A DNA stretch of 64,000 nucleotides from an uncultured Desulfurococcales archaeon (GTDB lineage Archaea; Thermoproteota; Thermoprotei_A; Sulfolobales; CAZFJX01). Positions 1 through 64,000 of this stretch are shown here, piece by piece (within the stretch, counting starts at the first letter, position 1; each line of letters opens with the position of its first letter). The DNA lies in the NCBI GenBank assembly GCA_964519505.1, contig CAZFJX010000006.1:29899-93898 (forward strand). The letters are read 5' to 3'. Both the position numbers and the translations under genes were made by a program. The notes below the pieces were generated by a model. The model worked only from the letters and a program-made list of their open reading frames with translations, had not been told where the DNA came from and searched no databases.

Positions 1-1033
1 TATAGTTCCATGGCCTCACTTCGTTAGGGAGTTAGGTGAGAAAGGGTTGTTGGCTGACGTTACTGACATAGTTAATAAGATTAAAGGTGACTTAATCTCT
101 CAGTATTTCGTTGAGTCAGTAAAGACCGGCGGGAAGTATTATGCCGTACCTATAAAGATGTGGGTTAAGGGTCTATGGGTTAATAAGGAGGCTTTAGCTA
201 AGGCAGGCCTATCGTTAGATGACATAAAGACCTTAGAAGGCTTTAAGGCAGCCTGTAAGGCACTTAAGGACGCAGGTATTCAGCCTTTAGTTAGTGGTGC
301 TGCTGATAAATGGCCGCTATCAGACACCTTTGAGGCATTCATAATAAGGCTAGGTGGTCCCGACCTACATCAGGCAATGACTCACGACCCGGAAGCTTGG
401 AAGAGACCTGAGGTTAAGGAGGCGTTTAAGTTACTAGCTGAGCTACTTAAGGAGGGTTGCTGGGGCGATCCTAAGGTAGCCATTGGTGAGAAGTGGGAGG
501 CTCAAGTACCTAAGCTAGCTGAAGGAGAGGCCGCCATGTACTTCATGGGTAACTGGATAACCTTGTTCATACAGACTCACGCTAAGGAGAAGGGTGTTGA
601 CCCATCAGAATACCTTAGCAAAGTCGTCTACGTACTACCGCCAGAGATTAAGCCAGGGCTTAAGCCAGGTGTTGTAGGTGGTGGTGACTGGGCTATAATG
701 CCGGCTAAAGCGCCACATCCTGAGCGGGCTAAGAAGTTAATGGAGTGGTTAGCAGGTCCTGAATATCAGGAGTTAATGGTTAAGCGCGGTGGTTATCTAG
801 CAGTTAATGTGAAGGTACCTAAGGAGGCATATACACCAGCTGACTATAGCGTTATAGAGACTATTAAGACCTATGGAGCCGAGATCCTACCAGACCTTGA
901 TGACAACATAGTGCCTTCAGCATTACAGCTAGAGATCTGGAACTCCCTATTCGAGCTATGGGGTAACCCAGACAACTGGGAGGACATCTATAACAGGTTA
1001 GTATCAACTATTGAGACACAGATGAAGGGCTAA
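1..1033 (+). CDS. ABC transporter extracellular sugar-binding protein (solute-binding family 1), 5' truncated by window edge
   Basis: The frame is open from nt 2 (IVPWPHFVRELGEKGLLADV...), so the TTG at 47 is not the true start. Composition and motifs (WVNKEALAKAGL, AMYFMGNW, GGGDWAIM) are typical of CUT1 sugar-binding proteins. Two permease genes follow. Confidence 0.8.
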   Translation, partial: IVPWPHFVRELGEKGLLADVTDIVNKIKGDLISQYFVESVKTGGKYYAVPIKMWVKGLWVNKEALAKAGLSLDDIKTLEGFKAACKALKDAGIQPLVSGAADKWPLSDTFEAFIIRLGGPDLHQAMTHDPEAWKRPEVKEAFKLLAELLKEGCWGDPKVAIGEKWEAQVPKLAEGEAAMYFMGNWITLFIQTHAKEKGVDPSEYLSKVVYVLPPEIKPGLKPGVVGGGDWAIMPAKAPHPERAKKLMEWLAGPEYQELMVKRGGYLAVNVKVPKEAYTPADYSVIETIKTYGAEILPDLDDNIVPSALQLEIWNSLFELWGNPDNWEDIYNRLVSTIETQMKG

Positions 1034-1045
1034 GGGTAACGAGGT

Positions 1046-1906
1046 ATGTATCAAAGCCCAACACTAAAGTATTTTCTTTTTCCTGCATTTATACTCATGG
1101 GCATATTCGTAGTCTACCCCGTAATATTCACCGTAATACTTAGCTTCTATACTGAGGTAACTACGGAGGGTCAGGTCTATACAATATTCATAGGTCTCAG
1201 TAATTACATTAAAGCGTTTAATGATCCAAGGTTTTGGATTGCCTTCAAGAACAGCTTAATCTTACTGCTTATAGTGCCCTTAGCTATGGGTATAGGGCTG
1301 GGTTTCGCGTTATTACTACATAGGAAGGACATAATCGGTAAAACCATATTAAGAACCTTAGTCATGGCTGGCATGGTAGTACCCCCTGTTATTGTCGGTA
1401 TAACATGGCTGTTGGCGTTAGATCCTTGGGCAGGTATTTATAATAAGTTACTCCAGCTCTTAGGATTCCCGCCTAGGGCTTACTTATATGATCCTGAAAC
1501 CTCAATATATGCAGTTGTTTTAGCGGCTACCTGGGCTTGGGTAGGTTTCACAACAACAACATTCATAGCTAATTTAGAGGCCATACCTAAGGAACTATAT
1601 GAGAGTGCAGCAATAGATGGCGCAGGTCCCGTAAAGATGTTCTTAACCATAACGTTACCGCTTCTTAGACCTTCACTCATAGTTAACTTCGTTATGACAA
1701 TGCTCTATGCCCTAAAGCTATTCGACATAATCTACGTACTCGGTGCCGAATCCCCACCACTTCATACAGCACCGCTAGCTTACTACATGTACTACGTTAT
1801 GTGGTTTAGATATGACTACTGCTATGCTGCTACGTTAGCGGTCATACTAACGGCCATAGTACTTCTCGCATCATTCTGGTACTTAAGGAAGATGGTGAAA
1901 TTATGA
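1046..1906 (+). CDS. ABC sugar transporter permease (MalF/UgpA-type)
   Basis: Six predicted TM segments. The EAA-loop region (LYESAAIDGAGPVKMFLTITLPLLRP) is typical of binding-protein-dependent inner-membrane components. Confidence 0.85.
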   Translation: MYQSPTLKYFLFPAFILMGIFVVYPVIFTVILSFYTEVTTEGQVYTIFIGLSNYIKAFNDPRFWIAFKNSLILLLIVPLAMGIGLGFALLLHRKDIIGKTILRTLVMAGMVVPPVIVGITWLLALDPWAGIYNKLLQLLGFPPRAYLYDPETSIYAVVLAATWAWVGFTTTTFIANLEAIPKELYESAAIDGAGPVKMFLTITLPLLRPSLIVNFVMTMLYALKLFDIIYVLGAESPPLHTAPLAYYMYYVMWFRYDYCYAATLAVILTAIVLLASFWYLRKMVKL

Positions 1907-2709
1907 AAGTGTCAACCATAATACTCAACATAGTTGCTTGGGCTTTAGTCCTGTTTTGGGCTCTACCATTCATAGGGTTAATAGCTTCATCATTCCAGAC
2001 ATTCGAAAGCGTTACTAAAGGTTGGTGGACATTTAGCTCATTAACACTCAATAATTATATCTACGTAGTGACTAAGGGGTTCTTAAGGCATATAGGTAAC
2101 AGCGTAGTAATTACTATAGGCTCAGTGATAATACCCTTAATAGTTGCTGGCATGGCCGCATACGCATTCTCTAGGCTGAGCTTTAAGTTAAAGACAATGC
2201 TATTCTTAGTGATTGTTGCTTTACAGGTTATACCTCAGCAAATGGTTCTAGTACCACTACTTAAGTTAATGAGGCTTACACACTTATATAATACTATAAT
2301 TGGGATAATACTCGTACATTCAGCTTTCGCTACACCATGGATACTCTTCTTCCTAAAGAACTTCGTTGATGTAATACCTAGAGATTATGAAGATGCGGCT
2401 AAGGTTGATGGTTCAAGCGATATAGATGTGTTCTTCAGGATAATACTACCGTTAATGGCACCAGCATTGGGTAGCGTAGCGGCCATTCAAGCCATATGGG
2501 CTTGGAACGACCTACTATTTGCAATAACGTTCTTAATGCCTGAAAATTGGCCATCAACAGCCGCAGTAACGACCTTCGTCTCCAGGTATAATCCTAACTG
2601 GGGTGCCTTAACATCAGCGTCGCTACTATCTATCTTGGTACCGATAACGCTGTACATATGCCTTCAGAAATACTACGTTAGGGGTCTTTCAGGAGGCCTT
2701 AAGGCTTAA
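1903..2709 (+). CDS. ABC sugar transporter permease (MalG/UgpE-type)
   Basis: ATGA overlap with the upstream permease. EAA loop DYEDAAKVDGSSDIDVFFRIILPLMAPAL. Polytopic membrane protein. Confidence 0.85.
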   Translation: MKVSTIILNIVAWALVLFWALPFIGLIASSFQTFESVTKGWWTFSSLTLNNYIYVVTKGFLRHIGNSVVITIGSVIIPLIVAGMAAYAFSRLSFKLKTMLFLVIVALQVIPQQMVLVPLLKLMRLTHLYNTIIGIILVHSAFATPWILFFLKNFVDVIPRDYEDAAKVDGSSDIDVFFRIILPLMAPALGSVAAIQAIWAWNDLLFAITFLMPENWPSTAAVTTFVSRYNPNWGALTSASLLSILVPITLYICLQKYYVRGLSGGLKA

Positions 2710-2778
2710 GGTACTTATTTTTAACATATAAACTGCATTAATTCATAAAAACAACTTAACCGTAAATACCCTTAGCCT

Positions 2779-3942
2779 ATGTTATTACGTGTAAGGTGTG
2801 TAAAGTTGAAATTAATGATCATCCATCCACACCTAAACGTTCTTGGCGGTAGTGAGATCCTCACGAGGATTCTAATATATGAGCTTGAGGCGTTAGGTAA
2901 TGAGGTCATAGTACTAACAGGAGCTAGAAATGAGGAGGCATTCCCTGAGACCAGTAAGGTTAAGTATGCATTAATTAAGGACGTCGCAAGGGGTCTTAAG
3001 ACTCGAGGTAATGAGTTATTACGTAGGTTAACAAACATACTTTACTCCATAGACGAAGTTCTTAAGAAAGAAGAACCCGAAACAGTATTGCTCATGATTC
3101 AGGAACCAATATATGGGGTCCTTACCAAGGCTACTAACCCTAAAATGGGGGTCTCGATATACATACACTTCCCTTACGAGGAGGAGCTAACTAAGAAGAA
3201 TATAGAGATATTCCTTAAGCTATATAGATTTCCAGGACTTTATGAAAACTTATATAGAGTCATTGACCTACACATAACTAACTCCAACTACACAGCCTCA
3301 GTACTTTATAAGGACTTCGGTGTAGAGAGCAACATCGTTTACCCAGCAGTCCCTTGGGGGTTCTTTACCGAGGAGGTAGATATTAAGGAGAGTAGGAGTA
3401 ATGTGATAGTCAATGTTGGTAGGTTTGTGCCTCACAAGAGGCAGGACTTGCTGGTCAAGTGGTTTAAGGAGAGGATTAAGCCTGAGGTTAAGGATGCTAA
3501 GCTATATATCATAGGGATACCAGACCCTAGATTCATGGATTACTATGAGAGGTTAAAGAGCATGGTTGCTGAATGTGAGGGTGTTGAGTTAGTTGATAGG
3601 GCTTTAAGACCCGAGGAAATGGCTAAGTACCATAGAGAGGCTAAGCTATATGTACATCTACGTATAGGTGAGCCATTTGGTATGGCGCCTGTTGAGGCAA
3701 TGAGTCAGGGGGCGATACCTATACTTCCGAGGAAGTCAGGACTTGCTGAGGTAATAGCCCATGGTAGAAACGGGTTCTTATTCAATACTGATGATGAGGC
3801 ATTAAACTACATAATTAGACTACTAAAGACACCTAACGAGGAGTTAGTTAAGATTAGGAAATCCGCCTACATTAAGTCACTATACTTCACGCCAGAAAGA
3901 TTCACTTTAGACGTACTTAACTACATGAAAATACTCACTTAA
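2779..3942 (+). CDS. Glycosyltransferase, GT4 (group 1) family
   Basis: N-terminal IIHPHLNVLGGSE and C-terminal GEPFGMAPVEAMSQGAIPI...GRNGFL (E-x7-E region) match the GT-B/GT4 signature. The true start is probably the TTG near 2806 or the ATG at 2815 (MKLMIIHP / MIIHP). Confidence 0.8.
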   Translation: MLLRVRCVKLKLMIIHPHLNVLGGSEILTRILIYELEALGNEVIVLTGARNEEAFPETSKVKYALIKDVARGLKTRGNELLRRLTNILYSIDEVLKKEEPETVLLMIQEPIYGVLTKATNPKMGVSIYIHFPYEEELTKKNIEIFLKLYRFPGLYENLYRVIDLHITNSNYTASVLYKDFGVESNIVYPAVPWGFFTEEVDIKESRSNVIVNVGRFVPHKRQDLLVKWFKERIKPEVKDAKLYIIGIPDPRFMDYYERLKSMVAECEGVELVDRALRPEEMAKYHREAKLYVHLRIGEPFGMAPVEAMSQGAIPILPRKSGLAEVIAHGRNGFLFNTDDEALNYIIRLLKTPNEELVKIRKSAYIKSLYFTPERFTLDVLNYMKILT

Positions 3943-4967
3943 ATGAGTTCACTGATACATTTTTTAAGGTATTCACCAGCTTTCTCAGGACTTACTGGGA
4001 TTATGTAGGTACCCGAACCCTTCTCAAAGCCTCCCCACGTAGTTAATATAGGTGATATCTCTATATGCCAGTGATATACGTAATCATCACTTTTGCTTAA
4101 CTTCTTAGGTGACGTATGTAACCATAAATTAAAGCTTGGATTGCCTAAGCACTTCTCGTAGGCCTTAAGGATTTTCTGTAACGCATCGACTAAGTAACGT
4201 ATCTCCTCATCAGTTATGTTAATGAATGAGCGTTCATGTTTCTTAGGCAATACCCAGACCTCGTAGGGGCTTCTAGGGGCTCTAGCGCTAAGGATTACGA
4301 ATCTTTCATTACTATAAATGAATCTGGAGCTGCATAAGTCCTTACTAATTAATTCGCAGTAAGGGCACCTACCGTAGTCTTTGTAGTATTTAGTTGAGTA
4401 GGTAATCTCCTCAACTACATACGGCAATGGGAAGGATGTAGCAAAGAACTGCATATGTGGGTGCTCTAGGCTAGCACCACTCAATGGTCCGTAATTCTTA
4501 ATCAGTATTACGTGGTTTATTTTAGGATCCTTAAGTATGTCAGTAAACCTCTTAACTATAGCCTTAAACACAAGTACGTATTGGTTTAAGTCTTTAACGT
4601 AAGGTAAGTCAATGTGTTCTGGGGTTTCAACTATAACCTCGTGGTAACCGTAATTTAGCGATGTACCTAGTGTTGTGAGTGCAGGATACTTATTAGGGAA
4701 TATCCTAACCTTCCAATCACGTACTCTTTCATTATTACTGTCCTTAAGATAAAGTACTTCACGACCAACAAGCTTGACGACTAATGTGGCTGGCGGTGTC
4801 TTAAACTCATTACCGGGGCAGAAGGGACATTCAGACAGTGGAGTCTTACGAACTGTCTTGCCGTACTTGAACTCCTTAGGCCTTAATCCCCTAACCTTAG
4901 AGATTATGCTTATCCTTGATGGCACTATGAAGTCCTTCCTAACCTCAATAAGCTCATTAATGCCCAT
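3939..4967 (-). CDS. galT: Galactose-1-phosphate uridylyltransferase-like (GalT/HIT branch) nucleotidyltransferase
   Basis: Zn-knuckle CPFCPGNE, active-site HxHxQ (LEHPHMQFF), second half-domain CPYCE...HWH. Its stop overlaps the GT4 stop convergently (TTAA). Confidence 0.75.
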   Translation of the reverse strand: MGINELIEVRKDFIVPSRISIISKVRGLRPKEFKYGKTVRKTPLSECPFCPGNEFKTPPATLVVKLVGREVLYLKDSNNERVRDWKVRIFPNKYPALTTLGTSLNYGYHEVIVETPEHIDLPYVKDLNQYVLVFKAIVKRFTDILKDPKINHVILIKNYGPLSGASLEHPHMQFFATSFPLPYVVEEITYSTKYYKDYGRCPYCELISKDLCSSRFIYSNERFVILSARAPRSPYEVWVLPKKHERSFINITDEEIRYLVDALQKILKAYEKCLGNPSFNLWLHTSPKKLSKSDDYVYHWHIEISPILTTWGGFEKGSGTYIIPVSPEKAGEYLKKCISELI

Positions 4968-5002
4968 ACCACTTACCCTCCAAGATAGTGCTACATCCTA
5001 AA

Positions 5003-5542
5003 TTAAAAAGTAAGCCTAATTCCGTGCTTATAAGCGTAGTACAGTAAGGCAATCAGCGTCTTACCATCAGCTACTTCCTCACTTAATACCCTATTTAGAG
5101 CTTCATTATAGTCCATTACGATTACATTGATTAACTCATCCTCCTCTCTCTTAGCACCTATGTAAGTTAAGTCCCTAGCTTCAAATATGTGAAGAATCTC
5201 GTTACTATATCCTGGCGATGGGTATATGGTGATTAATTTAATTAGTCTGCCCGGCCTATATCCCGTCTCCTCAATCATTTCTCTAACCGCAGTCTCTTCA
5301 GGTGACTCGCTCTCCTCGACCTTACCAGCAGGTATTTCATATATCCATTTATTAATGGCCACCCTATACTGCCTCAGCATAATGATCTTACCATCATTAG
5401 TGAAGGGGAGTATGGCCACAGCATTACCGAAATCAACAACTTCACCAGTATGCTGTGAGCCATTAATCCTATAGAGAACCTTTAGCACATTGAATCTGCG
5501 CCCGGTATAGACCTTTTTGGGGTTAGACACCACCATAAGCAC
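5003..5542 (-). CDS. NUDIX hydrolase (ADP-ribose pyrophosphatase-like)
   Basis: Nudix box GKVEESESPEETAVREMIEETG (GX5EX7REUXEEXGU). Confidence 0.85.
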   Translation of the reverse strand: MLMVVSNPKKVYTGRRFNVLKVLYRINGSQHTGEVVDFGNAVAILPFTNDGKIIMLRQYRVAINKWIYEIPAGKVEESESPEETAVREMIEETGYRPGRLIKLITIYPSPGYSNEILHIFEARDLTYIGAKREEDELINVIVMDYNEALNRVLSEEVADGKTLIALLYYAYKHGIRLTF

Positions 5543-5580
5543 CTAAATAAATACTTAAGGGTGAGGATTAAGTAGGTTGT

Positions 5581-6237
5581 TTAGACCTTTCTCATTAAAT
5601 CAAGTAAGTAGGGATTATTAATCTTCTCCATGCCTAATGTTGTCCTGTCGCCATGCCCGGGATATACAATTACATCATTAGGTAGTTCCATTAACTTGAG
5701 TAAGCTCTTAACCATATCCGTAGGTGAACTCTCAAGGAAATCAGTCCTACCTATAGTACCTTTAAATAATGTATCACCAGTAAATAACCACTTAAAGTTC
5801 TTGAAGAAAAATGACACAGACCCTCTGGTATGACCGGGGGTACATATGACCTTTACTTCAATACCTAACCCCTCAATAGCCATTACTAAATCCTTACTTA
5901 ATACAACGTCTATTTCAGGGTCCTTCCACTTAACATTAAAGTATCTCGATATATCTCTAGAAGTGCTTAATAATTGTATGTCAGCCTCATGCATAACTAT
6001 CTTAGCGTTAGTAATTTCCTTAATGAACTGGGCATCGCTAACATGGTCAAAATGACCATGCGTTATGAATATATACTTTACCTTAATACCTTCTCTATCG
6101 ATGTAATAGAGAACTCTGTCTAAGGATCCGGGACCTGCATCTATTAATATGGAATTACCTCTTAAGTCCATAACCATGTATACATTAGTCTTTAGAGGAC
6201 CAACCACGAACCGTCTTAGCATTAATGACATTGCCAC
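5581..6237 (-). CDS. Metallo-beta-lactamase fold hydrolase (glyoxalase II-like)
   Basis: HxHxDH motif (ITHGHFDHV), downstream TPGHTRGS and GDTLF...GRTD, typical of the hydroxyacylglutathione hydrolase subgroup. Confidence 0.8.
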   Translation of the reverse strand: MAMSLMLRRFVVGPLKTNVYMVMDLRGNSILIDAGPGSLDRVLYYIDREGIKVKYIFITHGHFDHVSDAQFIKEITNAKIVMHEADIQLLSTSRDISRYFNVKWKDPEIDVVLSKDLVMAIEGLGIEVKVICTPGHTRGSVSFFFKNFKWLFTGDTLFKGTIGRTDFLESSPTDMVKSLLKLMELPNDVIVYPGHGDRTTLGMEKINNPYLLDLMRKV

Positions 6238-6239
6238 AC

Positions 6240-6563
6240 CTACTTAAGGTGTTCTCTACACTTACTTTTAATGTCACTTAACACTCCCCTAATTAACTCA
6301 ATCAATTTGTTCTTACTTAGTCCTACTACCCTAGTATTAGCTAACAGTCTACTTACTCTATCTATTAGTTCATCCACGTTTACTATCCTTAAACCTTTAA
6401 GGAAGTCTTCAAGCTGATCAATGACTTCGGGCGGTATCACGAAGAAGTCACCATTTATTAAGAACTCCTTAATTATGCATGTTTCACTGGCTTTAGCGAT
6501 TATTTCCACGTACTTCCCCTCAGGCTCCTTATAAAACTTAATTACTTCAATCAAGCATACCAC
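6240..6563 (-). CDS. Lipoate-protein ligase C-terminal (accessory) domain protein, LplB-like
   Basis: 107 aa. Abuts the catalytic-domain gene with no gap. INGDFFVIPPEVIDQLEDFLKG resembles the Lip_prot_lig_C domain (GDFF..P motif). Confidence 0.65.
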   Translation of the reverse strand: MVCLIEVIKFYKEPEGKYVEIIAKASETCIIKEFLINGDFFVIPPEVIDQLEDFLKGLRIVNVDELIDRVSRLLANTRVVGLSKNKLIELIRGVLSDIKSKCREHLK

Positions 6564-7325
6564 CTAAGGCCTTAAGAACTTCCATTTACCTGACATATAC
6601 TTATACCTTAATGATTTAGCTAAATCAAGTTCTAGAGGTGTTAGTGATGTCTCCACTAACTTTATACCTAAGGCCTTACTGAAGCCCTTCTTTAAAGCCT
6701 CTATAGCCTCCTCCTTACTTACCTTCCTACCTATGGACTCTGAGATTGTAATTACTCTACTTCTAATATTGACTACACCTTTAGTCTTTAACTTAGCTAG
6801 TGGCACTTGAAGGACTTTAGAAAGTAGGTCTAGGTCGGTATCATACATGAACGTACCATGCTGTAATACGGTCCCAAACTTTATTGTCATAGCTTGACCA
6901 GAGAACTTCCTACCACCGATAACTACGTCATTAAGTGGTACGAACTCAGCATCAGCTCCTAGGTACTTAGCTGCTTCAACAACTCCACGTGTGATTACCC
7001 TAAATATCTCTTCAGGTTCCTTAGGTAAGTTTTCGACCTTAGTAATAAATGCGTAAGTTATTTCTCCGTTCTCATCATGGTATACGGAACCACCACCAGT
7101 GATTCTCCTAGTGAAGTCAATGTCCCTCTCCTTAACTAGCTCAAGGTTTAAACACCTAGATACGCTTTGGAAGTAACCTATGGTTATGGCTGATGGCTTA
7201 ATAACGTATAGCCTTAATGTATCGGGTATTAAGTCCTTTGATCTAAGGTAAAGTAGTGCTTCATCAATAGCCATTTGTAAGTAAACATCACCCTCAATGA
7301 ATACATACCTAACCTCCTTAACCAT
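6564..7325 (-). CDS. lplA: Lipoate-protein ligase A, catalytic (BPL/LPL) domain only
   Basis: RRITGGGSVYHD, GRKFSGQA (lipoyl-AMP-binding lysine context) and HGTFMYDTDL are LplA family signatures. At 253 aa it lacks the C-terminal domain. Confidence 0.8.
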   Translation of the reverse strand: MVKEVRYVFIEGDVYLQMAIDEALLYLRSKDLIPDTLRLYVIKPSAITIGYFQSVSRCLNLELVKERDIDFTRRITGGGSVYHDENGEITYAFITKVENLPKEPEEIFRVITRGVVEAAKYLGADAEFVPLNDVVIGGRKFSGQAMTIKFGTVLQHGTFMYDTDLDLLSKVLQVPLAKLKTKGVVNIRSRVITISESIGRKVSKEEAIEALKKGFSKALGIKLVETSLTPLELDLAKSLRYKYMSGKWKFLRP

Positions 7326-7392
7326 AAGTAGGTCACCCCACTAACTATCTCGAGGTTAAGTATAAAACATGTTCTAACATAGTAAGTAACAA

Positions 7393-8610
7393 TTATCTCT
7401 TCTTAAGCAGTAGGAACATTATTACCAAATACATAACTGATAATATGAGGAAAGCCATGCCGTCTAAGGCGACTTCAGTCACGATTAACTCCAGCCTTAA
7501 ACCTCTAAATAACTCATATAAGTAACCAGCAATTACTGGGTACGTAGCTACGGACACATTACCCACCATATTGATGAAACCTATAGCTAAACCCTTCTTA
7601 CGCTTAACGTAATTAAGGATTAAGCTTCTGGATAGAGGCATGATGGACTTATTAACTGCAAGCACCATGCCTATGGAGATTATGAGTATAGGTGTAGGTA
7701 TCTTCATTGTTATTAGAAGTAAGGCTATGGCAGATATGAACGCTATTATAGGTAATGACCTCTTCATACCGAAGACATCAGTTATATGTGCTAGGAGGAA
7801 GCTAACAGCTAGGCCTATGATTGTTGAGTAAGACAGTATTTCACCTAAGAAACCCTTACTAAGTCCGTGATATTCATAGGTAAATATATATAGGAACTCA
7901 CGTAGAGTTCCCATGGTAAAGCCTGCAGCTACAGTGATAAGGATTATTAAGGCTACTCCATATAGAGATGACTCATTGATTACCCTCCTCGGTTTATCCA
8001 TACTTGCATTACGTACCTGTTCAACACTGCCCAAACCTTTAGCTATGATTAAGGAGATGAATAAAGGTGTTAATGATACTATATAAAGCATACTTGAGTA
8101 TGTAAGTACTAGCTTTAAATTCTCACTATACATAAGACTGTAGAGGTAAAAGCCTAAGGCGATACCCACATCACCTGATGAGAAATACAGGGCAAATACC
8201 CTAGACCTTATCTTAGGGGGTGATAACTCACCAACGATCAGCTGTACTATAGGCCATGACATACCAGCAAATAGTCCTTGGATAATCCTAAGTAAAGCAA
8301 AATTAGCCCAACTACTGCATAGTGAGTAAAGAAATATAATAGCCCCGACGCCGTAAAGACCAAAAATAAGACACTCTTTCTTTCTAATGTAATCACTTAT
8401 GAACCCGGCTATGAGTGAGGATGAGGCTCTACCAATCATGAATGCCGTAGTTAGTAACGTCACTTCAACGACGTTAGCCTTAAGAACTTCATAGATGAAG
8501 AAAGTTATAAAAGGTCTAATCAGCGTTGTAACTAAGCATGTAAGTATCACAGTGATTATAATTAGACCTAAGAATAGGATAAAACTCTTGCTTAAGTGGT
8601 GGGTACTCAA
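7393..8610 (-). CDS. MFS transporter
   Basis: About 12 TM helices. MFS loop 2-3-like motif GFISDYIRKKE. 4-nt overlap with the upstream MscS gene. Confidence 0.75.
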   Translation of the reverse strand: MSTHHLSKSFILFLGLIIITVILTCLVTTLIRPFITFFIYEVLKANVVEVTLLTTAFMIGRASSSLIAGFISDYIRKKECLIFGLYGVGAIIFLYSLCSSWANFALLRIIQGLFAGMSWPIVQLIVGELSPPKIRSRVFALYFSSGDVGIALGFYLYSLMYSENLKLVLTYSSMLYIVSLTPLFISLIIAKGLGSVEQVRNASMDKPRRVINESSLYGVALIILITVAAGFTMGTLREFLYIFTYEYHGLSKGFLGEILSYSTIIGLAVSFLLAHITDVFGMKRSLPIIAFISAIALLLITMKIPTPILIISIGMVLAVNKSIMPLSRSLILNYVKRKKGLAIGFINMVGNVSVATYPVIAGYLYELFRGLRLELIVTEVALDGMAFLILSVMYLVIMFLLLKKR

Positions 8611-9494
8611 CCCTCAACTCCTTCCTTTATATTTAATGGTGTTCTAAACCAAACTACTCTCTGCGGGAATGGTATCTCGATACCTTCTTGATCAAACCTT
8701 ACCTTAATGTCTTCAAGGAGCTCTCTCCTAACCTTTATCCATAGACTTGAAGGAGCCCAAACCAATGCCTTAATTATTACGGCATTATCACCAAATTCAT
8801 TAACCCATATAACGGGTTCTGGCTCAGCAAGTACGTATGGATGTTTATTAATCACTTCCTTAATCACCTTTACGGCTTTAGCTATATCTGAATTATAGGA
8901 TATACCTATGTCCAATTCAAACGCTTTAGCTACTGCTTTCGAGTAGTTAATTATGTTGCTAGTAAAGAACTTATCGTTAGGTATCCTAACTACCTCACCA
9001 GTTATTTTACGTACCTTAGACGAAAGCAGACCTATATCTATAACGTAACCTAACTGCTCCTCAAGCTGAACTAAGTCACCAATATTTACTGGTCTCTCAC
9101 TGAATATAAGAAGTCCAGCAAAGAAGTTCGATAATATGGGCTGTAAGGCTAGACCTACCACTAAACCCGTGATAGTGCCTCCAGCTAGTGCAGCACTACT
9201 TAGGTCAACACCAGCAACACCTAAGGCTATGAATACAGTTATTACAAAGAGGATTATGTATAAGAGCTTAGACGTAGCCGCAGCAACCGTTAGGGCATAA
9301 CCCCTTTCACGTAACTTAACGTGAATTAACTTCGTCACTTTCTTAGTGATTATGTAACCAATTATTAAGGTTATTATGGCTGGAATAACCCTAATGGCGA
9401 TATCAGCAACATACTCAGACATGAATAATTTCTGTAGGTTAGTCATTAACTCTTGAACGATATCGTTGAGTGTAACCATGCCTAAACACCCCAC
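8607..9494 (-). CDS. Small-conductance mechanosensitive channel (MscS family)
   Basis: Three N-terminal TM helices followed by the MscS beta-domain signature FSERPVNIGDLVQLEEQLGYVIDIGLLSSKVR...VRIPN. Confidence 0.8.
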   Translation of the reverse strand: MGCLGMVTLNDIVQELMTNLQKLFMSEYVADIAIRVIPAIITLIIGYIITKKVTKLIHVKLRERGYALTVAAATSKLLYIILFVITVFIALGVAGVDLSSAALAGGTITGLVVGLALQPILSNFFAGLLIFSERPVNIGDLVQLEEQLGYVIDIGLLSSKVRKITGEVVRIPNDKFFTSNIINYSKAVAKAFELDIGISYNSDIAKAVKVIKEVINKHPYVLAEPEPVIWVNEFGDNAVIIKALVWAPSSLWIKVRRELLEDIKVRFDQEGIEIPFPQRVVWFRTPLNIKEGVEG

Positions 9495-10234
9495 TCCATC
9501 CTAAATGAAACACTTTTCAAAGCACTCTTAGGTAATGTGGGTAATTCCTGAAGACCATTTATGGGGGGTTCATTACTTAACTCAATAACTGCCCTTAACT
9601 TAGATTTAATAATTACATGTATGATCTCAGTATAAGCTTCATGACCCCTAATGAATACCTTAGTATCAGTCATAGGAACAACTACTTTACTTACATCAAT
9701 CCATAATCCAGAGTCATTTTCTAGGCTAAGCGTGTATACTATCTCACCTAGAAGCACCTTATCAATAAACCTCCTAGGGTATACTTTAAAGTACTTAGCT
9801 AAGATACCGCCTGATATAGGTCCGTAAACCCCGTATTTAATGTTCTCATGTCTAACTATATCTATGAGACCGAACTTACCTCCTGAGATACCGTAAAACC
9901 CCATGCTTACGGGTACTTTAGCGTAAACTCTTATTGAAGAGCCTGGGGCTAGGCTTACTGACTCCTTAAACCTTAAGTACACGAATCTAGTTAGTACTTC
10001 ATCTTCCTTACCAACAGTGAATGGGTATAAAGCCACATCACCACCGCTAATTAGTACTTCACGCTTAAGAACACCTTCACTAAACCTCATATACCTCAAG
10101 ACCTTCTCAGAAATCTTCTTTAAAGTAACTTTAGACTCATGTATATTTATCTCTAGAGGCTCATGCCCTACATCTAGTATACCATACCTTACCTGCATGA
10201 GGAAGTTCAAACCCCCTAACTTAGTTATTGGCAC
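9482..10234 (-). CDS. Conserved hypothetical cytosolic protein, translationally coupled to MscS
   Basis: 250-aa ORF with protein-like composition. 13-nt overlap with the MscS start. No motif recognised. The start may be the internal MQVRYG (about 10198). Confidence 0.4.
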   Translation of the reverse strand: MPITKLGGLNFLMQVRYGILDVGHEPLEINIHESKVTLKKISEKVLRYMRFSEGVLKREVLISGGDVALYPFTVGKEDEVLTRFVYLRFKESVSLAPGSSIRVYAKVPVSMGFYGISGGKFGLIDIVRHENIKYGVYGPISGGILAKYFKVYPRRFIDKVLLGEIVYTLSLENDSGLWIDVSKVVVPMTDTKVFIRGHEAYTEIIHVIIKSKLRAVIELSNEPPINGLQELPTLPKSALKSVSFRMEWGV

Positions 10235-10779
10235 GTATAGACTATTTAGACCTAATCCCTCAATCTGAGATAGAGAGATTAAGGGTGTATGCTAGTGTAA
10301 TTATGGAGATATATTTGAGATCTCTATGGAACGTACTAACTAGGCGTAAAGATTTAAGTAAGGAGTTAAGGGATATTAATGAATCACTATACTTGATTAA
10401 GGCTAAGATCCGTATGGCTTGGTCATTCAAGTACGACAGAAGAAAGAGGCTTGACTTCTTCTATAGGGTCACCATACCTGCAGCGCTATACGGTATTCCA
10501 GTAACCTCAGATACCTTAGGTAGTCTGTACATAAATGACGTGTGGGGCTCATTAGTTAAGTTGAAGAAGAAGGTGAAGAGTATGCTAAAATGGTGTTCGG
10601 GGAGACCTTACTACACTGTCATTAAGCAACCTCTTGAGGAGTTCTTAGGAATTATTGATGAGTGCTTAGATGCTTTAGCAATAACTGATTTAAGGCGTTG
10701 TGAATCATTAATTGATAAGGCTTCTCAAGTGATTACTGAGGCTTTAAGTAGGATCGAATTAATAAGCATAAAGTCTTAG
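10228..10779 (+). CDS. Hypothetical helical protein
   Basis: 183-aa ORF from a TTG. An alternative ATG lies at about 10303. No recognised domain. Confidence 0.35.
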   Translation: MARIDYLDLIPQSEIERLRVYASVIMEIYLRSLWNVLTRRKDLSKELRDINESLYLIKAKIRMAWSFKYDRRKRLDFFYRVTIPAALYGIPVTSDTLGSLYINDVWGSLVKLKKKVKSMLKWCSGRPYYTVIKQPLEEFLGIIDECLDALAITDLRRCESLIDKASQVITEALSRIELISIKS

Positions 10780-11597
10780 TCATTACCCTTACAGAAGTTA
10801 TTTAAGTACTTCATAAGCTCACTTAAGAACTCCTCAAGCTTTAGTCTTGATTTATAGTCCTTATTCAGAGCCTTAAGTAGTAGGTTCTTAAGCCATTTAG
10901 GTTCATCAATAACTAATTCCTCACCAAATATGGGATTACGCGCATAGCCTGTAACCATTTCATGTAGTATTAGAGCCACCTGATAAACGTCGCTTTCAGG
11001 TAGTGTTCTACACTCCAATAGTTGCTCTGGGGCTGAGTAATCTAGTGTAGCTCTAGCTATAGGGTCTTCGATAGGTCTTATGGTCTCTAAATCAACTATC
11101 TTAGCATTACCTGATGACGTTATGACTACGTTCTCAGGTTTTAAATCACCATAAACAAAACCGCATTCATGGATTATCTCAATAGCTTTAAGTAACGCCA
11201 CTGAGATTTTAATTGCTTGACAAATACCTAATTTACCTTTAACCTTAAGCAACTCCCTTAATGAAGTATGGCCTTTTTCCTCAATAAGTATTGGTAATCC
11301 ATCCTTCACTCTTAAAACGTCATATACCTTCACTATATGCTCGTCATTAAGTAACTTACTTAGCTTGAATTCTTTCAGGTAGTCTTCAGGATCAACATTG
11401 ATGCCTAATACTCTACCACTGCCTAATTTAGGTGTCTTAATGGCAACATCACCGTACCTCTCATGTTTAGCGCTAAATATATAGTTCCTATCTGTGTAAG
11501 CCATTAATTTAATGTCCTTAAATCCTACCTCACTCAGCGCTCTCACGTACTCTCTAAACTTCATTACACATGACCTAAACACCTTGGTAAACAGCAC
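10776..11597 (-). CDS. Hanks-type Ser/Thr protein kinase
   Basis: VAIK lysine (DVAIKTPK), catalytic loop YGDLKPENVVI, a DLE variant of DFG (KIVDLETI), and an APE motif (YSAPEQ). Confidence 0.8.
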   Translation of the reverse strand: MLFTKVFRSCVMKFREYVRALSEVGFKDIKLMAYTDRNYIFSAKHERYGDVAIKTPKLGSGRVLGINVDPEDYLKEFKLSKLLNDEHIVKVYDVLRVKDGLPILIEEKGHTSLRELLKVKGKLGICQAIKISVALLKAIEIIHECGFVYGDLKPENVVITSSGNAKIVDLETIRPIEDPIARATLDYSAPEQLLECRTLPESDVYQVALILHEMVTGYARNPIFGEELVIDEPKWLKNLLLKALNKDYKSRLKLEEFLSELMKYLNNFCKGND

Positions 11598-11626
11598 TTA
11601 TAAGTTAATCGATTAGTTGGGGGATC

Positions 11627-12793
11627 TTACCTAACCTTGATAATGCCTTCATGAACCTCAAATTCTGGTGAGGCATGGGTAAGTAATCTAGAGTTCTTAA
11701 TAACCTTAATTAAACGTAATTCATGAGCTTTAAACCTTTTCTTAATTCTCTTAGGGTAACTACTCATATTTCTAACACATATGTAGCCCTGCTTACTACA
11801 TAGCTCATTAATTAACATTTCAATACGATCTATAGGTAACTCACGGATCTCCCTTAACTCCTTGTAAACTTCATAAAGAGTGACTCTCTTCACATAATCA
11901 GTTTTAAGTAAGTACATACCGCAACAATCACTAGACGTATGTAGGCTAAAAAGCCCCTCCTTACATGTTGAAAACCCTATGCTGTTCTTGCTAAGTAGTT
12001 CCTTAAGCCTTAAGTAATCTCCATAGATAACTTCATGACCGGGCCTATAAAGAGGTTCTTTACCTTCAATGGTATGGAGGCTATAATCCCTTAATGATCC
12101 TACATCAACGTTGAATTTTCTAAACAGCTCAATTAGCTCCTCCTTAGGTAACCTTATTGATTCGACTATGACATGCTTAGTCCCTAACTCCCTTAATTTA
12201 CCAATTAACTCAGTTGGTTCATACCCATATAGACTCACCTTAGGTATGAATGGTGATAACCTAATTACTATAGGCACACCAGCATCGTTTAATAAGGATA
12301 GAGCTTTCAGTCTCTCAGAAGGTTTTGGAGCTATGGGCTCTATTACCTTAGCTAAATTATCCATGAATGTTGAGAATGAGAACTGAACTATAACTAGACC
12401 TCTATCTGAAAGTTTCCTCACGAACTTAAACCACGGGTTCTTAGCTATTAATGTGCTTTTAGTGTTAATTATCAGTGGATACTCATAATTTAAGGCGTAA
12501 TTCAGTACTTCTAATGAAATCTTATAGAGTTCCTCAACGTACTGAAAAGGCTCACTAAGTGTTGATAGTCTTGCTGGTATTGGCTTAAGGCCCCTCCTAT
12601 AGACTTTCTTAGCAACAACCTTAAACTCAATGACTGATCTATAATTAGGTTTTATAACCTCGTCACTAACCCTATACCAACGTGCATAACAGTAAGTGCA
12701 TCTAAATCCACACGTATTGAACGGTTCAACACGTATTAGTGAGTAACATAGTGGTGATATGACATTACTTACATTAATTACTAAGCCATACAT
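11627..12793 (-). CDS. Radical SAM protein (SplB/DNA-photolyase-like, COG1533-type)
   Basis: CxxxCxxC cluster motif near the N-terminus (CGFRCTYCYARW). Size and layout resemble ELP3/SplB-like radical SAM enzymes. Confidence 0.75.
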   Translation of the reverse strand: MYGLVINVSNVISPLCYSLIRVEPFNTCGFRCTYCYARWYRVSDEVIKPNYRSVIEFKVVAKKVYRRGLKPIPARLSTLSEPFQYVEELYKISLEVLNYALNYEYPLIINTKSTLIAKNPWFKFVRKLSDRGLVIVQFSFSTFMDNLAKVIEPIAPKPSERLKALSLLNDAGVPIVIRLSPFIPKVSLYGYEPTELIGKLRELGTKHVIVESIRLPKEELIELFRKFNVDVGSLRDYSLHTIEGKEPLYRPGHEVIYGDYLRLKELLSKNSIGFSTCKEGLFSLHTSSDCCGMYLLKTDYVKRVTLYEVYKELREIRELPIDRIEMLINELCSKQGYICVRNMSSYPKRIKKRFKAHELRLIKVIKNSRLLTHASPEFEVHEGIIKVR

Positions 12794-12927
12794 ACTTAAT
12801 GCCCTATTAAACTAATACCGTCCTTTGACTGAGACAATAGGTCTTACCTAAAGTTCCTCACCCTAAACGCTACGTTCGAAGCAATATATTCTTTACGTGC
12901 GTACAGCATATCACAGACGGTGAGTGT

Positions 12928-14205
12928 GTGAGGTATTTAAAGACACTACTTTCAATAACCTTAATAATAGCCTTAATTACGTCATTAGCGCTAATGGGTT
13001 ATGCAGTTAAGAGTAACCCTATACCCGTACCCACGTTAATACTTACTGAAGAGCATATAGATATCAAGATAAAGCCATCGAGCAATGGAGAGTACTTAAT
13101 AGTTAGTGTTGGTGGGACCTACCCATTTAAGAATCTCGAAGTTAAGGGGGTCACTATGTACTTCCCAATACCTAAAGAGGCCGCCGAAGAAGGTAACATA
13201 TCGGTAACTATCGATGATAAAGAAGTGAGTTGGGAAATTGTATGGGAAGGAACTTACGAAGATAGTAAAAAGTTTGAATACTATAGCGCGTTAGGTAAAT
13301 TACCAATGGTTAAGTGGGTGCTAAAGGATCTACCTGACGAGTTTACTATATATTTCAACTACAGTTACGCAATAAGTGCTAGAGAAGTAAATGGTTTTAA
13401 GGAATTTATGACTATATACGCCATGGCTACAGGTAGGTTACTACGTACGTATAGTAAGACATGCACAGCGTACGTCACTATTAAGTTATTAAATCTAAGT
13501 GGGTCTATCCTTAACGTAACGTTAGCGACACCCCGAGCCGCGGCTCCTGAGGGATCAACGTCTTTTGAGCACCTAATTAAGGGGGATGTTGAGGAACTTA
13601 AGTTAGTTGAGGTTAGTTCACTGTTTAAGGGTTTAAGTAGAGATTTAGTGATTAAGTTAATGATGCCTATGGAGAGTCAGGGGTATGAGTGGGTTAAGTC
13701 TAGGCCGATGAGCATCGACATAAAGGACTTAACGTTGGTTAATAATACCTTAAAGTTAAGGATAGAGGCAGTGCTTAGGCATGCCGGGTTTAAGGTTGTT
13801 TGGGGCGATTATGAGGTAAGGAGTGAGGAATCAGTAACGTTCATTAACATACCGATTGAGGTGTTCGAATGGACTGGGCCCTCAGCTCAAGTGATAATCA
13901 CGAAGGTTAAGGACTACACCATAGGGCCCTTGCCTGTAGGTAAGTACGTTGTTCAAGTGCTAGTTAATGATGAAGTAGCTAAGCAAGTGAAGATACAAGT
14001 TGAAGGCTGTGGGAGTGAGAGCCCGGCACATACAGAGACCACATCAGTTACGAATACCACGGGATTAACGGAAACACCTACGGGAGGTCCTAATGAGGGC
14101 TCATTACTCAGACCTAGCAACTTAATAGTCATAGCGTTAGCTATAGCCACAGCCTTAGCAGTAACTGTGGGAGCTCTAGTACTTAGGAGAGGAGGAGCTA
14201 CCTAA
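12928..14205 (+). CDS. Secreted, C-terminally membrane-anchored surface protein
   Basis: N-terminal signal/TM (LLSITLIIALITSLALMGYA), several N-x-S/T sequons, Thr-rich linker (HTETTSVTNTTGLTETPTGG), C-terminal TM and basic tail (LRRGGAT). Confidence 0.55.
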   Translation: MRYLKTLLSITLIIALITSLALMGYAVKSNPIPVPTLILTEEHIDIKIKPSSNGEYLIVSVGGTYPFKNLEVKGVTMYFPIPKEAAEEGNISVTIDDKEVSWEIVWEGTYEDSKKFEYYSALGKLPMVKWVLKDLPDEFTIYFNYSYAISAREVNGFKEFMTIYAMATGRLLRTYSKTCTAYVTIKLLNLSGSILNVTLATPRAAAPEGSTSFEHLIKGDVEELKLVEVSSLFKGLSRDLVIKLMMPMESQGYEWVKSRPMSIDIKDLTLVNNTLKLRIEAVLRHAGFKVVWGDYEVRSEESVTFINIPIEVFEWTGPSAQVIITKVKDYTIGPLPVGKYVVQVLVNDEVAKQVKIQVEGCGSESPAHTETTSVTNTTGLTETPTGGPNEGSLLRPSNLIVIALAIATALAVTVGALVLRRGGAT

Positions 14206-14209
14206 ACGT

Positions 14210-14716
14210 TTAAGTACTACTAACATTTTTGACCAGCCTTCTACTAAGCTCCTTATCAACTATGTTTATTACATCACATAAGGTCTCCTTCCAGGTTTCT
14301 AACCTCTTTCTGATAGTTCTTAAGTCCTCAGTTGATAACCCCCTAATTAACGACGCCTTCTCCCTAACTGAGTCTAGTATCATGTCTCTAAACCTATCTA
14401 ACTTCTCATCAATAAGCTTAACAAGGTTAAGTCCTTTCTCAGTAATCATGTAGTAAACCCTTTCACGCCCACCCTCATGGCTTCTATGGCTTTTAAGGTA
14501 GTTCTTTCTCTCAAGCTCCTTAAGTATCGGGTAGAGAGCCCCTGGTGATGGTTTCCAAAGACCTAAAGTCCTTCTCTCAACCTCCTCAATAATCTTATAG
14601 CCATATATGGGCCTCCTAGCAATAATCATTAACGTCAGTATCTTTAGAAACCCCCTTAACGAAGATCTTAACATACCCTCTAATTCTTTCTCTAAATCGT
14701 CTGTGGTTTTACTCAC
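14210..14716 (-). CDS. PadR family transcriptional regulator
   Basis: Winged-HTH core RPIYGYKIIEEVERRTLGLWKPSPGALYPILKELERKNYLKS matches the PadR signature. GTG start at 14716. Divergent from the MMPL gene. Confidence 0.8.
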   Translation of the reverse strand: MSKTTDDLEKELEGMLRSSLRGFLKILTLMIIARRPIYGYKIIEEVERRTLGLWKPSPGALYPILKELERKNYLKSHRSHEGGRERVYYMITEKGLNLVKLIDEKLDRFRDMILDSVREKASLIRGLSTEDLRTIRKRLETWKETLCDVINIVDKELSRRLVKNVSST

Positions 14717-14728
14717 TATCCCTAACCT

Positions 14729-14796
14729 CTACTTAATTATTATAAAGTAGAGTTTATAAACTGTATCTGTATCTGATATATCGGGAACCGATATTG
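14729..14796. promoter_or_regulatory. Divergent PadR/MMPL promoter region with TATA boxes and candidate operators
   Basis: IR1 is CTACTT(14729-14734)-N10-AAGTAG(14745-14750), and its AT-rich spacer reads TTTATAATA on the minus strand about 25 nt upstream of the PadR GTG. TTTATAAA lies at 14753-14760 on the + strand. CTGTAT CTGTAT CTGATA tandem hexamers span 14761-14778. A perfect palindrome ATATCGG-GAA-CCGATAT spans 14778-14794 and abuts the MMPL TTG start. Confidence 0.4.
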
Positions 14797-17700
14797 CCAT
14801 CACTAGCGAGGTACGTAGTGAAACATGCTGTAGTTGTCATAGTACTGTGGATTATAGCGCTAGGTATGTCGATACCTTACGCAGGGCTACTTGGTGGTAA
14901 GGTCAAGTATACTGAACATAGGTTCTTACCTGAGGGTTCCGAGTCACTAAAGGCTTCCGAGCTACTCGATAAGTTTAGTAAGTTATTTGAGAAGATAAGT
15001 ATGTTCTTAGTAGCTAAGTACGTAGTTGTTGTTGATAACATAAATACCTCAGACCCAAGAACGTCTGACAAGTACTTTAAGCTTAAAGATGAACTTGAGA
15101 GTAAGGACATGGTTAAAGGAATCTTAAGTTATTACGACATACTTAAGAACATAACCGATAACGTTAGGAATACGCTTAATGAGACGTTCGCCAAGATATA
15201 TGACAACATAACTAAGTTTAGGGAGGTCATTATCAAGGTCAATAAGAGTTACGTTAAGGCTCACGACATGATTATGAATATGTATGGCTATATGCCCAAA
15301 GTTGTTGAGGGGGTTAAGTACTTAGATAATGCCTATTTAAACACTTATGAGGCGTTTAAGAACATGAGCGAGTCTTTAAGTAATGTTGATGATATAGCTC
15401 AAATGCTTGATACAGCATTTAATCAGTCCTACATGCTAACACAGATATGCAATTTATCCCTAGGTGTCGTCTCAGCTATAGATAAGGCTTACACAGAAAT
15501 AAGGAGCCATATAAGCGATTTAGCTAACGTCATGTACTTTATTAAGATAGGGCTAAGAGGTTTTGATGAGTCTTACAGCGAGATCTACGGGTTACTGAGC
15601 GATAAGTACAGTGAGTTAAGAGAGGTCAGACAACAACTAATTCAGCTGAATGGCATGATATATAGTACTGAGGAATGGTATAGGAAGGAGTACTTTAATA
15701 TACTAAGAATCCATTACTATTTAAACGCCACAGGTATTTATGACGAATTAGTAATGACCCCTGAAAACGTATCCTACATTCAGTCAGTAACAGATACTGA
15801 AGACGCATGCTCATTACCGCCGGTTGACTCAATAACTACATATTTAGTATATAGCTATGTCAAGATATATTTCAATAACTCAGACACTGTGAGAGAAGAG
15901 GACCTACTTCGCCTAGCAACAACTAAGATAATTAGTGAGTTAAGACTAGCTAACGTTCCCCAACCCTACAGCAGTCTTATTGAGAGATACGTAACTCACT
16001 TAGAGAACTCATGGAAGGTGTTAATAAGAGATTTAAGAAGTGAAGGTAAGTTAACACCCTTCAAGATGCTTACCTATGACCCTATGAATATTAAGGTCAC
16101 TAAGTGGAGCCAGTGCTTAACGTATACATTCCTAAGTAATCATTCTAGTGAGGTAATTAACTATACCATCCCTTACTTAGCCTACGACATAGCTAACTAC
16201 ATGGGTCTAACGCCTGAGGAAGCCTATGCAACCACTTATGCAGCTTACGAAATAGGGTATCCACCAACGGAAACATCCGTAAATCACGTTCTTGAGGAAT
16301 TCGTAGCTAAGTACTTAGAGAGCTATTACGGAGGTAATGTAAGTGTTAATTGGGGCTACGTAGCTCATGAATTAATTTGGAAGGGACCTTCACCGGAACT
16401 AGCTCAGTATGTCGTTAAGTCATTCATGAAGGAATACATGGTAATACCCACGGAATTACCTTACGATATGAACATAAGTAAGGAGGAAATCATAGACTTA
16501 ATAAGTGATGCAGTAGTAAAGTATGATTCCTCAGCTAAGGCTACATTAACATATAATCAAGATATACTTAGACTAGCAACATTAGAGGTATTTAAGGAGC
16601 TACTTAACGAAGCCGAAATACCTGGTAACGTAAGTGTAGGTGAATATTTAGATGATGAGTCGCTAACTAAGATATACTCATATACGAATACTTATGAAGA
16701 TGCACTACTTGATGAAGCAGCTTTGAGAATTACTAAATCAGTTGTTGCTGAATATGCTCCAGACTATATTGACCAAGGATTACTTGATGATCTTATTGAG
16801 GAAGTAGTCTTTAAGAGTCCCTTAAGCCCTAATGAGAAGATAGATATAGTTAAGGGGTTGGTAATTAACGTGGTGTTCTCGTACGGATTTAACATTGAAG
16901 GCATTGATGAGTATTTAGAGAAGGCTATAATTAGGTTAATGGGTTATGAGGAATGCGATGAGAAGTTCCTAAATGAGGTCTCATGGAGTACACTCCAAGA
17001 GTTATTTAATGATTTAGTTAAGGGAGGTGAAGTACCTAAGTTCTTAGAACCCTACTTAAGTTCAAGCAATATAAGGGAGCTTAGTAGAAGTGAATACTTA
17101 AGTGAGTTGCTTAAGAATAAGGACTTTATGAATAAGATCAAGAACCTCTACGTAACTTACGGACCTAATGCCCTCACAACACATATGAATTACCTAAATG
17201 AGTTAATTACTGATGAAATAGTTAATTACTTGCTAAGTAAGTCACCGGGTTTAGATGAGCGTGAGGCTGAATACGTAGTTAAGTATTTAATGATAGGTAA
17301 AGAAAACTACGTACTTGATGCAACAAAATTAGTTCTAGACTCATTAATGCCTAAGCAGGGTAGAGCATTATGGGAGTTTATAAAGAATTATGATCCCGGA
17401 TGCTCTGAAGATAAGGAGGTACTACGTGACATAGTAATCAATTATCTCAACGAATTAATTACTAATATGACAAGTAATATGACTTCGGAATTAGGTATTG
17501 AGCTAAGTGAAGATACGGTCAATAAGTTAGTTAATGACCTTTATGATGCCTACGTAAATAACGTTAGTAGTCATGAACTTAAGGGTAAGGTGAAGGAGTT
17601 ATTTAAAGAGATAGTTGCTAAGGAGTTAAGTGAGAATGAAACATTTAGTAATATTACCATTAGTGAGGCTGAGATTAGAGAGTTAATTAACCAGTTACCT

Positions 17701-19710
17701 ATGAGTGTTGAAGACGTTAATGAGTTCATATTAACGAAGTCTATGGAGTACGTAAATAGGTTAGGATACAGTGGATTTAAGGAGTTTGAAGAGGTTATTG
17801 ATATTAATTATGTGCTTAGAAAGATTATCGAAGCTGATAATGAGTCTAAGGTAGTTAATGATTTAGTGAATGAATTTACTGATGATATTAACAACATAAT
17901 CATAAATAGATACTTAGGTGCTTTGAGAGATGCCCTCATAAGTAACACTTCGTTCTTAATAATATTTGACCCTAAGGCCGATGATGAAGATATTAAGAAG
18001 ATTGTTGAGAGTTACTATCCTTATGCCGACGTTTACCTAACGGGTTCTGAACCTATTGGTGATGCAATGGCGAGAAGGGGTAGGAGTGATTTAGCCGTTG
18101 TTGATAAGATAAGTACGTTCTTAGTATTACTCGCTATGATAGGCGTTGTTGGTAGCTTTATAGCCTTAACTCTACCACTAACTTCATTCGGTATAGCTTT
18201 CGTAATGGCGTCAGCCATAGTGTACTTATTCATCTCTAGGATTACAGACATTCATATGTGGGCGCGCGCATTACTCATAACCACGACATTAGGCCTAGGT
18301 GTTGACTATAGCTCCTATTACCTACTTATGCTTAAGGAGGAGTTAGGTAACGGAGTTCATGGGAAGGAGGCCGCTATTAATGCTTTAAGTAAGGCAGCAC
18401 CAGCTATAGTAGCCGCCGCCTCAACAGACGCTGCAGGCTTCGGTGTTCTAGCGCTTGCATGGGACTTCCCATTCATGAAGAGTTTAGGGCTGGTCATACC
18501 TGTAGGTGTGCTTATAGTAATGGCAACGTCATTAACCTTCGTTCCTGCCGTTACGTCATTCCTATGTGGGAAGAAATGGTTTTGGTGGCCTAGATTACCT
18601 AAGAAGGTCATAGAAATAAGTAAGATGGGTTTAAAGATAGTTAAGAACGCTAAGTTCATCATACTGGTATTCGCGGTAATAACGGTGGTCTCAGGTATTG
18701 TATATGCACAGGGCTTCTCCCCCTCACATGAGTTTAAGCTATTCTTACCTGAAGGTGAGGAGGCCATTGAAGGGTTCAACATAATGAAAACTAAGCTTAG
18801 CTCATCGATAATGTACCCAGTATTTATAGTGTTAAACCTAAGTGAGTTAAGCGATGATTGTATAGAGGCTATCGAGGAGTTAATCCAGTACTTAGAAATG
18901 AAGGGTCATGCCTTAACGATATATGGGCCTACGAGACCTCAAGGAATACCATTAACTAATCTAACCTTAGATTACGTTCTAAGTACTGACGGAGGTTTAT
19001 TCATATCCGATGATAGGAAGTACGCTTTACTTCAGGTATTCCTGAAGTACAGTGCTGATAGTGAGGAAGCGTCAAAAGCTGTACGGGAGATTAAGGAGGC
19101 TGTTAAGGAATTCGTAAGAAAAAGCAGATATGTTAATGAGGCTTATGTAGGTGGGTTAACGGCTGAGTTTATTGAGTTAGATGAGGCATTACAGAATAGG
19201 TTCTGGACTAGGGTATTTCCGGCTGCCCTGGTAGCTATGTTCATATTGATGACCTTAAGCTTACGCTCACTACCTGCAGGAATTCTCTCAACGACTTTAG
19301 TCTCTTCATCAGCACTGATAGGTTTAGCTGTAACGATAGTGTTATTTAGGGAGGTGCTTAATGTGCCAACCATATGGTTCTTACCCATGGTGATTTTCGC
19401 CGTACTTATAGGTGTTGGCATGGATTACTTCTCATTCTACTTTGTTAAAGCACGTTATGAACTAGCTAATAATAAGGATCCTGACATAGCGTTAGCTAAA
19501 GCGACTAAGACGATAGGAATACTTAACCTGGGTCTAGCAACCATAGTTAGCACCGCCTATGGTTCATTAATGGTTAGTACTATGTGGGTGCTTAAGGAGA
19601 TAGGGTTTGCACTTAGCTTAAGTATCTTCACTATAGCCCTAGCGACAGCATACATAACGTTACCAGCCGCCATGAAACTGCTCAAGAAATACCTAGTTAA
19701 AAGTAAGTAG
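14794..19710 (+). CDS. Giant MMPL/RND-superfamily membrane exporter with a roughly 1040-aa extracytoplasmic insert
   Basis: There is one N-terminal TM, then about 1040 aa of acidic, Asn/Tyr-rich helical sequence, then two TM bundles. Each bundle carries the MMPL signature (GLGVDYSSYYLLMLKEE and GVGMDYFSFYFVKARYE) and a smaller loop separates them. An alternative GTG start lies at 14818. Confidence 0.8.
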   Translation: MPSLARYVVKHAVVVIVLWIIALGMSIPYAGLLGGKVKYTEHRFLPEGSESLKASELLDKFSKLFEKISMFLVAKYVVVVDNINTSDPRTSDKYFKLKDELESKDMVKGILSYYDILKNITDNVRNTLNETFAKIYDNITKFREVIIKVNKSYVKAHDMIMNMYGYMPKVVEGVKYLDNAYLNTYEAFKNMSESLSNVDDIAQMLDTAFNQSYMLTQICNLSLGVVSAIDKAYTEIRSHISDLANVMYFIKIGLRGFDESYSEIYGLLSDKYSELREVRQQLIQLNGMIYSTEEWYRKEYFNILRIHYYLNATGIYDELVMTPENVSYIQSVTDTEDACSLPPVDSITTYLVYSYVKIYFNNSDTVREEDLLRLATTKIISELRLANVPQPYSSLIERYVTHLENSWKVLIRDLRSEGKLTPFKMLTYDPMNIKVTKWSQCLTYTFLSNHSSEVINYTIPYLAYDIANYMGLTPEEAYATTYAAYEIGYPPTETSVNHVLEEFVAKYLESYYGGNVSVNWGYVAHELIWKGPSPELAQYVVKSFMKEYMVIPTELPYDMNISKEEIIDLISDAVVKYDSSAKATLTYNQDILRLATLEVFKELLNEAEIPGNVSVGEYLDDESLTKIYSYTNTYEDALLDEAALRITKSVVAEYAPDYIDQGLLDDLIEEVVFKSPLSPNEKIDIVKGLVINVVFSYGFNIEGIDEYLEKAIIRLMGYEECDEKFLNEVSWSTLQELFNDLVKGGEVPKFLEPYLSSSNIRELSRSEYLSELLKNKDFMNKIKNLYVTYGPNALTTHMNYLNELITDEIVNYLLSKSPGLDEREAEYVVKYLMIGKENYVLDATKLVLDSLMPKQGRALWEFIKNYDPGCSEDKEVLRDIVINYLNELITNMTSNMTSELGIELSEDTVNKLVNDLYDAYVNNVSSHELKGKVKELFKEIVAKELSENETFSNITISEAEIRELINQLPMSVEDVNEFILTKSMEYVNRLGYSGFKEFEEVIDINYVLRKIIEADNESKVVNDLVNEFTDDINNIIINRYLGALRDALISNTSFLIIFDPKADDEDIKKIVESYYPYADVYLTGSEPIGDAMARRGRSDLAVVDKISTFLVLLAMIGVVGSFIALTLPLTSFGIAFVMASAIVYLFISRITDIHMWARALLITTTLGLGVDYSSYYLLMLKEELGNGVHGKEAAINALSKAAPAIVAAASTDAAGFGVLALAWDFPFMKSLGLVIPVGVLIVMATSLTFVPAVTSFLCGKKWFWWPRLPKKVIEISKMGLKIVKNAKFIILVFAVITVVSGIVYAQGFSPSHEFKLFLPEGEEAIEGFNIMKTKLSSSIMYPVFIVLNLSELSDDCIEAIEELIQYLEMKGHALTIYGPTRPQGIPLTNLTLDYVLSTDGGLFISDDRKYALLQVFLKYSADSEEASKAVREIKEAVKEFVRKSRYVNEAYVGGLTAEFIELDEALQNRFWTRVFPAALVAMFILMTLSLRSLPAGILSTTLVSSSALIGLAVTIVLFREVLNVPTIWFLPMVIFAVLIGVGMDYFSFYFVKARYELANNKDPDIALAKATKTIGILNLGLATIVSTAYGSLMVSTMWVLKEIGFALSLSIFTIALATAYITLPAAMKLLKKYLVKSK

Positions 19711-19717
19711 TAAGTAC

Positions 19718-20683
19718 TCACTTAATCTTATTAATGATAGGTCTTATCTGGGGAAACGTACTGACCAACTCACTTAGCGTTGGGTAATGCCTAGCTCCGT
19801 AACCCATGCATTTGTAGGCACCTAAAGCATTACCTAATAATGCAGCTTCACTTAGCGGTAAACCCTTAATGACACCGTAAATAAAGCCAGCGTTAAACGC
19901 GTCACCAGCGCCTGTAGTGTCTACTGCCTTTACTTTAAAGCTCTTAATGGGGACTAGAGAACTTCCTTCCTTAACTAGTAAACATCCCATAGCACCTAAC
20001 TTTATGACTAAAGCTCTAGGCTTAAGAGCTCTATATAGCGATATAGCCACGTCCTTATTGAAGGTCTTAGACTTAACTATAGATACAGCCTCCTCCCTAT
20101 TTAGGAAAACATAGTCAACAACCCCCTTAAGCTCCTTAATAACATCTGAATCACTAAATGCTATACCCTCTAAATCCACGGATGTATTTATACCTAACTC
20201 CTTAACCTTACTTAACACGTCAATATAGCTACCTACCTTAGTCCTATTGAGTAACATATAACCAGAGATATGGAGGTGTTTAAGACCTTCAGAAATACCC
20301 AAGTCATCAATACTCAAATCACATAGGGAGTTAGCCCCTCTAAATCCTATGATGGCTCTCGAACCTTCAGGATTTATATGTATAACTACTGTGCATGTAC
20401 CTAACCCCTTTAACCTCCTTACAGAGCGAACATCAACACCATTCTTAATTAAGTCATCAAGGTATATCTTACCGAAGAAGTCATCACCCACACAACCTAA
20501 TGCCCTTACACTTAATCCTAACTTACTTAACGCACAAGATACGTTACCACCAACGCCACCAAACGATAACTTAATGTCTCTAGCAACAAAAGATTGATCG
20601 AAACTAGGTAATCTATCTATATATACTAGAACATCAACACAGAAATCACCAAATACGGCTACATCAACCATTAAGTAACCCAA
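19718..20683 (-). CDS. PfkB-family carbohydrate kinase (ribokinase/KDG-kinase-like)
   Basis: N-terminal GG motif (SFGGVGGNVS) and C-terminal anion-hole motif DTTGAGDAFNAGF. Confidence 0.85.
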   Translation of the reverse strand: MGYLMVDVAVFGDFCVDVLVYIDRLPSFDQSFVARDIKLSFGGVGGNVSCALSKLGLSVRALGCVGDDFFGKIYLDDLIKNGVDVRSVRRLKGLGTCTVVIHINPEGSRAIIGFRGANSLCDLSIDDLGISEGLKHLHISGYMLLNRTKVGSYIDVLSKVKELGINTSVDLEGIAFSDSDVIKELKGVVDYVFLNREEAVSIVKSKTFNKDVAISLYRALKPRALVIKLGAMGCLLVKEGSSLVPIKSFKVKAVDTTGAGDAFNAGFIYGVIKGLPLSEAALLGNALGAYKCMGYGARHYPTLSELVSTFPQIRPIINKIK

Positions 20684-20748
20684 TAAATCTAATTACTGCT
20701 GGGCTAATTAAAAATTATTTATGATTTAAACACACTTAAGTACATACC

Positions 20749-21633
20749 TCACTTAGTTTTCCTTAACTCCTTAACTATCCTCATAAGCTTCTTAACTCTC
20801 TCTGGATCTACAGGGTTTTGAGTTATCCCATTAACCTTGAAGTAAGTACCTACTATAGCCCCGTCAGCATACCTAAGTAGTTCCCTAACATTGCCTAGGT
20901 TAACTCCACTACCTATAATTACTGGTACATCCTTAACTACAGACTTAACCCTCTTAACAAGCTCTACTTCAGGCGCTATACCAGTCATTAAGCCCGTAAC
21001 TATTAATGCATCAGCTAGGTAGAAGTCTGTCCATATAGCATGCACCTCAGGAGTTATTCCTGGGAACATTACTGCATGTTTCTTATATACATCAGCAAAG
21101 AACTTTATGTCTTCAGCATATAATAGCTTCCTAAGCCTCATCAACTCAGCTGCATTGCCGTGATCGAACTCACCAGTATCCCATACTAAAGCTCCTGTGT
21201 ATAAGCAGACCCTAATGAACTTAGCTCCAGAGGCTTTAGCAATACCTAAGGCTACTCTACCACCGTTATGAATCACGGTAATGCCTACAGGCACGTTAAC
21301 AGACTTAACGACCTCCCTAGCAGCGACTGCGTGGGCCGCTATCTCTTCAGGAGGTATGTTCTTGCTACCGGCGTAATATGGTAGGTCCCACATGTTCTCA
21401 ACAATAAGCCCATCAACCCCCCCTTCAATAAGGGCTTTTGCGTCCCTTAACGCTGCTTCAATAATGATATTCATATCCCAACCATTATATGCTGGAGATC
21501 CCGGTAATGGCATTAAGTGAACCATGCCTATTATCGGTTTATCTACACCGAACAGTTCAGTTAAATTCCTTAACCTCTTACCATAGAATTCTCTAGCCCA
21601 TTCAGGTATTAATTCATTAATGTTGATGGGCAT
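20749..21633 (-). CDS. BtpA/SgcQ-family TIM-barrel protein (paralog 1)
   Basis: KPIIGMVHLMPLPGSPAYNG, EGGVDGLIVEN, VIIGSGVN...ADGAIVGTYFK. Clearly paralogous to 34023..34838. Confidence 0.75.
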   Translation of the reverse strand: MPININELIPEWAREFYGKRLRNLTELFGVDKPIIGMVHLMPLPGSPAYNGWDMNIIIEAALRDAKALIEGGVDGLIVENMWDLPYYAGSKNIPPEEIAAHAVAAREVVKSVNVPVGITVIHNGGRVALGIAKASGAKFIRVCLYTGALVWDTGEFDHGNAAELMRLRKLLYAEDIKFFADVYKKHAVMFPGITPEVHAIWTDFYLADALIVTGLMTGIAPEVELVKRVKSVVKDVPVIIGSGVNLGNVRELLRYADGAIVGTYFKVNGITQNPVDPERVKKLMRIVKELRKTK

Positions 21634-21795
21634 GGAAACACCGAGTAAAACTTATTGTTGGGGGTAATATAGTGGATACTTAGGTGTATATATCAGGTAC
21701 TTAACTAATCTATTAGAAGTTAACATCCTTATGAGAAAACCTTATTTTACTTAAGCCCCTAGAAATTCAAGGGTGGTAATATCCGAAGATTTGAT

Positions 21796-22668
21796 GTGTA
21801 TACCCCCTCTAGCTTGGATGATGCTCTTAAGTTCTTAAGTAAAGAACCCAGCGCGGTACCTATGGCTGGCGGTACGGAGGTTATGGTACTAATTAGGGAT
21901 GGGGTCATAAAGCCTAAGAAGTTATTGGATCTATGGCCATTAAAGAAGAAACTTAGTTATGTGAAGCTAGAGAATGGTTTAGTTAAGATTGGTGCCTTAA
22001 CAACAGCTTCAGAATTAAGTAGGTCATTCCTAGTTAAGGACCATAGATACTTAGGCTTTAAGGACCTAGTTAAGAACTTCTCCACTCACTTTATACGTAA
22101 CTTAGCCACAGTTGGCGGTAATATAGGGTGCGCCCACCCGATGTCCGATATAGCTACATTACTACTAGCCCTTGATGCTAAGGTTAAGCTAGTTAGTACC
22201 GAGGGTGTGAGAGTAATACCTCTCGATAACGCTTTCGTAGGGTTAAGGAAGTTTGCTAGGAAGCCTAATGAGTTGATAACTGAGGTATTCTTTAATGATA
22301 AGCCTAAGAACTCATCAACGGCGTTCATAAAGTTCGACCGTAGATGGGGTCACTCAATGGGGTATATAATAGTGGCTACCTATATGGAGCTTGATGGCAA
22401 TGTAATTAAGGACGTTAAACTAGCCTACGATAGCGTCGGTGAGCCATATCCTGGTAGGGCTAAGAAGACTGAGGAGTTCCTTAAGGGTAAGGAGTTTAGT
22501 GGTGGGGTTCTCGATAAAGCATTCAATGAGGTATTACCTAGGGAAATGAGGAGAATAACTGACTATAGAGCATCAGCTGAGTATAGGTTGGAACTCTCTA
22601 AGATTTTGTCTAAGAAAGCGCTCTACATAATTAAGGAGAGAATTGAGAGAGGTGGAACCCGTGGTTAG
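21796..22668 (+). CDS. Molybdenum hydroxylase medium subunit (FAD-binding, CoxM/CutB-like)
   Basis: FAD-binding PCMH-type domain (PMAGGTEVMVL, ATVGGNI). C-terminal CO_deh_flav_C region (DYRASAEYR). Confidence 0.85.
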   Translation: MYTPSSLDDALKFLSKEPSAVPMAGGTEVMVLIRDGVIKPKKLLDLWPLKKKLSYVKLENGLVKIGALTTASELSRSFLVKDHRYLGFKDLVKNFSTHFIRNLATVGGNIGCAHPMSDIATLLLALDAKVKLVSTEGVRVIPLDNAFVGLRKFARKPNELITEVFFNDKPKNSSTAFIKFDRRWGHSMGYIIVATYMELDGNVIKDVKLAYDSVGEPYPGRAKKTEEFLKGKEFSGGVLDKAFNEVLPREMRRITDYRASAEYRLELSKILSKKALYIIKERIERGGTRG

Positions 22669-23176
22669 TGATGAGTATAAACCCGTAACTATAAGGGTTA
22701 ACGTTAATGGCAAGGACTATGTAATCGATGTTAAGCCTTATGAAAGACTTATAGATGTGTTAAGGTATAAGCTAGGCTTAACAAGCGTTAAGGAGGGTTG
22801 CGGTAGGGGTGAGTGTGGAGCTTGTGTAGTTCTCATGGATGGTAAGCCTATAGCTTCATGCTTAACCTTAGCCGTTAGAGCTAACGGTAAGAAAATAATC
22901 ACTCTTGAAGGTATAGCACCACCAGGTAAGATACATGCAATACAGAAAGCCCTACTAGACACGCACACAATACAGTGCGGATTCTGCGTGCCTGGCATTA
23001 TACTATCACTTAAGTGGTTACTAGATAGCAACCCCAACCCAACTGATGAAGAAATTAAAGACGTTCTCGACGGGCATCTCTGTAGATGCGGTAGTTACTT
23101 AAGGTTCATTAAGGCAGCGAAACTAGCTGCTCAATACATACGTGAAGGCAAGATCTATTTTGATGTTGAGGGGTGA
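22643..23176 (+). CDS. Molybdenum hydroxylase small subunit, two [2Fe-2S] clusters (CoxS/CutC-like)
   Basis: Plant-type cluster CGRGECGACVV and second cluster QCGFCVPG...CRCGSY. Confidence 0.9.
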   Translation: MREVEPVVSDEYKPVTIRVNVNGKDYVIDVKPYERLIDVLRYKLGLTSVKEGCGRGECGACVVLMDGKPIASCLTLAVRANGKKIITLEGIAPPGKIHAIQKALLDTHTIQCGFCVPGIILSLKWLLDSNPNPTDEEIKDVLDGHLCRCGSYLRFIKAAKLAAQYIREGKIYFDVEG

Positions 23177-25542
23177 GATCCATGAGTGAAGTACCTGAAT
23201 ATGTTAAGATAGTTGAAGAAGTATTTGAGAAATATAAGACATTCATATATGTAGGTAAGCATATTAGAAGATGGGATGCTGTTGATAAAGTTACTGGAAG
23301 GACTAAATTCGTTGCTGACTTAATACCTATGTACAGGAACTTAGTCTACGTATATACCGTTAGGACTAAGTACGCTCACGCATTAATTAAAAGTATAGAC
23401 GTTAATGAAGCACTTAAACACCCCGGGGTTCTTAGGGTAGTAACAGCTAAGGACATACCGGGGATTAACGATGCTGGTTATGTAATTCCTGATCAGCCAT
23501 TAATAGCTGATAGGAAGGTGAGGTATGTAGGGGACGCTGTAGCACTAATAATAGCTGAGGATTACTTAACCGCCCGTGAGGCGGCTGAGAAGATACATGT
23601 CGAGTATGAACCCTTACCAGTAATCACTGACCCACTTGAGGTCATAGACTTAAAGACCCTTAGGGAGAGGAAGCATGTGCTAATTCATGATGAGAAAGGT
23701 ACGGACCTCGTAGCTCATTACAAGATTAGGAAGGGTGATGTTGAGAAGGCGTTCAAGGAGGCTGATGTGGTTGTTGAGGGTGAGTACAGGACTCAGTTTC
23801 AGGAACATGCCTACATGGAACCTGAGGCTGCAATAGCTATACCTGAACCTGATGGTAGTGTTACTGTCATAACGACTACTCAATGCCCGTTCGAGGTTAG
23901 GAGAACCGTAGCTAAGGTATTAGGATTGTCTCAGAACATGGTTAGAGTTATAGCCCCGCTCATGGGTGGTGGTTTTGGTGGTAAGGAGGACGTAGCTAAC
24001 GAGATAGGTGCCCGTGCAGCATTAGCTGCCCGCCTCACTGGTAGACCTGCCGTAGTCATACATACAAGGGAGGAGTCAATCATAGGACATAGCAAAAGAC
24101 ACCCGATGGTTGCTTGGTATAGGCATGGAGCTAGGAAGGACGGTACTATAGTTGCTGTTGAAGCCAACATAGTTCTAGACACTGGTGCCTACGCTTCATT
24201 AGGGCCCTTCGTTGCTTGGAGAGCCACGGTACACTCTGTAGGTCCTTACAAAGTACCTAACGCCAGGGTAGACACTATAGCTGTTTACACAAATAACGTA
24301 TATGCAGGCGCCTTTAGAGGTTTCGGTAATCCGCAGGTACACTTCGCTGTTGAGTCACAAATGGATAAGTTAGCTGAGGAACTAGGTATGGATCCTGCAG
24401 AGTTGAGGCTTAAGAACTTACTGAGGGCTGGTGATAGAACTGTTCATGGGCAGTTACTAACGCCTGAACATGGTGTTGGTCTTGAGGAGTGCTTACTAAA
24501 GGCCATGGAAGTAGCTAAGTGGAGGGAGAAGAGGGCTCTCTACGTTAAGCAGGTAGGTAAGCTAAGGAAGGGTATAGGAGTCGCACTAATGTGGCACGGT
24601 AACTCGATAGGTGTTGAGGGCGCTGACTACTCATCAGTCTCAATAATAATCAATAGGGACGGATCAATAACGTTTAGGACGGGACTAACGGACTTTGGCC
24701 AAGGTGCTATTCAAGGATTAATCAACATAGCTGCTGAGATATTAGGTGTGCCACCTTCATACTTCCATGTTGAGCTTGCTGATACCTCATCAACGCCTGA
24801 CGCAGGACCTACGGTGGCTTCAAGAAGTACTGTCATGGGTGGTAACGCTACGGTGAATGCTGCCTATAAGTTAAGGAAGAGACTAAATGAGGTAGCGGCT
24901 AAGATGCTTGGATGCAGCCCTGACGACGTCGTTATTAAGGCACCTGATGTATACTGTAAGGACAACCCTGAGAAGAAGATTAAGTGGGGTGAATTAATTG
25001 AGCAGTGCTTCTGGTTAGGTGTGCCACTACAGGAGTTTGGGTTCTTTAGAGCACCGTTCGCCGAGTGGGAAGAGGAAACAGGTCAGGGTGCCCCATATAT
25101 AACATACACTTTTGGAGCGATAATAGCTGAGGTCACGGTAGATACTGAGACAGGAGGTGTGAAGGTAGATAGGATAATCACGGCTTACGACATAGGTAAG
25201 GTGATCAATAAAGTTGGTGCTGAGTTACATGCTGAGGGAGGGGCCGTACAGGGCTTAGGCTACGCATTAATGGAGGAACTAGTCCATGACCCTGACGGCA
25301 GGGTAAGGAACCCGAACTTATCAACGTATTACATACCGACGGTAAAGGACACCCCTGAAGTCATATCTATATGGGTTGAGTCAGGGTATAAGAGAGGGCC
25401 TTTCGGTGCTAAAGGCTTAGGTGAGCCATCAATAAACGGCATAGCTGCGGCAATAGCTAATGCCGTAGCCCACGCGATAGGTAGAAGAATACATAGCCTA
25501 CCAATAACCCCAGAGAAGGTATTCTTCGCCTTAAGGAAGTAA
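23173..25542 (+). CDS. Molybdenum hydroxylase large subunit (molybdopterin-binding aldehyde oxidoreductase/XDH type)
   Basis: Motifs GGGFGGKE, AGAFRGFGNPQ and GLGEPS. The active-site loop is the XDH/aldehyde-oxidase type, not the AYxCSFR type of true CO dehydrogenase. Confidence 0.9.
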   Translation: MRSMSEVPEYVKIVEEVFEKYKTFIYVGKHIRRWDAVDKVTGRTKFVADLIPMYRNLVYVYTVRTKYAHALIKSIDVNEALKHPGVLRVVTAKDIPGINDAGYVIPDQPLIADRKVRYVGDAVALIIAEDYLTAREAAEKIHVEYEPLPVITDPLEVIDLKTLRERKHVLIHDEKGTDLVAHYKIRKGDVEKAFKEADVVVEGEYRTQFQEHAYMEPEAAIAIPEPDGSVTVITTTQCPFEVRRTVAKVLGLSQNMVRVIAPLMGGGFGGKEDVANEIGARAALAARLTGRPAVVIHTREESIIGHSKRHPMVAWYRHGARKDGTIVAVEANIVLDTGAYASLGPFVAWRATVHSVGPYKVPNARVDTIAVYTNNVYAGAFRGFGNPQVHFAVESQMDKLAEELGMDPAELRLKNLLRAGDRTVHGQLLTPEHGVGLEECLLKAMEVAKWREKRALYVKQVGKLRKGIGVALMWHGNSIGVEGADYSSVSIIINRDGSITFRTGLTDFGQGAIQGLINIAAEILGVPPSYFHVELADTSSTPDAGPTVASRSTVMGGNATVNAAYKLRKRLNEVAAKMLGCSPDDVVIKAPDVYCKDNPEKKIKWGELIEQCFWLGVPLQEFGFFRAPFAEWEEETGQGAPYITYTFGAIIAEVTVDTETGGVKVDRIITAYDIGKVINKVGAELHAEGGAVQGLGYALMEELVHDPDGRVRNPNLSTYYIPTVKDTPEVISIWVESGYKRGPFGAKGLGEPSINGIAAAIANAVAHAIGRRIHSLPITPEKVFFALRK

Positions 25543-25608
25543 CTCAAAACGAGTATTTCCCCAACATAACCCATATTCTTATTACTTCTTAGTTAGATAG
25601 TGTTTTAG

Positions 25609-25881
25609 GTGGGCAATATCCAAGTAACTATAGCTAGGAAGGAGATACGTATATCTGGAATCCATACACATGTATTCGCTAGGTTCTTAACAACTGAGCT
25701 TTTAGAGATCGTTATGAGTAAGAGTAGGAGGGTAAATGTGTTCTTTGAGGGTGAGCCCGGGCCTGGAGGTGGTGGTATGGATATAAAGATTGTCTTTGAT
25801 GGCGAATTATCTGATTTAGAGATGAACACTGTTGCTAGGTTCTTTAAGCTTAAAGGGGCTAATATTAAGGTAGTTAGGTAA
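25609..25881 (+). CDS. Small hypothetical protein
   Basis: 90-aa ORF with balanced charged/hydrophobic composition and a Gly/Pro linker (EGEPGPGGGG). The fully overlapping minus-strand ORF has S/L/P/I-rich antisense-like composition. Confidence 0.35.
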   Translation: MGNIQVTIARKEIRISGIHTHVFARFLTTELLEIVMSKSRRVNVFFEGEPGPGGGGMDIKIVFDGELSDLEMNTVARFFKLKGANIKVVR

Positions 25882-25947
25882 CTTTCTTGGTTATTCATTG
25901 ATTAAAAGATTTAAGGGGGTTGTTTCTATTTTCATCAAGGATTTACT

Positions 25948-26142
25948 GTGGGGGCGTTAAGGCGGTACCGCTATATACTAGTGCTTATACCTTACTTCAT
26001 GATCGCGTTAATACCTTTCGTTAATAGGTTAGAACCTAAGGTATTCGGCTTACCCTTCCTTTGGTTTTGGTTTTTTATGTGGGCGGTGTTAATCACCGTC
26101 TTAATAACTATATTATACCTTATTGAGGTGAAGAAACCGTGA
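25948..26142 (+). CDS. Small two-TM membrane protein coupled to the sodium:solute symporter (DUF3311-like)
   Basis: 64 aa with two hydrophobic helices. 4-nt overlap (GTGA) with the symporter start. This arrangement is typical of the small subunit found upstream of SSS transporters. Confidence 0.5.
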   Translation: MGALRRYRYILVLIPYFMIALIPFVNRLEPKVFGLPFLWFWFFMWAVLITVLITILYLIEVKKP

Positions 26143-27602
26143 CTGAGGCGATAAGTGAGGGGTTAACTGCTTTAGGTATAATACTGTTCTGGATATCGTT
26201 AACGGCTATGGTAGGTCTTTACTTCTCCATAAAGTACCGTAAGGCAGGGGCTGAGTCCTGGTTTGTTGCTGGTAGGAGGCTTGGGTTACTAATTCTCTGG
26301 TTAAGTTTAGGTGCTAACATATATAGTGCCTACACATTCCTTGGGTTACCAGGCTATACCGTTAAGAACGGTGTTAAAGTATTAGCCATATTGATATATG
26401 GTCAGCTATCTTACATATTGGCATACCTAATAACGCCTAAACTATGGGAGTTAGGTAAGGCTAAGAGGTACGTAACTCTCTCTGACTACTTTGAAGATAG
26501 GTATAATAGTAAGTTATTAGGTGCCTTAACAGCTATTGTAGGTGCCTTATTTAGCATACCATATATACAGCTACAAATACTGGGTATTGGGTACATAATC
26601 GAGTCAGCAGGTTACGGGCTTCTAGACCCATTCGCGTCACAGCTAATAGCATTCTCATTAATAGCCATATTCACCATACTCGGTGGAATGGTTAGTGTAG
26701 CGTTCATTAACGCCCTCCAAGGAGCAATAATGTTAATCACTATTTGGGGAATCGGGTTCTTAATACCGATGATACGTTATGGAGGTATAGGACCCATGTT
26801 TGAAGCCTTTGAGTCAGTAAAGCCTTCAATGGTATTATTCGATAATAAGTTAATTATATGGACAGCAACCTTAGCTATAGCATCATCAGTAGGGTTCTGG
26901 ATGTGGCCAAACAGAATTCAAGGTGTGTTCACAGCAAAGAGTTCAGACACCGTCAAGAGGAACGCGTTAGCTTTATCGTTCTTCCAGATTTCTCAAATAC
27001 CTATAATATTAGTCGGTCTTACGGCAGCTACCCTCTATTATCAAGGGGTCTTAAAGCTACCTAAGCCTGATTACGCGCTTATCGAGATAATTAAGTTTAC
27101 GTTTCCTTCATGGGTTGTAGGAATCGCTGGTGCTGGAGCAGTTGCTGCCGCAATATCAACGGCTGCGGCATTACTACATACTTCAGGGGCTTTATTCGCT
27201 AGGAACGCGTATCAGAGACTGTTTAAGCCTGAGGCTAAAGAACGTGAGTTAGTGATGGCCGCAAGGATATTTACTGGCGCTATAGCCATAATAGCCTTAA
27301 TTTTAGCCGTACTCAGACCTGCGCTCATAGTTTATTTACTATTAACTGGTTATGCCGGAGTAACTCAGTTCTTCCCCGGTATCGCATTAGGCATTAAATG
27401 GAAGAAAGTAACTAAGAACGGCGTTCTATTAGGACTTATCGCAGGTATAATTACTGCCATATTAACTAGAATAGTCACTGTAGATCCTCTAGGGATATTC
27501 GGTGGTTTCTGGGGCCTAGCAATCAACTTCGCGGTAACAGTGAGTATTAGCCTATTAGAGCATAGGTTGAGGGGGTTTAGGGAGAGGAAGAATATTCCTT
27601 AA
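26139..27602 (+). CDS. Sodium:solute symporter family (SSS) transporter
   Basis: About 13 TM helices. N-terminal FVAGRRLG motif and overall SSF-like pattern. Confidence 0.85.
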   Translation: MTEAISEGLTALGIILFWISLTAMVGLYFSIKYRKAGAESWFVAGRRLGLLILWLSLGANIYSAYTFLGLPGYTVKNGVKVLAILIYGQLSYILAYLITPKLWELGKAKRYVTLSDYFEDRYNSKLLGALTAIVGALFSIPYIQLQILGIGYIIESAGYGLLDPFASQLIAFSLIAIFTILGGMVSVAFINALQGAIMLITIWGIGFLIPMIRYGGIGPMFEAFESVKPSMVLFDNKLIIWTATLAIASSVGFWMWPNRIQGVFTAKSSDTVKRNALALSFFQISQIPIILVGLTAATLYYQGVLKLPKPDYALIEIIKFTFPSWVVGIAGAGAVAAAISTAAALLHTSGALFARNAYQRLFKPEAKERELVMAARIFTGAIAIIALILAVLRPALIVYLLLTGYAGVTQFFPGIALGIKWKKVTKNGVLLGLIAGIITAILTRIVTVDPLGIFGGFWGLAINFAVTVSISLLEHRLRGFRERKNIP

Positions 27603-28221
27603 TAACCTTCCTCAACCTTCTCTTTAATCTCTTCATACCTGTTAATGCTCTTCTTAAGCTCTTAACCGGGTATTTCTTAGACACGAAATCTATTAGTTGT
27701 TCAACGTACATTAATGGATCCTTACCTACAAGCTCAACTAAGTATCTCCAATCAATTATGTCTGAGTATATATACATGAGCTGTATCGCGTCCTCGATAT
27801 CCTCTAAAGTACCTTGCTCACGTATCTTAACAGCTATTAATTCCTCAAGAGGAGCTAAGTAAATGACAACGTCTTCAATAAAGACCTTCATACGCCTTTC
27901 TAAAGTCTTACGGTCAAGATCTGTCTTAGCTACCTTAAAATCAACCATAACCCCACTGAATAAGGGCACTATGAAGTTCTGCTTAAGCCTAAAAGCCTTC
28001 TTAACCTCCTCAATATTAACGTCATAGTCAAGATCAGCTAATTCATAAGCAATCTTAACGAGGTCATGCTCTGAACGCACGTTAATCAGTATGTCTACGT
28101 CCAACGTGGTTCTCTGAACACCTAATAAATAAGCGGCAACCCCACCTATTAATGCGTACTCAACACCGAACTCATTAAGTATATCACATATCTTAAGCAA
28201 CTCACTCAACATCATTAACAC
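27577..28221 (-). CDS. Minimal nucleotidyltransferase (Pol-beta superfamily) fold protein
   Basis: hG[GS]-x13-DxD signature (ALIGGVAAYLLGVQRTTLDVDILI) followed by a helical C-terminal half. The 3' end overlaps the symporter 3' end convergently by 26 nt. Confidence 0.55.
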   Translation of the reverse strand: MLMMLSELLKICDILNEFGVEYALIGGVAAYLLGVQRTTLDVDILINVRSEHDLVKIAYELADLDYDVNIEEVKKAFRLKQNFIVPLFSGVMVDFKVAKTDLDRKTLERRMKVFIEDVVIYLAPLEELIAVKIREQGTLEDIEDAIQLMYIYSDIIDWRYLVELVGKDPLMYVEQLIDFVSKKYPVKSLRRALTGMKRLKRRLRKVIKEYSSSP

Positions 28222-28432
28222 CTAATAGGTCTTTCTTAATCGAGAACCTGAAGTACCATCTAATCATCTTCCTAAGAATAAGTGACTCAATTAATCTCTT
28301 ATGGAACTCACGAATATGAATTCTAAATAATGTTTTAACGATATCATATCTTATATGGGCTAATTCCTCATACTCCCTAAGCATTCTAACCCTACTCATG
28401 TCAGCTACAAGCTCTCTTCTCCAGAGCTCCAT
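28202..28432 (-). CDS. Small helical hypothetical protein upstream of the NTase
   Basis: 76-aa ORF. 20-nt overlap with the NTase gene start suggests co-translation. No motif recognised. Confidence 0.35.
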   Translation of the reverse strand: MELWRRELVADMSRVRMLREYEELAHIRYDIVKTLFRIHIREFHKRLIESLILRKMIRWYFRFSIKKDLLGVNDVE

Positions 28433-28569
28433 ATCAGTAACCTCTATTAATTACTTAACTCACTAGATTTTATAACACATATATAAGTTAAATAATTTCT
28501 GGTATACTCCTATATATTCCTGTATGATATTACTCGATATTGGTAACTCAGTATACGACTAGTAATATC

Positions 28570-29160
28570 CTAGTAATATCTGTGTTTTCTCTTAATGTAT
28601 GAGAATGGTATTTTACGTTTAATTAATTCCCTACGTAGAGTACCTAAGAGTATCCTAGGCATTAGGTATATGTGCATATCTTCATCCTCCTCAAGAACTA
28701 ATAGGACTTTCCACGGCTCAACAATTAATTCATTAATGGTATGTAAAAACTCATACCTACTTAATGATGTAATGAATGTAAGTTCTTCACCTAATCTCTT
28801 GACCTTATTATTTAATATTTTGAATACTTCATCAAAATCCCTAGTTGACCTTACTTTTATTCCCCAAAACCTTACGTACTTACTATCAATATGTTCAAGG
28901 AGCCTCTCCCATTGCCTTTCACTTAACTTTATAGGGGTATCTATGAGTAAGAACCTCACTATATCATAACCTATATTTACCCAAACATCAGCTATGAATA
29001 CAACATCAATCCTACCAGCTAAGCTTATATGTATATCCTCAATCTCAAATCCTAAAAGCCACTCAATAAACTCCCTTAAATCCTCCCTATCCCTAATAAG
29101 CTCACTAGCCTTGCCATCAACCTCGAAAAACTCATCATGATATGAGCTATATATCAGCAT
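28570..29160 (-). CDS. Hypothetical protein (accessory islet)
   Basis: 196-aa ORF in an AT-rich stretch with an acidic N-terminal half and a basic tail. No recognised domain. Confidence 0.4.
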   Translation of the reverse strand: MLIYSSYHDEFFEVDGKASELIRDREDLREFIEWLLGFEIEDIHISLAGRIDVVFIADVWVNIGYDIVRFLLIDTPIKLSERQWERLLEHIDSKYVRFWGIKVRSTRDFDEVFKILNNKVKRLGEELTFITSLSRYEFLHTINELIVEPWKVLLVLEEDEDMHIYLMPRILLGTLRRELIKRKIPFSYIKRKHRYY

Positions 29161-29225
29161 CCTACCTCACATTCACGGGTAATCTAGTGTGAAGAGATTT
29201 ATATTGCTTAAGAATGCGTTCATAC

Positions 29226-29564
29226 TTACTTAAGAATAAGCGATATGATTAAAGATACCGCCAACACTATAAAGAAAGTCATTAACACTTTAATGTTAGG
29301 GAGTATAATATACAGTAACAAGGGCGTAATCAAGGAGAGCACTAATGAATATATGAGCTTCGCTTTAGGTGCTTTGACAAATAGTACAGTTAAAGAGATT
29401 AAGTATAAAGCCATGGCTAAGGAAAATGACGGTATGTAAGTTCCCAGACTTAGATACATATTGAAATACATAGATATTGTTACGTATGTTAAGCATATTG
29501 CTGATATGAAGACTGAGTAATATATTAAAAGTTCATAACGCGCTAATGACTCATTATTAATCAA
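29226..29564 (-). CDS. Hypothetical integral membrane protein
   Basis: Three or four hydrophobic helices. The same frame stays open and hydrophobic (..LLQDYLIIAVLVIALIVKVLSRGYALIDLVLISLGVFLITYVLFYKGL..) up to about 29733 without an ATG/GTG/TTG. The true 5' end is therefore uncertain, or the gene is degraded. Confidence 0.4.
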   Translation of the reverse strand: MINNESLARYELLIYYSVFISAICLTYVTISMYFNMYLSLGTYIPSFSLAMALYLISLTVLFVKAPKAKLIYSLVLSLITPLLLYIILPNIKVLMTFFIVLAVSLIISLILK

Positions 29565-29818
29565 GCCCTTATAGAAAAGTACATAAGTAATTAGGAAGAC
29601 CCCTAAGGAAATAAGTACTAAATCAATTAACGCATAACCTCTAGATAATACCTTAACAATGAGTGCAATGACAAGGACAGCAATTATTAAATAATCCTGT
29701 AAGAGTTTAGTTACCGCTATGACCCCATCCCATACTTAATAAGTTTATAACCAATATTTAATACATACCTCAAAACAGTTATTACGTAAACATACGTAGA
29801 TTATTTAGGTCAAAGTAT

Positions 29819-30571
29819 ATGCTAATAGATAAGTTATGTAGTGAGTTAATTAAGTACCTACCAAATAATTTAAAAATTGTTGATAGTTGTGTGGGTATTA
29901 AATACACATGTACGGTCGTTAGTGATGGAGTTAGGAGATCCATAGGTGTTGCCTATACACCACTTGAGGATATAGTACATGCTGAGGAGAAGGTTCCTGA
30001 GCCTAGATTTGATAATATGTGTTCCTTAATTAGCTCGGTAGACCCTATTAAAAAGGCGCTAGGATTATCGATTATGAATGCAATATCTCAATACTTAGTT
30101 AATGAGAGGACACTAATTAAGGAAAGAAACCTTATCAAGTACCTAAGGATAACACCTAAAGATTACGTAGTTATTGTTGGTTATATGGAACCCTTAGTTA
30201 AGGAGGTTAGAAAGTTTACCAAGAACTTATATGTACTTGAGAGGAACCCAGCCATTAGGAGGGATGGACTATCTGATATAGCTGCTTGGAGAGTCTTACC
30301 TAAAGCTACTAAGGTAATTATCTCAGGTGCCGTGCTAGTTAACGACACTTTAGACATGATTCTAGAGCTTAGTGAGAATGCTGATGAGAAAGTTATTACA
30401 GGGCCTACGGCTCAGCTATTACCCTACCTATTTTTCAATATTGGATTAACAGGTGTTGCTAGCTTAAGAATAACTGATGTAGATAAGGCAGCTAGAGCAG
30501 TAAGGTTAGGTGGTGGGGCTAGGGTTTTATATAAACTAGGCTTTAAGTACATAGTCTTTAGGTCTAGGTAA
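29819..30571 (+). CDS. DUF4213/DUF364-type putative heavy-metal chelation (Rossmann-like) protein
   Basis: Layout and motifs (VGIKYTCTVVSDG..GVAYTP in the N-domain, VVIVGYMEPLV Rossmann-like C-domain) resemble the DUF364 family. Confidence 0.55.
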   Translation: MLIDKLCSELIKYLPNNLKIVDSCVGIKYTCTVVSDGVRRSIGVAYTPLEDIVHAEEKVPEPRFDNMCSLISSVDPIKKALGLSIMNAISQYLVNERTLIKERNLIKYLRITPKDYVVIVGYMEPLVKEVRKFTKNLYVLERNPAIRRDGLSDIAAWRVLPKATKVIISGAVLVNDTLDMILELSENADEKVITGPTAQLLPYLFFNIGLTGVASLRITDVDKAARAVRLGGGARVLYKLGFKYIVFRSR

Positions 30572-31115
30572 GTATGTATTTAGGGTTAAGCCTGATCCCT
30601 CTCTCCATGAGCTTAAATGAACATGTTAAGCAATACCTAGCCTCCTTATGATCGGTGTCAAATATGCTATTACTAAACCTCATAACACATTTAGAGTTAC
30701 TACAATGAGTTAAGTGAAAGAGATGTCCTACCTCATGTAGTACCTCCTTAAGAAGTCTTGAATAAAAGACCTCCTCCTTACTAAGCCCTTCAGGTATGAA
30801 GTAGCGCAGTCTAGGTAGATAAACCACACACATGCCATTATAGGGGTTAGCCATACCTAAAACAAAATTAAGGCCTCTAGTATAAGCATCGACATCAGCT
30901 ATGGCCACCAGCAACCCATCACGCTTAAATCCACTCAACCAGTCAATAACGTAATCACTTAGATACTGCATTCTTACCGGGTTATAGAATGTTTTAGGTA
31001 TTACCTCATTACCTATGAAGTCTGCCTCAGCATAGAATACATTCATTAAGTTCTCAATAACGAACCTAGCTATCTCTCTGTCGCTGGTGTTAAGTAACAG
31101 TATATTAAACTTCAT
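30564..31115 (-). CDS. amzA: Archaemetzincin (zinc metallopeptidase)
   Basis: HEVGHLFHLTHC (HExxHxxGxxHC) followed by the Cys-rich CVMRFSNS...CLTC zinc-ribbon element characteristic of archaemetzincins. Confidence 0.85.
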   Translation of the reverse strand: MKFNILLLNTSDREIARFVIENLMNVFYAEADFIGNEVIPKTFYNPVRMQYLSDYVIDWLSGFKRDGLLVAIADVDAYTRGLNFVLGMANPYNGMCVVYLPRLRYFIPEGLSKEEVFYSRLLKEVLHEVGHLFHLTHCSNSKCVMRFSNSIFDTDHKEARYCLTCSFKLMERGIRLNPKYILT

Positions 31116-31147
31116 ACCACTATAAATAACTGCAGTAGAGGAAATAA

Positions 31148-31642
31148 GTGGTTAGTAACATGGAATGCACATACATATTCGATATCGATGGAGTTATAGT
31201 TGACTGTAATGAGAGAATTTTAGTAGCTATGGAGCTTGCTGGCGATTCCATCAAGAAGTTTTGGAAGTACTTTTTTAATGAAGATCTTTTTAGGTTAGAT
31301 AAGCCTAGGGAGGTAGGTATAAGATTACTTATTGATAGGGCAAATAAAGGTAAGGTGGTGGTGATTAGTGGAAGGCCTAAGAGATTATTGGGCATAACTA
31401 AAGAGCAGTTAAGGAGTTTCGGTGTTCTTAAGTACATAGATAGACTATGCTTAAGGGGCAATAATGACTTTAGACCTTCATCAATATATAAGCTTGAGGT
31501 AATAAAGAGATTAATTAATGAAGGATCATATATTTGTGAAGTTCATGATGACGATGAGAAGTTCCTTTTAAGGCTTAAGGAAACATACCCCAACATACGT
31601 ACCTACTTACATATTGGTAGGGGCGATTACGTAGTTAGGTAA
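31148..31642 (+). CDS. HAD-superfamily phosphatase-like protein
   Basis: Motif I FDIDGVIVD (DxDG), motif II ISGRP, C-terminal acidic motif HDDDEK. Confidence 0.6.
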   Translation: MVSNMECTYIFDIDGVIVDCNERILVAMELAGDSIKKFWKYFFNEDLFRLDKPREVGIRLLIDRANKGKVVVISGRPKRLLGITKEQLRSFGVLKYIDRLCLRGNNDFRPSSIYKLEVIKRLINEGSYICEVHDDDEKFLLRLKETYPNIRTYLHIGRGDYVVR

Positions 31643-31651
31643 AAAAATAAT

Positions 31652-32383
31652 TTATGTCTTGACCTTTAGTAAAGCCTTAAACGTTAGTTCAGCGGCCTTA
31701 GCGACATACTCCCTTAACTCTTCAGCAGTAGCAAATACCTCAGGTGCCTCAACAATATTATCACTAACAACTAATACTGCACCTGTCTTCACCTTCCTCA
31801 TAACACCTAGAGCAAATAACGTGGCACACTCCATCTCTACGGCTATTATACCTCTTGAGACCCATTTCTTAATAAACTCCGGATCCTCAGCATAGAATGC
31901 ATCACTAGAGACTATGGGACCTAGGTGATAGTTTATATTTAACTCATGGGCTGTCTCAATAATTGACTTAATGACTTCTGGATGAGGTGCTGTTGGCATG
32001 CACGCGTCAGGTGCATACTGACCTAGGGCAGCACCACCTATGAAGTAAGCAGCTCCTGTAGGTATTATTATCTCACCTATTTTCACACCCTTAAGCATCG
32101 CACCCGTAGTCCCTAACCTAACTAGCACCTTAGCTCCAAGCATGATTAGTTCCTCAACAACTATGGCCGCTGAAGGGCCGCCAATCCCATGTACAGCTAC
32201 AGTTATCGGTACACCCTCATACTTACCTGTATATGTGAGGAGGTCCCTATTCTTATTGACTAAGCGAACATCCTCTAACATCTCAGCTAACTGTCTAACC
32301 CTTGCTGGATCCCCAGCAATGACCGCTCTTTCAGCTATATCTCCTGGTTTAGCCTTAATGTGTACAGGTTTCATAATAACCAC
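31652..32383 (-). CDS. Nucleoside phosphorylase, PNP/UDP family 1 (purine/uridine/MTA phosphorylase)
   Basis: VIAGDPARV, HGIGGPSAAIVVEEL, RLGTTGA and EMECATLF motifs of DeoD/Udp-type hexameric phosphorylases. Confidence 0.8.
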   Translation of the reverse strand: MVIMKPVHIKAKPGDIAERAVIAGDPARVRQLAEMLEDVRLVNKNRDLLTYTGKYEGVPITVAVHGIGGPSAAIVVEELIMLGAKVLVRLGTTGAMLKGVKIGEIIIPTGAAYFIGGAALGQYAPDACMPTAPHPEVIKSIIETAHELNINYHLGPIVSSDAFYAEDPEFIKKWVSRGIIAVEMECATLFALGVMRKVKTGAVLVVSDNIVEAPEVFATAEELREYVAKAAELTFKALLKVKT

Positions 32384-32483
32384 CTTACATAATAAATTAT
32401 GAAGGCAATAAAAATATATGTTACAATAGGTAAGGTTAAAATACCTTAAGTAAATAACGACTCAGTGTTTAACACTCATATAG

Positions 32484-33191
32484 GTGATAAGTGTGGGCAT
32501 TTCGGGCGTTGCACGTTGGAAGGCCTCTGAGAGAATTGCTTATGAGCTATTAGTCTCCCAGGGTTTTAAGGTTCTTGAGAAACATAAGAAAATTCTAATT
32601 AACAATACTGAGGTTGGCGAGGTTGATTTTATCGTTGAGGACCGTAATGGTGAGAGATACGCCGCCGAGGTTAAGGCTGGTAAAGTAGACATCACCGGTA
32701 TTAGACAGGCGTACGTTAATGCGCTACTACTTAAGATGAAACCCTTAATAATATGTAAGGGGTATGCCGATGATAACGCTAAGGAATTAGCTAGGGAACT
32801 TGGTGTTAAGGTGATTCAACTATCAGATATATTCTTAGTGGAGAGTGAAGAGCTTGAAATAATTGTAAGAGAGGTTGTTGAAGATGTGCTAATAAATTAC
32901 CTAACTTATATGATCTCAGAACCTCCTCAATTAACCAAGGAATATGAGGGAATTATTGAAGCCATACTAGCATCGCCTAACCCTCATGAAGCCTCAAGGA
33001 GGCTGAAAACAGATGTAGATGCACTCTTTAAGAAAATCGATGAATTAAGGAGGTTGGGAATCGTGCCTAGGTGGGCTAAGAAGTATACATCGATAAAGAA
33101 TTCACTACAGCTACTTAAGGTTAAGAAGGAACTTTTTGGGTTAATGAAAGAATTATTATGTGAATTAAGGGAATTAAGAGAGAAAATGTAA
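32484..33191 (+). CDS. PD-(D/E)XK nuclease-fold protein (Hjc/YraN-like core) with helical C-terminal extension
   Basis: An E...D...E-x-K arrangement: SERIAYELLVSQGFKV, GEVDFIVED, YAAEVKAG. The C-terminal ~100 aa are helical and basic. Confidence 0.5.
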   Translation: MISVGISGVARWKASERIAYELLVSQGFKVLEKHKKILINNTEVGEVDFIVEDRNGERYAAEVKAGKVDITGIRQAYVNALLLKMKPLIICKGYADDNAKELARELGVKVIQLSDIFLVESEELEIIVREVVEDVLINYLTYMISEPPQLTKEYEGIIEAILASPNPHEASRRLKTDVDALFKKIDELRRLGIVPRWAKKYTSIKNSLQLLKVKKELFGLMKELLCELRELREKM

Positions 33192-33283
33192 TTAAGTGTT
33201 GAGTGAGAGAATGTATAATTAATATTACCTAAGTTAAATTTAAATTGGTATGACACAGATTATTTTTACGTAGGGTGTATTAA

Positions 33284-34021
33284 GTGCGGAAGGACATACG
33301 TTTATTAGCTATAGAGTTATTAAAATCCCTTAAAAAACATTTAAGGTACAGAGAACTTCGTGACATTTTTAATTTACCACCACCGATCATATGGAGATAT
33401 ATTCAAGGTGAGGTACTGCCATCACCAGATAGGGCTAATGAAATATTGAACACCATAATAAGTAAAAAAGTCACTAAAAGAATAATTGAGAAGGAAATTG
33501 AGGTTTATAATGGAGTTGTTGCTACGTATAAGATAATTTATAAGCCATCATTACTTAAGTTAATAGGTTATGAGGCTTACATAAAGTTTAAGGATTTAGA
33601 ACCTACAGCCATAGTGACTGCCGAGGTTGATGGAATACCTGTGGCTCTAGCAATAGCTGATTATTTTGATGCTAAAGTAGCTATAGCTAAGAGAAGGAAA
33701 GAGGTTGGCTTTAGGACATACATAGAGTATTCATATCTATCTCATGAACCGCCATCAATAACCACACTGTATTTACCTTCAACATTGATAACAAGGAAGG
33801 ATAAAGTGCTTATAGTTGACGATGTATTAAGAACAGGTAGGACTTTAAGGGCGCTCATATACCTGACCAAGAGAACCGGAGCCTCAATAGTCGGTGTTTT
33901 CTCAGTCATAGCCGTTGGTAGTAGGTGGCATTACTTAACTGATGAAGTTAAGCGTATAGAGATTATCCACCAAGTTGAAAGGGAGTTCCCACTCCACCTC
34001 GGGAGTAGCCATACTTACTGA
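33284..34021 (+). CDS. Winged-HTH + type I phosphoribosyltransferase fusion (PurR/GfcR-like architecture)
   Basis: N-terminal ~70 aa resemble an HTH (LRYRELRDIFNLPPPIIWRYIQGEVLPS). The C-terminal PRT domain has the PRPP loop VLIVDDVLRTGRTL. Confidence 0.7.
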   Translation: MRKDIRLLAIELLKSLKKHLRYRELRDIFNLPPPIIWRYIQGEVLPSPDRANEILNTIISKKVTKRIIEKEIEVYNGVVATYKIIYKPSLLKLIGYEAYIKFKDLEPTAIVTAEVDGIPVALAIADYFDAKVAIAKRRKEVGFRTYIEYSYLSHEPPSITTLYLPSTLITRKDKVLIVDDVLRTGRTLRALIYLTKRTGASIVGVFSVIAVGSRWHYLTDEVKRIEIIHQVEREFPLHLGSSHTY

Positions 34022-34022
34022 A

Positions 34023-34838
34023 TTAATGCCTAGTTCTTACTGAATTAGCTACTCTCATAATTTTTTTGACTCTCCTAACGTCGACTGGATTTGTTACTAT
34101 CCCGTTCTTCTTCAAGTACGTACCTACTATAACGCCATCAGCTATACTTAAGATTTCCCCAATATTCTCGGCATTAACACCGCTACCAACAATAACAGGT
34201 CTATCACCTACAGCGCTCTTTACTGATCTTAAAACGTTCATTTTTGGAGGTATACCTGTTCTTTCACCAGTTACTATTACAGCATCAGCCAATCCCCTAT
34301 CAAACGCCTCTAGAGCCGCCTCCTCTATGGGTCTATCAATAAGTGGTTTACCATGTTTTACGTGAATATCTGCGAACACCTTAACGCCCGCCCCTAACGA
34401 CCTCTTATACCTCATTAGCTTAGGTGCTATGGGCTCTATAATCCCTTGGTCAGTGACTATTGTCTCTACAAATACGTTACACCTTATGAATGATGCCTTG
34501 GCTGTATGTGCTATGGCTAAAGCCTCAATACACCCATTCCTCAATACATTAACACCTACGGGAACACCTAACTTACGAATTTCATTAACTATTAAGGTCA
34601 TTACAGACACAACTATAGGATCTGAGGGCTTAAGTTCATAGGGTACATCATTGAAATTCTCAACAAGTATGGCATCTATCCCTCCCTCAATCAAAACCTT
34701 TGCTTCATGTAGTGCATGATCTAGTAACTCATCAATACTCTCACCACCATACTTAGGCGTGTTTGGTAGTGGGCGGAGATGAACCATACCTATGACGGGC
34801 TTCTCAATACCTAAAACCTTAACCATAATAACCACCAT
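34023..34838 (-). CDS. BtpA/SgcQ-family TIM-barrel protein (paralog 2)
   Basis: KPVIGMVHLRPLPNTPKYGG, EGGIDAILVEN, VIVGSGVN...ADGVIVGTYLK. Alignable along its length with 20749..21633. Confidence 0.75.
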   Translation of the reverse strand: MVVIMVKVLGIEKPVIGMVHLRPLPNTPKYGGESIDELLDHALHEAKVLIEGGIDAILVENFNDVPYELKPSDPIVVSVMTLIVNEIRKLGVPVGVNVLRNGCIEALAIAHTAKASFIRCNVFVETIVTDQGIIEPIAPKLMRYKRSLGAGVKVFADIHVKHGKPLIDRPIEEAALEAFDRGLADAVIVTGERTGIPPKMNVLRSVKSAVGDRPVIVGSGVNAENIGEILSIADGVIVGTYLKKNGIVTNPVDVRRVKKIMRVANSVRTRH

Positions 34839-34851
34839 TAATTAATCGTGA

Positions 34852-35478
34852 TTAAGGAATAAAGTATTTACTTAAGACTATGGAGTCTTTAAGGAATTTA
34901 ACAAACCATACACTTCCGTTTAGGTTTACAGTTCTAGGCTTAATAACTAACTTACTGAGTTCTTTTGCCATACCTACGTAACTAAGTATTAGCTTAATGC
35001 ACTCCTCGTACGTTTGGCGATACTTAGGGTTAGATTTTAGTAACTCTTGATGTAAGTAAGCTAGCTTCCAGTTCTTATAGGTGTATATGGCGAAGTCCAT
35101 AGCTATTAACCCACCAATGAAGAACACTAAGAAGTTAATATATTGGGGTATGAAGGATAGGGTGATTATCAATGATAGGACCGCTACCGTTATTAGGAAC
35201 TTAGTTGTTTCTTGAGTAAGTTCCTTCACAAAGAACTTATTAACTATCCATAAACTAACGTCAAATGATGTTAGCTCAGGACACGCAGTTAAGTCAATTC
35301 TCTTCTTTTTATCATTATGTTTGAGTATGAGTCTTAGGCCCTTTGTCTCCCTAACAATGTCCTTACTAAACCTTACCTTAACGTACTTGGTGTTCTTAAG
35401 TATCGAAAGTAGTTTAGCTATGGATTCCATTAATGAGTCTTTATCAATAGTCATTAAAGACCTTAACTCCGGTAGCAT
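34852..35478 (-). CDS. Hypothetical membrane protein
   Basis: 208-aa ORF with two central TM helices (FLITVAVLSLIITLSFI, FLVFFIGGLIAMDFAIY). No recognised domain. Confidence 0.4.
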   Translation of the reverse strand: MLPELRSLMTIDKDSLMESIAKLLSILKNTKYVKVRFSKDIVRETKGLRLILKHNDKKKRIDLTACPELTSFDVSLWIVNKFFVKELTQETTKFLITVAVLSLIITLSFIPQYINFLVFFIGGLIAMDFAIYTYKNWKLAYLHQELLKSNPKYRQTYEECIKLILSYVGMAKELSKLVIKPRTVNLNGSVWFVKFLKDSIVLSKYFIP

Positions 35479-35543
35479 CCCGATTTAAACTATTGGTAAG
35501 AAGGTAATATACATGAAGGGAAAAAGTAATGGGTTAAGTAAAT

Positions 35544-36848
35544 TTAACCTTCTTGATACATAGTTATGGTCTCCCACTTACCCTTATAGAGTATTTCACT
35601 CTCGCCATGCTTTAATGTCTTAGCGATTACCTTACCGTTCCTTATTACGTATAGTGGTGGCCCTAGAATCCTTAGGGCATCTAGGTCGTTCTTAGCGTTA
35701 AGTATTAGTAAGTTAGCTTTCTTACCTACCTCAATGCCGTACTCATGGAGTATATGCCATGTCTTAGCAGCATTAACAGTTATTAGGTCTAGAGCCTTCA
35801 TTAAGTCATCATAGCCTAATAACTGGTCTACGTGTATGGCCATGAATAGCGCCTGTAACATATCACCAACCCCTAATGGATACCACGGATCCATGATACA
35901 GTCATGCCCTAAGGCCACGTTAATGCCTCTTTCTAAGAGCATCTTTATTGGTGCCATACCTCTCCTCTTTGGATATATGTCGAACCTGCCCTGTAGATGT
36001 ATGTTAATTAATGGGTTGGGTACTATAGTTATGTCCGCTTTTTTAACAACTGATAATATCCTATATCTGTAGGCTGGATCCCAGCTATGCATTGCTGTTA
36101 CGTGACCAGCAGCTACCCTACCCTGCCACCCATACTCTAATGTCTTCTTAGCAACTACCTCGAGGAACCTTGAGTTGGGGTCGTCAGTCTCATCTACGTG
36201 TCCGTCTACGTCCTTATCGTACTTCTTAGCTAGTTCGAAAGCTATCTCTATAGACTTAACACCGTCCTCACGTGTGTATTCATTGTGTGGTATCATACCT
36301 ACGTTATCAGCGCCTAACTCAAGTGCCTTCTCTAAGTACTCAGCATTATCCGGCTCCGTCAATATGCCGTCCTGCGGGAATGCTGTTACTTGAATATCGA
36401 TAATGTCTGAAAGTACCTTCTTAGCCTCAACTAAGCCCTTAACGGTAGTCAAGGTCTTCTCAGTGCAGTCTGCGTGGGTTCTTAACCAGAGTGTGCCGTA
36501 AATAACCATCCACTTACAGGCCTTCTCAGACCTCTTAACTATGTCCTCAACACTTAGCCTCTTCTTCCTTTCAAACCATATCTCAATACCTTCCCATAGA
36601 GTACCTGATATGTTATATCTTGGGTCACCTAAGGTAAGTACTGAGTCCAAGTGGAAGTGCATGTTGAAGAATGGCGGAACTACTAACTTACCATCAGCGT
36701 CTATTTCTTCAGCACCATGCTCAGGTATTTTCTCTGCTATAGCTGTTATTTTGTCGCCCTCAATACCTATATCGAATGTTTTGTCATAAGGTCTTCCACG
36801 AATACGGGCATTACGTATGATTAAGGTATATTTCTCCAAAAGGTTCAC
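35544..36848 (-). CDS. Amidohydrolase, cytosine deaminase-like
   Basis: Metal-binding HxH (FNMHFHLDS), later HVDE and a GHD-type motif (ALGHDCIMDPWYPLG) as in CodA-type deaminases. Adjacent to an NCS1 permease. Confidence 0.7.
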   Translation of the reverse strand: MNLLEKYTLIIRNARIRGRPYDKTFDIGIEGDKITAIAEKIPEHGAEEIDADGKLVVPPFFNMHFHLDSVLTLGDPRYNISGTLWEGIEIWFERKKRLSVEDIVKRSEKACKWMVIYGTLWLRTHADCTEKTLTTVKGLVEAKKVLSDIIDIQVTAFPQDGILTEPDNAEYLEKALELGADNVGMIPHNEYTREDGVKSIEIAFELAKKYDKDVDGHVDETDDPNSRFLEVVAKKTLEYGWQGRVAAGHVTAMHSWDPAYRYRILSVVKKADITIVPNPLINIHLQGRFDIYPKRRGMAPIKMLLERGINVALGHDCIMDPWYPLGVGDMLQALFMAIHVDQLLGYDDLMKALDLITVNAAKTWHILHEYGIEVGKKANLLILNAKNDLDALRILGPPLYVIRNGKVIAKTLKHGESEILYKGKWETITMYQEG

Positions 36849-36948
36849 CTTACGTAAAATATTTCGTAGTGCTCAATTATAAACCTTAAAGTTAATGTAA
36901 AAATTGATGTTACATTTTAATAAAATTATTTAGGATTAACCACTCTTA

Positions 36949-38415
36949 TCATACAGTTTTTAATTTGAGCTCCGGCAACACATAGCTTCTTGCTACAAAC
37001 GCTAGTATTAAGTGAACAACTGCTGATACGAAGAAGCCGTAGTACCAAGCTAGCTCAATACCTGGTACTGGTATGAACCCAAAGTATACCTGTAGGGTGC
37101 CTTGTATGGCGCTGGTTATATACTCAGCTATTATGCCTGCGAAAAACGATATCAACCCTACGATGCTAAATCCCCCAGTATATCTATAGATACCATGTGG
37201 GTTATAACATTCCGTGAGATTGACGTATTTACGCCTAACTACCCAGAAGTCTACGACCATAACACCTGCTATGGGGCCTAACCACATCGAGTAGCACCAG
37301 TTAAATGCTAGTAAGTAGTTAGCTACGTCTAGAGCCTTCTCCCAGTATATTATCGAGTACGGGCCGATTACTAACCATGCCAAGAAAGTAGCTAAGGATA
37401 CAGCCTTCTCCCACGAGATACTGATGAGCCTTATGAGACCGTTGGTAGCTGCCGGTACGTCACCAGTTACGTTCGTGCTTCCCGTAGCTAACGTAGCGAA
37501 CATTAGACCTAGAACACCTAGTTCAGGCCTTGGGCTGAACTTAGCAATTATGTCGATTGGGCTATAAACACCGCCAGTTAGTGCTGTAGCTGCGTAGCCT
37601 AGGTATGTACCTACAACTTGAGGCGCTATCAAACCTAGTATGTGACCTACTGGCAACGTCATCAGTGACTTATTATATCTACAGATATCTGAAACGTTTA
37701 AAGCTATAGTGGCCCACCAAGCGGTCTCAACAGCTATCGCTAAGAAGAATTCACTACTAACCCAGCCTACCTTACTCTCCCATACTGGTACTGGGTATTT
37801 TGGTACCTCAGGTGCTGTATATAGGTAGTATGTGAACCATGCAAAGAATATCATCAGTAGAGGACCGGCGATTACGTCTAGGTACTTAATGCCCCTAATC
37901 TTCTTCATACCTACTGCCCAAACGAACAGCAGGTAAATAACAAATGTTATTGGCGTATACTTCAAACCTACATCAATGATTACCTCAGGCGGTACACCAC
38001 CAACTAACATAGCCATCTCTGTAATTGCCCACGCAGCGATGTAGCCATCAATACCATACCAGAATATTGAGACAATGACCCTAACTAGTAGCGGTATTAT
38101 GGAGCCTCTGAACCCGAATGTATATCTTAGCTGTACTGGGAATGGTATGCCGTACTTAACACCTACGTAGCCATTAAGGGTCATTATTAACGCTACGACA
38201 GCATTACCTATGAATGCAGCCACTAATGTCTGAACAAGTGATAACCCTAGAATAAGTGGTAGCCACCCGAGGAAGAATATCGATGTGGTGATAGCCATCG
38301 ATAGAATCATCAGCGTATAGCTTAGTGACCCTATAGTCCTTTCAGATACTTTAGTTGGGAGAAGCTCTGGTCTATCAACAACTACCTTGGGTAAAGGAAC
38401 CTCCACTAGTGACAC
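36949..38415 (-). CDS. NCS1-family nucleobase:cation symporter (cytosine/uracil/allantoin permease type)
   Basis: 12-TM protein of 488 aa with NCS1-like N-terminal segment (ERTIGSLSYTLMILSMAITTS). Genomic pairing with a deaminase. Confidence 0.75.
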   Translation of the reverse strand: MSLVEVPLPKVVVDRPELLPTKVSERTIGSLSYTLMILSMAITTSIFFLGWLPLILGLSLVQTLVAAFIGNAVVALIMTLNGYVGVKYGIPFPVQLRYTFGFRGSIIPLLVRVIVSIFWYGIDGYIAAWAITEMAMLVGGVPPEVIIDVGLKYTPITFVIYLLFVWAVGMKKIRGIKYLDVIAGPLLMIFFAWFTYYLYTAPEVPKYPVPVWESKVGWVSSEFFLAIAVETAWWATIALNVSDICRYNKSLMTLPVGHILGLIAPQVVGTYLGYAATALTGGVYSPIDIIAKFSPRPELGVLGLMFATLATGSTNVTGDVPAATNGLIRLISISWEKAVSLATFLAWLVIGPYSIIYWEKALDVANYLLAFNWCYSMWLGPIAGVMVVDFWVVRRKYVNLTECYNPHGIYRYTGGFSIVGLISFFAGIIAEYITSAIQGTLQVYFGFIPVPGIELAWYYGFFVSAVVHLILAFVARSYVLPELKLKTV

Positions 38416-38584
38416 AACTAAACACCTACACGTAGAAAAACTAAAAACTGCTATATCAAGTTTACTCCCTAAAGAAATATATACTTATTACATTGACATA
38501 GTAGAAATAACCTCACTTTATTGGAGCATGGTGACTTAAGTAGCTAAAATGCTAAGGAGGTATTTTCAGAGGTAGGAAAATATT

Positions 38585-38992
38585 TTGATGTCCTCTACTT
38601 TAATTAATCTTGGTGAGTACTTGGTTAGTCAGGAAATGGTTTGGAAGGGATTAATGTACATCATAGTAGTTCTTGGGGGTATCTTAGTGGTCTTATCAAT
38701 TATGAGGTTTATTAGTGCTCATAAGGCCCTTAAGTTATATGCTGACCACATTAAGGCTACGATGAATCTACCTGAAGTTGTTAAGTTCATTAATAAGGTC
38801 AAGAAGCCACTTATAGAAGTTGATGAGGATAAGGTCCGTGGTAAGGTTATAGTGATATGGCGTGATAGTAGGAAGAGAGGCATATATCCATCGGTAATAG
38901 TTTACGTCGATAAGTATAGTAAGAAGCCTCTAAAGATAGAGACATACCCAGAAACACCAGGTAAAAAGCCGGGTGTAAGGGTTATTAAGTAG
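38585..38992 (+). CDS. Hypothetical single-TM protein
   Basis: 135-aa ORF with one TM (LMYIIVVLGGILVVLSIM) and a Lys-rich C-terminal domain. First gene of a co-directional four-gene cluster. Confidence 0.4.
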   Translation: MMSSTLINLGEYLVSQEMVWKGLMYIIVVLGGILVVLSIMRFISAHKALKLYADHIKATMNLPEVVKFINKVKKPLIEVDEDKVRGKVIVIWRDSRKRGIYPSVIVYVDKYSKKPLKIETYPETPGKKPGVRVIK

Positions 38993-39000
38993 GTGTTCTT

Positions 39001-39624
39001 ATGGGTAAGTTAAGAATAGGTTTAGTCAGTAAATCCCCTAGGCGGTATAAGCTATTGAAGGAATTAGGTTTTGATGTAGTAGTATTAAGTCATGAGGTAA
39101 CAACCGAGGATGTCGAGGTAACAACCACGGATCCATGCTCATTAGTTATTAAGAATGCTATGAGGAAATTAAGGAGTGCTAGTAAGATCCCTAAAGATAT
39201 TGACTATCTGCTAGCCATTGATACTATGGTATTCATAGACGATAAGGCCTTAAGTAAACCGTCAAGTAAGCATGGTGCTCTTACCTACCTTAAATTCCTT
39301 AATGGTAAGTGCCATGAGGTCTACAGCGGTGTTGCCTTAAGGAGGGTTAGTGATGGTGTAGAAGTAACTGGGTGTGAAGGTACGGTTGTTTGTTTTGATG
39401 TAATTGATGATGAGGCTTTAAGGTTGTATGTCGAAACTGGCGAGCCTATGGATAAGGCTGGCGCGTATGCCATACAGGATTTAGGTAAGTTACTTGTTAA
39501 GGAAGTCCATGGTGATTTCTACAATGTTATGGGGTTACCTATAGTACTGCTTAAGAGGCTATTTAAGGAGTTAGGTCTTGATTTTACCAAATATACCTAT
39601 GAGCAGTGTCTCAAGGATAAATAA
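39001..39624 (+). CDS. maf: Maf-like nucleoside triphosphate pyrophosphatase
   Basis: Maf family motifs SKSPRR, DTMV and KAGAYAIQ. Confidence 0.85.
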   Translation: MGKLRIGLVSKSPRRYKLLKELGFDVVVLSHEVTTEDVEVTTTDPCSLVIKNAMRKLRSASKIPKDIDYLLAIDTMVFIDDKALSKPSSKHGALTYLKFLNGKCHEVYSGVALRRVSDGVEVTGCEGTVVCFDVIDDEALRLYVETGEPMDKAGAYAIQDLGKLLVKEVHGDFYNVMGLPIVLLKRLFKELGLDFTKYTYEQCLKDK

Positions 39625-39652
39625 TAGCTTAAGGCTAGAATAGATTTTACTG

Positions 39653-41632
39653 GTGGAGGTAGTGGGCAGTGCCAAAAGGACATACTTAACGTTAGTACTG
39701 CTAATATTATTAACCATAAATGTTTACTTTACTTATGCTCAATGCATTATATCATCGAGAAGCAACATAGCATTAGCAGTTACCTCAACACCCGAAGGAT
39801 ATAAAGGCGTACCAACAAACCTAACAGTATCAATACTTTACCCAGGGTACGGTGATGTATATGTTTCAAGTAAACCACTTTCAGAACTTGACTTCCAGTC
39901 GTCAGCTAGGATAGCTTACCTAGTCGCTTCATACGTTGCTAACGTAAACCCAAAGAATTATGACGTACTCATATCCATAAGCGCTCCAACAACCATAATT
40001 GGAGGTCCATCAGCTGGTGGTGTAATGACAGTCACCATAGCAGCATCATTGATGAACTTAAGTCTAAGGGGTGATGTGGCCATGACCGGAACCATAAACT
40101 TAGACGGTACTATAGGTCCTGTTGGTGGTTTATTAGAGAAAATGTATGCGGCTAAGGAGGCTGGTAAGAAGTACTTCCTAATTCCTGCTGGGCAATCATT
40201 AACCTATAGGACACGTGTTATTGAAGAGAGGCGTGGTGCTGTGGTCATTACTAAAGTTGTTAGGGAGCCTGTCAATTTAACTGAGTTAGGTAGGGAGATA
40301 GGTATTGAGGTCGTTGAGGTCGGTAATGTATATGACGCACTTAAGTACTTCACGGGATTAAGTATTAGAAGTAAGTTACCCTTCAAGGAGCCTAGGCTAA
40401 GCATTAAGTATATTGTGGTCTTGGAGAAATGGGTAAAGTACTTCAATAGCACGTATAGTGAGTTATTAGCTAATTTAACTATGAAGTTAGATAAAGTACC
40501 ATTAACCTACAGGGACTTCTTCAATAACAATATAGAACGAGCTAAAGGACTCTATGGAAACTTCGTTAAGTACCTGAATGAAGAGAGATATTATTCAGCG
40601 ATATCGAATTTATTTGTGGCGACATACATACTTGATTTCTTAGATACATTAATTGACGTTTACGTACTTAACAATAGGGAAGTACTTAATGAGTTGATTA
40701 ATGAGATTAATGAAAGTTTAGCTAATGTTAAAAATTCTTTATTTAATGTAAGTACGGATAACTTAAACGATATCTCTATATTAGCTGAGGCCAGACTGCG
40801 TTATTATGAGGCTGAGGAAAGTTTTAATGAGTCATTAACATACTTAAGGAGTAATGATTTAGTGAGTGCTGTTAATAGCTTAGTATACTGTAAGTGGAGG
40901 TTAGTGACTGTTAAGACATGGCTTGACTTCATAGGTAAGGGAGTAAGTATTAACGTTTCTCAAGCAACTATTAAGGAATTGACAGAGTACTTAGTGCTTT
41001 ACGCTGAGTCAGCATATCAGTACGCATCATTACTTATTGGGGGAGGAAGAAGCGCAAATCTAGATAATGCTGGAGAGTTTCTAAGTAAGGCTAAGGAGCT
41101 ATTAAATGAAGGCGATTACTACGCATCATTAAGTTACTCAATAAGTTCTATAGCTTACTCTCTAACAGCTATTCATGAAGTATATACAGGCAACTTGGGC
41201 GTTGTAATTGAGAATCTAAAAGACGTAGTATATATAGCCTACGGTTATGCACTGCTTAATAACCTGTCAGTACTACCAGCTTTAAGCTATTTCGAAAGAG
41301 CTAAAGTTCTTGAGGAGGAGGGTGATTACTTATCGGCCATATACTTCTACGAATTAAGTGCAGTTACTATGAGATCGTACTACTTACTAAGAATACTTCA
41401 AGGAAACGTAAAAACCCGGAGCGAGGTAAGTAATTTAAGTACGACTTCCCCCTCCATAATAACCACAACTTCAAAACCTGAAGTGGGTACCCCAACAACT
41501 AAGGAGGTAACGAGCATTAAGGGACAAGGCATTCATGACATACTAAACTTCTTAATACTTATCACGACCTTAATAATCATAGGGGTCATCTTAACATTAA
41601 TCTTAAGTAAGTCAAGAGTAAGCCATACCTAA
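39653..41632 (+). CDS. Extracellular, membrane-anchored S16 (Lon-like) serine protease with large helical domain
   Basis: N-terminal signal/TM. Lon proteolytic-domain core GGPSAGGVMTVTIAASL...GDVAMTGTINLDGTIGPVGGLLEKMYAAKEAGKKYFLIP (Ser-Lys dyad context). About 330 aa of helical repeats, then a Ser/Thr-rich linker and a C-terminal TM with basic tail. Confidence 0.7.
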   Translation: MEVVGSAKRTYLTLVLLILLTINVYFTYAQCIISSRSNIALAVTSTPEGYKGVPTNLTVSILYPGYGDVYVSSKPLSELDFQSSARIAYLVASYVANVNPKNYDVLISISAPTTIIGGPSAGGVMTVTIAASLMNLSLRGDVAMTGTINLDGTIGPVGGLLEKMYAAKEAGKKYFLIPAGQSLTYRTRVIEERRGAVVITKVVREPVNLTELGREIGIEVVEVGNVYDALKYFTGLSIRSKLPFKEPRLSIKYIVVLEKWVKYFNSTYSELLANLTMKLDKVPLTYRDFFNNNIERAKGLYGNFVKYLNEERYYSAISNLFVATYILDFLDTLIDVYVLNNREVLNELINEINESLANVKNSLFNVSTDNLNDISILAEARLRYYEAEESFNESLTYLRSNDLVSAVNSLVYCKWRLVTVKTWLDFIGKGVSINVSQATIKELTEYLVLYAESAYQYASLLIGGGRSANLDNAGEFLSKAKELLNEGDYYASLSYSISSIAYSLTAIHEVYTGNLGVVIENLKDVVYIAYGYALLNNLSVLPALSYFERAKVLEEEGDYLSAIYFYELSAVTMRSYYLLRILQGNVKTRSEVSNLSTTSPSIITTTSKPEVGTPTTKEVTSIKGQGIHDILNFLILITTLIIIGVILTLILSKSRVSHT

Positions 41633-41688
41633 TCCACATTTCTAAGTTACTAATCATTATAACCTTAGGATCACTATATTTCTAGGAA

Positions 41689-42408
41689 TTGGTTAAAGTG
41701 TTTGGTTTTGATTCAAAGGAATTAGAAAGAGTTTCAGTAAGTGGTAAGGTATTTAGGTTAGGGGATTTTATAGTAGGTGAGTCTAGAGCTAAATACCCAG
41801 TAATTATTGAACTAAATTCTGTAGTTAAGACCTCATTAAGGAGTAAGGGCAAGTATGAAGTTATAGCTACATATAGGGATAGCATACATGTTGAGCCAGG
41901 GAATGAATTTAGGCTAAGAATACCTAGTGATTACCCACCATCAGTAGTGACTAGATGCTTTAGTGTCTCTTGGTCATTAATCGTAGGGGTACCTAGATTT
42001 AAAGGGAAGGTGTTATTCCCTAAGAAGGAGTTAAGGATTAGAGTATTACCACCTCTAAGTGATAAAGGGTATAAAGTAAAGCCTGGTGGTGAAATCGTTG
42101 TCAGAGTCAACAAGCATTTAGTTAAACCTATAGCGTTACTCTATATTAGGGAATGGCTTAACGACGGCGTTAGGGAGTATAGTGATACGTATGAGTTTAC
42201 GTCATCAAGTAAGTACATGGTTAGCGCTGGTATAACTTCAATAAGTATTAAATTACCTCAAGAGACCATGACAGGTACAGAAGAGATTTACTACCCACTC
42301 ACATTTAAGGCTAAGGTAGGTGACTTAACCTATGGCATTACCTCCTGGATAATTATCGAGTCAGAAAACTATAGAGGCATTATGATACCTGTCATCATAT
42401 ATTTATGA
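41689..42408 (+). CDS. Hypothetical beta-rich protein, possibly arrestin/Spo0M-like fold
   Basis: The alternating beta-strand pattern and FRLRIPSDYPPSV....SVSWSLIVGV resemble the 'F.lP...PPS...i.Y.l' signature of arrestin-N/Spo0M domains. Weak, by eye only. Confidence 0.35.
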   Translation: MVKVFGFDSKELERVSVSGKVFRLGDFIVGESRAKYPVIIELNSVVKTSLRSKGKYEVIATYRDSIHVEPGNEFRLRIPSDYPPSVVTRCFSVSWSLIVGVPRFKGKVLFPKKELRIRVLPPLSDKGYKVKPGGEIVVRVNKHLVKPIALLYIREWLNDGVREYSDTYEFTSSSKYMVSAGITSISIKLPQETMTGTEEIYYPLTFKAKVGDLTYGITSWIIIESENYRGIMIPVIIYL

Positions 42409-43425
42409 ACTCATCCTGTACGGAAGGGATGCCTCTCTTAAAGCTATTTCTAACACAGAATCATCTACGCCTCCTTTCAACTTAGCTACAATAAGTGATT
42501 CATGACCACCTACATCTTCAATAATGCCTAAATCACGTAATTTAATAGCCATCCTGTAAGGAACCCCTTTCCTACCTTTAATTATCAGGAGGTCGTACCC
42601 TCTCTTAGGTACCCTGAGAGCTATAGTTGACTTAAGTATATAGTATATCTTAGACGCTAAAACAGTCGAGCTAAATGCATAATCTTTCTTCTTAAGCCTT
42701 ATGTACTTAACGTAACCGACCTTCTTAGCTGTCATTGAAAGGTCTAATGCTATTTCCTTTACCTCCTTATCTAACTTCTTGGCTAACTCGCTAACCTTAC
42801 TTAATATCTTAGTTACTGACTTACGCGGTATAAGGGACTTCTCTGAAAGCCATCCCAAGAGTTCAAGCCATAGGGCCTCATCCTTAGCTACGGCTAAAGC
42901 TTTAGATATCTCGATTACTAACTCACCAATCTTCTCTAATGATGACGGTACCTTAACACCTTCATCCATATATGTAATTACCTTAGCGAAAGCCTCAAGC
43001 CTAGGAGTCACTCTACCACCTAACGATCTTATCTTCTCATAGACTATTCTCGTGGTTGGTGATGGGTTTATTAAGATAGAGTTTACACACTTTTCCAACT
43101 TATCTACATTATCGAACGTACTGATGTGATGATCAACATAAATTATTAAGGTATCTTTACATACCTTCTTAAACCCTTTCAAAACACGCTCTAAACTTCT
43201 CACGTAGGGTAAATCAAGAAGTACTAATGCCTTAGGGCATCTACTAATATCTCTTAAGACCTTACCTAGGTTTCTTGATGTAGTTGGTGCTGCCTTGACT
43301 ACATACTTACTGCTTAATGGGTAAAGTCCTAGAGACTCTTGAGAATATTTTACTAGGGCTGAAGATACTAGGCCATCAGCATCCCAATCACCAAGAACAT
43401 ATACGTAATCCTCTACATTACCCAT
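42403..43425 (-). CDS. DHH-family phosphoesterase (RecJ/Cdc45-like)
   Basis: DHH motifs I-III are present: GDWDADGLVSSAL, LVLLDLP, IIYVDHHI. Confidence 0.7.
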   Translation of the reverse strand: MGNVEDYVYVLGDWDADGLVSSALVKYSQESLGLYPLSSKYVVKAAPTTSRNLGKVLRDISRCPKALVLLDLPYVRSLERVLKGFKKVCKDTLIIYVDHHISTFDNVDKLEKCVNSILINPSPTTRIVYEKIRSLGGRVTPRLEAFAKVITYMDEGVKVPSSLEKIGELVIEISKALAVAKDEALWLELLGWLSEKSLIPRKSVTKILSKVSELAKKLDKEVKEIALDLSMTAKKVGYVKYIRLKKKDYAFSSTVLASKIYYILKSTIALRVPKRGYDLLIIKGRKGVPYRMAIKLRDLGIIEDVGGHESLIVAKLKGGVDDSVLEIALREASLPYRMSS

Positions 43426-43444
43426 CTTAAATACCTCATGAGGA

Positions 43445-44005
43445 TTAAATAGATATCTTAAACTCCTTTACGCTTAACTTGCCTAATCCCCTATCTAGTT
43501 CGTAAAGTAATAATTTAAGTGTAGGTTCTGAGTAATAAGCGATTATTAATGATGGTTTCATAGAGCCCCCACAACCACTCCATGTACCTGTCAATGATCC
43601 CGGATTTATATGGTAAATACCTTGGTACTCCTTAATGAAGGGGTCATGCGTATGACCGCTAATAAGTATCTTAACTCCCAACTCTCTCGCTAGAAGGGTT
43701 AACTTCCTAATGTTTCCCCTAGGATATACTTGATCACCATGAACTACACCGAAATCGCACTTACCTAACTTAAATACCTCACTTATGGGTAGCCCTAACC
43801 AATCCATATTACCTTCAACAGCATAAACCTCACGTCCTAAACTCTTAACCCACCTATAGATCTCCTCAGAGGTATAGTCACCTGTATGTATAACTATGTC
43901 GTAAGGTCTTTCACTCTCTATAATCTTGAGTAGTTGCCTAGGTATCTCTAAAGCCCTATCAGGTATGTGAGTATCACCTATTATTAATAACTTCCTACTC
44001 ACCAC
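43445..44005 (-). CDS. Metallophosphoesterase, YfcE/MJ0936 family
   Basis: GDTHIP, HTGD, GNMD and GHTH motifs of calcineurin-like phosphoesterases. 186 aa. Confidence 0.8.
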   Translation of the reverse strand: MVSRKLLIIGDTHIPDRALEIPRQLLKIIESERPYDIVIHTGDYTSEEIYRWVKSLGREVYAVEGNMDWLGLPISEVFKLGKCDFGVVHGDQVYPRGNIRKLTLLARELGVKILISGHTHDPFIKEYQGIYHINPGSLTGTWSGCGGSMKPSLIIAYYSEPTLKLLLYELDRGLGKLSVKEFKISI

Positions 44006-44102
44006 AGCTTCAGATTATATTACTATATTCACAACCTTATAAGCAAGTTAACTAAAACTTCATTAGTCCCCACATAAACCTAATCAGTGTAAGGGCTTAC
44101 CA

Positions 44103-45056
44103 ATGCTGATAAGAGTCTCTTACGGAACCCTAATAACATTAAGAGGTGATGGTGTTCTTAGTAAGGTTGCTTACCTACTCCAATACTCAGAGAACGGTTG
44201 CTTAGGTAACTGCGCATTCTGCCCTCAATCACGTACATCAAAATCAAGTAGGGAGTTACTATCGAGGGTTGTCTGGCCAGCCCAAAACCTAAGTGATATT
44301 ATTAAGTTATTAAGAAGTAGCTCAGTTATTAAGAGGGTATGTCTCCAGACCCTAATCACCAAGGACTACCCTAATGATATATACGTATTAATTAAGGAGT
44401 TAAATAAGTGTGGGAAGCCTCTATCGCTATCAATAACCCCAGTCCCTAAGGAGTTCTTACTTAAGGTTAGGAACCTAGGCGTTGATTACTTAGGTATAGG
44501 TCTAGACTCCATAGACCCCAATGTGTTCCTAAAATTAAGGAAGCCTTACGGTTGGGCTAAGTACTTCGATTTCATTAATGAGTCTGTTAAGGTCTTCGGT
44601 AAAGATAGGGTTGTTACACACGTAATTATAGGGCTGGGTGAGGATATAGGTACGTCCATTAAAGTACTAAAATACATTAGAGAGTTGGGGTCATTAATAT
44701 CTCTCTTCGCATTCACACCAATTAAGGGTACCGCCCTTGAGAGCCTTACGAGGCCTAACTTGAGGTACTATAGGTTTATGCAGGTAATTACACATTTACT
44801 CAATAGGGGCTTACTAAATATAGGTGATTATGTAGTAGTTAAGGGCTGCAAATTCGGTTTTAGGAAGAGAATCATGGGGTTACTAAATGACGAGGTTTTA
44901 GTGAAGTCCTTGATAGTTAATGGTTGTCCATACTGCAATAGGCCTTACTATACGGAGTCACCTAAAGGTCCTTACTACAACTACCCGAGACCTGAGTATA
45001 TTAGGGCTAACTTAAGTAATGAATGGAAGTTAATTAAGGGGTTAATTATTGAGTAG
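44103..45056 (+). CDS. Radical SAM protein, biotin-synthase-related (candidate LipS-type)
   Basis: CxxxCxxC at CLGNCAFCPQ, TIM-barrel-like length (317 aa), extra C-terminal CxxC (NGCPYCN). 8-nt overlap with the next radical-SAM gene. Confidence 0.7.
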   Translation: MLIRVSYGTLITLRGDGVLSKVAYLLQYSENGCLGNCAFCPQSRTSKSSRELLSRVVWPAQNLSDIIKLLRSSSVIKRVCLQTLITKDYPNDIYVLIKELNKCGKPLSLSITPVPKEFLLKVRNLGVDYLGIGLDSIDPNVFLKLRKPYGWAKYFDFINESVKVFGKDRVVTHVIIGLGEDIGTSIKVLKYIRELGSLISLFAFTPIKGTALESLTRPNLRYYRFMQVITHLLNRGLLNIGDYVVVKGCKFGFRKRIMGLLNDEVLVKSLIVNGCPYCNRPYYTESPKGPYYNYPRPEYIRANLSNEWKLIKGLIIE

Positions 45057-45888
45057 GCCCTTAGCTTTCATACCTGAACCTAAATACATACCGGTAAGCA
45101 TAACTGGAGCTAAGTGCGAACTTAACTGCCTCAACTGTAGGGGTAGATACCTTAAGACCATGATTCCTGCTAAGACCCCTAAGAGACTGAAGGAGGTATT
45201 ACTAAGGCATTGGTTAAGAGGTGGTTATGGAGCCTTAATTAGTGGTGGCTTTACCAAGAAGGGGGTTTTGCCCATATCTAAAGAGTTTATTGAAGTGATT
45301 AAGTACATGAAGAAAGAGACAAACCTACTTATCAGCATACACACGGGTCTCATAAGTAAGGAACTCATTTTAGAGCTTTACAGTGCTGGTGTTGACTTTA
45401 TAGATTTTGAGGTACCACCGTCGAATAACTTCTTACGTAAGGTAAAGAACTTAATGAATCTTGATGTGAGCATGTATATTAAGACCCTCCAATACATGCT
45501 GACCTTACGTAAAGATTTCGCAATACCTCACATAATTATCGGTAATAAATATAGTACGTCAAATGAGGAGTTAAGTATCCTGGAAGAAATCTCCAACTTA
45601 AACCCATACATGGTGACTGTGCTTGCTGAGATACATATATATAAAGGCATTGAAGACCTAATTACTAGGGTTATTAATTCATTAAAATACCTAAGAAGTA
45701 TATTTAGAGGTGAAGTCGCCTTAGGATGCATGAGGCCCTTTAGGTTTAAGTACTTAATTGATAAACTAATTATTTCTGAAGGTTTAGTAGATAGAATAGC
45801 TAATCCCCATCCTTATGTGGCTAGGAAGTTTAAGTTAAGAACCTTAAATCTTTGCTGCAGTGTTCCTAATCTAAGTAAGTACATTTGA
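45049..45888 (+). CDS. Radical SAM protein, biotin-synthase-related (candidate LipS-type partner)
   Basis: CxxxCxxC at CELNCLNCRG, GGYGALISGG glycine-rich SAM-binding-like stretch. 279 aa. Confidence 0.65.
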   Translation: MSRPLAFIPEPKYIPVSITGAKCELNCLNCRGRYLKTMIPAKTPKRLKEVLLRHWLRGGYGALISGGFTKKGVLPISKEFIEVIKYMKKETNLLISIHTGLISKELILELYSAGVDFIDFEVPPSNNFLRKVKNLMNLDVSMYIKTLQYMLTLRKDFAIPHIIIGNKYSTSNEELSILEEISNLNPYMVTVLAEIHIYKGIEDLITRVINSLKYLRSIFRGEVALGCMRPFRFKYLIDKLIISEGLVDRIANPHPYVARKFKLRTLNLCCSVPNLSKYI

Positions 45889-45944
45889 TTATGATCGTTA
45901 CTTTAATAAGTTCACTGATTGTTTATTTACTGGTGTCTTAATTA

Positions 45945-46889
45945 TTGAATATCAAGGAGTTACTAAGTAAGGCGCTGAGTAGGGATAAGTTTTGGTTAGC
46001 TAAGCTAATCTCATTACTTGAGGCTAACCCGGAACTTCTTCTTGAGTACGGGGACTTGATTTGGAAAAGGAGCGGTAGGGCCCATGTGATTGGTGTCACT
46101 GGTGTTGGTGGTGCCGGTAAATCCACCTTAATAGCTTCTTTAGTTAGATTAATGAGAAGCGATGGTAAGTACATAGGTATTGTCTCTATAGACCCCTCAT
46201 CACCTTACTCAGGGGGAGCTATCCTAGGTGATAGGGTCAGGATTCAGAAGTCTATTAATTCAGGCATATATATGAGGTCGGTAACAGCCCCACCGGAGGA
46301 GGTCCTGCCCTGGAAGGCTTTAGTTACTTTGGAAGTTCTCGATGCCGCAGGTTTTGACTACATAATTGTTGAGACTGTAGGTGCTGCTCAATCAAGTGTT
46401 GATGTAGCTAACTTAGTAGACACTATAGTCGTGGTTATAGTCCCTGGTACTGGTGACGATATTCAGGCACTTAAAGCAGGTCTAATGGAGATAGGCGACA
46501 TATACGTGATTAGTAAGTGCGATAAACCCGAGGCTGAAGTTACGTATCTGCAGGTAAAGACCGTCCTTGGAGGCATTGTTAGGGATGGGTGGGAGGTACC
46601 CATACTTATGACTTCAGCATTAATGAATAAAGGGATTAAAGAGCTATACAGTAAGATACTTGAGCACCACGAGTTTATGATTAAGAAGGGTATTTTAGAG
46701 ATTAGGCGTAGAAGGCGCTATGCTAAGGAGGTTGAGTTAATGGCTCTAGAGTTAATGAAGAGGAGGATAAGGGAGTTGATGGAGGAGGATAAGGAGTTAA
46801 GGGGTTTGATTAATAAGGTTATTAGTAAGGAGGTTAATCCCTTTAAGGTAGCGCACCAGATAGTTAAGGCGCTATTAGGTGGTAGGTGA
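45945..46889 (+). CDS. meaB: MeaB/ArgK-type G3E-family GTPase (metallochaperone)
   Basis: P-loop GVTGVGGAGKSTL, switch regions SIDPSSPYSGGAILGDR and VETVGAAQS, NKxD-like SKCD. Confidence 0.85.
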   Translation: MNIKELLSKALSRDKFWLAKLISLLEANPELLLEYGDLIWKRSGRAHVIGVTGVGGAGKSTLIASLVRLMRSDGKYIGIVSIDPSSPYSGGAILGDRVRIQKSINSGIYMRSVTAPPEEVLPWKALVTLEVLDAAGFDYIIVETVGAAQSSVDVANLVDTIVVVIVPGTGDDIQALKAGLMEIGDIYVISKCDKPEAEVTYLQVKTVLGGIVRDGWEVPILMTSALMNKGIKELYSKILEHHEFMIKKGILEIRRRRRYAKEVELMALELMKRRIRELMEEDKELRGLINKVISKEVNPFKVAHQIVKALLGGR

Positions 46890-46895
46890 GGTATT

Positions 46896-47405
46896 TTGAG
46901 GCTCAGTATTAGGTTAGTTAAAATAGCTTTAATAACAGCTATATATGCGGCGGTAACAACATTGCTAATGCCTATCTCTTACGGGTTGATACAGGTTAGG
47001 GTTAGTGATGTCTTAATGCCCTTACCTTACATACGTTTCTTCGGTATTGAGGCAGTCATAGGGTTAACCTTAGGCACGCTAATAGCTAACCTAATGTCCC
47101 CATTCGGAATACCTGACGTGATTCTAGGCTCGCTAGCTAATTTAATATCAGGTCTTGGTAGTTACCTCATCGGCAAGTACTTAGGTGGTAAGGTCGTTGG
47201 AAGGGTATTGGCTTGTTTGATCCCCGTAGCTGTTATCTCTTTCATAATAGGGTATGTGCTTCTCGGCATCATATATTACGAATTTATTGGTGTAGAGCCT
47301 TTAATGGCTATGGGGTTTGTAGCTATTGGTGAGGCTATATCGGCGGGTATAGGTGGTTTCTTACTAATTACGTATTTGGAGAAGACATTAGGTATGCGTA
47401 AGTAG
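46896..47405 (+). CDS. queT: QueT-like membrane transporter (ECF S-component type)
   Basis: 169 aa, about 5 TM. The N-terminal pattern KIALITAIYAAVTTLLMPISYGLIQVRVSDVL resembles the QueT family. Confidence 0.6.
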   Translation: MRLSIRLVKIALITAIYAAVTTLLMPISYGLIQVRVSDVLMPLPYIRFFGIEAVIGLTLGTLIANLMSPFGIPDVILGSLANLISGLGSYLIGKYLGGKVVGRVLACLIPVAVISFIIGYVLLGIIYYEFIGVEPLMAMGFVAIGEAISAGIGGFLLITYLEKTLGMRK

Positions 47406-47458
47406 TTCTTTTAGGGTTAGTTACTTAGAGGTTAAAAATTCATTCTCGATTTAAAGTT

Positions 47459-47956
47459 ATGGGTTGGGGCCCAGTCATGGTTAAGATCGCTAAGTTAGCC
47501 GCCATGGTCCTATTGATAGTCATAGTGCTATTAGCGTCTATATCCGTAGTCATTAACTATGTCATCAGGTTATTCAGCCCTAATACACCACTACCTACGG
47601 AAGTAACTACCTATCCCATGCCTCACGTATATATAGTCGATATAGTGCCCACACCGCCTAACATGCTCTCAATCTATATAGAGAATAGCGGTAGTGTCGA
47701 TGGGGTTATACGTAACATAAAGATAAGGTTTAAGGGTAAACTATATGTAATTAACTTAAGTAAGTTAAACATATCGCCACCACTTAAGGTCGTTAATAAG
47801 ACCATAATCGTACCAGGAGGCTCTTTCGGAACCATAGATGTTACTACAGACTTCAACTTCACACTCGGTGATAGGTTCATAGTATTTATTTACTTCCTTA
47901 AGAACGATATGATAGTAGATCGGCGTGAAGTAATAGTGACTAAGGGTGAGGCTTAG
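47459..47956 (+). CDS. Hypothetical N-terminally anchored exported protein
   Basis: 165-aa ORF with an N-terminal TM (AAMVLLIVIVLLASISVVI) followed by a beta-rich domain with N-x-S/T sequons. Confidence 0.4.
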   Translation: MGWGPVMVKIAKLAAMVLLIVIVLLASISVVINYVIRLFSPNTPLPTEVTTYPMPHVYIVDIVPTPPNMLSIYIENSGSVDGVIRNIKIRFKGKLYVINLSKLNISPPLKVVNKTIIVPGGSFGTIDVTTDFNFTLGDRFIVFIYFLKNDMIVDRREVIVTKGEA

Positions 47957-47959
47957 CGT

Positions 47960-48022
47960 GTTAGGGATGATGAAGACCTTTGGAGAAGATGGGTGATTAA
48001 ATGGTGGAGTACTGACTAAAGC
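47960..48022 (+). ncRNA. Candidate C/D-box sRNA (2'-O-methylation guide)
   Basis: C box AUGAUGA 47967-47973. 12-nt guide 47974-47985. D' AAGA 47986-47989. 3-nt loop. C' GUGAUUA 47993-47999. 12-nt guide 48000-48011. D box CUGA 48012-48015. Flanks TTAG/CTAA can pair. Confidence 0.55.
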
Positions 48023-48060
48023 AGTCAAGCTTAATTAGGATTAGCACACCTTAATTCACG

Positions 48061-48128
48061 GGCCCCCGCAAGAAGCGCACCTAACCGACCCCGGAGGGAT
48101 GAAGGTGTGTTATCCGGCGGGGGTTACA
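48061..48128 (+). ncRNA. Candidate single-hairpin H/ACA-box sRNA (pseudouridylation guide)
   Basis: 9-bp lower stem 48061-48069/48117-48125 (GGCCCCCGC/GCGGGGGUU) followed immediately by ACA (48126-48128). Pocket strands AAGAA (48070-48074) and UAUCCG (48111-48116). 8-bp upper stem 48075-48082/48103-48110. The apical region holds CCGA...AUGA, which is K-turn-like. The element is a GC-rich island in an AT-rich spacer. Confidence 0.5.
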
Positions 48129-48143
48129 CCAAAACATTTCTAA

Positions 48144-48994
48144 TTACGGTTTAGCTAATTCAGGATAATTAATAAGGGTGTCGAGATCATTGGTTATCTC
48201 CTCAATAACCTCCTTACTTAGCGCTGTAGTGGTGCCCTTGATCTTACTCTCATAATTACTCTTAAGCCATGTCGCTAAGTCCCGGTTAAAACCTGACGCT
48301 AACTCAATAAGCATTCTTGGATTACCATTGGTTAAGTACCATGCATGCTCAACGATTTCGTTATTAGGTGGGCTTAATTGGTAAGCCAACTCACTAAAGG
48401 GTTTCTCTAGGAGGTTCCACATCATGACTAAAGAGGCGTGTGTATGTCTTGATGGTAGGTCTTTACTAAGACCCTCGCTCGTCATTGCTATGATTAAAGC
48501 CGTAGATACCTCATAAGATGATAACGATTCCTCTAGTAGATTAAGTAAGTTCTTTACATAAATGTCTATACCTTCAAGACCTAAAGCTCTAGTAACGTCA
48601 TCAACAACTATAACTAAGTGTCTATCCTTAAAGATAATTCTCTTAGCTACCTCACTGATTAACCTTGAGAGCGCTAAAGAGAGGAGCTTACTTACAGAAC
48701 TACCTAAGAAGTTACTTACCATCCCTAGAGCAACCTTAATAACTTCGTCATGACCGAATATAGTCCTCCTAACATCTAGTTGTGCTAGGGCGTCTATATA
48801 GATAGTTAAGTAATCCTCTCGATTTCGAACTCTACTAACGTACTCCTTAAGTAACCTAGTTTTACCACACCCTTCAGGTCTGTTGATATATAGTACCGGG
48901 TAGAAACCCGACCCTAATAGAGGTTTCTGCCCCTACTACCTAGTTCTTTAAGCCTTCCTAACTCAGCTTCTTTATCGATGAATCTAAGGTACAA
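48144..48994 (-). pseudogene. Frameshifted 'archaeal ATPase' (PF01637-like AAA/STAND NTPase)
   Basis: N-terminal piece (TTG 48994) LYLRFIDKEAELGRLKELGSRGRNLY* stops at 48914. A second frame, open from 48932, reads GQKPLLGSGFYPVLYINRPEGCGKTRLLKEYV... (Walker A) and runs into ...HLVIVVDDV (Walker B) down to 48144. The frame switch lies within 48914-48932, next to a G4 run. Confidence 0.65.
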
Positions 48995-49057
48995 GCGTTA
49001 ACCCTAAAAACAATAGTGTGATTAAGGCTTTAAAGCTAGTCGAGGCGCTTAATTAGC

Positions 49058-49774
49058 TCACATTAGTTCCTTACTAACTAGTGCGTAGTAGTTTTGGTGG
49101 TATATTGTTTTCCTTAGATTAAATATGCCGTAATCAATTATTTTTAGACTTGTTGATTTAGTAATTAGTTTCATTAACTCACCTTTAGTGAATAAGTGAT
49201 AATACCTTAGGTAGATCTTACCTTTATGTCTCCAAGGGACTAAGAAGTCTTTAGGTGATGGTGTAAGCCCTATGAGGTACTTAAGTACGTTTATGAGTAA
49301 TTTAGCTAGGAACTTAGGCTGACATAAGGACCAAACAGTAATTAATGCCTTGCCCCTGACCCTCAGTACCCTTTCGATCTCTCTTAATGCGTTAATACGT
49401 GACTTACTTGGTAAATGATGTATGGTTGCTATACTTAGTAGGCACTCTATTGATGAATCCCTAAAGGGTAGGTATTCAGCATCCCCCTTTATAAGGTCTA
49501 CATAATTAAGGAGACCTAGCTTACTGAGCTTTTCTTTAGCCTTGGTGAGCATTGAGCTACTTATATCTAGGCAAACCCCATAAGCACCCTGCCTCAGAAA
49601 GGGGATTAACTGAGTCCCTACACCACACCCGACATCAACTATAAGCCTACATCCATGTAACTTACTAACGATGACCCATGGTTTACTTCTTAAGTGTTGA
49701 AAGCCTTCAGCTATAGCGTCATAAACTTCCTTAACGCACTTTTTTATTTCATCATCACTTACCATAGTACTCAA
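49058..49774 (-). CDS. Class I SAM-dependent methyltransferase (type 11)
   Basis: Motif I IVDVGCGVGT, motif II-like CLDIS, post-I acidic residue, GDAEYLPF. Confidence 0.8.
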   Translation of the reverse strand: MSTMVSDDEIKKCVKEVYDAIAEGFQHLRSKPWVIVSKLHGCRLIVDVGCGVGTQLIPFLRQGAYGVCLDISSSMLTKAKEKLSKLGLLNYVDLIKGDAEYLPFRDSSIECLLSIATIHHLPSKSRINALREIERVLRVRGKALITVWSLCQPKFLAKLLINVLKYLIGLTPSPKDFLVPWRHKGKIYLRYYHLFTKGELMKLITKSTSLKIIDYGIFNLRKTIYHQNYYALVSKELM

Positions 49775-50095
49775 CTAGCCAGCCTTAAGACCTAATATGA
49801 GACCTACAATGAATGCTCCAGCAAACGGTAGGTTAGCTACTATGTTTGAATAAATCGATGATGCCTCAACAGCCATAGACTTAAAGAAACCCTCGATAGC
49901 ACTAACTAGCTTATCGTAATTAACGGTTATTATACCTTTCCATTGAAGGTAAATCACTGTAATGACTATTAACCCAGCAACTATAAGGGCTAACTTGAGG
50001 AGTTTCTTCAATGCGTAACCAACAGCAAAGCCCGTTAAACCACCAAAACCCAGCTGAAATATAACCGCCGTGAATACATCGCCGCTTAACTCCAT
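49775..50095 (-). CDS. FUN14-family small membrane protein
   Basis: 106 aa, three TM. GFGGLTGFAVGYALKKLLKLALIVAG and ...GAFIVGLILGLK resemble FUN14. Abuts the methyltransferase gene with no gap. Confidence 0.5.
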   Translation of the reverse strand: MELSGDVFTAVIFQLGFGGLTGFAVGYALKKLLKLALIVAGLIVITVIYLQWKGIITVNYDKLVSAIEGFFKSMAVEASSIYSNIVANLPFAGAFIVGLILGLKAG

Positions 50096-50150
50096 CGTCT
50101 AGCCCATTAATACTAAGTATAAAAAGAGATTTATATTGTTAGTGAGTAGG

Positions 50151-50777
50151 TTAAGACCCTAAGATCTCCCTACCTATCCTTAGGCCTTCGTTAAAGACCC
50201 TAAGATTTAACTCTAAATCCCTCCTTAGCACTCGTTTTATGGCTTCCTCATAAGCTTCACTACTTAATGGGTTATCGGGGTGTGCTGCATATATACCTAA
50301 CAATAGCGTATTTAGTGATCTTGACGCATTAAATCTCTTAAGTATTTCATAACCTCTTATTACATATAATTCCCTAACGTTACTGTGTATGATGTTAATC
50401 AACTCATTGACGTCAGGATATGTGTAGGAGCTCCATTTCTTAATTACTGATAGAGCCGAGAGTACTGGAGGTATGGGTTCGGCATTAATAATCCCTATAG
50501 TGACCTTCTTATTTAAGTACTTTAAGACCCTAACAGCCTCTAAAGGCTCTAGACCTATAAGTACGTTAGCCGAGCCATAAGTAAGTAGTGGTGACTTAAC
50601 CTCAGTACCGAACCTAACGTAACTTACGACCGAACCATACCTCTGACTCATGCCTAAAGTCTCGCCAGTACGAACCTCATAACCACTAATGAATGCTGCT
50701 TCAGCGATCACCCTAGATAATGTTAGCCCTCCTTGACCACCAACACTAGCTATAATTATGTTATATTCCTTAACCAT
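50151..50777 (-). CDS. iorB: Indolepyruvate:ferredoxin oxidoreductase, beta subunit
   Basis: POR gamma-like domain IASVGGQGGLTLSRV. 8-nt overlap with the iorA 3' end. Confidence 0.8.
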   Translation of the reverse strand: MVKEYNIIIASVGGQGGLTLSRVIAEAAFISGYEVRTGETLGMSQRYGSVVSYVRFGTEVKSPLLTYGSANVLIGLEPLEAVRVLKYLNKKVTIGIINAEPIPPVLSALSVIKKWSSYTYPDVNELINIIHSNVRELYVIRGYEILKRFNASRSLNTLLLGIYAAHPDNPLSSEAYEEAIKRVLRRDLELNLRVFNEGLRIGREILGS

Positions 50778-52650
50778 CCTTACTCACCTCCTTTATGGCG
50801 TTAAATGGACATACATAATCACAATGTCCACAACCCACACATAGTTCCTCATTAATTACTGGGTATTTCTTATGGTCCTTAATGATTATGTGTATGGCAG
50901 GGCAACCTACCTCAGTAATGCAGAGGTAGCACATCTTACATAGGTCATGATCGATATATCTCTTATTCCCTATTAACCCACCCTTCCTAACAACTAATAA
51001 TGCGCATGGTGCTCTAGATATTATTAGTTTAGGACCATGTATCTTTAATGCCTTGACGAACGTGTCTATAGCTTCATCAATATTGTAAGGGTTTATTACT
51101 GAGAAGAACTTGAGTTTTAGATCCTTAACCAAGGACTCTATAGGTACTGGCGTACCCTTTCTACCTGTTTCTGTGATTTCTGACTCAGGTGTTGATTGAT
51201 GCCCAGTCATAGCTACAGTTAAGTTATCGAGTACTACGATGAGTATGTCTATGTTCTTATGTATCGCCTCTATAAGTGCTGGTATACCTGCGTGGTAAAA
51301 CGTTGAGTCACCTATAGTAGCTATTACTGGCTTATCGTAACCTGATACTTTAAGACCTATAGCTAAACCTATGGATGCGCCCATGGCATGCTCTGTCCAT
51401 ATAGCTTCATAGGGGGGTTCATAACTTAAGGCGTAACAGCCTATATCACCCATTATAGGTACTTCATTTAAGTCATAACCACACTTTCTTATACTTTTAA
51501 GTAACGCATAATAGGTGAGTCTATGGGGGCAACCAGCACACATCGGAGGCGGGCGTGGAGGTACCTTAACTTCAGTAACTCCTATCTCTTTAACCACCTT
51601 GCCAAATACTCCGGATAGTGCCGCCGCAATAATGGATGGGGTTAACTCACCTTCCAGTGGTATACCTAAAGACTCCTTACCTAGTACCTCAATACCTAAA
51701 CCTTCACTCTGCACTAACGCCCTTATCTTAGTCTCGAGGTAAGGGTCTAACTCCTCAATCACTAGTACCTTATCTGAATTGCTTAACTCATTTAGTAAGA
51801 ACTTCTTAGGTAGTGGATATGTAAGACCTAACTTAATTATCTTGACCTTATTTTCAATCCCTAACTTCCTTACGGATTCATAAACATGGTTAAATACCAC
51901 GCCATCAGTCACTAACGCTACCTTACCATCATACAATACCTTATTTAGACCTAATTCATTAGCGATATCCTCAGCCTTACTTAACTGGTTATTCAGCCAT
52001 TTATGCCTAGCTAAGTTACCTTTCATAGAAGCCCTAACATACCTCTGTATGTCTTTTACGAACTTAGGGATCCTCTTTAACTTTACTACATCACCGTAAG
52101 ACACATTACCTACAGTATGGTTTACCCTAGTGGTTGTTCTTAATATTATAGGTAACTTAAGCCCCTCAGATAATTCGTAAGCTAATTTAGTGAAGTCTTT
52201 AGCTTCTTGGGGGTCTGAGGGCTCTATCATAGGGAGTTTAGAGAGTTCGGCAAACCACCTACTATCCTGCTCTGTCTGGGTTGTATGTGGTCCTGGGTCA
52301 TCAGCTACTAGTATGGTTAAACCCCCCTTAACACCTGAGTATGCCGCTGACACTATGGAGTCTGATGCGACGTTAAGCCCTGGAGCCTTCATGGTACATA
52401 AAGACCTAATACCAGCGAATGAAGCACCTAAGCAAATCTCAAAACCAACCTTCTCGTTAGTGGCCCACTCAACATACATACCTAACTTATTAGCGACTTC
52501 ACTTAATGACATAATGACCTCAGAACTAGGTGTTCCTGGATACCCTGATACCACCTTAACACCGGCTTCAATAGCTCCTCTAGCAATTGCCTCATTACCC
52601 ATCAGCAACGCCTTACTACCGGGAGGTAATAGAAGTTTATGTGAACTCAT
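50770..52650 (-). CDS. iorA: Indolepyruvate:ferredoxin oxidoreductase, alpha subunit
   Basis: N-terminal GNEAIARGAIEAGV..GYPGTPSSE, TPP motif GDSTFYHAG...NLTVAMTGHQ, C-terminal ferredoxin CxxCxxCxxxCP (CVGCGHCDYVCP). The start is placed at ATG 52650 (MSSHKLL). The ORF track extends to 52719, but GGGGTG lies 7 nt upstream of the 52650 ATG and a T7AAT TATA-like box lies at 52688-52697. Confidence 0.85.
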   Translation of the reverse strand: MSSHKLLLPPGSKALLMGNEAIARGAIEAGVKVVSGYPGTPSSEVIMSLSEVANKLGMYVEWATNEKVGFEICLGASFAGIRSLCTMKAPGLNVASDSIVSAAYSGVKGGLTILVADDPGPHTTQTEQDSRWFAELSKLPMIEPSDPQEAKDFTKLAYELSEGLKLPIILRTTTRVNHTVGNVSYGDVVKLKRIPKFVKDIQRYVRASMKGNLARHKWLNNQLSKAEDIANELGLNKVLYDGKVALVTDGVVFNHVYESVRKLGIENKVKIIKLGLTYPLPKKFLLNELSNSDKVLVIEELDPYLETKIRALVQSEGLGIEVLGKESLGIPLEGELTPSIIAAALSGVFGKVVKEIGVTEVKVPPRPPPMCAGCPHRLTYYALLKSIRKCGYDLNEVPIMGDIGCYALSYEPPYEAIWTEHAMGASIGLAIGLKVSGYDKPVIATIGDSTFYHAGIPALIEAIHKNIDILIVVLDNLTVAMTGHQSTPESEITETGRKGTPVPIESLVKDLKLKFFSVINPYNIDEAIDTFVKALKIHGPKLIISRAPCALLVVRKGGLIGNKRYIDHDLCKMCYLCITEVGCPAIHIIIKDHKKYPVINEELCVGCGHCDYVCPFNAIKEVSKDG

Positions 52651-52782
52651 AAGCACACCCCAAACCCGTAATGTGATAGACGTACGCATTAAAAAAACAT
52701 GACCCATTAAAGAGTACATGCCCTCTCATTAGGGTCAAATACTTTCATATAGGCTTATTAAAGGGTATGTCTATTGTGAAGT

Positions 52783-53805
52783 GTGGTATATATGGCATTT
52801 AAAGGCGTCCTAATAGCTGTTATTGTGGTGGCCATAGCAGTCGGTATTGGCGCTGCCGTACTTCTCCAACAGCAAGGTCCCTCACCTATGCAAACGCACA
52901 TAACTACATCACCAACAACGACTACCACGAAGATGGAAACCAAGACATCTGAGACCACCACGAAGACAACCCCCACAGCATCTACAACACCAACATTTAG
53001 CACAACAAAAACCGAAACAACCGTGAAAACAACAACTACACAACCAGTAACCACAGGGACACCCACGGCATCACCCACAACAAGTATACCGGCATCAACC
53101 ACAACAACGATGCCAACTACTACAACAGTAATAACTCAGGCACCTAGTGGTGAATTAGTTGTCTACAAGACCTTAACTGAGCTCTTTAGTAATATAAAGC
53201 ATATGAAGTATGAATTAAACGTTGAGGAAAGTAATGGGACTAAATCATCAATGACTGGTGGTTTTACAATAATTGGTGAAGACACCATTAACGGTATTAA
53301 TGTGTGGTTAGTGAAGATTGAGTACGTTGCTGTGCCCCCAGAGGGGGAGGAGCAATCAGCTATTATAGAAGCAGCCATATCTAAGGAAGATGCCTTAGTG
53401 CTTAAGCTAACTATAACTCAGGACGGAGTAACTCAAGAAATACCCAAGGAGCAGTTAAGCTATGTGGGCATGATGGTTCTTCAACCACTATTCATGCCGT
53501 TCCTCATGTTTGTTGGGTCTTCAGCTGACTTAGAAATGCAGATAACGGAGACAGGTGTTGCTGTTAATGCTCAAGGAGTCGTTGTTAATAGTAAGCCAAT
53601 AACCGTAACTGTAGGTGGTAACGCTTACAAAGCTTATGAAATTAGCTTTACGGCAACCAAGCCTGTGAGGGGTGTAATAAGTAAAGGCACTTACGTAGTG
53701 GCTGAATTATACGAGAATCACTGGTTCATAGTATCTCTAGACGTATATACGGAGCAAGGGGACCACGCAACAATAAGGGTAATAGAATTAACACCTGCTT
53801 ACTAA
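52783..53805 (+). CDS. N-terminally anchored surface protein with ~100-aa poly-Thr stalk
   Basis: N-terminal TM (VLIAVIVVAIAVGIGAAVLL), residues ~38-135 dominated by Thr with Pro/Ser/Lys/Glu, then a ~200-aa beta-rich globular domain. Confidence 0.55.
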   Translation: MVYMAFKGVLIAVIVVAIAVGIGAAVLLQQQGPSPMQTHITTSPTTTTTKMETKTSETTTKTTPTASTTPTFSTTKTETTVKTTTTQPVTTGTPTASPTTSIPASTTTTMPTTTTVITQAPSGELVVYKTLTELFSNIKHMKYELNVEESNGTKSSMTGGFTIIGEDTINGINVWLVKIEYVAVPPEGEEQSAIIEAAISKEDALVLKLTITQDGVTQEIPKEQLSYVGMMVLQPLFMPFLMFVGSSADLEMQITETGVAVNAQGVVVNSKPITVTVGGNAYKAYEISFTATKPVRGVISKGTYVVAELYENHWFIVSLDVYTEQGDHATIRVIELTPAY

Positions 53806-53872
53806 CCCTGAAATGAAAGTATCTATAACGCATTTAAGATAATTTTTCTCTAGTCTAGATGTATAATGCGCA

Positions 53873-55432
53873 TTAGATAGTTAATATTGTGGTCGCTATT
53901 AGGAAGTATGTAAATAAACCAGCAACATCCACTACTGTGGTTATTAATGGGCCAGATAGCACTGCCGGATCCAGATCTAATGACGAAGCTATTAATGGCA
54001 GTAGAGCACCTATTATGTCTGCTATCACAATGACCGAAGCTAAAGCTATGGCTACTATTATAGATATGACCACGTTAAACGATATTGAGAAGGCGAAGAT
54101 GAAACCTATTGATGCCATACCTAGTGCCAGTAAGCCGCATGTAAGTAATTCCTTAACCACAACCCTGAGTACGTCTCTGGCAGTCACCTCACCTAAGGCT
54201 AAGGCCCTAGTTATCAAGGCTGATGCTTGAGCACCAGCATTACCCCCAGTACCTATGATTAAGGGTATGAACGCTGCTAGTATAGCTACCCTAGATATGA
54301 GTCCACTATAACCCTGTATAATCCTAGCCGTAAAGCTCTCTATCAAATAGATGAGAAGTAACCATAAGAACCTCCTCTTAAATAAGTCCTTGACTCTAGC
54401 CGTTAAGTACCTAGACCTACCAACCTTAGATATACCGCTAAGCATGAATAAATCCTCACTTTCCTCAGCTATAATTACGTCAGCAACATCATCTATGGTA
54501 ATAACCCCAAGGAATTTACCATCAACGTCAACTACAGGTATCCTAGTTAGGTCGTACTTAATCATTAACCTAGCAACAACCTCTCTATCATCAAAGGGAT
54601 CTACAGCCACGTAATCACGTCTAGCGACCTTAGAGAGTCTAGAATTAGGTTTCTCCTTAAGTAAGTCAGCCACATAGGCGTAACCAACCAACTTACCTTC
54701 TTTATTAACTATATATATGACATCAAAGACCTCGAAATGTCTCTTCCTAAGTAGCTCTAAAGCATCACTAACCTTTTGTTCTTCATGAAGAACTGGTACA
54801 TTGGACGTCATTATACCTCCAGCAGACTCTGGTGGGTACTTGAGTAATGACCTAACACTCTCCAAGACCTCCGGAGGTATGTACTGAATAACTGCCCTTC
54901 TAACACCTTTAGGGAATAATTGAAGAATATCTGCCTGCTCATCAGGATTCAAACTCACTAGGGCTTGAGCAAGTACTTTAGGGTGTACATACCTACATAC
55001 TTCCTCAATAATTTCCTGAGGCGCTACTCTAAGTAATTGTCCAAGGTACTTAGAGCCCAGTGAGGGATATATAGTGTGTCTTAGTGGTTCATCAAGTCTT
55101 ACAAGGATGTCTAGGAACTCAGAGGGGTGTAAGTACTTAGTTAATTCCTTGGTAATTGCTGGGAATTCCTCGATATACTTAGCCAGTAAGTCAGCGGCTT
55201 CAGGACCCGCCTCCTCCACATCAACACTCTCAATATCCTTGACGGTATTCAATATATCCTCTAGCTCGCTAGCGCTACCTTCATATTGAAGAATAAATAA
55301 TAAGTAACTAGTGCCCTCACTTGAGAAACCCACAGAGAATACTATGTTGCTGCCTAGATCGGTAAGAGCTATCGTTACATCACGTAGAAGTCCTGGACGG
55401 TCTTTACCCTCAATATAAGCTATGAACCTCAC
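53873..55432 (-). CDS. mgtE: Magnesium transporter MgtE with N-terminal ACT domain
   Basis: ACT-like start (IEGKDRPGLLRDVTIALTDLGSNIV), MgtE_N helical region, CBS pair, and a C-terminal 5-TM MgtE domain (GTGGNAGAQAS, ALLPLIASSLDLDPAVLSGPLITTVVD). Confidence 0.8.
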   Translation of the reverse strand: MRFIAYIEGKDRPGLLRDVTIALTDLGSNIVFSVGFSSEGTSYLLFILQYEGSASELEDILNTVKDIESVDVEEAGPEAADLLAKYIEEFPAITKELTKYLHPSEFLDILVRLDEPLRHTIYPSLGSKYLGQLLRVAPQEIIEEVCRYVHPKVLAQALVSLNPDEQADILQLFPKGVRRAVIQYIPPEVLESVRSLLKYPPESAGGIMTSNVPVLHEEQKVSDALELLRKRHFEVFDVIYIVNKEGKLVGYAYVADLLKEKPNSRLSKVARRDYVAVDPFDDREVVARLMIKYDLTRIPVVDVDGKFLGVITIDDVADVIIAEESEDLFMLSGISKVGRSRYLTARVKDLFKRRFLWLLLIYLIESFTARIIQGYSGLISRVAILAAFIPLIIGTGGNAGAQASALITRALALGEVTARDVLRVVVKELLTCGLLALGMASIGFIFAFSISFNVVISIIVAIALASVIVIADIIGALLPLIASSLDLDPAVLSGPLITTVVDVAGLFTYFLIATTILTI

Positions 55433-55572
55433 TTCACACCACCCATATCGCTATGTAAGTTTGTTAGTTAGGTCTAATTAAATATTCTAAGCATTACTAA
55501 GCATACTTACAAGTTTTAAACCAATTAAGTTTAAAAGTCTAGGCACTTAGTGATATTCGGCAAGGTGATTAT

Positions 55573-56619
55573 ATGAAGTTCGTTCACTTATGTAAGACGA
55601 AGCCACCTTCTAGAGGTAAGAAGATACTAATAATAGGTGCTGGCCCTGCTGGTCTGGCAGCGGCTGGTTTCTTAGTATGTCAAGGCTATGATATAGACAT
55701 GGTGGATAAGCTACCCTTACCTGGCGGATTAATGACGTTTGGTATCCCAGAGATTAGAATTAAGAAGGAGAGAGTTATGGAGGGTATTAAGGAGTTAAGT
55801 GACGTTTTTGATGTTAAATTCATACTTAGAACCAAGGTCATTTGCTGTGGGGAGGGGCGCCATGAGGGTGATGAATTCGTAAGTAAGAAAGTATCGTTTA
55901 ATGATATAGTACCTAACTACGACGCTACATTAATAGCAACAGGTACGTGGTTATCGAGACCGTTTAAAGTGTCTGGAGCTAATCTAAAGGGTGTTTACCC
56001 AGCTTTAGAGTACTTAATTAGGCTTAACGCACATAGACTCGGTTTCTTAAATGCTGATGAGGTTCCTAAAATAGGTAAGAAAGTTGCCGTAATAGGAGGT
56101 GGGCTTACAGCTGTTGATGCTGCTTTCGAAGCCTTAGAGCAAGGCGCTGAGGTCTACATGGTCTATAGAAGAACTAAGGACTTAGCGCCAGCAGGTTCTA
56201 AGGAGATTGATAAACTTATCGAGAAGGGCGTTAAGTTCATGGAGCTAGTTAATCCTAAGTCAGTAATTGGTGAGAAAGATAGGGTTAAGGGTCTTGAGTT
56301 AATTAGGATGAGGCTAGGTGAGCCAGACGCTTCAGGTAGGCCTAGACCAATACCAATACCGGGCACCGAGTTCATTCTTGAGGTGGACACGGTTATTTAT
56401 GCGTTAGGTGAGCTATCAACACCACCATGCCGTAGTGAGGAGTGTTGCGGTATTAAGCTAGATAAGTGGGGAGGTATAATAGTTGATGAAAACTTCATGA
56501 CCACACGTAAGGGCGTATTTGCTGCTGGTGACGTAGTGACGGGCCCAAGCCTGATAGGTAAGGCCATGGGTTCGGGACTTAAAGCCGCTAGAGCCATACA
56601 TAAATACCTTTCGGGATAA
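55573..56619 (+). CDS. GltD/SudA-like FAD/NAD(P)H pyridine-nucleotide oxidoreductase (no N-terminal Fe-S domain)
   Basis: Two dinucleotide folds (KILIIGAGPAGLAAAG, KKVAVIGGGLTAVDAA) and C-terminal GVFAAGDVVTGP. Confidence 0.75.
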   Translation: MKFVHLCKTKPPSRGKKILIIGAGPAGLAAAGFLVCQGYDIDMVDKLPLPGGLMTFGIPEIRIKKERVMEGIKELSDVFDVKFILRTKVICCGEGRHEGDEFVSKKVSFNDIVPNYDATLIATGTWLSRPFKVSGANLKGVYPALEYLIRLNAHRLGFLNADEVPKIGKKVAVIGGGLTAVDAAFEALEQGAEVYMVYRRTKDLAPAGSKEIDKLIEKGVKFMELVNPKSVIGEKDRVKGLELIRMRLGEPDASGRPRPIPIPGTEFILEVDTVIYALGELSTPPCRSEECCGIKLDKWGGIIVDENFMTTRKGVFAAGDVVTGPSLIGKAMGSGLKAARAIHKYLSG

Positions 56620-56766
56620 TAGAGTAAAAACTAAAAATTATGTTTTTAATTAAACCATAATAGATCTTTAAATATGTAAATAGCTCTAGGTGTTTCCGTG
56701 GATATTCTATGCAGAAATTAATCCATAAATAGTGGTAGTTACTATAAGTACGTGAATTTAGTCTAG

Positions 56767-58050
56767 GTGGTTTGTGTGTCCGAAAAAACATCTAGATTGC
56801 CTGGTTTCTATAAGTTGAGTATTGATGAGAGGTTAAAGATTGTTAAAGAATTTGCTGGACTTACTGATGAGGAGGTTAAGCTACTTAGCAACTTCGGTAA
56901 TTTAGGTGCTGATAAGGCTAACGTAATGATTGAGAACGTTATTGGTGGTATGACTTACCCCTTCGCTGTGGCCGTTAACTTCTTAATTAATGGCAAGGAA
57001 TACCTAGTTCCTATGGTACTTGAAGAACCGTCGGTGGTTGCTGCTGCTAGTAATGCCGCTAAAGTTATGAGGCGTGATGGCGGTATTAAGGCGAAGGCCA
57101 CAGACCCAATAATGATTGGTCAGATACAGGTCATTAACGTACCAAGTCCCCACCATGCTAGAATGATTGTTCTCGAACATAGGGATGAAATACTTGACCT
57201 AGCCAACGCCCAAGATCCTATACTAGTTAAGTTAGGTGGTGGTGCTAAAGATGTTGAGGTACGCGTCGTTAACTCACGTATAGGGCCTATGCTCATAGTT
57301 CACTTACTAGTTGATGTTAGAGATGCTATGGGTGCTAATGCAGTTAATACTATGTGTGAAGCTGTAGCCCCCCTCATTGAGAAATTAACTAAGGGTAAAG
57401 TACTGCTAAGGATAATCTCTAATTTAGCCGTTAAGAGATTAGTTAGGGCTTGGGTTAAGGTGTATAAGGAGGATATAGGTGGTGAAGACGTTGTTGATAG
57501 GATAGTTGCTGCATCAGCCTTTGCTGAGGCAGACCCGTTTAGAGCAACTACCCACAATAAGGGAATACTTAATGGCGTTATAGCAGTAGCTTTAGCTACT
57601 GCCCAAGATCATAGAGCTATAGAGGCTGGAGCGCACGCCTACGCGGCTAGAGACGGTAGGTACAAACCCCTATCTATATGGGAGAAAGACGATGAAGGTA
57701 ACTTAGTTGGTTTCTTAGAGATGCCTATGGCTGTAGGCATAGTTGGCGGCGCCACTAAGACGCACCCAACTGCGCGTATAGCGTTAAAGATACTAGGTGT
57801 TAAGTCAGCCAAGGAGTTAGCTGAGGTTATGGGAGCTGTCGGGCTAGCACAGAACTTCGCTGCCTTAAGGGCCCTAGCAACTGTAGGTATTCAAAAAGGA
57901 CATATGAAGCTGCATGCTAGGAACTTAGCCATAATGGCAGGTGCTGAAGGCGAGTTAATAGATAAGGTAGCTGAGAGAATGATTGAGGAAGGTAAAATAA
58001 CTTACGCACGCGCTGTAGAAATACTTAAGGAGCTAAAGGGAGAGGAATAG
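56767..58050 (+). CDS. hmgA: Hydroxymethylglutaryl-CoA reductase, class II type
   Basis: Class II signatures MIENVIGGMTYPFAVAVNFLINGKEYLVPMVLEEPSVVAAASNAAK, DAMGANAVNTMCE, THNKGILNG, GIQKGHMKLHARN. 427 aa. The class I TTEGxLVAS motif is absent. Confidence 0.9.
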   Translation: MVCVSEKTSRLPGFYKLSIDERLKIVKEFAGLTDEEVKLLSNFGNLGADKANVMIENVIGGMTYPFAVAVNFLINGKEYLVPMVLEEPSVVAAASNAAKVMRRDGGIKAKATDPIMIGQIQVINVPSPHHARMIVLEHRDEILDLANAQDPILVKLGGGAKDVEVRVVNSRIGPMLIVHLLVDVRDAMGANAVNTMCEAVAPLIEKLTKGKVLLRIISNLAVKRLVRAWVKVYKEDIGGEDVVDRIVAASAFAEADPFRATTHNKGILNGVIAVALATAQDHRAIEAGAHAYAARDGRYKPLSIWEKDDEGNLVGFLEMPMAVGIVGGATKTHPTARIALKILGVKSAKELAEVMGAVGLAQNFAALRALATVGIQKGHMKLHARNLAIMAGAEGELIDKVAERMIEEGKITYARAVEILKELKGEE

Positions 58051-58070
58051 TTTTACACCTAGAATACACT

Positions 58071-59051
58071 TTATTTTTTACCTAGGTAACTTAGTAATGA
58101 TTCTGGCGTAAAAAATACTGTTGCTAAAGCTCCATAAAGAACCACATCATCACCTAAGGATGTTTTAATTATCTTAGGCATTCTATTAATTAAGTATTTT
58201 TTAGTGTATTTAACTATAGGTCTGTAAAGTAGGTCGTAATTATTTAGGAATACAGAGCCACCGATGGTTACTAACTCAGGGTCATAAACATTAATAACGC
58301 TAGCTACGCCTGCGGCATAAACTCTACATAACTCCTTAAACACCTTTAGGGCTACATAATCACCCTCCCTAACTCTCATAAAGAATTCTTTAGCATTAAT
58401 ACCAAGCCATTCGTTACTTACCTTTAATCTCTTTCGTTTAGTGATTAACTTAATGAAGTTAGGTATGTTTGCTCCTGAAGCATAACCTTCCCAATGCCCA
58501 TAACCACCACAACCGCATTTAAGTCTGGACTTATAGTCAATGACTATATGACCTATCTCATGGGCATTACCGTCCTTGCCTAGGAGTAAATGGTCATCAA
58601 CTATGACCCCACCACCGATACCTGTGCTTATAGTTATGTAAACCAAATTCCTGACCCCCTTACCAGCACCGTAATGCTTCTCCCCCCAAACACCAGCTAC
58701 ACAGTCGTTAAGTAGGTACGTAGGTATGTTAAAGTACTCACGTATAGGCCCCACAATGAATGAGTTCTTTATTTTTATATTTGGTGTATTAACTATTCTT
58801 CCTTCCCTGAGGTTTAAAGGACCTATAGAACCTATACCAACGCCCTTAACTCTCTTGAGGTATTTGTAAGGTATGAACTCATCTATTAACTTAATTATGT
58901 AATTAGCTATGGTGTATTCATCACCTTCTTGAGGCGTTCTTTCCTTCACCTTTATTAAGAACCTACCCTTTCTATTCCCTAACCCCAGCCTTATGTATGT
59001 AGCCCCTATATCTATCGCGATACCTAAAGGTTGCGTAACGCTCATGAACAC
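58071..59051 (-). CDS. ROK-family sugar kinase (glucokinase-like)
   Basis: N-terminal ATPase motif IAIDIGATYIR, ROK signature and zinc motif HEIGH...CGCGGYGHWE. Confidence 0.8.
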   Translation of the reverse strand: MFMSVTQPLGIAIDIGATYIRLGLGNRKGRFLIKVKERTPQEGDEYTIANYIIKLIDEFIPYKYLKRVKGVGIGSIGPLNLREGRIVNTPNIKIKNSFIVGPIREYFNIPTYLLNDCVAGVWGEKHYGAGKGVRNLVYITISTGIGGGVIVDDHLLLGKDGNAHEIGHIVIDYKSRLKCGCGGYGHWEGYASGANIPNFIKLITKRKRLKVSNEWLGINAKEFFMRVREGDYVALKVFKELCRVYAAGVASVINVYDPELVTIGGSVFLNNYDLLYRPIVKYTKKYLINRMPKIIKTSLGDDVVLYGALATVFFTPESLLSYLGKK

Positions 59052-59115
59052 CCCTAACGTAATATTTTAACTATCGCTTTATTAATGTAGTAATATACTT
59101 AAACATGGTGATAAC

Positions 59116-59763
59116 ATGTTAATTAGATGGCATGGGCATGCATGCTTCGAGCTTAGATCTGAGAAAGGTGTTACTGTAGTTATTGATCCTCATGATGGCT
59201 ATAGTTTAGGTATAGAACCACCTGATGTTAAAGCTGACTACATACTTATTACCCACGAACACTTTGACCATAACGCAGCTAACGTGGTAGCTAAGCCTAC
59301 AGCTAAGATAGTTAGGATGAGAAGTGGTGAATTCTCACTTAATGATATTAAGGTGGTTGGTGTTAGGGCATACCACGATAGAGTTAGGGGCAGGAGAAGA
59401 GGTGAAGTGGTTATGTATAGATTGCTCATCGACGGTATCTACGTAACCCACCTAGGTGACTTAGGTCACGTACTTACAGAAGAGCAAATAAAGAAATTAA
59501 CACCAACTAATGTACTCCTGATACCAGTAGGTGGCACGTTCACTATAGAGCCTCACGAAGCTTGGGAAGTAGCCCGTGTCTTAAGGCCTAATATAGTAGT
59601 ACCTATGCATTATTGGGTTAGTGGCATGAACCTACCCTTAAAGCCTGTTGATAATTTCCTTAAGCTAGTGACTTGGGAGGTAATTAAGCTAGGTGCTAGA
59701 GAGTTTGAAATAACTAAAGAGTCATTACCCACAGAAAGTAGGGTATTCCTATTAAAGTACTAA
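59116..59763 (+). CDS. UPF0173-type metal-dependent hydrolase (MBL fold)
   Basis: MLIRWHGHACFEL start and ITHEHFDH motif, characteristic of the UPF0173 family. Confidence 0.8.
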   Translation: MLIRWHGHACFELRSEKGVTVVIDPHDGYSLGIEPPDVKADYILITHEHFDHNAANVVAKPTAKIVRMRSGEFSLNDIKVVGVRAYHDRVRGRRRGEVVMYRLLIDGIYVTHLGDLGHVLTEEQIKKLTPTNVLLIPVGGTFTIEPHEAWEVARVLRPNIVVPMHYWVSGMNLPLKPVDNFLKLVTWEVIKLGAREFEITKESLPTESRVFLLKY

Positions 59764-59770
59764 TACCGCC

Positions 59771-59962
59771 TTACTTAACCTCTATTATGTACTTTTTAGT
59801 ACTCCTACTCCTCCTCTTAGATACACTATACGTTAGCTCCCTCTTTAGTAACTCAACAAGTGCTTTCCTTATAACCTCAGACCTAGTATAACCTGTTTTT
59901 CTTGCGTACATATCAATCATTTCTAATAGGTCTTCATCTATCTTAAATGTAACAACACGCAC
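59771..59962 (-). CDS. Ribbon-helix-helix (CopG/Arc/MetJ-type) DNA-binding protein
   Basis: 63 aa. A beta strand (RVVTFKIDEDLLEMID) followed by two helices (GYTRSEVIRKALVELLKRE). Confidence 0.7.
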   Translation of the reverse strand: MRVVTFKIDEDLLEMIDMYARKTGYTRSEVIRKALVELLKRELTYSVSKRRSRSTKKYIIEVK

Positions 59963-60000
59963 TCACAGGCACCTAAGTAATATTTAGTCTAAGGAAAGTC

Positions 60001-60483
60001 TTGAAACTTACGGAGAAGGAGACTTCAAGAGAATTCTTAAACGAGTGTACATATAAATCGTATACTTTATATAGGGGTACTACAAGAGTAATCTTAGAGG
60101 CTAGAGAGCAAGTGCCGACGGTACATTTATCACTACCAGAACATGTTTATAGGGAGCTGAAAAAGCGAGCTGAAGGTTTAGGTATCCAAATAACCGACCT
60201 TATAAAGATGTATATTAATAACGGTATCCGTGGTATGGCGTTCTCCCTAGCTCCTAACGATGGTTTCGAGAGAATGGATGAGAGACTTATCTATATTGAA
60301 GGTAAGGTTACGCAGATATCTGAACTAATAAACTTCCTTGTAAGAAAGGTTAGGGAGTTAGAGGAGCGTATAGAGATTCTTGAAGGACCTGAAATAGTTC
60401 CTGACATAGTTTATGAGGAAAGGAGGCAAACATCTAATGAATATTCATCAAAAGTCGGTAGAAAGGTTACTCAGGTTCGTTAG
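60001..60483 (+). CDS. RHH-like protein with coiled-coil C-terminus
   Basis: Internal RHH-like segment VHLSLPEHVYRELKKRAEGLGIQITDLIKMYINNG, then a heptad-like VRKVRELEERIEILE. The true start may be the GTG near 60112. Confidence 0.45.
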   Translation: MKLTEKETSREFLNECTYKSYTLYRGTTRVILEAREQVPTVHLSLPEHVYRELKKRAEGLGIQITDLIKMYINNGIRGMAFSLAPNDGFERMDERLIYIEGKVTQISELINFLVRKVRELEERIEILEGPEIVPDIVYEERRQTSNEYSSKVGRKVTQVR

Positions 60484-60606
60484 TCGATCTATTGATCTTA
60501 ACTTAGTATCCCATAGCTTTCTAACTGTGAATACTTATAAATAGCTTGAAGATTAGTACCTTAAGATTTTATACCTCACCTTAGAGAAACTAATGAGGGA
60601 TCCAAA

Positions 60607-60849
60607 GTGAATTTAACGGAGCCCATACATGCTTATATACTGTTAACGGTTGCTTTAGGTAAGGAATACGACATTATTGAGAAAGCAAAAAGTATTCAAG
60701 GAGTCATTAACGCTAGGGTTGTTTATGGCGAGTATGATGTGGTTATTGAGGTCAGGGTAGGGTCGTTAAGAGAGCTTGATAAAGTCGTTAATGAGTTAAG
60801 GAGATTTCCTGAGATTATTAGGACGGTCACTTTAATAGCTTCAGGTTAG
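60607..60849 (+). CDS. Stand-alone Lrp/AsnC ligand-binding (RAM) domain protein
   Basis: 80 aa with the ferredoxin-like RAM pattern AYILLTV...I.GV..A..V.GEYDVVIEVRV.SLRELDKVV.ELRRFPEIIRTVTLIA. Confidence 0.7.
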   Translation: MNLTEPIHAYILLTVALGKEYDIIEKAKSIQGVINARVVYGEYDVVIEVRVGSLRELDKVVNELRRFPEIIRTVTLIASG

Positions 60850-60862
60850 TACTTAATGATGC

Positions 60863-61666
60863 TTAATCACCTCTAATCATTTTTACTAACTTAAGAATTA
60901 CGGGAATACACTCATCTGGCAACTTAGCTATTACTCTATCAATTACATCATCATTAAATGATAACCAAACAACACTATCAATATTTAATTGAGGTATGCA
61001 TGACAGCTCACTAACCAAGCGCCAAGCATTTATGGCCATACGTCTATATGTACCGCTAATGAGCCTATTAATTAACTTAGGGTGTTTAAGATTATTTACC
61101 TTCAGAAGCCCTGAGTTAAGCGTTGCTTTAGCTACGCGTACGTCTAGGGGTATAGGTACTTCCTTAGGAATACTTAACCATTCATTAAAGGATGCAAACC
61201 ACCCATAGTAAAACATTTTTACTGCAAAAACAACAGTCTTGCTATCCTTATTAGAGCCTAGTGAATTAGCTAGCAATAACCATAACCTCTTTAGGTCCCT
61301 TGAGTAAATACTTAAATTACTTATTAACTCATCAATAAAACCTAAATTCCTTAATTTAATTATCCTAGCCTTCTTCACCTCCTTAAATAACCTATTACAT
61401 TTAGAACTCTCCAAGAAGGATATTACGGCGCTTGAAGGGTCCTTATCACTTAAGTACCTAACCACCGACCTACTGAATTCCGCCCAGTAATCCTCCCCTT
61501 TACAGCTTAACCTATAACTAATAACTCCATTAAGCAACGAAACCACTGGCACAAGTTCAACATTCCTTAAAGATTTACTTAACTCCACAAGTGATTTTAA
61601 TTGAGGGTCTTCACGCTCTATAATATGTATGTGGTTAAGTCCTAATGACTTAAGTAAATTACCCAA
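60863..61666 (-). CDS. Archaeal 8-oxoguanine DNA glycosylase (AGOG-type N-glycosylase/DNA lyase)
   Basis: Matches remembered Pyrobaculum AGOG blocks: LLNGVISYRLSCKGEDYWAEF (cf. LNALISYRLTGKGEEHWEYF), KTVVFAVKMFYY (cf. KTLVFTIKILNY), PIPLDVRVAKAT (cf. PIPVDYRVARLT). TTG start. Confidence 0.75.
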   Translation of the reverse strand: MGNLLKSLGLNHIHIIEREDPQLKSLVELSKSLRNVELVPVVSLLNGVISYRLSCKGEDYWAEFSRSVVRYLSDKDPSSAVISFLESSKCNRLFKEVKKARIIKLRNLGFIDELISNLSIYSRDLKRLWLLLANSLGSNKDSKTVVFAVKMFYYGWFASFNEWLSIPKEVPIPLDVRVAKATLNSGLLKVNNLKHPKLINRLISGTYRRMAINAWRLVSELSCIPQLNIDSVVWLSFNDDVIDRVIAKLPDECIPVILKLVKMIRGD

Positions 61667-61715
61667 CTTAAACGCTACATCATTATTTACCTTAATGACT
61701 CAGTCACCTTATGCG

Positions 61716-62876
61716 TTAGTGAACACCTAAGTCTTTAGGTGCATACTTAGATAAGGACTTAAGGGCCAGTAACTTCTCTCTCTTACCTAACTTAGCTGAC
61801 TCAATAACATCCCTTAATTCTGAAATAACTTTAATCATTAACTCTCTCTTAACTGGGAATGGTATTCCGTCCTTACCGCCGACTGTAAACGCGTACTTAA
61901 ATGGGTCGTAAGGCTCCGTAGTGGGGTCCCTTAACGATGGTGGCTCCCTATATATTAACTCAGAAACAAGGCTTAACGCCCTAAAGACTTCAGGACCTAG
62001 ATTCCTCACTAATAAGGCTTCCTTAATGTCTTTGGGCTTTAACTCATAAGCCCTCATTAGCTTAGTCAGTAATGTGTGGGTAAGCCTTACGGGCCTATAA
62101 TAAGGTATGCTTCTGTCTATGGGTCTAACAAGCTCTGTACCTACTAAAGTCCTCACACCCTTAATTAACCTATTAACCTCATGAAGTAATCCATAGATCT
62201 TCTTTGGGGGTTCATTAAGTAAGTCAATAATTACTTTCTTACATTCCCTAGAGACTTTATCAGTTAGGTTTAAAGGCTTAACTACAGTATCAGAAGCTAC
62301 TCCCGTATGTGGTTCCTCTGAAAGGTCATTTGGTGTAATCTTAAACCATGCTATGTGGTATCTTCTAGCAATTCTTGACTCGGTATTCATTCCTTGCTGA
62401 ATAACTACCCACTCACCCTTATCACTAAATACTAATGCGTGATGGTAGAGTGCAAAACCATCTTGAAGGAGTACCGTATCTATTTTAGCCGTAAGTCTCG
62501 AAATATTAGTCAATTCACTAATCTTAGTCGCTGATAACCCTAATTTTTCACCATAAGTAGCTACCTCTTCAGGTGTTCTTAGTGATACCTTACCCTTACC
62601 TCCAGCTACCACTATACCTAAGTCACTATTCCTTAATACCTCCTTAATAATGGCCGTAGTTACAGTTGTTGAACCGCTACTATCCCAATCCATGCCTATG
62701 GCATTATTGAATGCTTGAAACCATAACGGGTTAGAGAGCCTCTCAAGTACCTTAGTGGTTCCATACTCAATCACCATGACCTCAAGTATAGCTTTAGCTA
62801 ACTTCTTCATAAGCTCAGCTAACCATCTAGGTACGTGGCCGTAATGTAGTGGTAAGTCCGCATACCCTAAGGACAT
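61716..62876 (-). CDS. DUF763-family protein
   Basis: The N-terminal signature GYADLPLHYGHVPRWLAELMKKLAKAI is as remembered for DUF763. 386 aa. 49 nt upstream of AGOG on the same strand. Confidence 0.6.
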   Translation of the reverse strand: MSLGYADLPLHYGHVPRWLAELMKKLAKAILEVMVIEYGTTKVLERLSNPLWFQAFNNAIGMDWDSSGSTTVTTAIIKEVLRNSDLGIVVAGGKGKVSLRTPEEVATYGEKLGLSATKISELTNISRLTAKIDTVLLQDGFALYHHALVFSDKGEWVVIQQGMNTESRIARRYHIAWFKITPNDLSEEPHTGVASDTVVKPLNLTDKVSRECKKVIIDLLNEPPKKIYGLLHEVNRLIKGVRTLVGTELVRPIDRSIPYYRPVRLTHTLLTKLMRAYELKPKDIKEALLVRNLGPEVFRALSLVSELIYREPPSLRDPTTEPYDPFKYAFTVGGKDGIPFPVKRELMIKVISELRDVIESAKLGKREKLLALKSLSKYAPKDLGVH

Positions 62877-62931
62877 TTACTTACTTCCCTACCATTAATG
62901 TAAGTCTTTAAAATGCTTTTAAGTATAGCTA

Positions 62932-64000
62932 TTAAGTAACGGTAACGTATTTAGCAACTAACTTTAGAAGTATAGGTGTTACTATTGAGGTTACGGCTGC
63001 CATTAATACAACGGCTGAGAAAAGCTCTAAAGTGAAGATCCCTAATGAATAGAAGGCACTAGCTATAGCCAGCTCCACGGCAGCCCTACTATTCATGGCT
63101 ATGCCTACAATTAGGGCTTCACCGTTAGTAAACCTAGATATCTTAGCTCCCAAGAAACCACCAAGTATCTTACCTACGAATGCCGCAACAATGACGGCCA
63201 AGATTAAATCAGATATTTGAGTAATTACTCTAAGATCTGTTTTTATGCCTATATATGAAAAGAATAATAGGGCGAAGAAAGCGAATGTGAAATCAAAGAT
63301 CTCGCCCTCAACTTTCCATGAAAGTAATCCCCTAAGTAACATACCAGCTATGAATACACCTATTATCTCATGCAGTGAGGCGACTCTAGCTAGCAACCCG
63401 AATAGGAATGCCAGTGATATAGCTAAGACTAATTGAGATGTTGGTGACCTAAAGTACTTATCAACAAATAGTCTAACCCTTAGGTGGGTACATACATACT
63501 TAGTAACTAAGAAACCCGAACCTATGAATAATGCGCTACTTAAAACCGAAAAAGCCGTTACGTGGAAAGCAACACTTCCTTCAGTAGCTAATGAGAAAGC
63601 TACCGACATAAGTATAAGTCCAATGACATCATCATCTATAGCGGCATTTATAACGGCTAGCCCTACCCTAGTCCTAAGCATCCTCAGATCCATGAGAACC
63701 CTAACACTAAGTCCTATGGCTGTTATAGAGAGAGACGTCCCTAAACCAAAGCACTGAATAAAGTTTAGTCCGTAAGCTATCCCGATACAATAACCTAAAG
63801 TAAAGGGAACTATGACGCCCATAACAGCTATTACGAACCCCTGCCTCCAATATTTAATGAACCTACCTAAATCAATTTCAAGACCTGCGGACATCATAAA
63901 GAAAACAACACCGAGAACGGCCAAGACCTCAAGCTCCTCTCTAGGAGTTATTAAGTTAAGAAGCGAAGGACCTAAAATAATGCCAGCAAGTAACTCACCA
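62932..64000 (-). CDS. Cation:proton antiporter (CPA2, Kef/NapA type), 5' truncated by window edge
   Basis: The frame continues beyond the annotated Met to the window end (GELLAGIILGPSLLNLITPREELEVLAVLGVVFFMMSAGLEIDL), the canonical Na_H_exchanger N-terminal motif. Polytopic membrane protein. Confidence 0.8.
   Translation of the reverse strand, partial: GELLAGIILGPSLLNLITPREELEVLAVLGVVFFMMSAGLEIDLGRFIKYWRQGFVIAVMGVIVPFTLGYCIGIAYGLNFIQCFGLGTSLSITAIGLSVRVLMDLRMLRTRVGLAVINAAIDDDVIGLILMSVAFSLATEGSVAFHVTAFSVLSSALFIGSGFLVTKYVCTHLRVRLFVDKYFRSPTSQLVLAISLAFLFGLLARVASLHEIIGVFIAGMLLRGLLSWKVEGEIFDFTFAFFALLFFSYIGIKTDLRVITQISDLILAVIVAAFVGKILGGFLGAKISRFTNGEALIVGIAMNSRAAVELAIASAFYSLGIFTLELFSAVVLMAAVTSIVTPILLKLVAKYVTVT

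Follow-up and report, generated by a model that had tools for sequence, protein, structure and literature searches.

Do two overlapping genes for radical-SAM proteins in an archaeal genome encode a lipoyl synthase made up of two proteins? The genes lie in a stretch of 64,000 nucleotides, called here, at its full length, the window, and an earlier note on this DNA had taken them for a synthase of the LipS1/LipS2 type. Comparison with family models identifies the first gene as lipS2 and the second as lipS1 and so bears out this suggestion. It is very probable (about 0.9) that the pair is LipS2 plus LipS1, the archaeal two-protein lipoyl synthase. The enzyme, its distribution among Thermoproteota and the frequent adjacency of its genes have all been published before, and the assignment is an ordinary annotation of a known pathway. 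It does provide a function for two genes that public annotation leaves at "radical SAM protein" or "biotin synthase", and it completes the lipoylation pathway, with GcvH as the single acceptor, for a deeply branching, family-level lineage. Of interest to specialists are two well-separated LipS lineages in the order, which differ in gene order and in the acceptor genes nearby.

Organization of the Locus

The gene lipS2 (ORF1; 44103-45056, plus strand) starts with ATG and encodes 317 amino acids, and lipS1 (ORF2; 45049-45888, plus strand) starts with TTG and encodes 279. The end of lipS2, including its stop codon, and the TTG start of lipS1 overlap by 8 nt (TTGAGTAG; 45049-45056, plus strand), as read from the sequence, which confirms the two co-directional, overlapping genes described earlier. 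The order is lipS2 followed by lipS1, and the earlier note is corrected on this point. Both start sites are backed by homologues: the N-terminus MLIRVSYGT is found in ORF1 as well as in the Thermococcus proteins, which align with it residue for residue, and an N-terminus of the form xxxxxAFIP is common to ORF2 and its relatives. The cysteine motifs reported in the earlier note are all present as well. ORF1 contains CLGNCAFC (C33/C37/C40) and, with the CPYC segment, GCPYCNRPYY (C275/C278), and ORF2 contains CELNCLNC (C23/C27/C30), GCMRP (C227) and LCCS (C269/C270).

A purine run, AAGGGG, is located at 45036-45041, 7 nt 5' of the lipS1 start, and AAGGG is found at 44091-44095 before the lipS2 start, so that both genes have the same AAGGG-N7-start spacing. 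These runs are candidate ribosome-binding sites. The 97-nt intergenic region upstream of lipS2 (44006-44102), which it has in common with a divergent gene on the minus strand (43445-44005), contains AT-rich, TATA-like boxes, e.g., TTATAA at 44037-44042. Judged by its sequence, it presumably contains the promoter of the lipS2-lipS1 unit. The two genes are probably co-transcribed, and translational coupling at the overlap is probable.

The region downstream of lipS1 (45945-47405) encodes, in the same direction, a G-protein chaperone of the MeaB type (243.7 bits) and the transporter QueT. The spacer between lipS1 and meaB measures 56 nt, is AT-rich and contains the TATA-like sequence TTTAATAA. 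The MeaB GTPase and QueT were considered as parts of the lipS unit and rejected, since they belong to unrelated families and the AT-rich 56-nt spacer lies in between; they are probably unrelated neighbors.

Assignment to the LipS2 and LipS1 Families

In the HMM search, ORF1 matched the NCBIfam model for LipS2 (NF053743) with 269.3 bits (E 4e-80) over all model positions (1-292/292). This is 0.7 bit under the curated equivalog cut-off of 270 bits; 26 of the 57 genomes of the same order that have a LipS2 match are under this cut-off as well. ORF2 matched the LipS1 model (NF053742) with 200.8 bits (E 3e-59), again over the full model (1-268/268), and is thereby about 29-30 bits under the curated equivalog cut-off of 230 bits; 16 of the 58 LipS1-containing genomes of the order are likewise below it, and many of the relatives that miss the two cut-offs are unambiguous. 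Both matches are far beyond chance.

Other radical-SAM families are much more distant. The runner-up families for ORF1 were BioB (E 1e-8), PylB (3e-5) and HydE (1e-3); for ORF2, the family next after LipS1 scored 22 bits, and the best other named family was a tungsten-cofactor maturase (E 6e-5). The E-values of BioB, PylB and HydE exceed those of the LipS2 and LipS1 models by more than 50 orders of magnitude. The LipA model (TIGR00510) is absent from the matches of both ORFs at E<=0.01, and the BioB model (TIGR00433, cut-off 225 bits) gave 34.6 bits with ORF1 and no match with ORF2. Thus, the view that the proteins are neither LipA nor BioB themselves was correct. The earlier note had also held that closest kinship with families such as PylB, HydE or ThiH would speak against a lipoyl synthase; as these other families are far weaker than the LipS models (E 1e-8 or worse), this objection falls away. 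In Pfam, ORF1 matches only the general Radical_SAM domain, and a Pfam search of ORF2 found no domain, Radical_SAM included. The closest PDB sequences to ORF1 are PylB and HydE (E~1e-4 to 1e-3), and none matches ORF2; to our knowledge, no LipS structure has been solved.

The fact that both scores are below the equivalog cut-offs is also what might be expected of a paralogous, LipS-like system that inserts sulfur into another substrate, i.e., another acyl-lysine or a cofactor precursor such as one of the biotin type, in which case GcvH would be lipoylated solely by LplA/LplB with scavenged lipoate. The annotation of LipS homologues as "biotin synthase" in public sources would fit such a system. 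However, the 34.6 bits of ORF1 against a BioB cut-off of 225 bits do not, and many members of the clade to which the window pair belongs (see below) are above the NCBIfam cut-offs. The bearing of residue conservation, co-occurrence and gene neighborhood on this alternative is considered where these are described.

Catalytic and Auxiliary-Cluster Residues

LipS2 and LipS1 of Thermococcus kodakarensis are TK2248 and TK2109, respectively (Jin et al., 2020, as cited in PMC9585515 and PMC13692748). By mutagenesis, the important residues were identified as C39/C43/C46 in the radical-SAM motif of LipS2, with C85, C276 and C279 as ligands of its auxiliary cluster, and as C27/C31/C34 in the motif of LipS1, with the auxiliary ligands C230, C276 and C277, and a fully conserved H159 (Neti et al., 2022, PMC9585515). 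These residue numbers were mapped onto the window proteins via orthologues from Thermococcus spp. and Pyrococcus rather than via TK2109 and TK2248 themselves. The LipS2 residues C33/C37/C40, C80, C275 and C278, the last two located in GCPxCNRPYY, are invariant among 75 homologues and align with those of the Thermococcus and Pyrococcus proteins. In LipS1, C23/C27/C30, H161 (in PHI), C227 (in GCMRP) and C269/C270 (the C-terminal CC) are invariant among 80 homologues and align with those of Thermococcus LipS1. Thus, all the residues found by mutagenesis to be functionally important in T. kodakarensis LipS are kept in the window pair, at an overall identity to the Thermococcus orthologues of 28-29% for LipS1 and 37-40% for LipS2. 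The invariance of all LipS1- and LipS2-specific residues, including the C-terminal CC, the CxxC and the His of LipS1, argues against insertion of sulfur into another substrate.

The AF2 model of LipS2 has a pLDDT of 94.6, and its nearest solved folds are HydE, BioB, PylB and LipA/LIAS. For the model of LipS1 (pLDDT 96.2), they are BioB (TM 0.64-0.65) and HydE, and LipA is also among the fold matches. The fold searches confirm this structural neighborhood of BioB, HydE, PylB and LipA, within which function is not discriminated by fold.

The Lipoylation Pathway in the Same Genome

The assembly comprises 1.64 Mb in 50 contigs and is 99.56% complete. Within the window, the earlier note had seen no LipA-like gene, and this holds for the genome as a whole: the LipA model (TIGR00510) has no match anywhere in it at E<=0.001, and the target that a lipoyl synthase needs, GcvH, is present. 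The split LplA/LplB ligase noted before at 6240-7325 was recovered with the corresponding models. Its large, catalytic subunit, lplA (6564-7325, minus strand), matches PF21948 (3e-51) and the LplA_large model NF053750 (7.5e-66), and a whole-genome search with PF21948 showed that it contains the sole catalytic domain of the LplA/LipB/LipM type in the genome. The small accessory subunit, lplB (6240-6563, minus strand; 107 aa), abuts lplA directly and matches the LplB model NF053749 with E 6e-12 and 45.5 bits, at a cut-off of 65, as well as, weakly, Lip_prot_lig_C (2.7e-3). These two genes are on the strand opposite to the lipS pair, at a distance of about 37 kb.

A single, canonical GcvH is encoded in the genome. 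It scores 169.9 bits with the GcvH subfamily model, contains the lipoyl-lysine motif LESVKT, and its gene adjoins gcvT and faces gcvPA/gcvPB. The only other protein with a biotin/lipoyl domain in the genome is BCCP-like (biotin carboxyl carrier protein), and nothing in the genome matches the E2 catalytic domain; GcvH is the only lipoyl acceptor. Hence, LipS2, LipS1, LplA/LplB and GcvH are present and LipA is absent, which is the combination that defines the Lpl/LipS1/S2 pathway (PMC10332631). The remaining two genes for biotin/lipoate protein ligases (BPL) are of the BirA type.

The glycine cleavage system is not complete in the textbook sense, as no canonical dihydrolipoamide dehydrogenase (L protein, TIGR01350) is found in the genome at the cut-off of 408.8; the best match has 146 bits. 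This best match is a 473-aa flavoprotein disulfide reductase encoded outside the window (contig C16 of the window's genome, G000, 29313-30311).

The BirA-type paralogues, at C19:17831-18190 and C5:87482-87805 of the same genome, each have an N-terminal HTH domain, and it may be noted that a genome of 1.6 Mb has two such ligases and one BCCP-like protein.

Proposed Mechanism

By analogy with T. kodakarensis, in which a split ligase works together with LipS2 and LipS1 and the acceptor is the H protein (PMC13692748), LplA/LplB would attach free octanoate to GcvH at its lipoyl lysine. LipS2, the predicted enzyme for sulfur insertion at C8, would then abstract a hydrogen from C8 of octanoyl-GcvH with the [4Fe-4S] cluster of its CX3CX2C motif and SAM, and would donate a sulfur of its auxiliary [4Fe-4S] cluster, whose ligands are C80, C275 and C278, yielding 8-mercaptooctanoyl-GcvH. 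LipS1, the predicted enzyme for insertion at C6, would carry out the same chemistry at that position, with C227, C269, C270 and probably H161 as the ligands of its auxiliary cluster, and its product would be lipoyl-GcvH for the glycine cleavage system. Each enzyme would cleave one SAM and draw the sulfur from its own auxiliary [4Fe-4S] cluster. The order, C8 and then C6, the types of cluster and the sacrificial source of the sulfur are inferred from the biochemistry of the T. kodakarensis enzymes.

In T. kodakarensis, the genes for LipS1 and LipS2 are unlinked, and each protein acts alone in vitro on its own substrate, in sequence (PMC9585515). The description of the window pair as an obligate two-component enzyme was, therefore, overstated: since each Thermococcus LipS enzyme works alone in vitro, the overlap of the genes argues for stoichiometric co-expression rather than for an obligate complex.

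Comparison With Known Systems

The window pair resembles the T. kodakarensis enzymes in belonging to the same two HMM families and in the CX3CX2C motifs, in the auxiliary CxxC and upstream Cys of LipS2, and in the GCMRP Cys, the C-terminal CC and the His of LipS1. Neither genome has LipA; in both, the ligase is a split LplA/LplB and the acceptor is GcvH. In contrast, identity is only 28-40%, as measured against orthologues from Thermococcus spp., and the window pair is found in a separate clade in both trees (see below). Furthermore, the lipS genes of T. kodakarensis are more than 130 genes apart, whereas those in the window overlap by 8 nt.

The combination of Lpl with LipS1/S2 in the absence of LipA is also that of the sLpl(AB)-LipS1/S2 pathway (Tanabe et al., 2023, PMC10332631). 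According to the same study, lipS genes typically cluster with lplA/lplB, the typical archaeal order being lipS2-lplA-lplB-lipS1. In the window, however, lipS2 and lipS1 abut each other, and lplA-lplB, on the opposite strand, is separated from them by about 37 kb. The window's genome has a single GcvH-family gene and shows no sign of an extra acceptor of the LbpA type.

LipA/LIAS carries out the same net reaction as the LipS pair, is likewise built on a radical-SAM barrel and sacrifices an auxiliary [4Fe-4S] cluster. LipA is one protein that performs both insertions, the one at C6 first, and uses an N-terminal CX4CX5C motif and an RSSY motif. In the window's genome, which has no match to TIGR00510, this work would instead be divided over LipS2 and LipS1. 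BioB inserts a single sulfur per step, at the terminal carbon first. It is the best structural neighbor of the LipS1 model, but its substrate is dethiobiotin, whereas that of LipS is a protein-bound octanoyl group, and its HMM match is weak for ORF1 and absent for ORF2. Solved BioB structures include the type II enzyme with a 4Fe-5S cluster (PDB 8vcw and 8vdw; PMC10813225).

Co-occurrence and Linkage in the Order

Four models, those for LipS2, LipS1, LipA and GcvH, were run against 121 sampled genomes of the order. The window organism is the sole sampled member of its deeply branching, family-level lineage. LipS2 was found in 57 of the 121 genomes and LipS1 in 58, with identical tallies per family. 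LipA was present in 23 and occurred together with the LipS pair in only three (G034, G044 and G054), and a GcvH-family gene was detected in 101. All but two of the 57 genomes with LipS2 have a GcvH-family gene, and the completeness of those two is 63% and 90%. That the pair occurs almost only with a GcvH-family gene and almost never with LipA also argues against another substrate, although the genomes are related by kinship and are not independent, so that co-occurrence provides qualitative support only. On the other hand, many relatives, e.g., most of families f8 and f11, have GcvH and no synthase; they evidently live on scavenged lipoate, which is how GcvH would have to be served in the window organism if its LipS-like pair acted elsewhere. 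Across archaea, Lpl and LipS1/S2 without LipA were reported in 17% of the genomes, those of Thermoproteota included (Tanabe et al., 2023, PMC10332631).

Within the order, lipS1 follows lipS2 on the same strand in 40 of the 57 genomes, and the gap between the ends of their HMM matches does not exceed about 130 nt; thus, such close linkage is usual in this order. Among the ORF calls of 38 fetched loci, many lipS2/lipS1 junctions are 4-nt overlaps. Adjacency of lipS1 and lipS2 has often been observed in other organisms as well (Neti et al., 2022, PMC9585515).

Two LipS Lineages

Quick maximum-likelihood trees were built for LipS1 and LipS2 (IQ-TREE, LG+G4, SH-aLRT). They are congruent, and both split into two clades with 99-100% SH-aLRT support. 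The first clade contains Thermococcus, Asgard archaea (Thorarchaeota in the LipS2 tree), and Thermoplasmata or Methanomethylicia, together with pairs of a second type from the order under study, in which the genes are arranged as lipS1-lipS2 or divergently. The second clade contains the lipS2-lipS1 pairs of the order, Korarchaeota LipS1 (in the LipS1 tree) and the window pair. The LipS2 of the window is thus not in the Thermococcus LipS2 clade, and the separating branch has 100% SH-aLRT support. Two archaeal LipS2 clades, which may correspond to the two found here, were also mentioned for a BioB-rooted tree (Tanabe et al., 2023, PMC10332631).

This separation from the characterized Thermococcus enzymes is what would be expected if the window pair modified something other than octanoyl-GcvH. 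Published biochemistry could be linked only to the clade that holds Thermococcus and to no member of the window's clade. However, many members of the window's clade are above the NCBIfam LipS2 cut-off, which places this clade inside the family as NCBIfam draws it, whilst it is the LipS2 proteins of the second-type pairs, on the Thermococcus side, that are below the cut-off. Moreover, the window pair is the sister of the pairs of its nearest relatives, family f3 (97% support for LipS1 and 89% for LipS2), in which lipS1 and lipS2 flank a unit of lplA, lplB and a gene for a HAD phosphatase, so that this clade is physically tied to lipoate ligation; in one genome of the sample (G073), the pair abuts an LplA-type gene. 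All in all, action on another substrate is improbable. Still less credence can be given to chance adjacency or to a decaying copy that leaves only one active protein: the LipS1 score 30 bits below its cut-off, the failure of Pfam Radical_SAM to detect ORF2 and the long window branches in the two trees (0.66 and 0.93 vs. a median of 0.28, as is expected of the sole sampled member of a family) might suggest it, but both frames are intact and of full length with all catalytic residues kept, the AF2 models are very confident, a LipS1 homologue of the same length and with 93% identity exists in another assembly, and 40 of the 57 genomes have the two genes side by side in this way.

In some genomes of the order, among relatives that include G073 (loci L089 and L090), G012, G023, G044, G057, G076, G099, G103 and others, two paralogous pairs of different clades are found, and in G073 a separate LplA-type gene accompanies each of the two pairs. 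At all 13 sampled loci of the second type, the pair is 1-6 kb from an extra, divergent, low-scoring GcvH-like gene. Beside the second pair of G073, LplA-like and GcvH-like genes were found and no Hdr subunits (sHdr) among the ORFs scanned; for this reason, the GcvH-like acceptors are not called LbpA here. The window lineage may be dedicated to canonical GcvH, and the second, Thermococcus-side lineage may serve other acceptors. We tentatively suggest, as a possibility that is rather less likely to be right than wrong, that archaea, instead of one general synthase, have separate lipoyl-synthase modules for different acceptors, every module with a ligase of its own, the window lineage serving GcvH and the second lineage other acceptors.

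Variation Among Related Loci

In one locus of a relative (L069, G022:C45), a 252-aa ORF with no NCBIfam match is located between lipS2 and lipS1 (1270-2028). In relatives of family f13 (G012:C1:18417-19094, G103:C1:396576-397250, and also in G023, G089, G117, G064 and G082), the LipS1 genes with the highest scores have a LipS2 partner whose match is confined to model positions ~4-240, in open frames of 274-293 aa; as far as can be judged from these frames, the f13 LipS2 proteins may lack the C-terminal CxxC region with the auxiliary ligands. Finally, in the closest LipS relatives (locus L082, G056:C7), the gene at 1227-1922, co-oriented with lplA-lplB between lipS1 and lipS2, encodes a HAD hydrolase resembling archaeal phosphoserine phosphatase.

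Follow-up and report, generated by a model that had tools for sequence, protein, structure and literature searches.

A GC-rich hairpin of 68 nt, located on the plus strand at positions 48061-48128 of the 64-kb stretch of DNA analyzed here (64,000 nt, referred to as the window), quite probably represents the gene of a single-hairpin, canonical archaeal box H/ACA pseudouridylation guide sRNA, which is currently an orphan guide. The evidence lies in its sequence, its fold and spacings, an occurrence better than chance, its conservation together with a neighboring box C/D guide sRNA, and its strand bias. The source of the window is an uncultured Thermoproteota archaeon of hot-spring/hydrothermal origin. 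Identical or near-identical contigs are found in several metagenomes, and the organism is carried by JGI metagenomes 3300022470, 3300022188 and 3300014887 as well as by SRR7051321 and SRR6301444.

Architecture of the candidate H/ACA RNA

The whole element (48061-48128) reads GGCCCCCGC AAGAA GCGCACCU AACCGACCCCGGAGGGAUGA AGGUGUGU UAUCCG GCGGGGGUU ACA and comprises the following features, where L086 is the relative described below:

48061-48069, plus strand: lower stem, 5' strand GGCCCCCGC, with 9 of 9 pairs to 48117-48125; identical in L086
48070-48074, plus strand: 5' guide strand of the pocket, AAGAA, unpaired in the canonical fold; putative guide role
48075-48082, plus strand: upper stem (helix 2), 5' strand GCGCACCU, with 8 of 8 pairs to 48103-48110, two of them G-U
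48083-48086, plus strand: four surplus nucleotides, AACC, between helix 2 and the following GA (from sequence reading and fold energies)
48087-48088, plus strand: GA, the probable non-bulged strand of a K-turn judging by the motif, within a D-box-like CCGA
48089-48097, plus strand: C stem of the K-turn (C89-G97, C90-G96) with the loop CCGGA; RNAfold pairs C89-91 with G96-98; invariant in L086
48098-48102, plus strand: three-nucleotide K-turn bulge GAU plus GA, a C-box-like GAUGA (from sequence reading)
48103-48110, plus strand: upper stem, 3' strand AGGUGUGU, partner of 48075-48082 in folding
48111-48116, plus strand: pocket, 3' guide strand, UAUCCG (6 nt), without change in L086
48117-48125, plus strand: lower stem, 3' strand GCGGGGGUU, partner of 48061-48069 in folding
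48126-48128, plus strand: ACA box, abutting the lower stem; kept in L086

The lower stem, whose two terminal pairs are both G-U (G61-U125 and G62-U124), has 9 bp and is immediately followed by ACA, in agreement with the canonical arrangement of 7-9 bp plus ACA/ANA. The internal loop contains 5 nt on the 5' side and 6 nt on the 3' side, which is within the canonical range of ~5-8 and 5-6 nt, respectively; a pocket of this size allows up to 11 guide pairs and counts among the smaller ones. [quoted passage not shown]

The apical element and the putative K-turn

The apical part of the hairpin contains the motifs CCGA (48085-88) and GGGAUGA (48096-102). The location of GAUGA on the 3' strand and CCGA on the 5' strand is what an archaeal H/ACA K-turn should show, judging by K-turn/K-loop geometry. 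The GA of the 3' strand (48101-02) caps the 8-bp helix without a gap, and the two together make up a 10-layer GA stem; by their positions, tandem sheared pairs G87-A102 and A88-G101 could form. The spacing on the 3' strand is therefore exact for 10 layers, and the partner GA (48087-88) is set off from the helix by 4 nt.

Two models of this region have nearly the same energy. When AACC is bulged and G87-A88 pairs with A102-G101, the fold has -30.9 kcal/mol; when A83-A84 pairs with A102-G101, and GACC joins a loop of 9 nt, it has -30.8 kcal/mol. The second model puts an A-A pair at the second position, and the 8-bp helix is kept in both. A register free of the bulge (A79-U110 ... C85-G104) was also considered and rejected, as it reaches only -13.8 versus -30.9 kcal/mol, a cost of 17 kcal/mol.

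As read from the sequence, the putative K-turn is not a standard one, since it carries four extra nucleotides on the non-bulged strand, which normally has no surplus. We found no description of such a four-nucleotide surplus on the 5' strand of canonical H/ACA RNAs; single bulged nucleotides and extra sheared pairs beside the GA pairs are known. The L7Ae-binding K-turn or K-loop that had been proposed at the apex agrees with GAUGA, CCGA and the exact spacing of the 3' strand, but the partner GA is displaced by the four surplus nucleotides, and the motif, if formed, would be a non-standard one.

Folding, strand bias and chance occurrence

The preliminary description had suggested folding as a check, and RNAfold gave a minimum free energy (MFE) of -36.7 kcal/mol for the hairpin (z = -4.0 versus 200 dinucleotide shuffles), with both the 9-bp and the 8-bp stems formed. 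The MFE structure closes three pairs within the pocket (G72-C114, A73-U113 and A74-U111), and the fold with an open pocket has -30.9 kcal/mol. Such zipped pockets are common among predicted H/ACA RNAs. In the MFE structure of the L086 variant the pocket is open except for G74-U111, which extends the upper stem and leaves a 4/5-nt pocket. The minus strand folds worse (-32.1 kcal/mol, z = -2.4), because four G-U pairs become A-C.

The hairpin is also the highest GC island of the entire window (0.68 in 50 nt versus a mean of 0.398), which bears out the GC-rich island initially reported. In hyperthermophiles with AT-rich genomes, structured RNAs typically stand out as GC islands.

The chance of finding such an element was estimated with a descriptor built from published canonical values and not from the sequence of the hairpin itself. 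It consists of ACA, a 9-nt strand of the lower stem, a 3' guide of 5-6 nt, and an 8-nt helix strand preceded by GA and, on the 5' side, a GA at most 7 nt from the helix and a 5' guide of 4-10 nt. The chance model comprised 1500 random sequences of 64 kb with the dinucleotide transitions of the window. In its strict form, with all pairs required, the descriptor retrieved the hairpin as its single match when both strands of the window were scanned, and it found one match in 1500 x 64 kb of random sequence, i.e., 0.0007 per window. With one mismatch allowed per stem, the chance rate rises to 0.195 matches per window, so that it is the flawless pairing of the stems that makes the match significant. 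When a covariance model was built from both variants known (see below), it detected no second copy in the window, and thus the hairpin is not a repeat element.

Genomic setting and the probable C/D sRNA neighbor

The hairpin is located in a spacer of 187 nt, flanked on one side by a plus-strand gene of 165 aa and on the other by a convergent short ORF of the ATPase_2 family (PF01637). The only homologues found for the 165-aa gene are relatives with 100% and 94% identity. The ATPase_2 ORF (48144-48722, minus strand, 192 aa) ends 16 nt away from the hairpin, which lies beyond its stop codon. In another contig (L085), the ATPase_2 gene is called at 113 aa (2018-2359) near the end of a 2.4-kb contig, where it is possibly cut. 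Being short here and absent in L086, the ATPase_2 ORF looks like a decaying or variable gene.

Two further features of the spacer precede the hairpin:

47964-48016, plus strand: probable box C/D guide sRNA, with C AUGAUGA (47967-73), D' AAGA (47986-89), C' UGAUUA (47994-99) and D CUGA (48012-15)
48030-48039, plus strand: possible archaeal TATA-like element CTTAATTAGG (from sequence reading), conserved in L086 and centered ~26 nt upstream of the hairpin

Separated by 8 nt from the stop codon of the upstream 165-aa gene, the C/D sRNA contains two guides of 12 nt, AGACCUUUGGAG and AAUGGUGGAGUA, whose complements are CUCCAAAGGUCU and UACUCCACCAUU. It matches the Sulfolobus sR5 family of Rfam with 31 bits (E = 1.2e-5), under the gathering score of 40, and several other archaeal C/D families match it weakly. 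By its sequence, this neighbor looks real. From its end at 48015 to the hairpin there are 45 nt, close to the ~40 nt that had been given. The suggestion that the spacer might encode a cluster of two guide RNAs gains support from the C/D boxes and the sR5 match, as well as from the joint conservation of both RNAs in L086. No tRNA or other Rfam family was detected in the window.

A distance of ~26 nt from a TATA element is typical of archaeal promoters. The candidate guide may use its own TATA-like element, or it may be made jointly with the upstream C/D sRNA. The heptamer CTTAATT occurs twice in the spacer between both RNAs (within 48030-48039 and at 48050-48056, plus strand), and both copies are conserved in L086.

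Further along the host contig, ~6-8 kb beyond window position 64000 (L108/L109 2571-4473), a resolvase gene (HTH_17 plus Resolvase) is followed by a gene encoding a Cas12f1-like TnpB. This pair looks like an IS200/IS605-type mobile element.

Conservation in a diverged relative

The collections searched contained one diverged relative of the locus, the metagenome-assembled genome (MAG) GCA_003661885.1 (L086), which has the same sequence as a JGI contig (L102) and shares the gene order MeaB-QueT-small ORF-C/D-hairpin. Its hairpin differs at 3 of the 68 nt, all of them in 48072-77 (G48072A, A48074G and G48077A). The last of these turns the pair 77-108 from G-U into A-U, and the other two change the 5' guide from AAGAA to AAAAG, two purine transitions that are both still able to pair with U. 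Since both transitions keep the pairing with uridines, the 3' half of the target would be UUUUU rather than UUCUU, as the two sequences suggest. All three substitutions appear compatible with the H/ACA model.

The 3' 51 nt of the hairpin, including the K-turn, the 3' guide and the ACA box, are identical in both variants. For comparison, identity to L086 amounts to 87-91% at third codon positions in the three genes upstream and to 69% in the 30 nt beyond the ACA box. Both guides of the C/D sRNA are preserved in L086, where substitutions affect the D'-C' spacer and the last base of C'.

Compensatory changes had been proposed as a further check, and no double change was found between the two variants known, the only sequence variants present in the collections searched, where a single one-sided change (G-U to A-U) was observed. 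With two variants and no double change, covariation thus neither supports nor refutes the stems. With a 3'-half pattern coded as purines and pyrimidines, the search for further orthologues in metagenomes yielded nothing but the variants already known and two chance hits (L103 and L105). Regarding the neighboring genes, synteny around QueT homologues persists in L086, at 92% identity, and has disappeared in L087-L089, at 56% and 49%, and the closest MeaB among species-representative genomes is 49% identical and belongs to a Desulfurococcales MAG, on a 2.4-kb contig, the remaining matches being bacterial.

The comparison with L086 bears on two readings of the hairpin that do not involve an H/ACA RNA. 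According to the first one, the functional strand would be the minus strand, and the hairpin would be a structure of the 3' UTR of the convergent ATPase_2 gene (48144-48722). The hairpin does begin 16 nt past the stop codon of that gene, and the minus strand also folds, at -32.1 kcal/mol with z = -2.4. However, L086 lacks the ATPase_2 ORF and retains the hairpin and the C/D gene intact, and therefore the hairpin is tied to the plus-strand unit. Moreover, four G-U pairs turn into A-C mismatches on the minus strand, and ACA, GAUGA and CCGA read correctly on the plus strand alone. We regard this reading as extremely improbable.

The second one considers the hairpin as a structural element that would protect or terminate the 3' end of a transcript carrying the 165-aa gene and the C/D sRNA, with a fortuitous ACA box and fortuitous GA motifs. 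The position at the end of the plus-strand unit, with a short T-rich stretch within ~10 nt after it, agrees with such a role, as do the 0.195 chance matches per window of the relaxed descriptor and the fact that the searches described below found no target. Nevertheless, archaeal termination relies on oligo-T tracts and does not need hairpins. A hairpin that simply stabilizes a transcript would have no need of a 5/6-nt internal loop, of GA/GA at exactly 10 layers or of an ACA box at exactly 15 nt, a combination with a strict chance rate of 0.0007 per window, and the unpaired bases of the 3' guide and the K-turn are invariant in L086, whereas the sequence after the ACA box has diverged. A mere structural role is unlikely, and an H/ACA guide encoded on the plus strand is the reading that we prefer.

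The preliminary description had also proposed a scan with the archaeal H/ACA models of Rfam, and none of them matches the hairpin: no H/ACA family reached the gathering score in the window, and none appeared at E <= 10 in 47900-48200, where the only matches were to C/D families. This negative result excludes membership of RF00058, RF00060, RF00064 and RF00065 but not membership of the class, because the models cover particular lineages (Pyrococcus/Thermococcus).

A second hairpin with the same architecture

The covariance model of the two variants gave one weak match (18.5 bits, E = 0.055 over 182 kb) at 7284-7361, minus strand, of L100, the Thermoprotei contig Ga0527077_0057 of JGI 3300050342, just upstream of its 16S gene. 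The L100 hairpin, whose guides are AACCG and UCUCCA, folds at -36.1 kcal/mol (z = -3.9). It contains an ACA box and a K-turn strand GAAUGA, is spaced 10/6/9, and here too the 5' strand carries a surplus of four nucleotides. As judged by sequence, it appears to be a second example of the architecture and not an orthologue, because the guide sequences differ.

The four-nucleotide surplus shared with L100 leads to a more specific reading, namely a lineage-specific H/ACA variant in which this surplus of the 5'-strand K-turn is fixed and whose pocket, with its purine-rich 5' guide (AAGAA/AAAAG), might recognize a substrate other than mature rRNA, such as the U-rich intron or trailer of a pre-tRNA, or an mRNA. 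We consider it unlikely. Only two points of the canonical guide are unusual, its short pocket directed at U and the surplus in the K-turn.

Search for a target RNA

The pocket predicts a substrate of the form 5'-CGGAUA-U-N-UU(C/U)UU-3', with G-U alternatives. Archaeal rRNA operons were reached via spurious ORFs antisense to 16S present in the protein database, with the translation of a Sulfolobus-like 16S sequence serving purely as a probe. The resulting set comprised two complete Thermoprotei operons (L100 and L101), a third Thermoprotei contig with 16S plus positions 1-2124 of 23S (L097), whose 23S gene is interrupted by an intron encoding LAGLIDADG, and two 16S sequences of ~52% GC that are not thermophile-like (L098 and L099).

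The predicted target was not found in the three Thermoprotei sets, where the best score was 12/22; the only copy of the six-base complement of the 3' guide with a U after it is in L100, in a region that is not conserved. No target was found in the 16S sequences of L098 and L099, and nothing above 9 (of 22) in the rRNA of E. coli. Neither did the ~82 kb of host DNA (the window plus ~18 kb, ~9 kb on each side) contain a match; the single tRNA in the flanking ~18 kb, tRNA-Gly(GCC), does not match the pocket. A search for crenarchaeal rRNA in viral contigs returned bacterial 16S only. By hand comparison, the pocket presumably does not fit tRNA-Tyr U35, 23S U2597 (E. coli 2457), the 16S h31 m1acp3-pseudouridine site or 16S U8.

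[quoted passage not shown] This intron, encoding a homing endonuclease in the 23S of an unrelated hyperthermophilic archaeon, spans L097 218-748 (23S positions ~2249-2779 of the contig), and the partial guide matches in it are coincidental. On the archaeal contig L098, whose 16S has 52% GC, a Cbf5 gene (6810-7730, minus strand; DKCLD/TruB_N/PUA) lies ~5 kb from the 16S gene and adjoins a ribosomal-protein/RNA-polymerase cluster and three tRNAs.

As a positive control, the L100 hairpin was scored against its own rRNA operon; the best value was 10/22, and no target emerged, so that a scoring scheme without bulges or mismatches has limited power. The missing target is a weak negative for several reasons: the rRNAs searched were non-cognate; the C/D guides were also without a 12/12 match in the same foreign rRNAs; the scoring failed for the L100 hairpin in its own operon; and verified Sulfolobus guides pair imperfectly. 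In fact, the proven guides of S. islandicus form 8-11 bp with bulges and mismatches, and their targets are hard to predict (PMC11077068).

The missing target raises the question of whether the hairpin is an H/ACA-shaped RNA that would bind L7Ae without guiding pseudouridylation, either a degenerate or orphan RNA or one acting by base pairing alone, e.g., as a chaperone in pre-rRNA or pre-tRNA processing. The K-turn and the ACA box are present and yet no target was found in the rRNAs of relatives, the pocket offers few pairs, the K-turn departs from the standard by its 4-nt insertion, and the two variants differ in the 5' guide, which could mean a relaxed constraint there. However, the target was sought in non-cognate rRNAs, the imperfect pairing of the S. 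islandicus guides (8-11 bp; PMC11077068) applies here as well, and the geometric features needed for catalysis all appear intact. This alternative is unlikely, to about the same degree as the structural 3'-end element, and the two are the main rivals of the reading that we prefer. Taken with the fold and its spacings, the structural half of the original H/ACA guide proposal stands; its functional half found no support in the non-cognate rRNAs searched, in compensatory changes between the two variants or in the Rfam H/ACA models, which does not amount to a refutation.

Proposed mode of action and significance

Transcription of the candidate guide, its binding by proteins and catalysis are proposed here by analogy with the H/ACA family. 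L7Ae would bind the GA/GA K-turn near the apex, the PUA domain of Cbf5 would hold the 9-bp lower stem and the ACA box, and Nop10 would bridge Cbf5 and L7Ae across the 10-layer GA stem. In such a particle, AAGAA and UAUCCG would pair with the substrate RNA on either side of one uridine, which would be placed in the active site of Cbf5, 15 nt from the ACA box, and converted to pseudouridine.

If the assignment is correct, a deep-branching uncultured lineage of Thermoproteota, known from metagenomes alone, encodes a classic H/ACA guide together with a C/D guide. The number of crenarchaeal H/ACA RNAs described so far is small, and the majority are atypical. The short U-directed pocket and the unusual K-turn would then provide test cases for the rules of target prediction and for the tolerance of the L7Ae-Nop10-Cbf5 scaffold. 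It would open no new question, as the H/ACA class, its proteins and its mechanism are already well established.

Comparison with known H/ACA systems

On the basis of Pyrococcus, Archaeoglobus and crystal structures, productive archaeal H/ACA folds have been assigned to either a '10/5/9' or a '10/6/9' family, with the ACA box 14-15 nt from the pocket and a 10-layer GA stem in all the solved RNP structures (Toffano-Nioche et al., 2015; PMC4652768). The hairpin resembles the '10/6/9' family, which includes Afu46 of Archaeoglobus fulgidus and the Pyrococcus Pab/Pf guides, in its 9-bp lower stem directly followed by ACA, in the 15-nt spacing, and in the guides of 6 nt (3') and 5 nt (5'), 5/6 being a described subfamily. 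It would also share the tandem GA/GA 10 layers above the pocket, a spacing that is exact on the 3' strand, and the U-ending bulge before the 3'-strand GA. Unlike the members of this family, it has the additional AACC separating helix 2 from the GA of the 5' strand, and its helix 2 consists of 8 Watson-Crick/G-U pairs instead of 5-6 plus non-canonical pairs. The match to the '10/6/9' fold holds on the 3' strand of the hairpin (GA 48101-02, 8 bp, UAUCCG, 9 bp and ACA). The hairpin has no sequence similarity to RF00058, RF00060, RF00064 or RF00065.

[quoted passage not shown] In the case of Sso1, Sto1 and Sac1, a C/D gene directly adjoins the H/ACA gene and is co-transcribed with it (PMC2651775), and therefore the pairing of a C/D with an H/ACA gene has a precedent in Sulfolobus. 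The arrangement differs from that of the classic Sulfolobales H/ACA RNAs in that the C/D gene is here upstream and not downstream, with a spacer of 45 nt. The published targets of the Sulfolobales and Aeropyrum RNAs do not suit the pocket either, since pre-tRNA-Tyr U35 needs a ...CUG-pairing guide and 23S U2597 a ...ACAGGC-pairing guide, a comparison made at the level of the targets. Finally, the hairpin resembles the atypical H/ACA-like RNAs of Pyrobaculum (sR203-210) and Sulfolobus (sR109, sR136, sR148 and sR563) in being a K-turn hairpin with flanking guides, and some of those RNAs also have bulges adjacent to GA.
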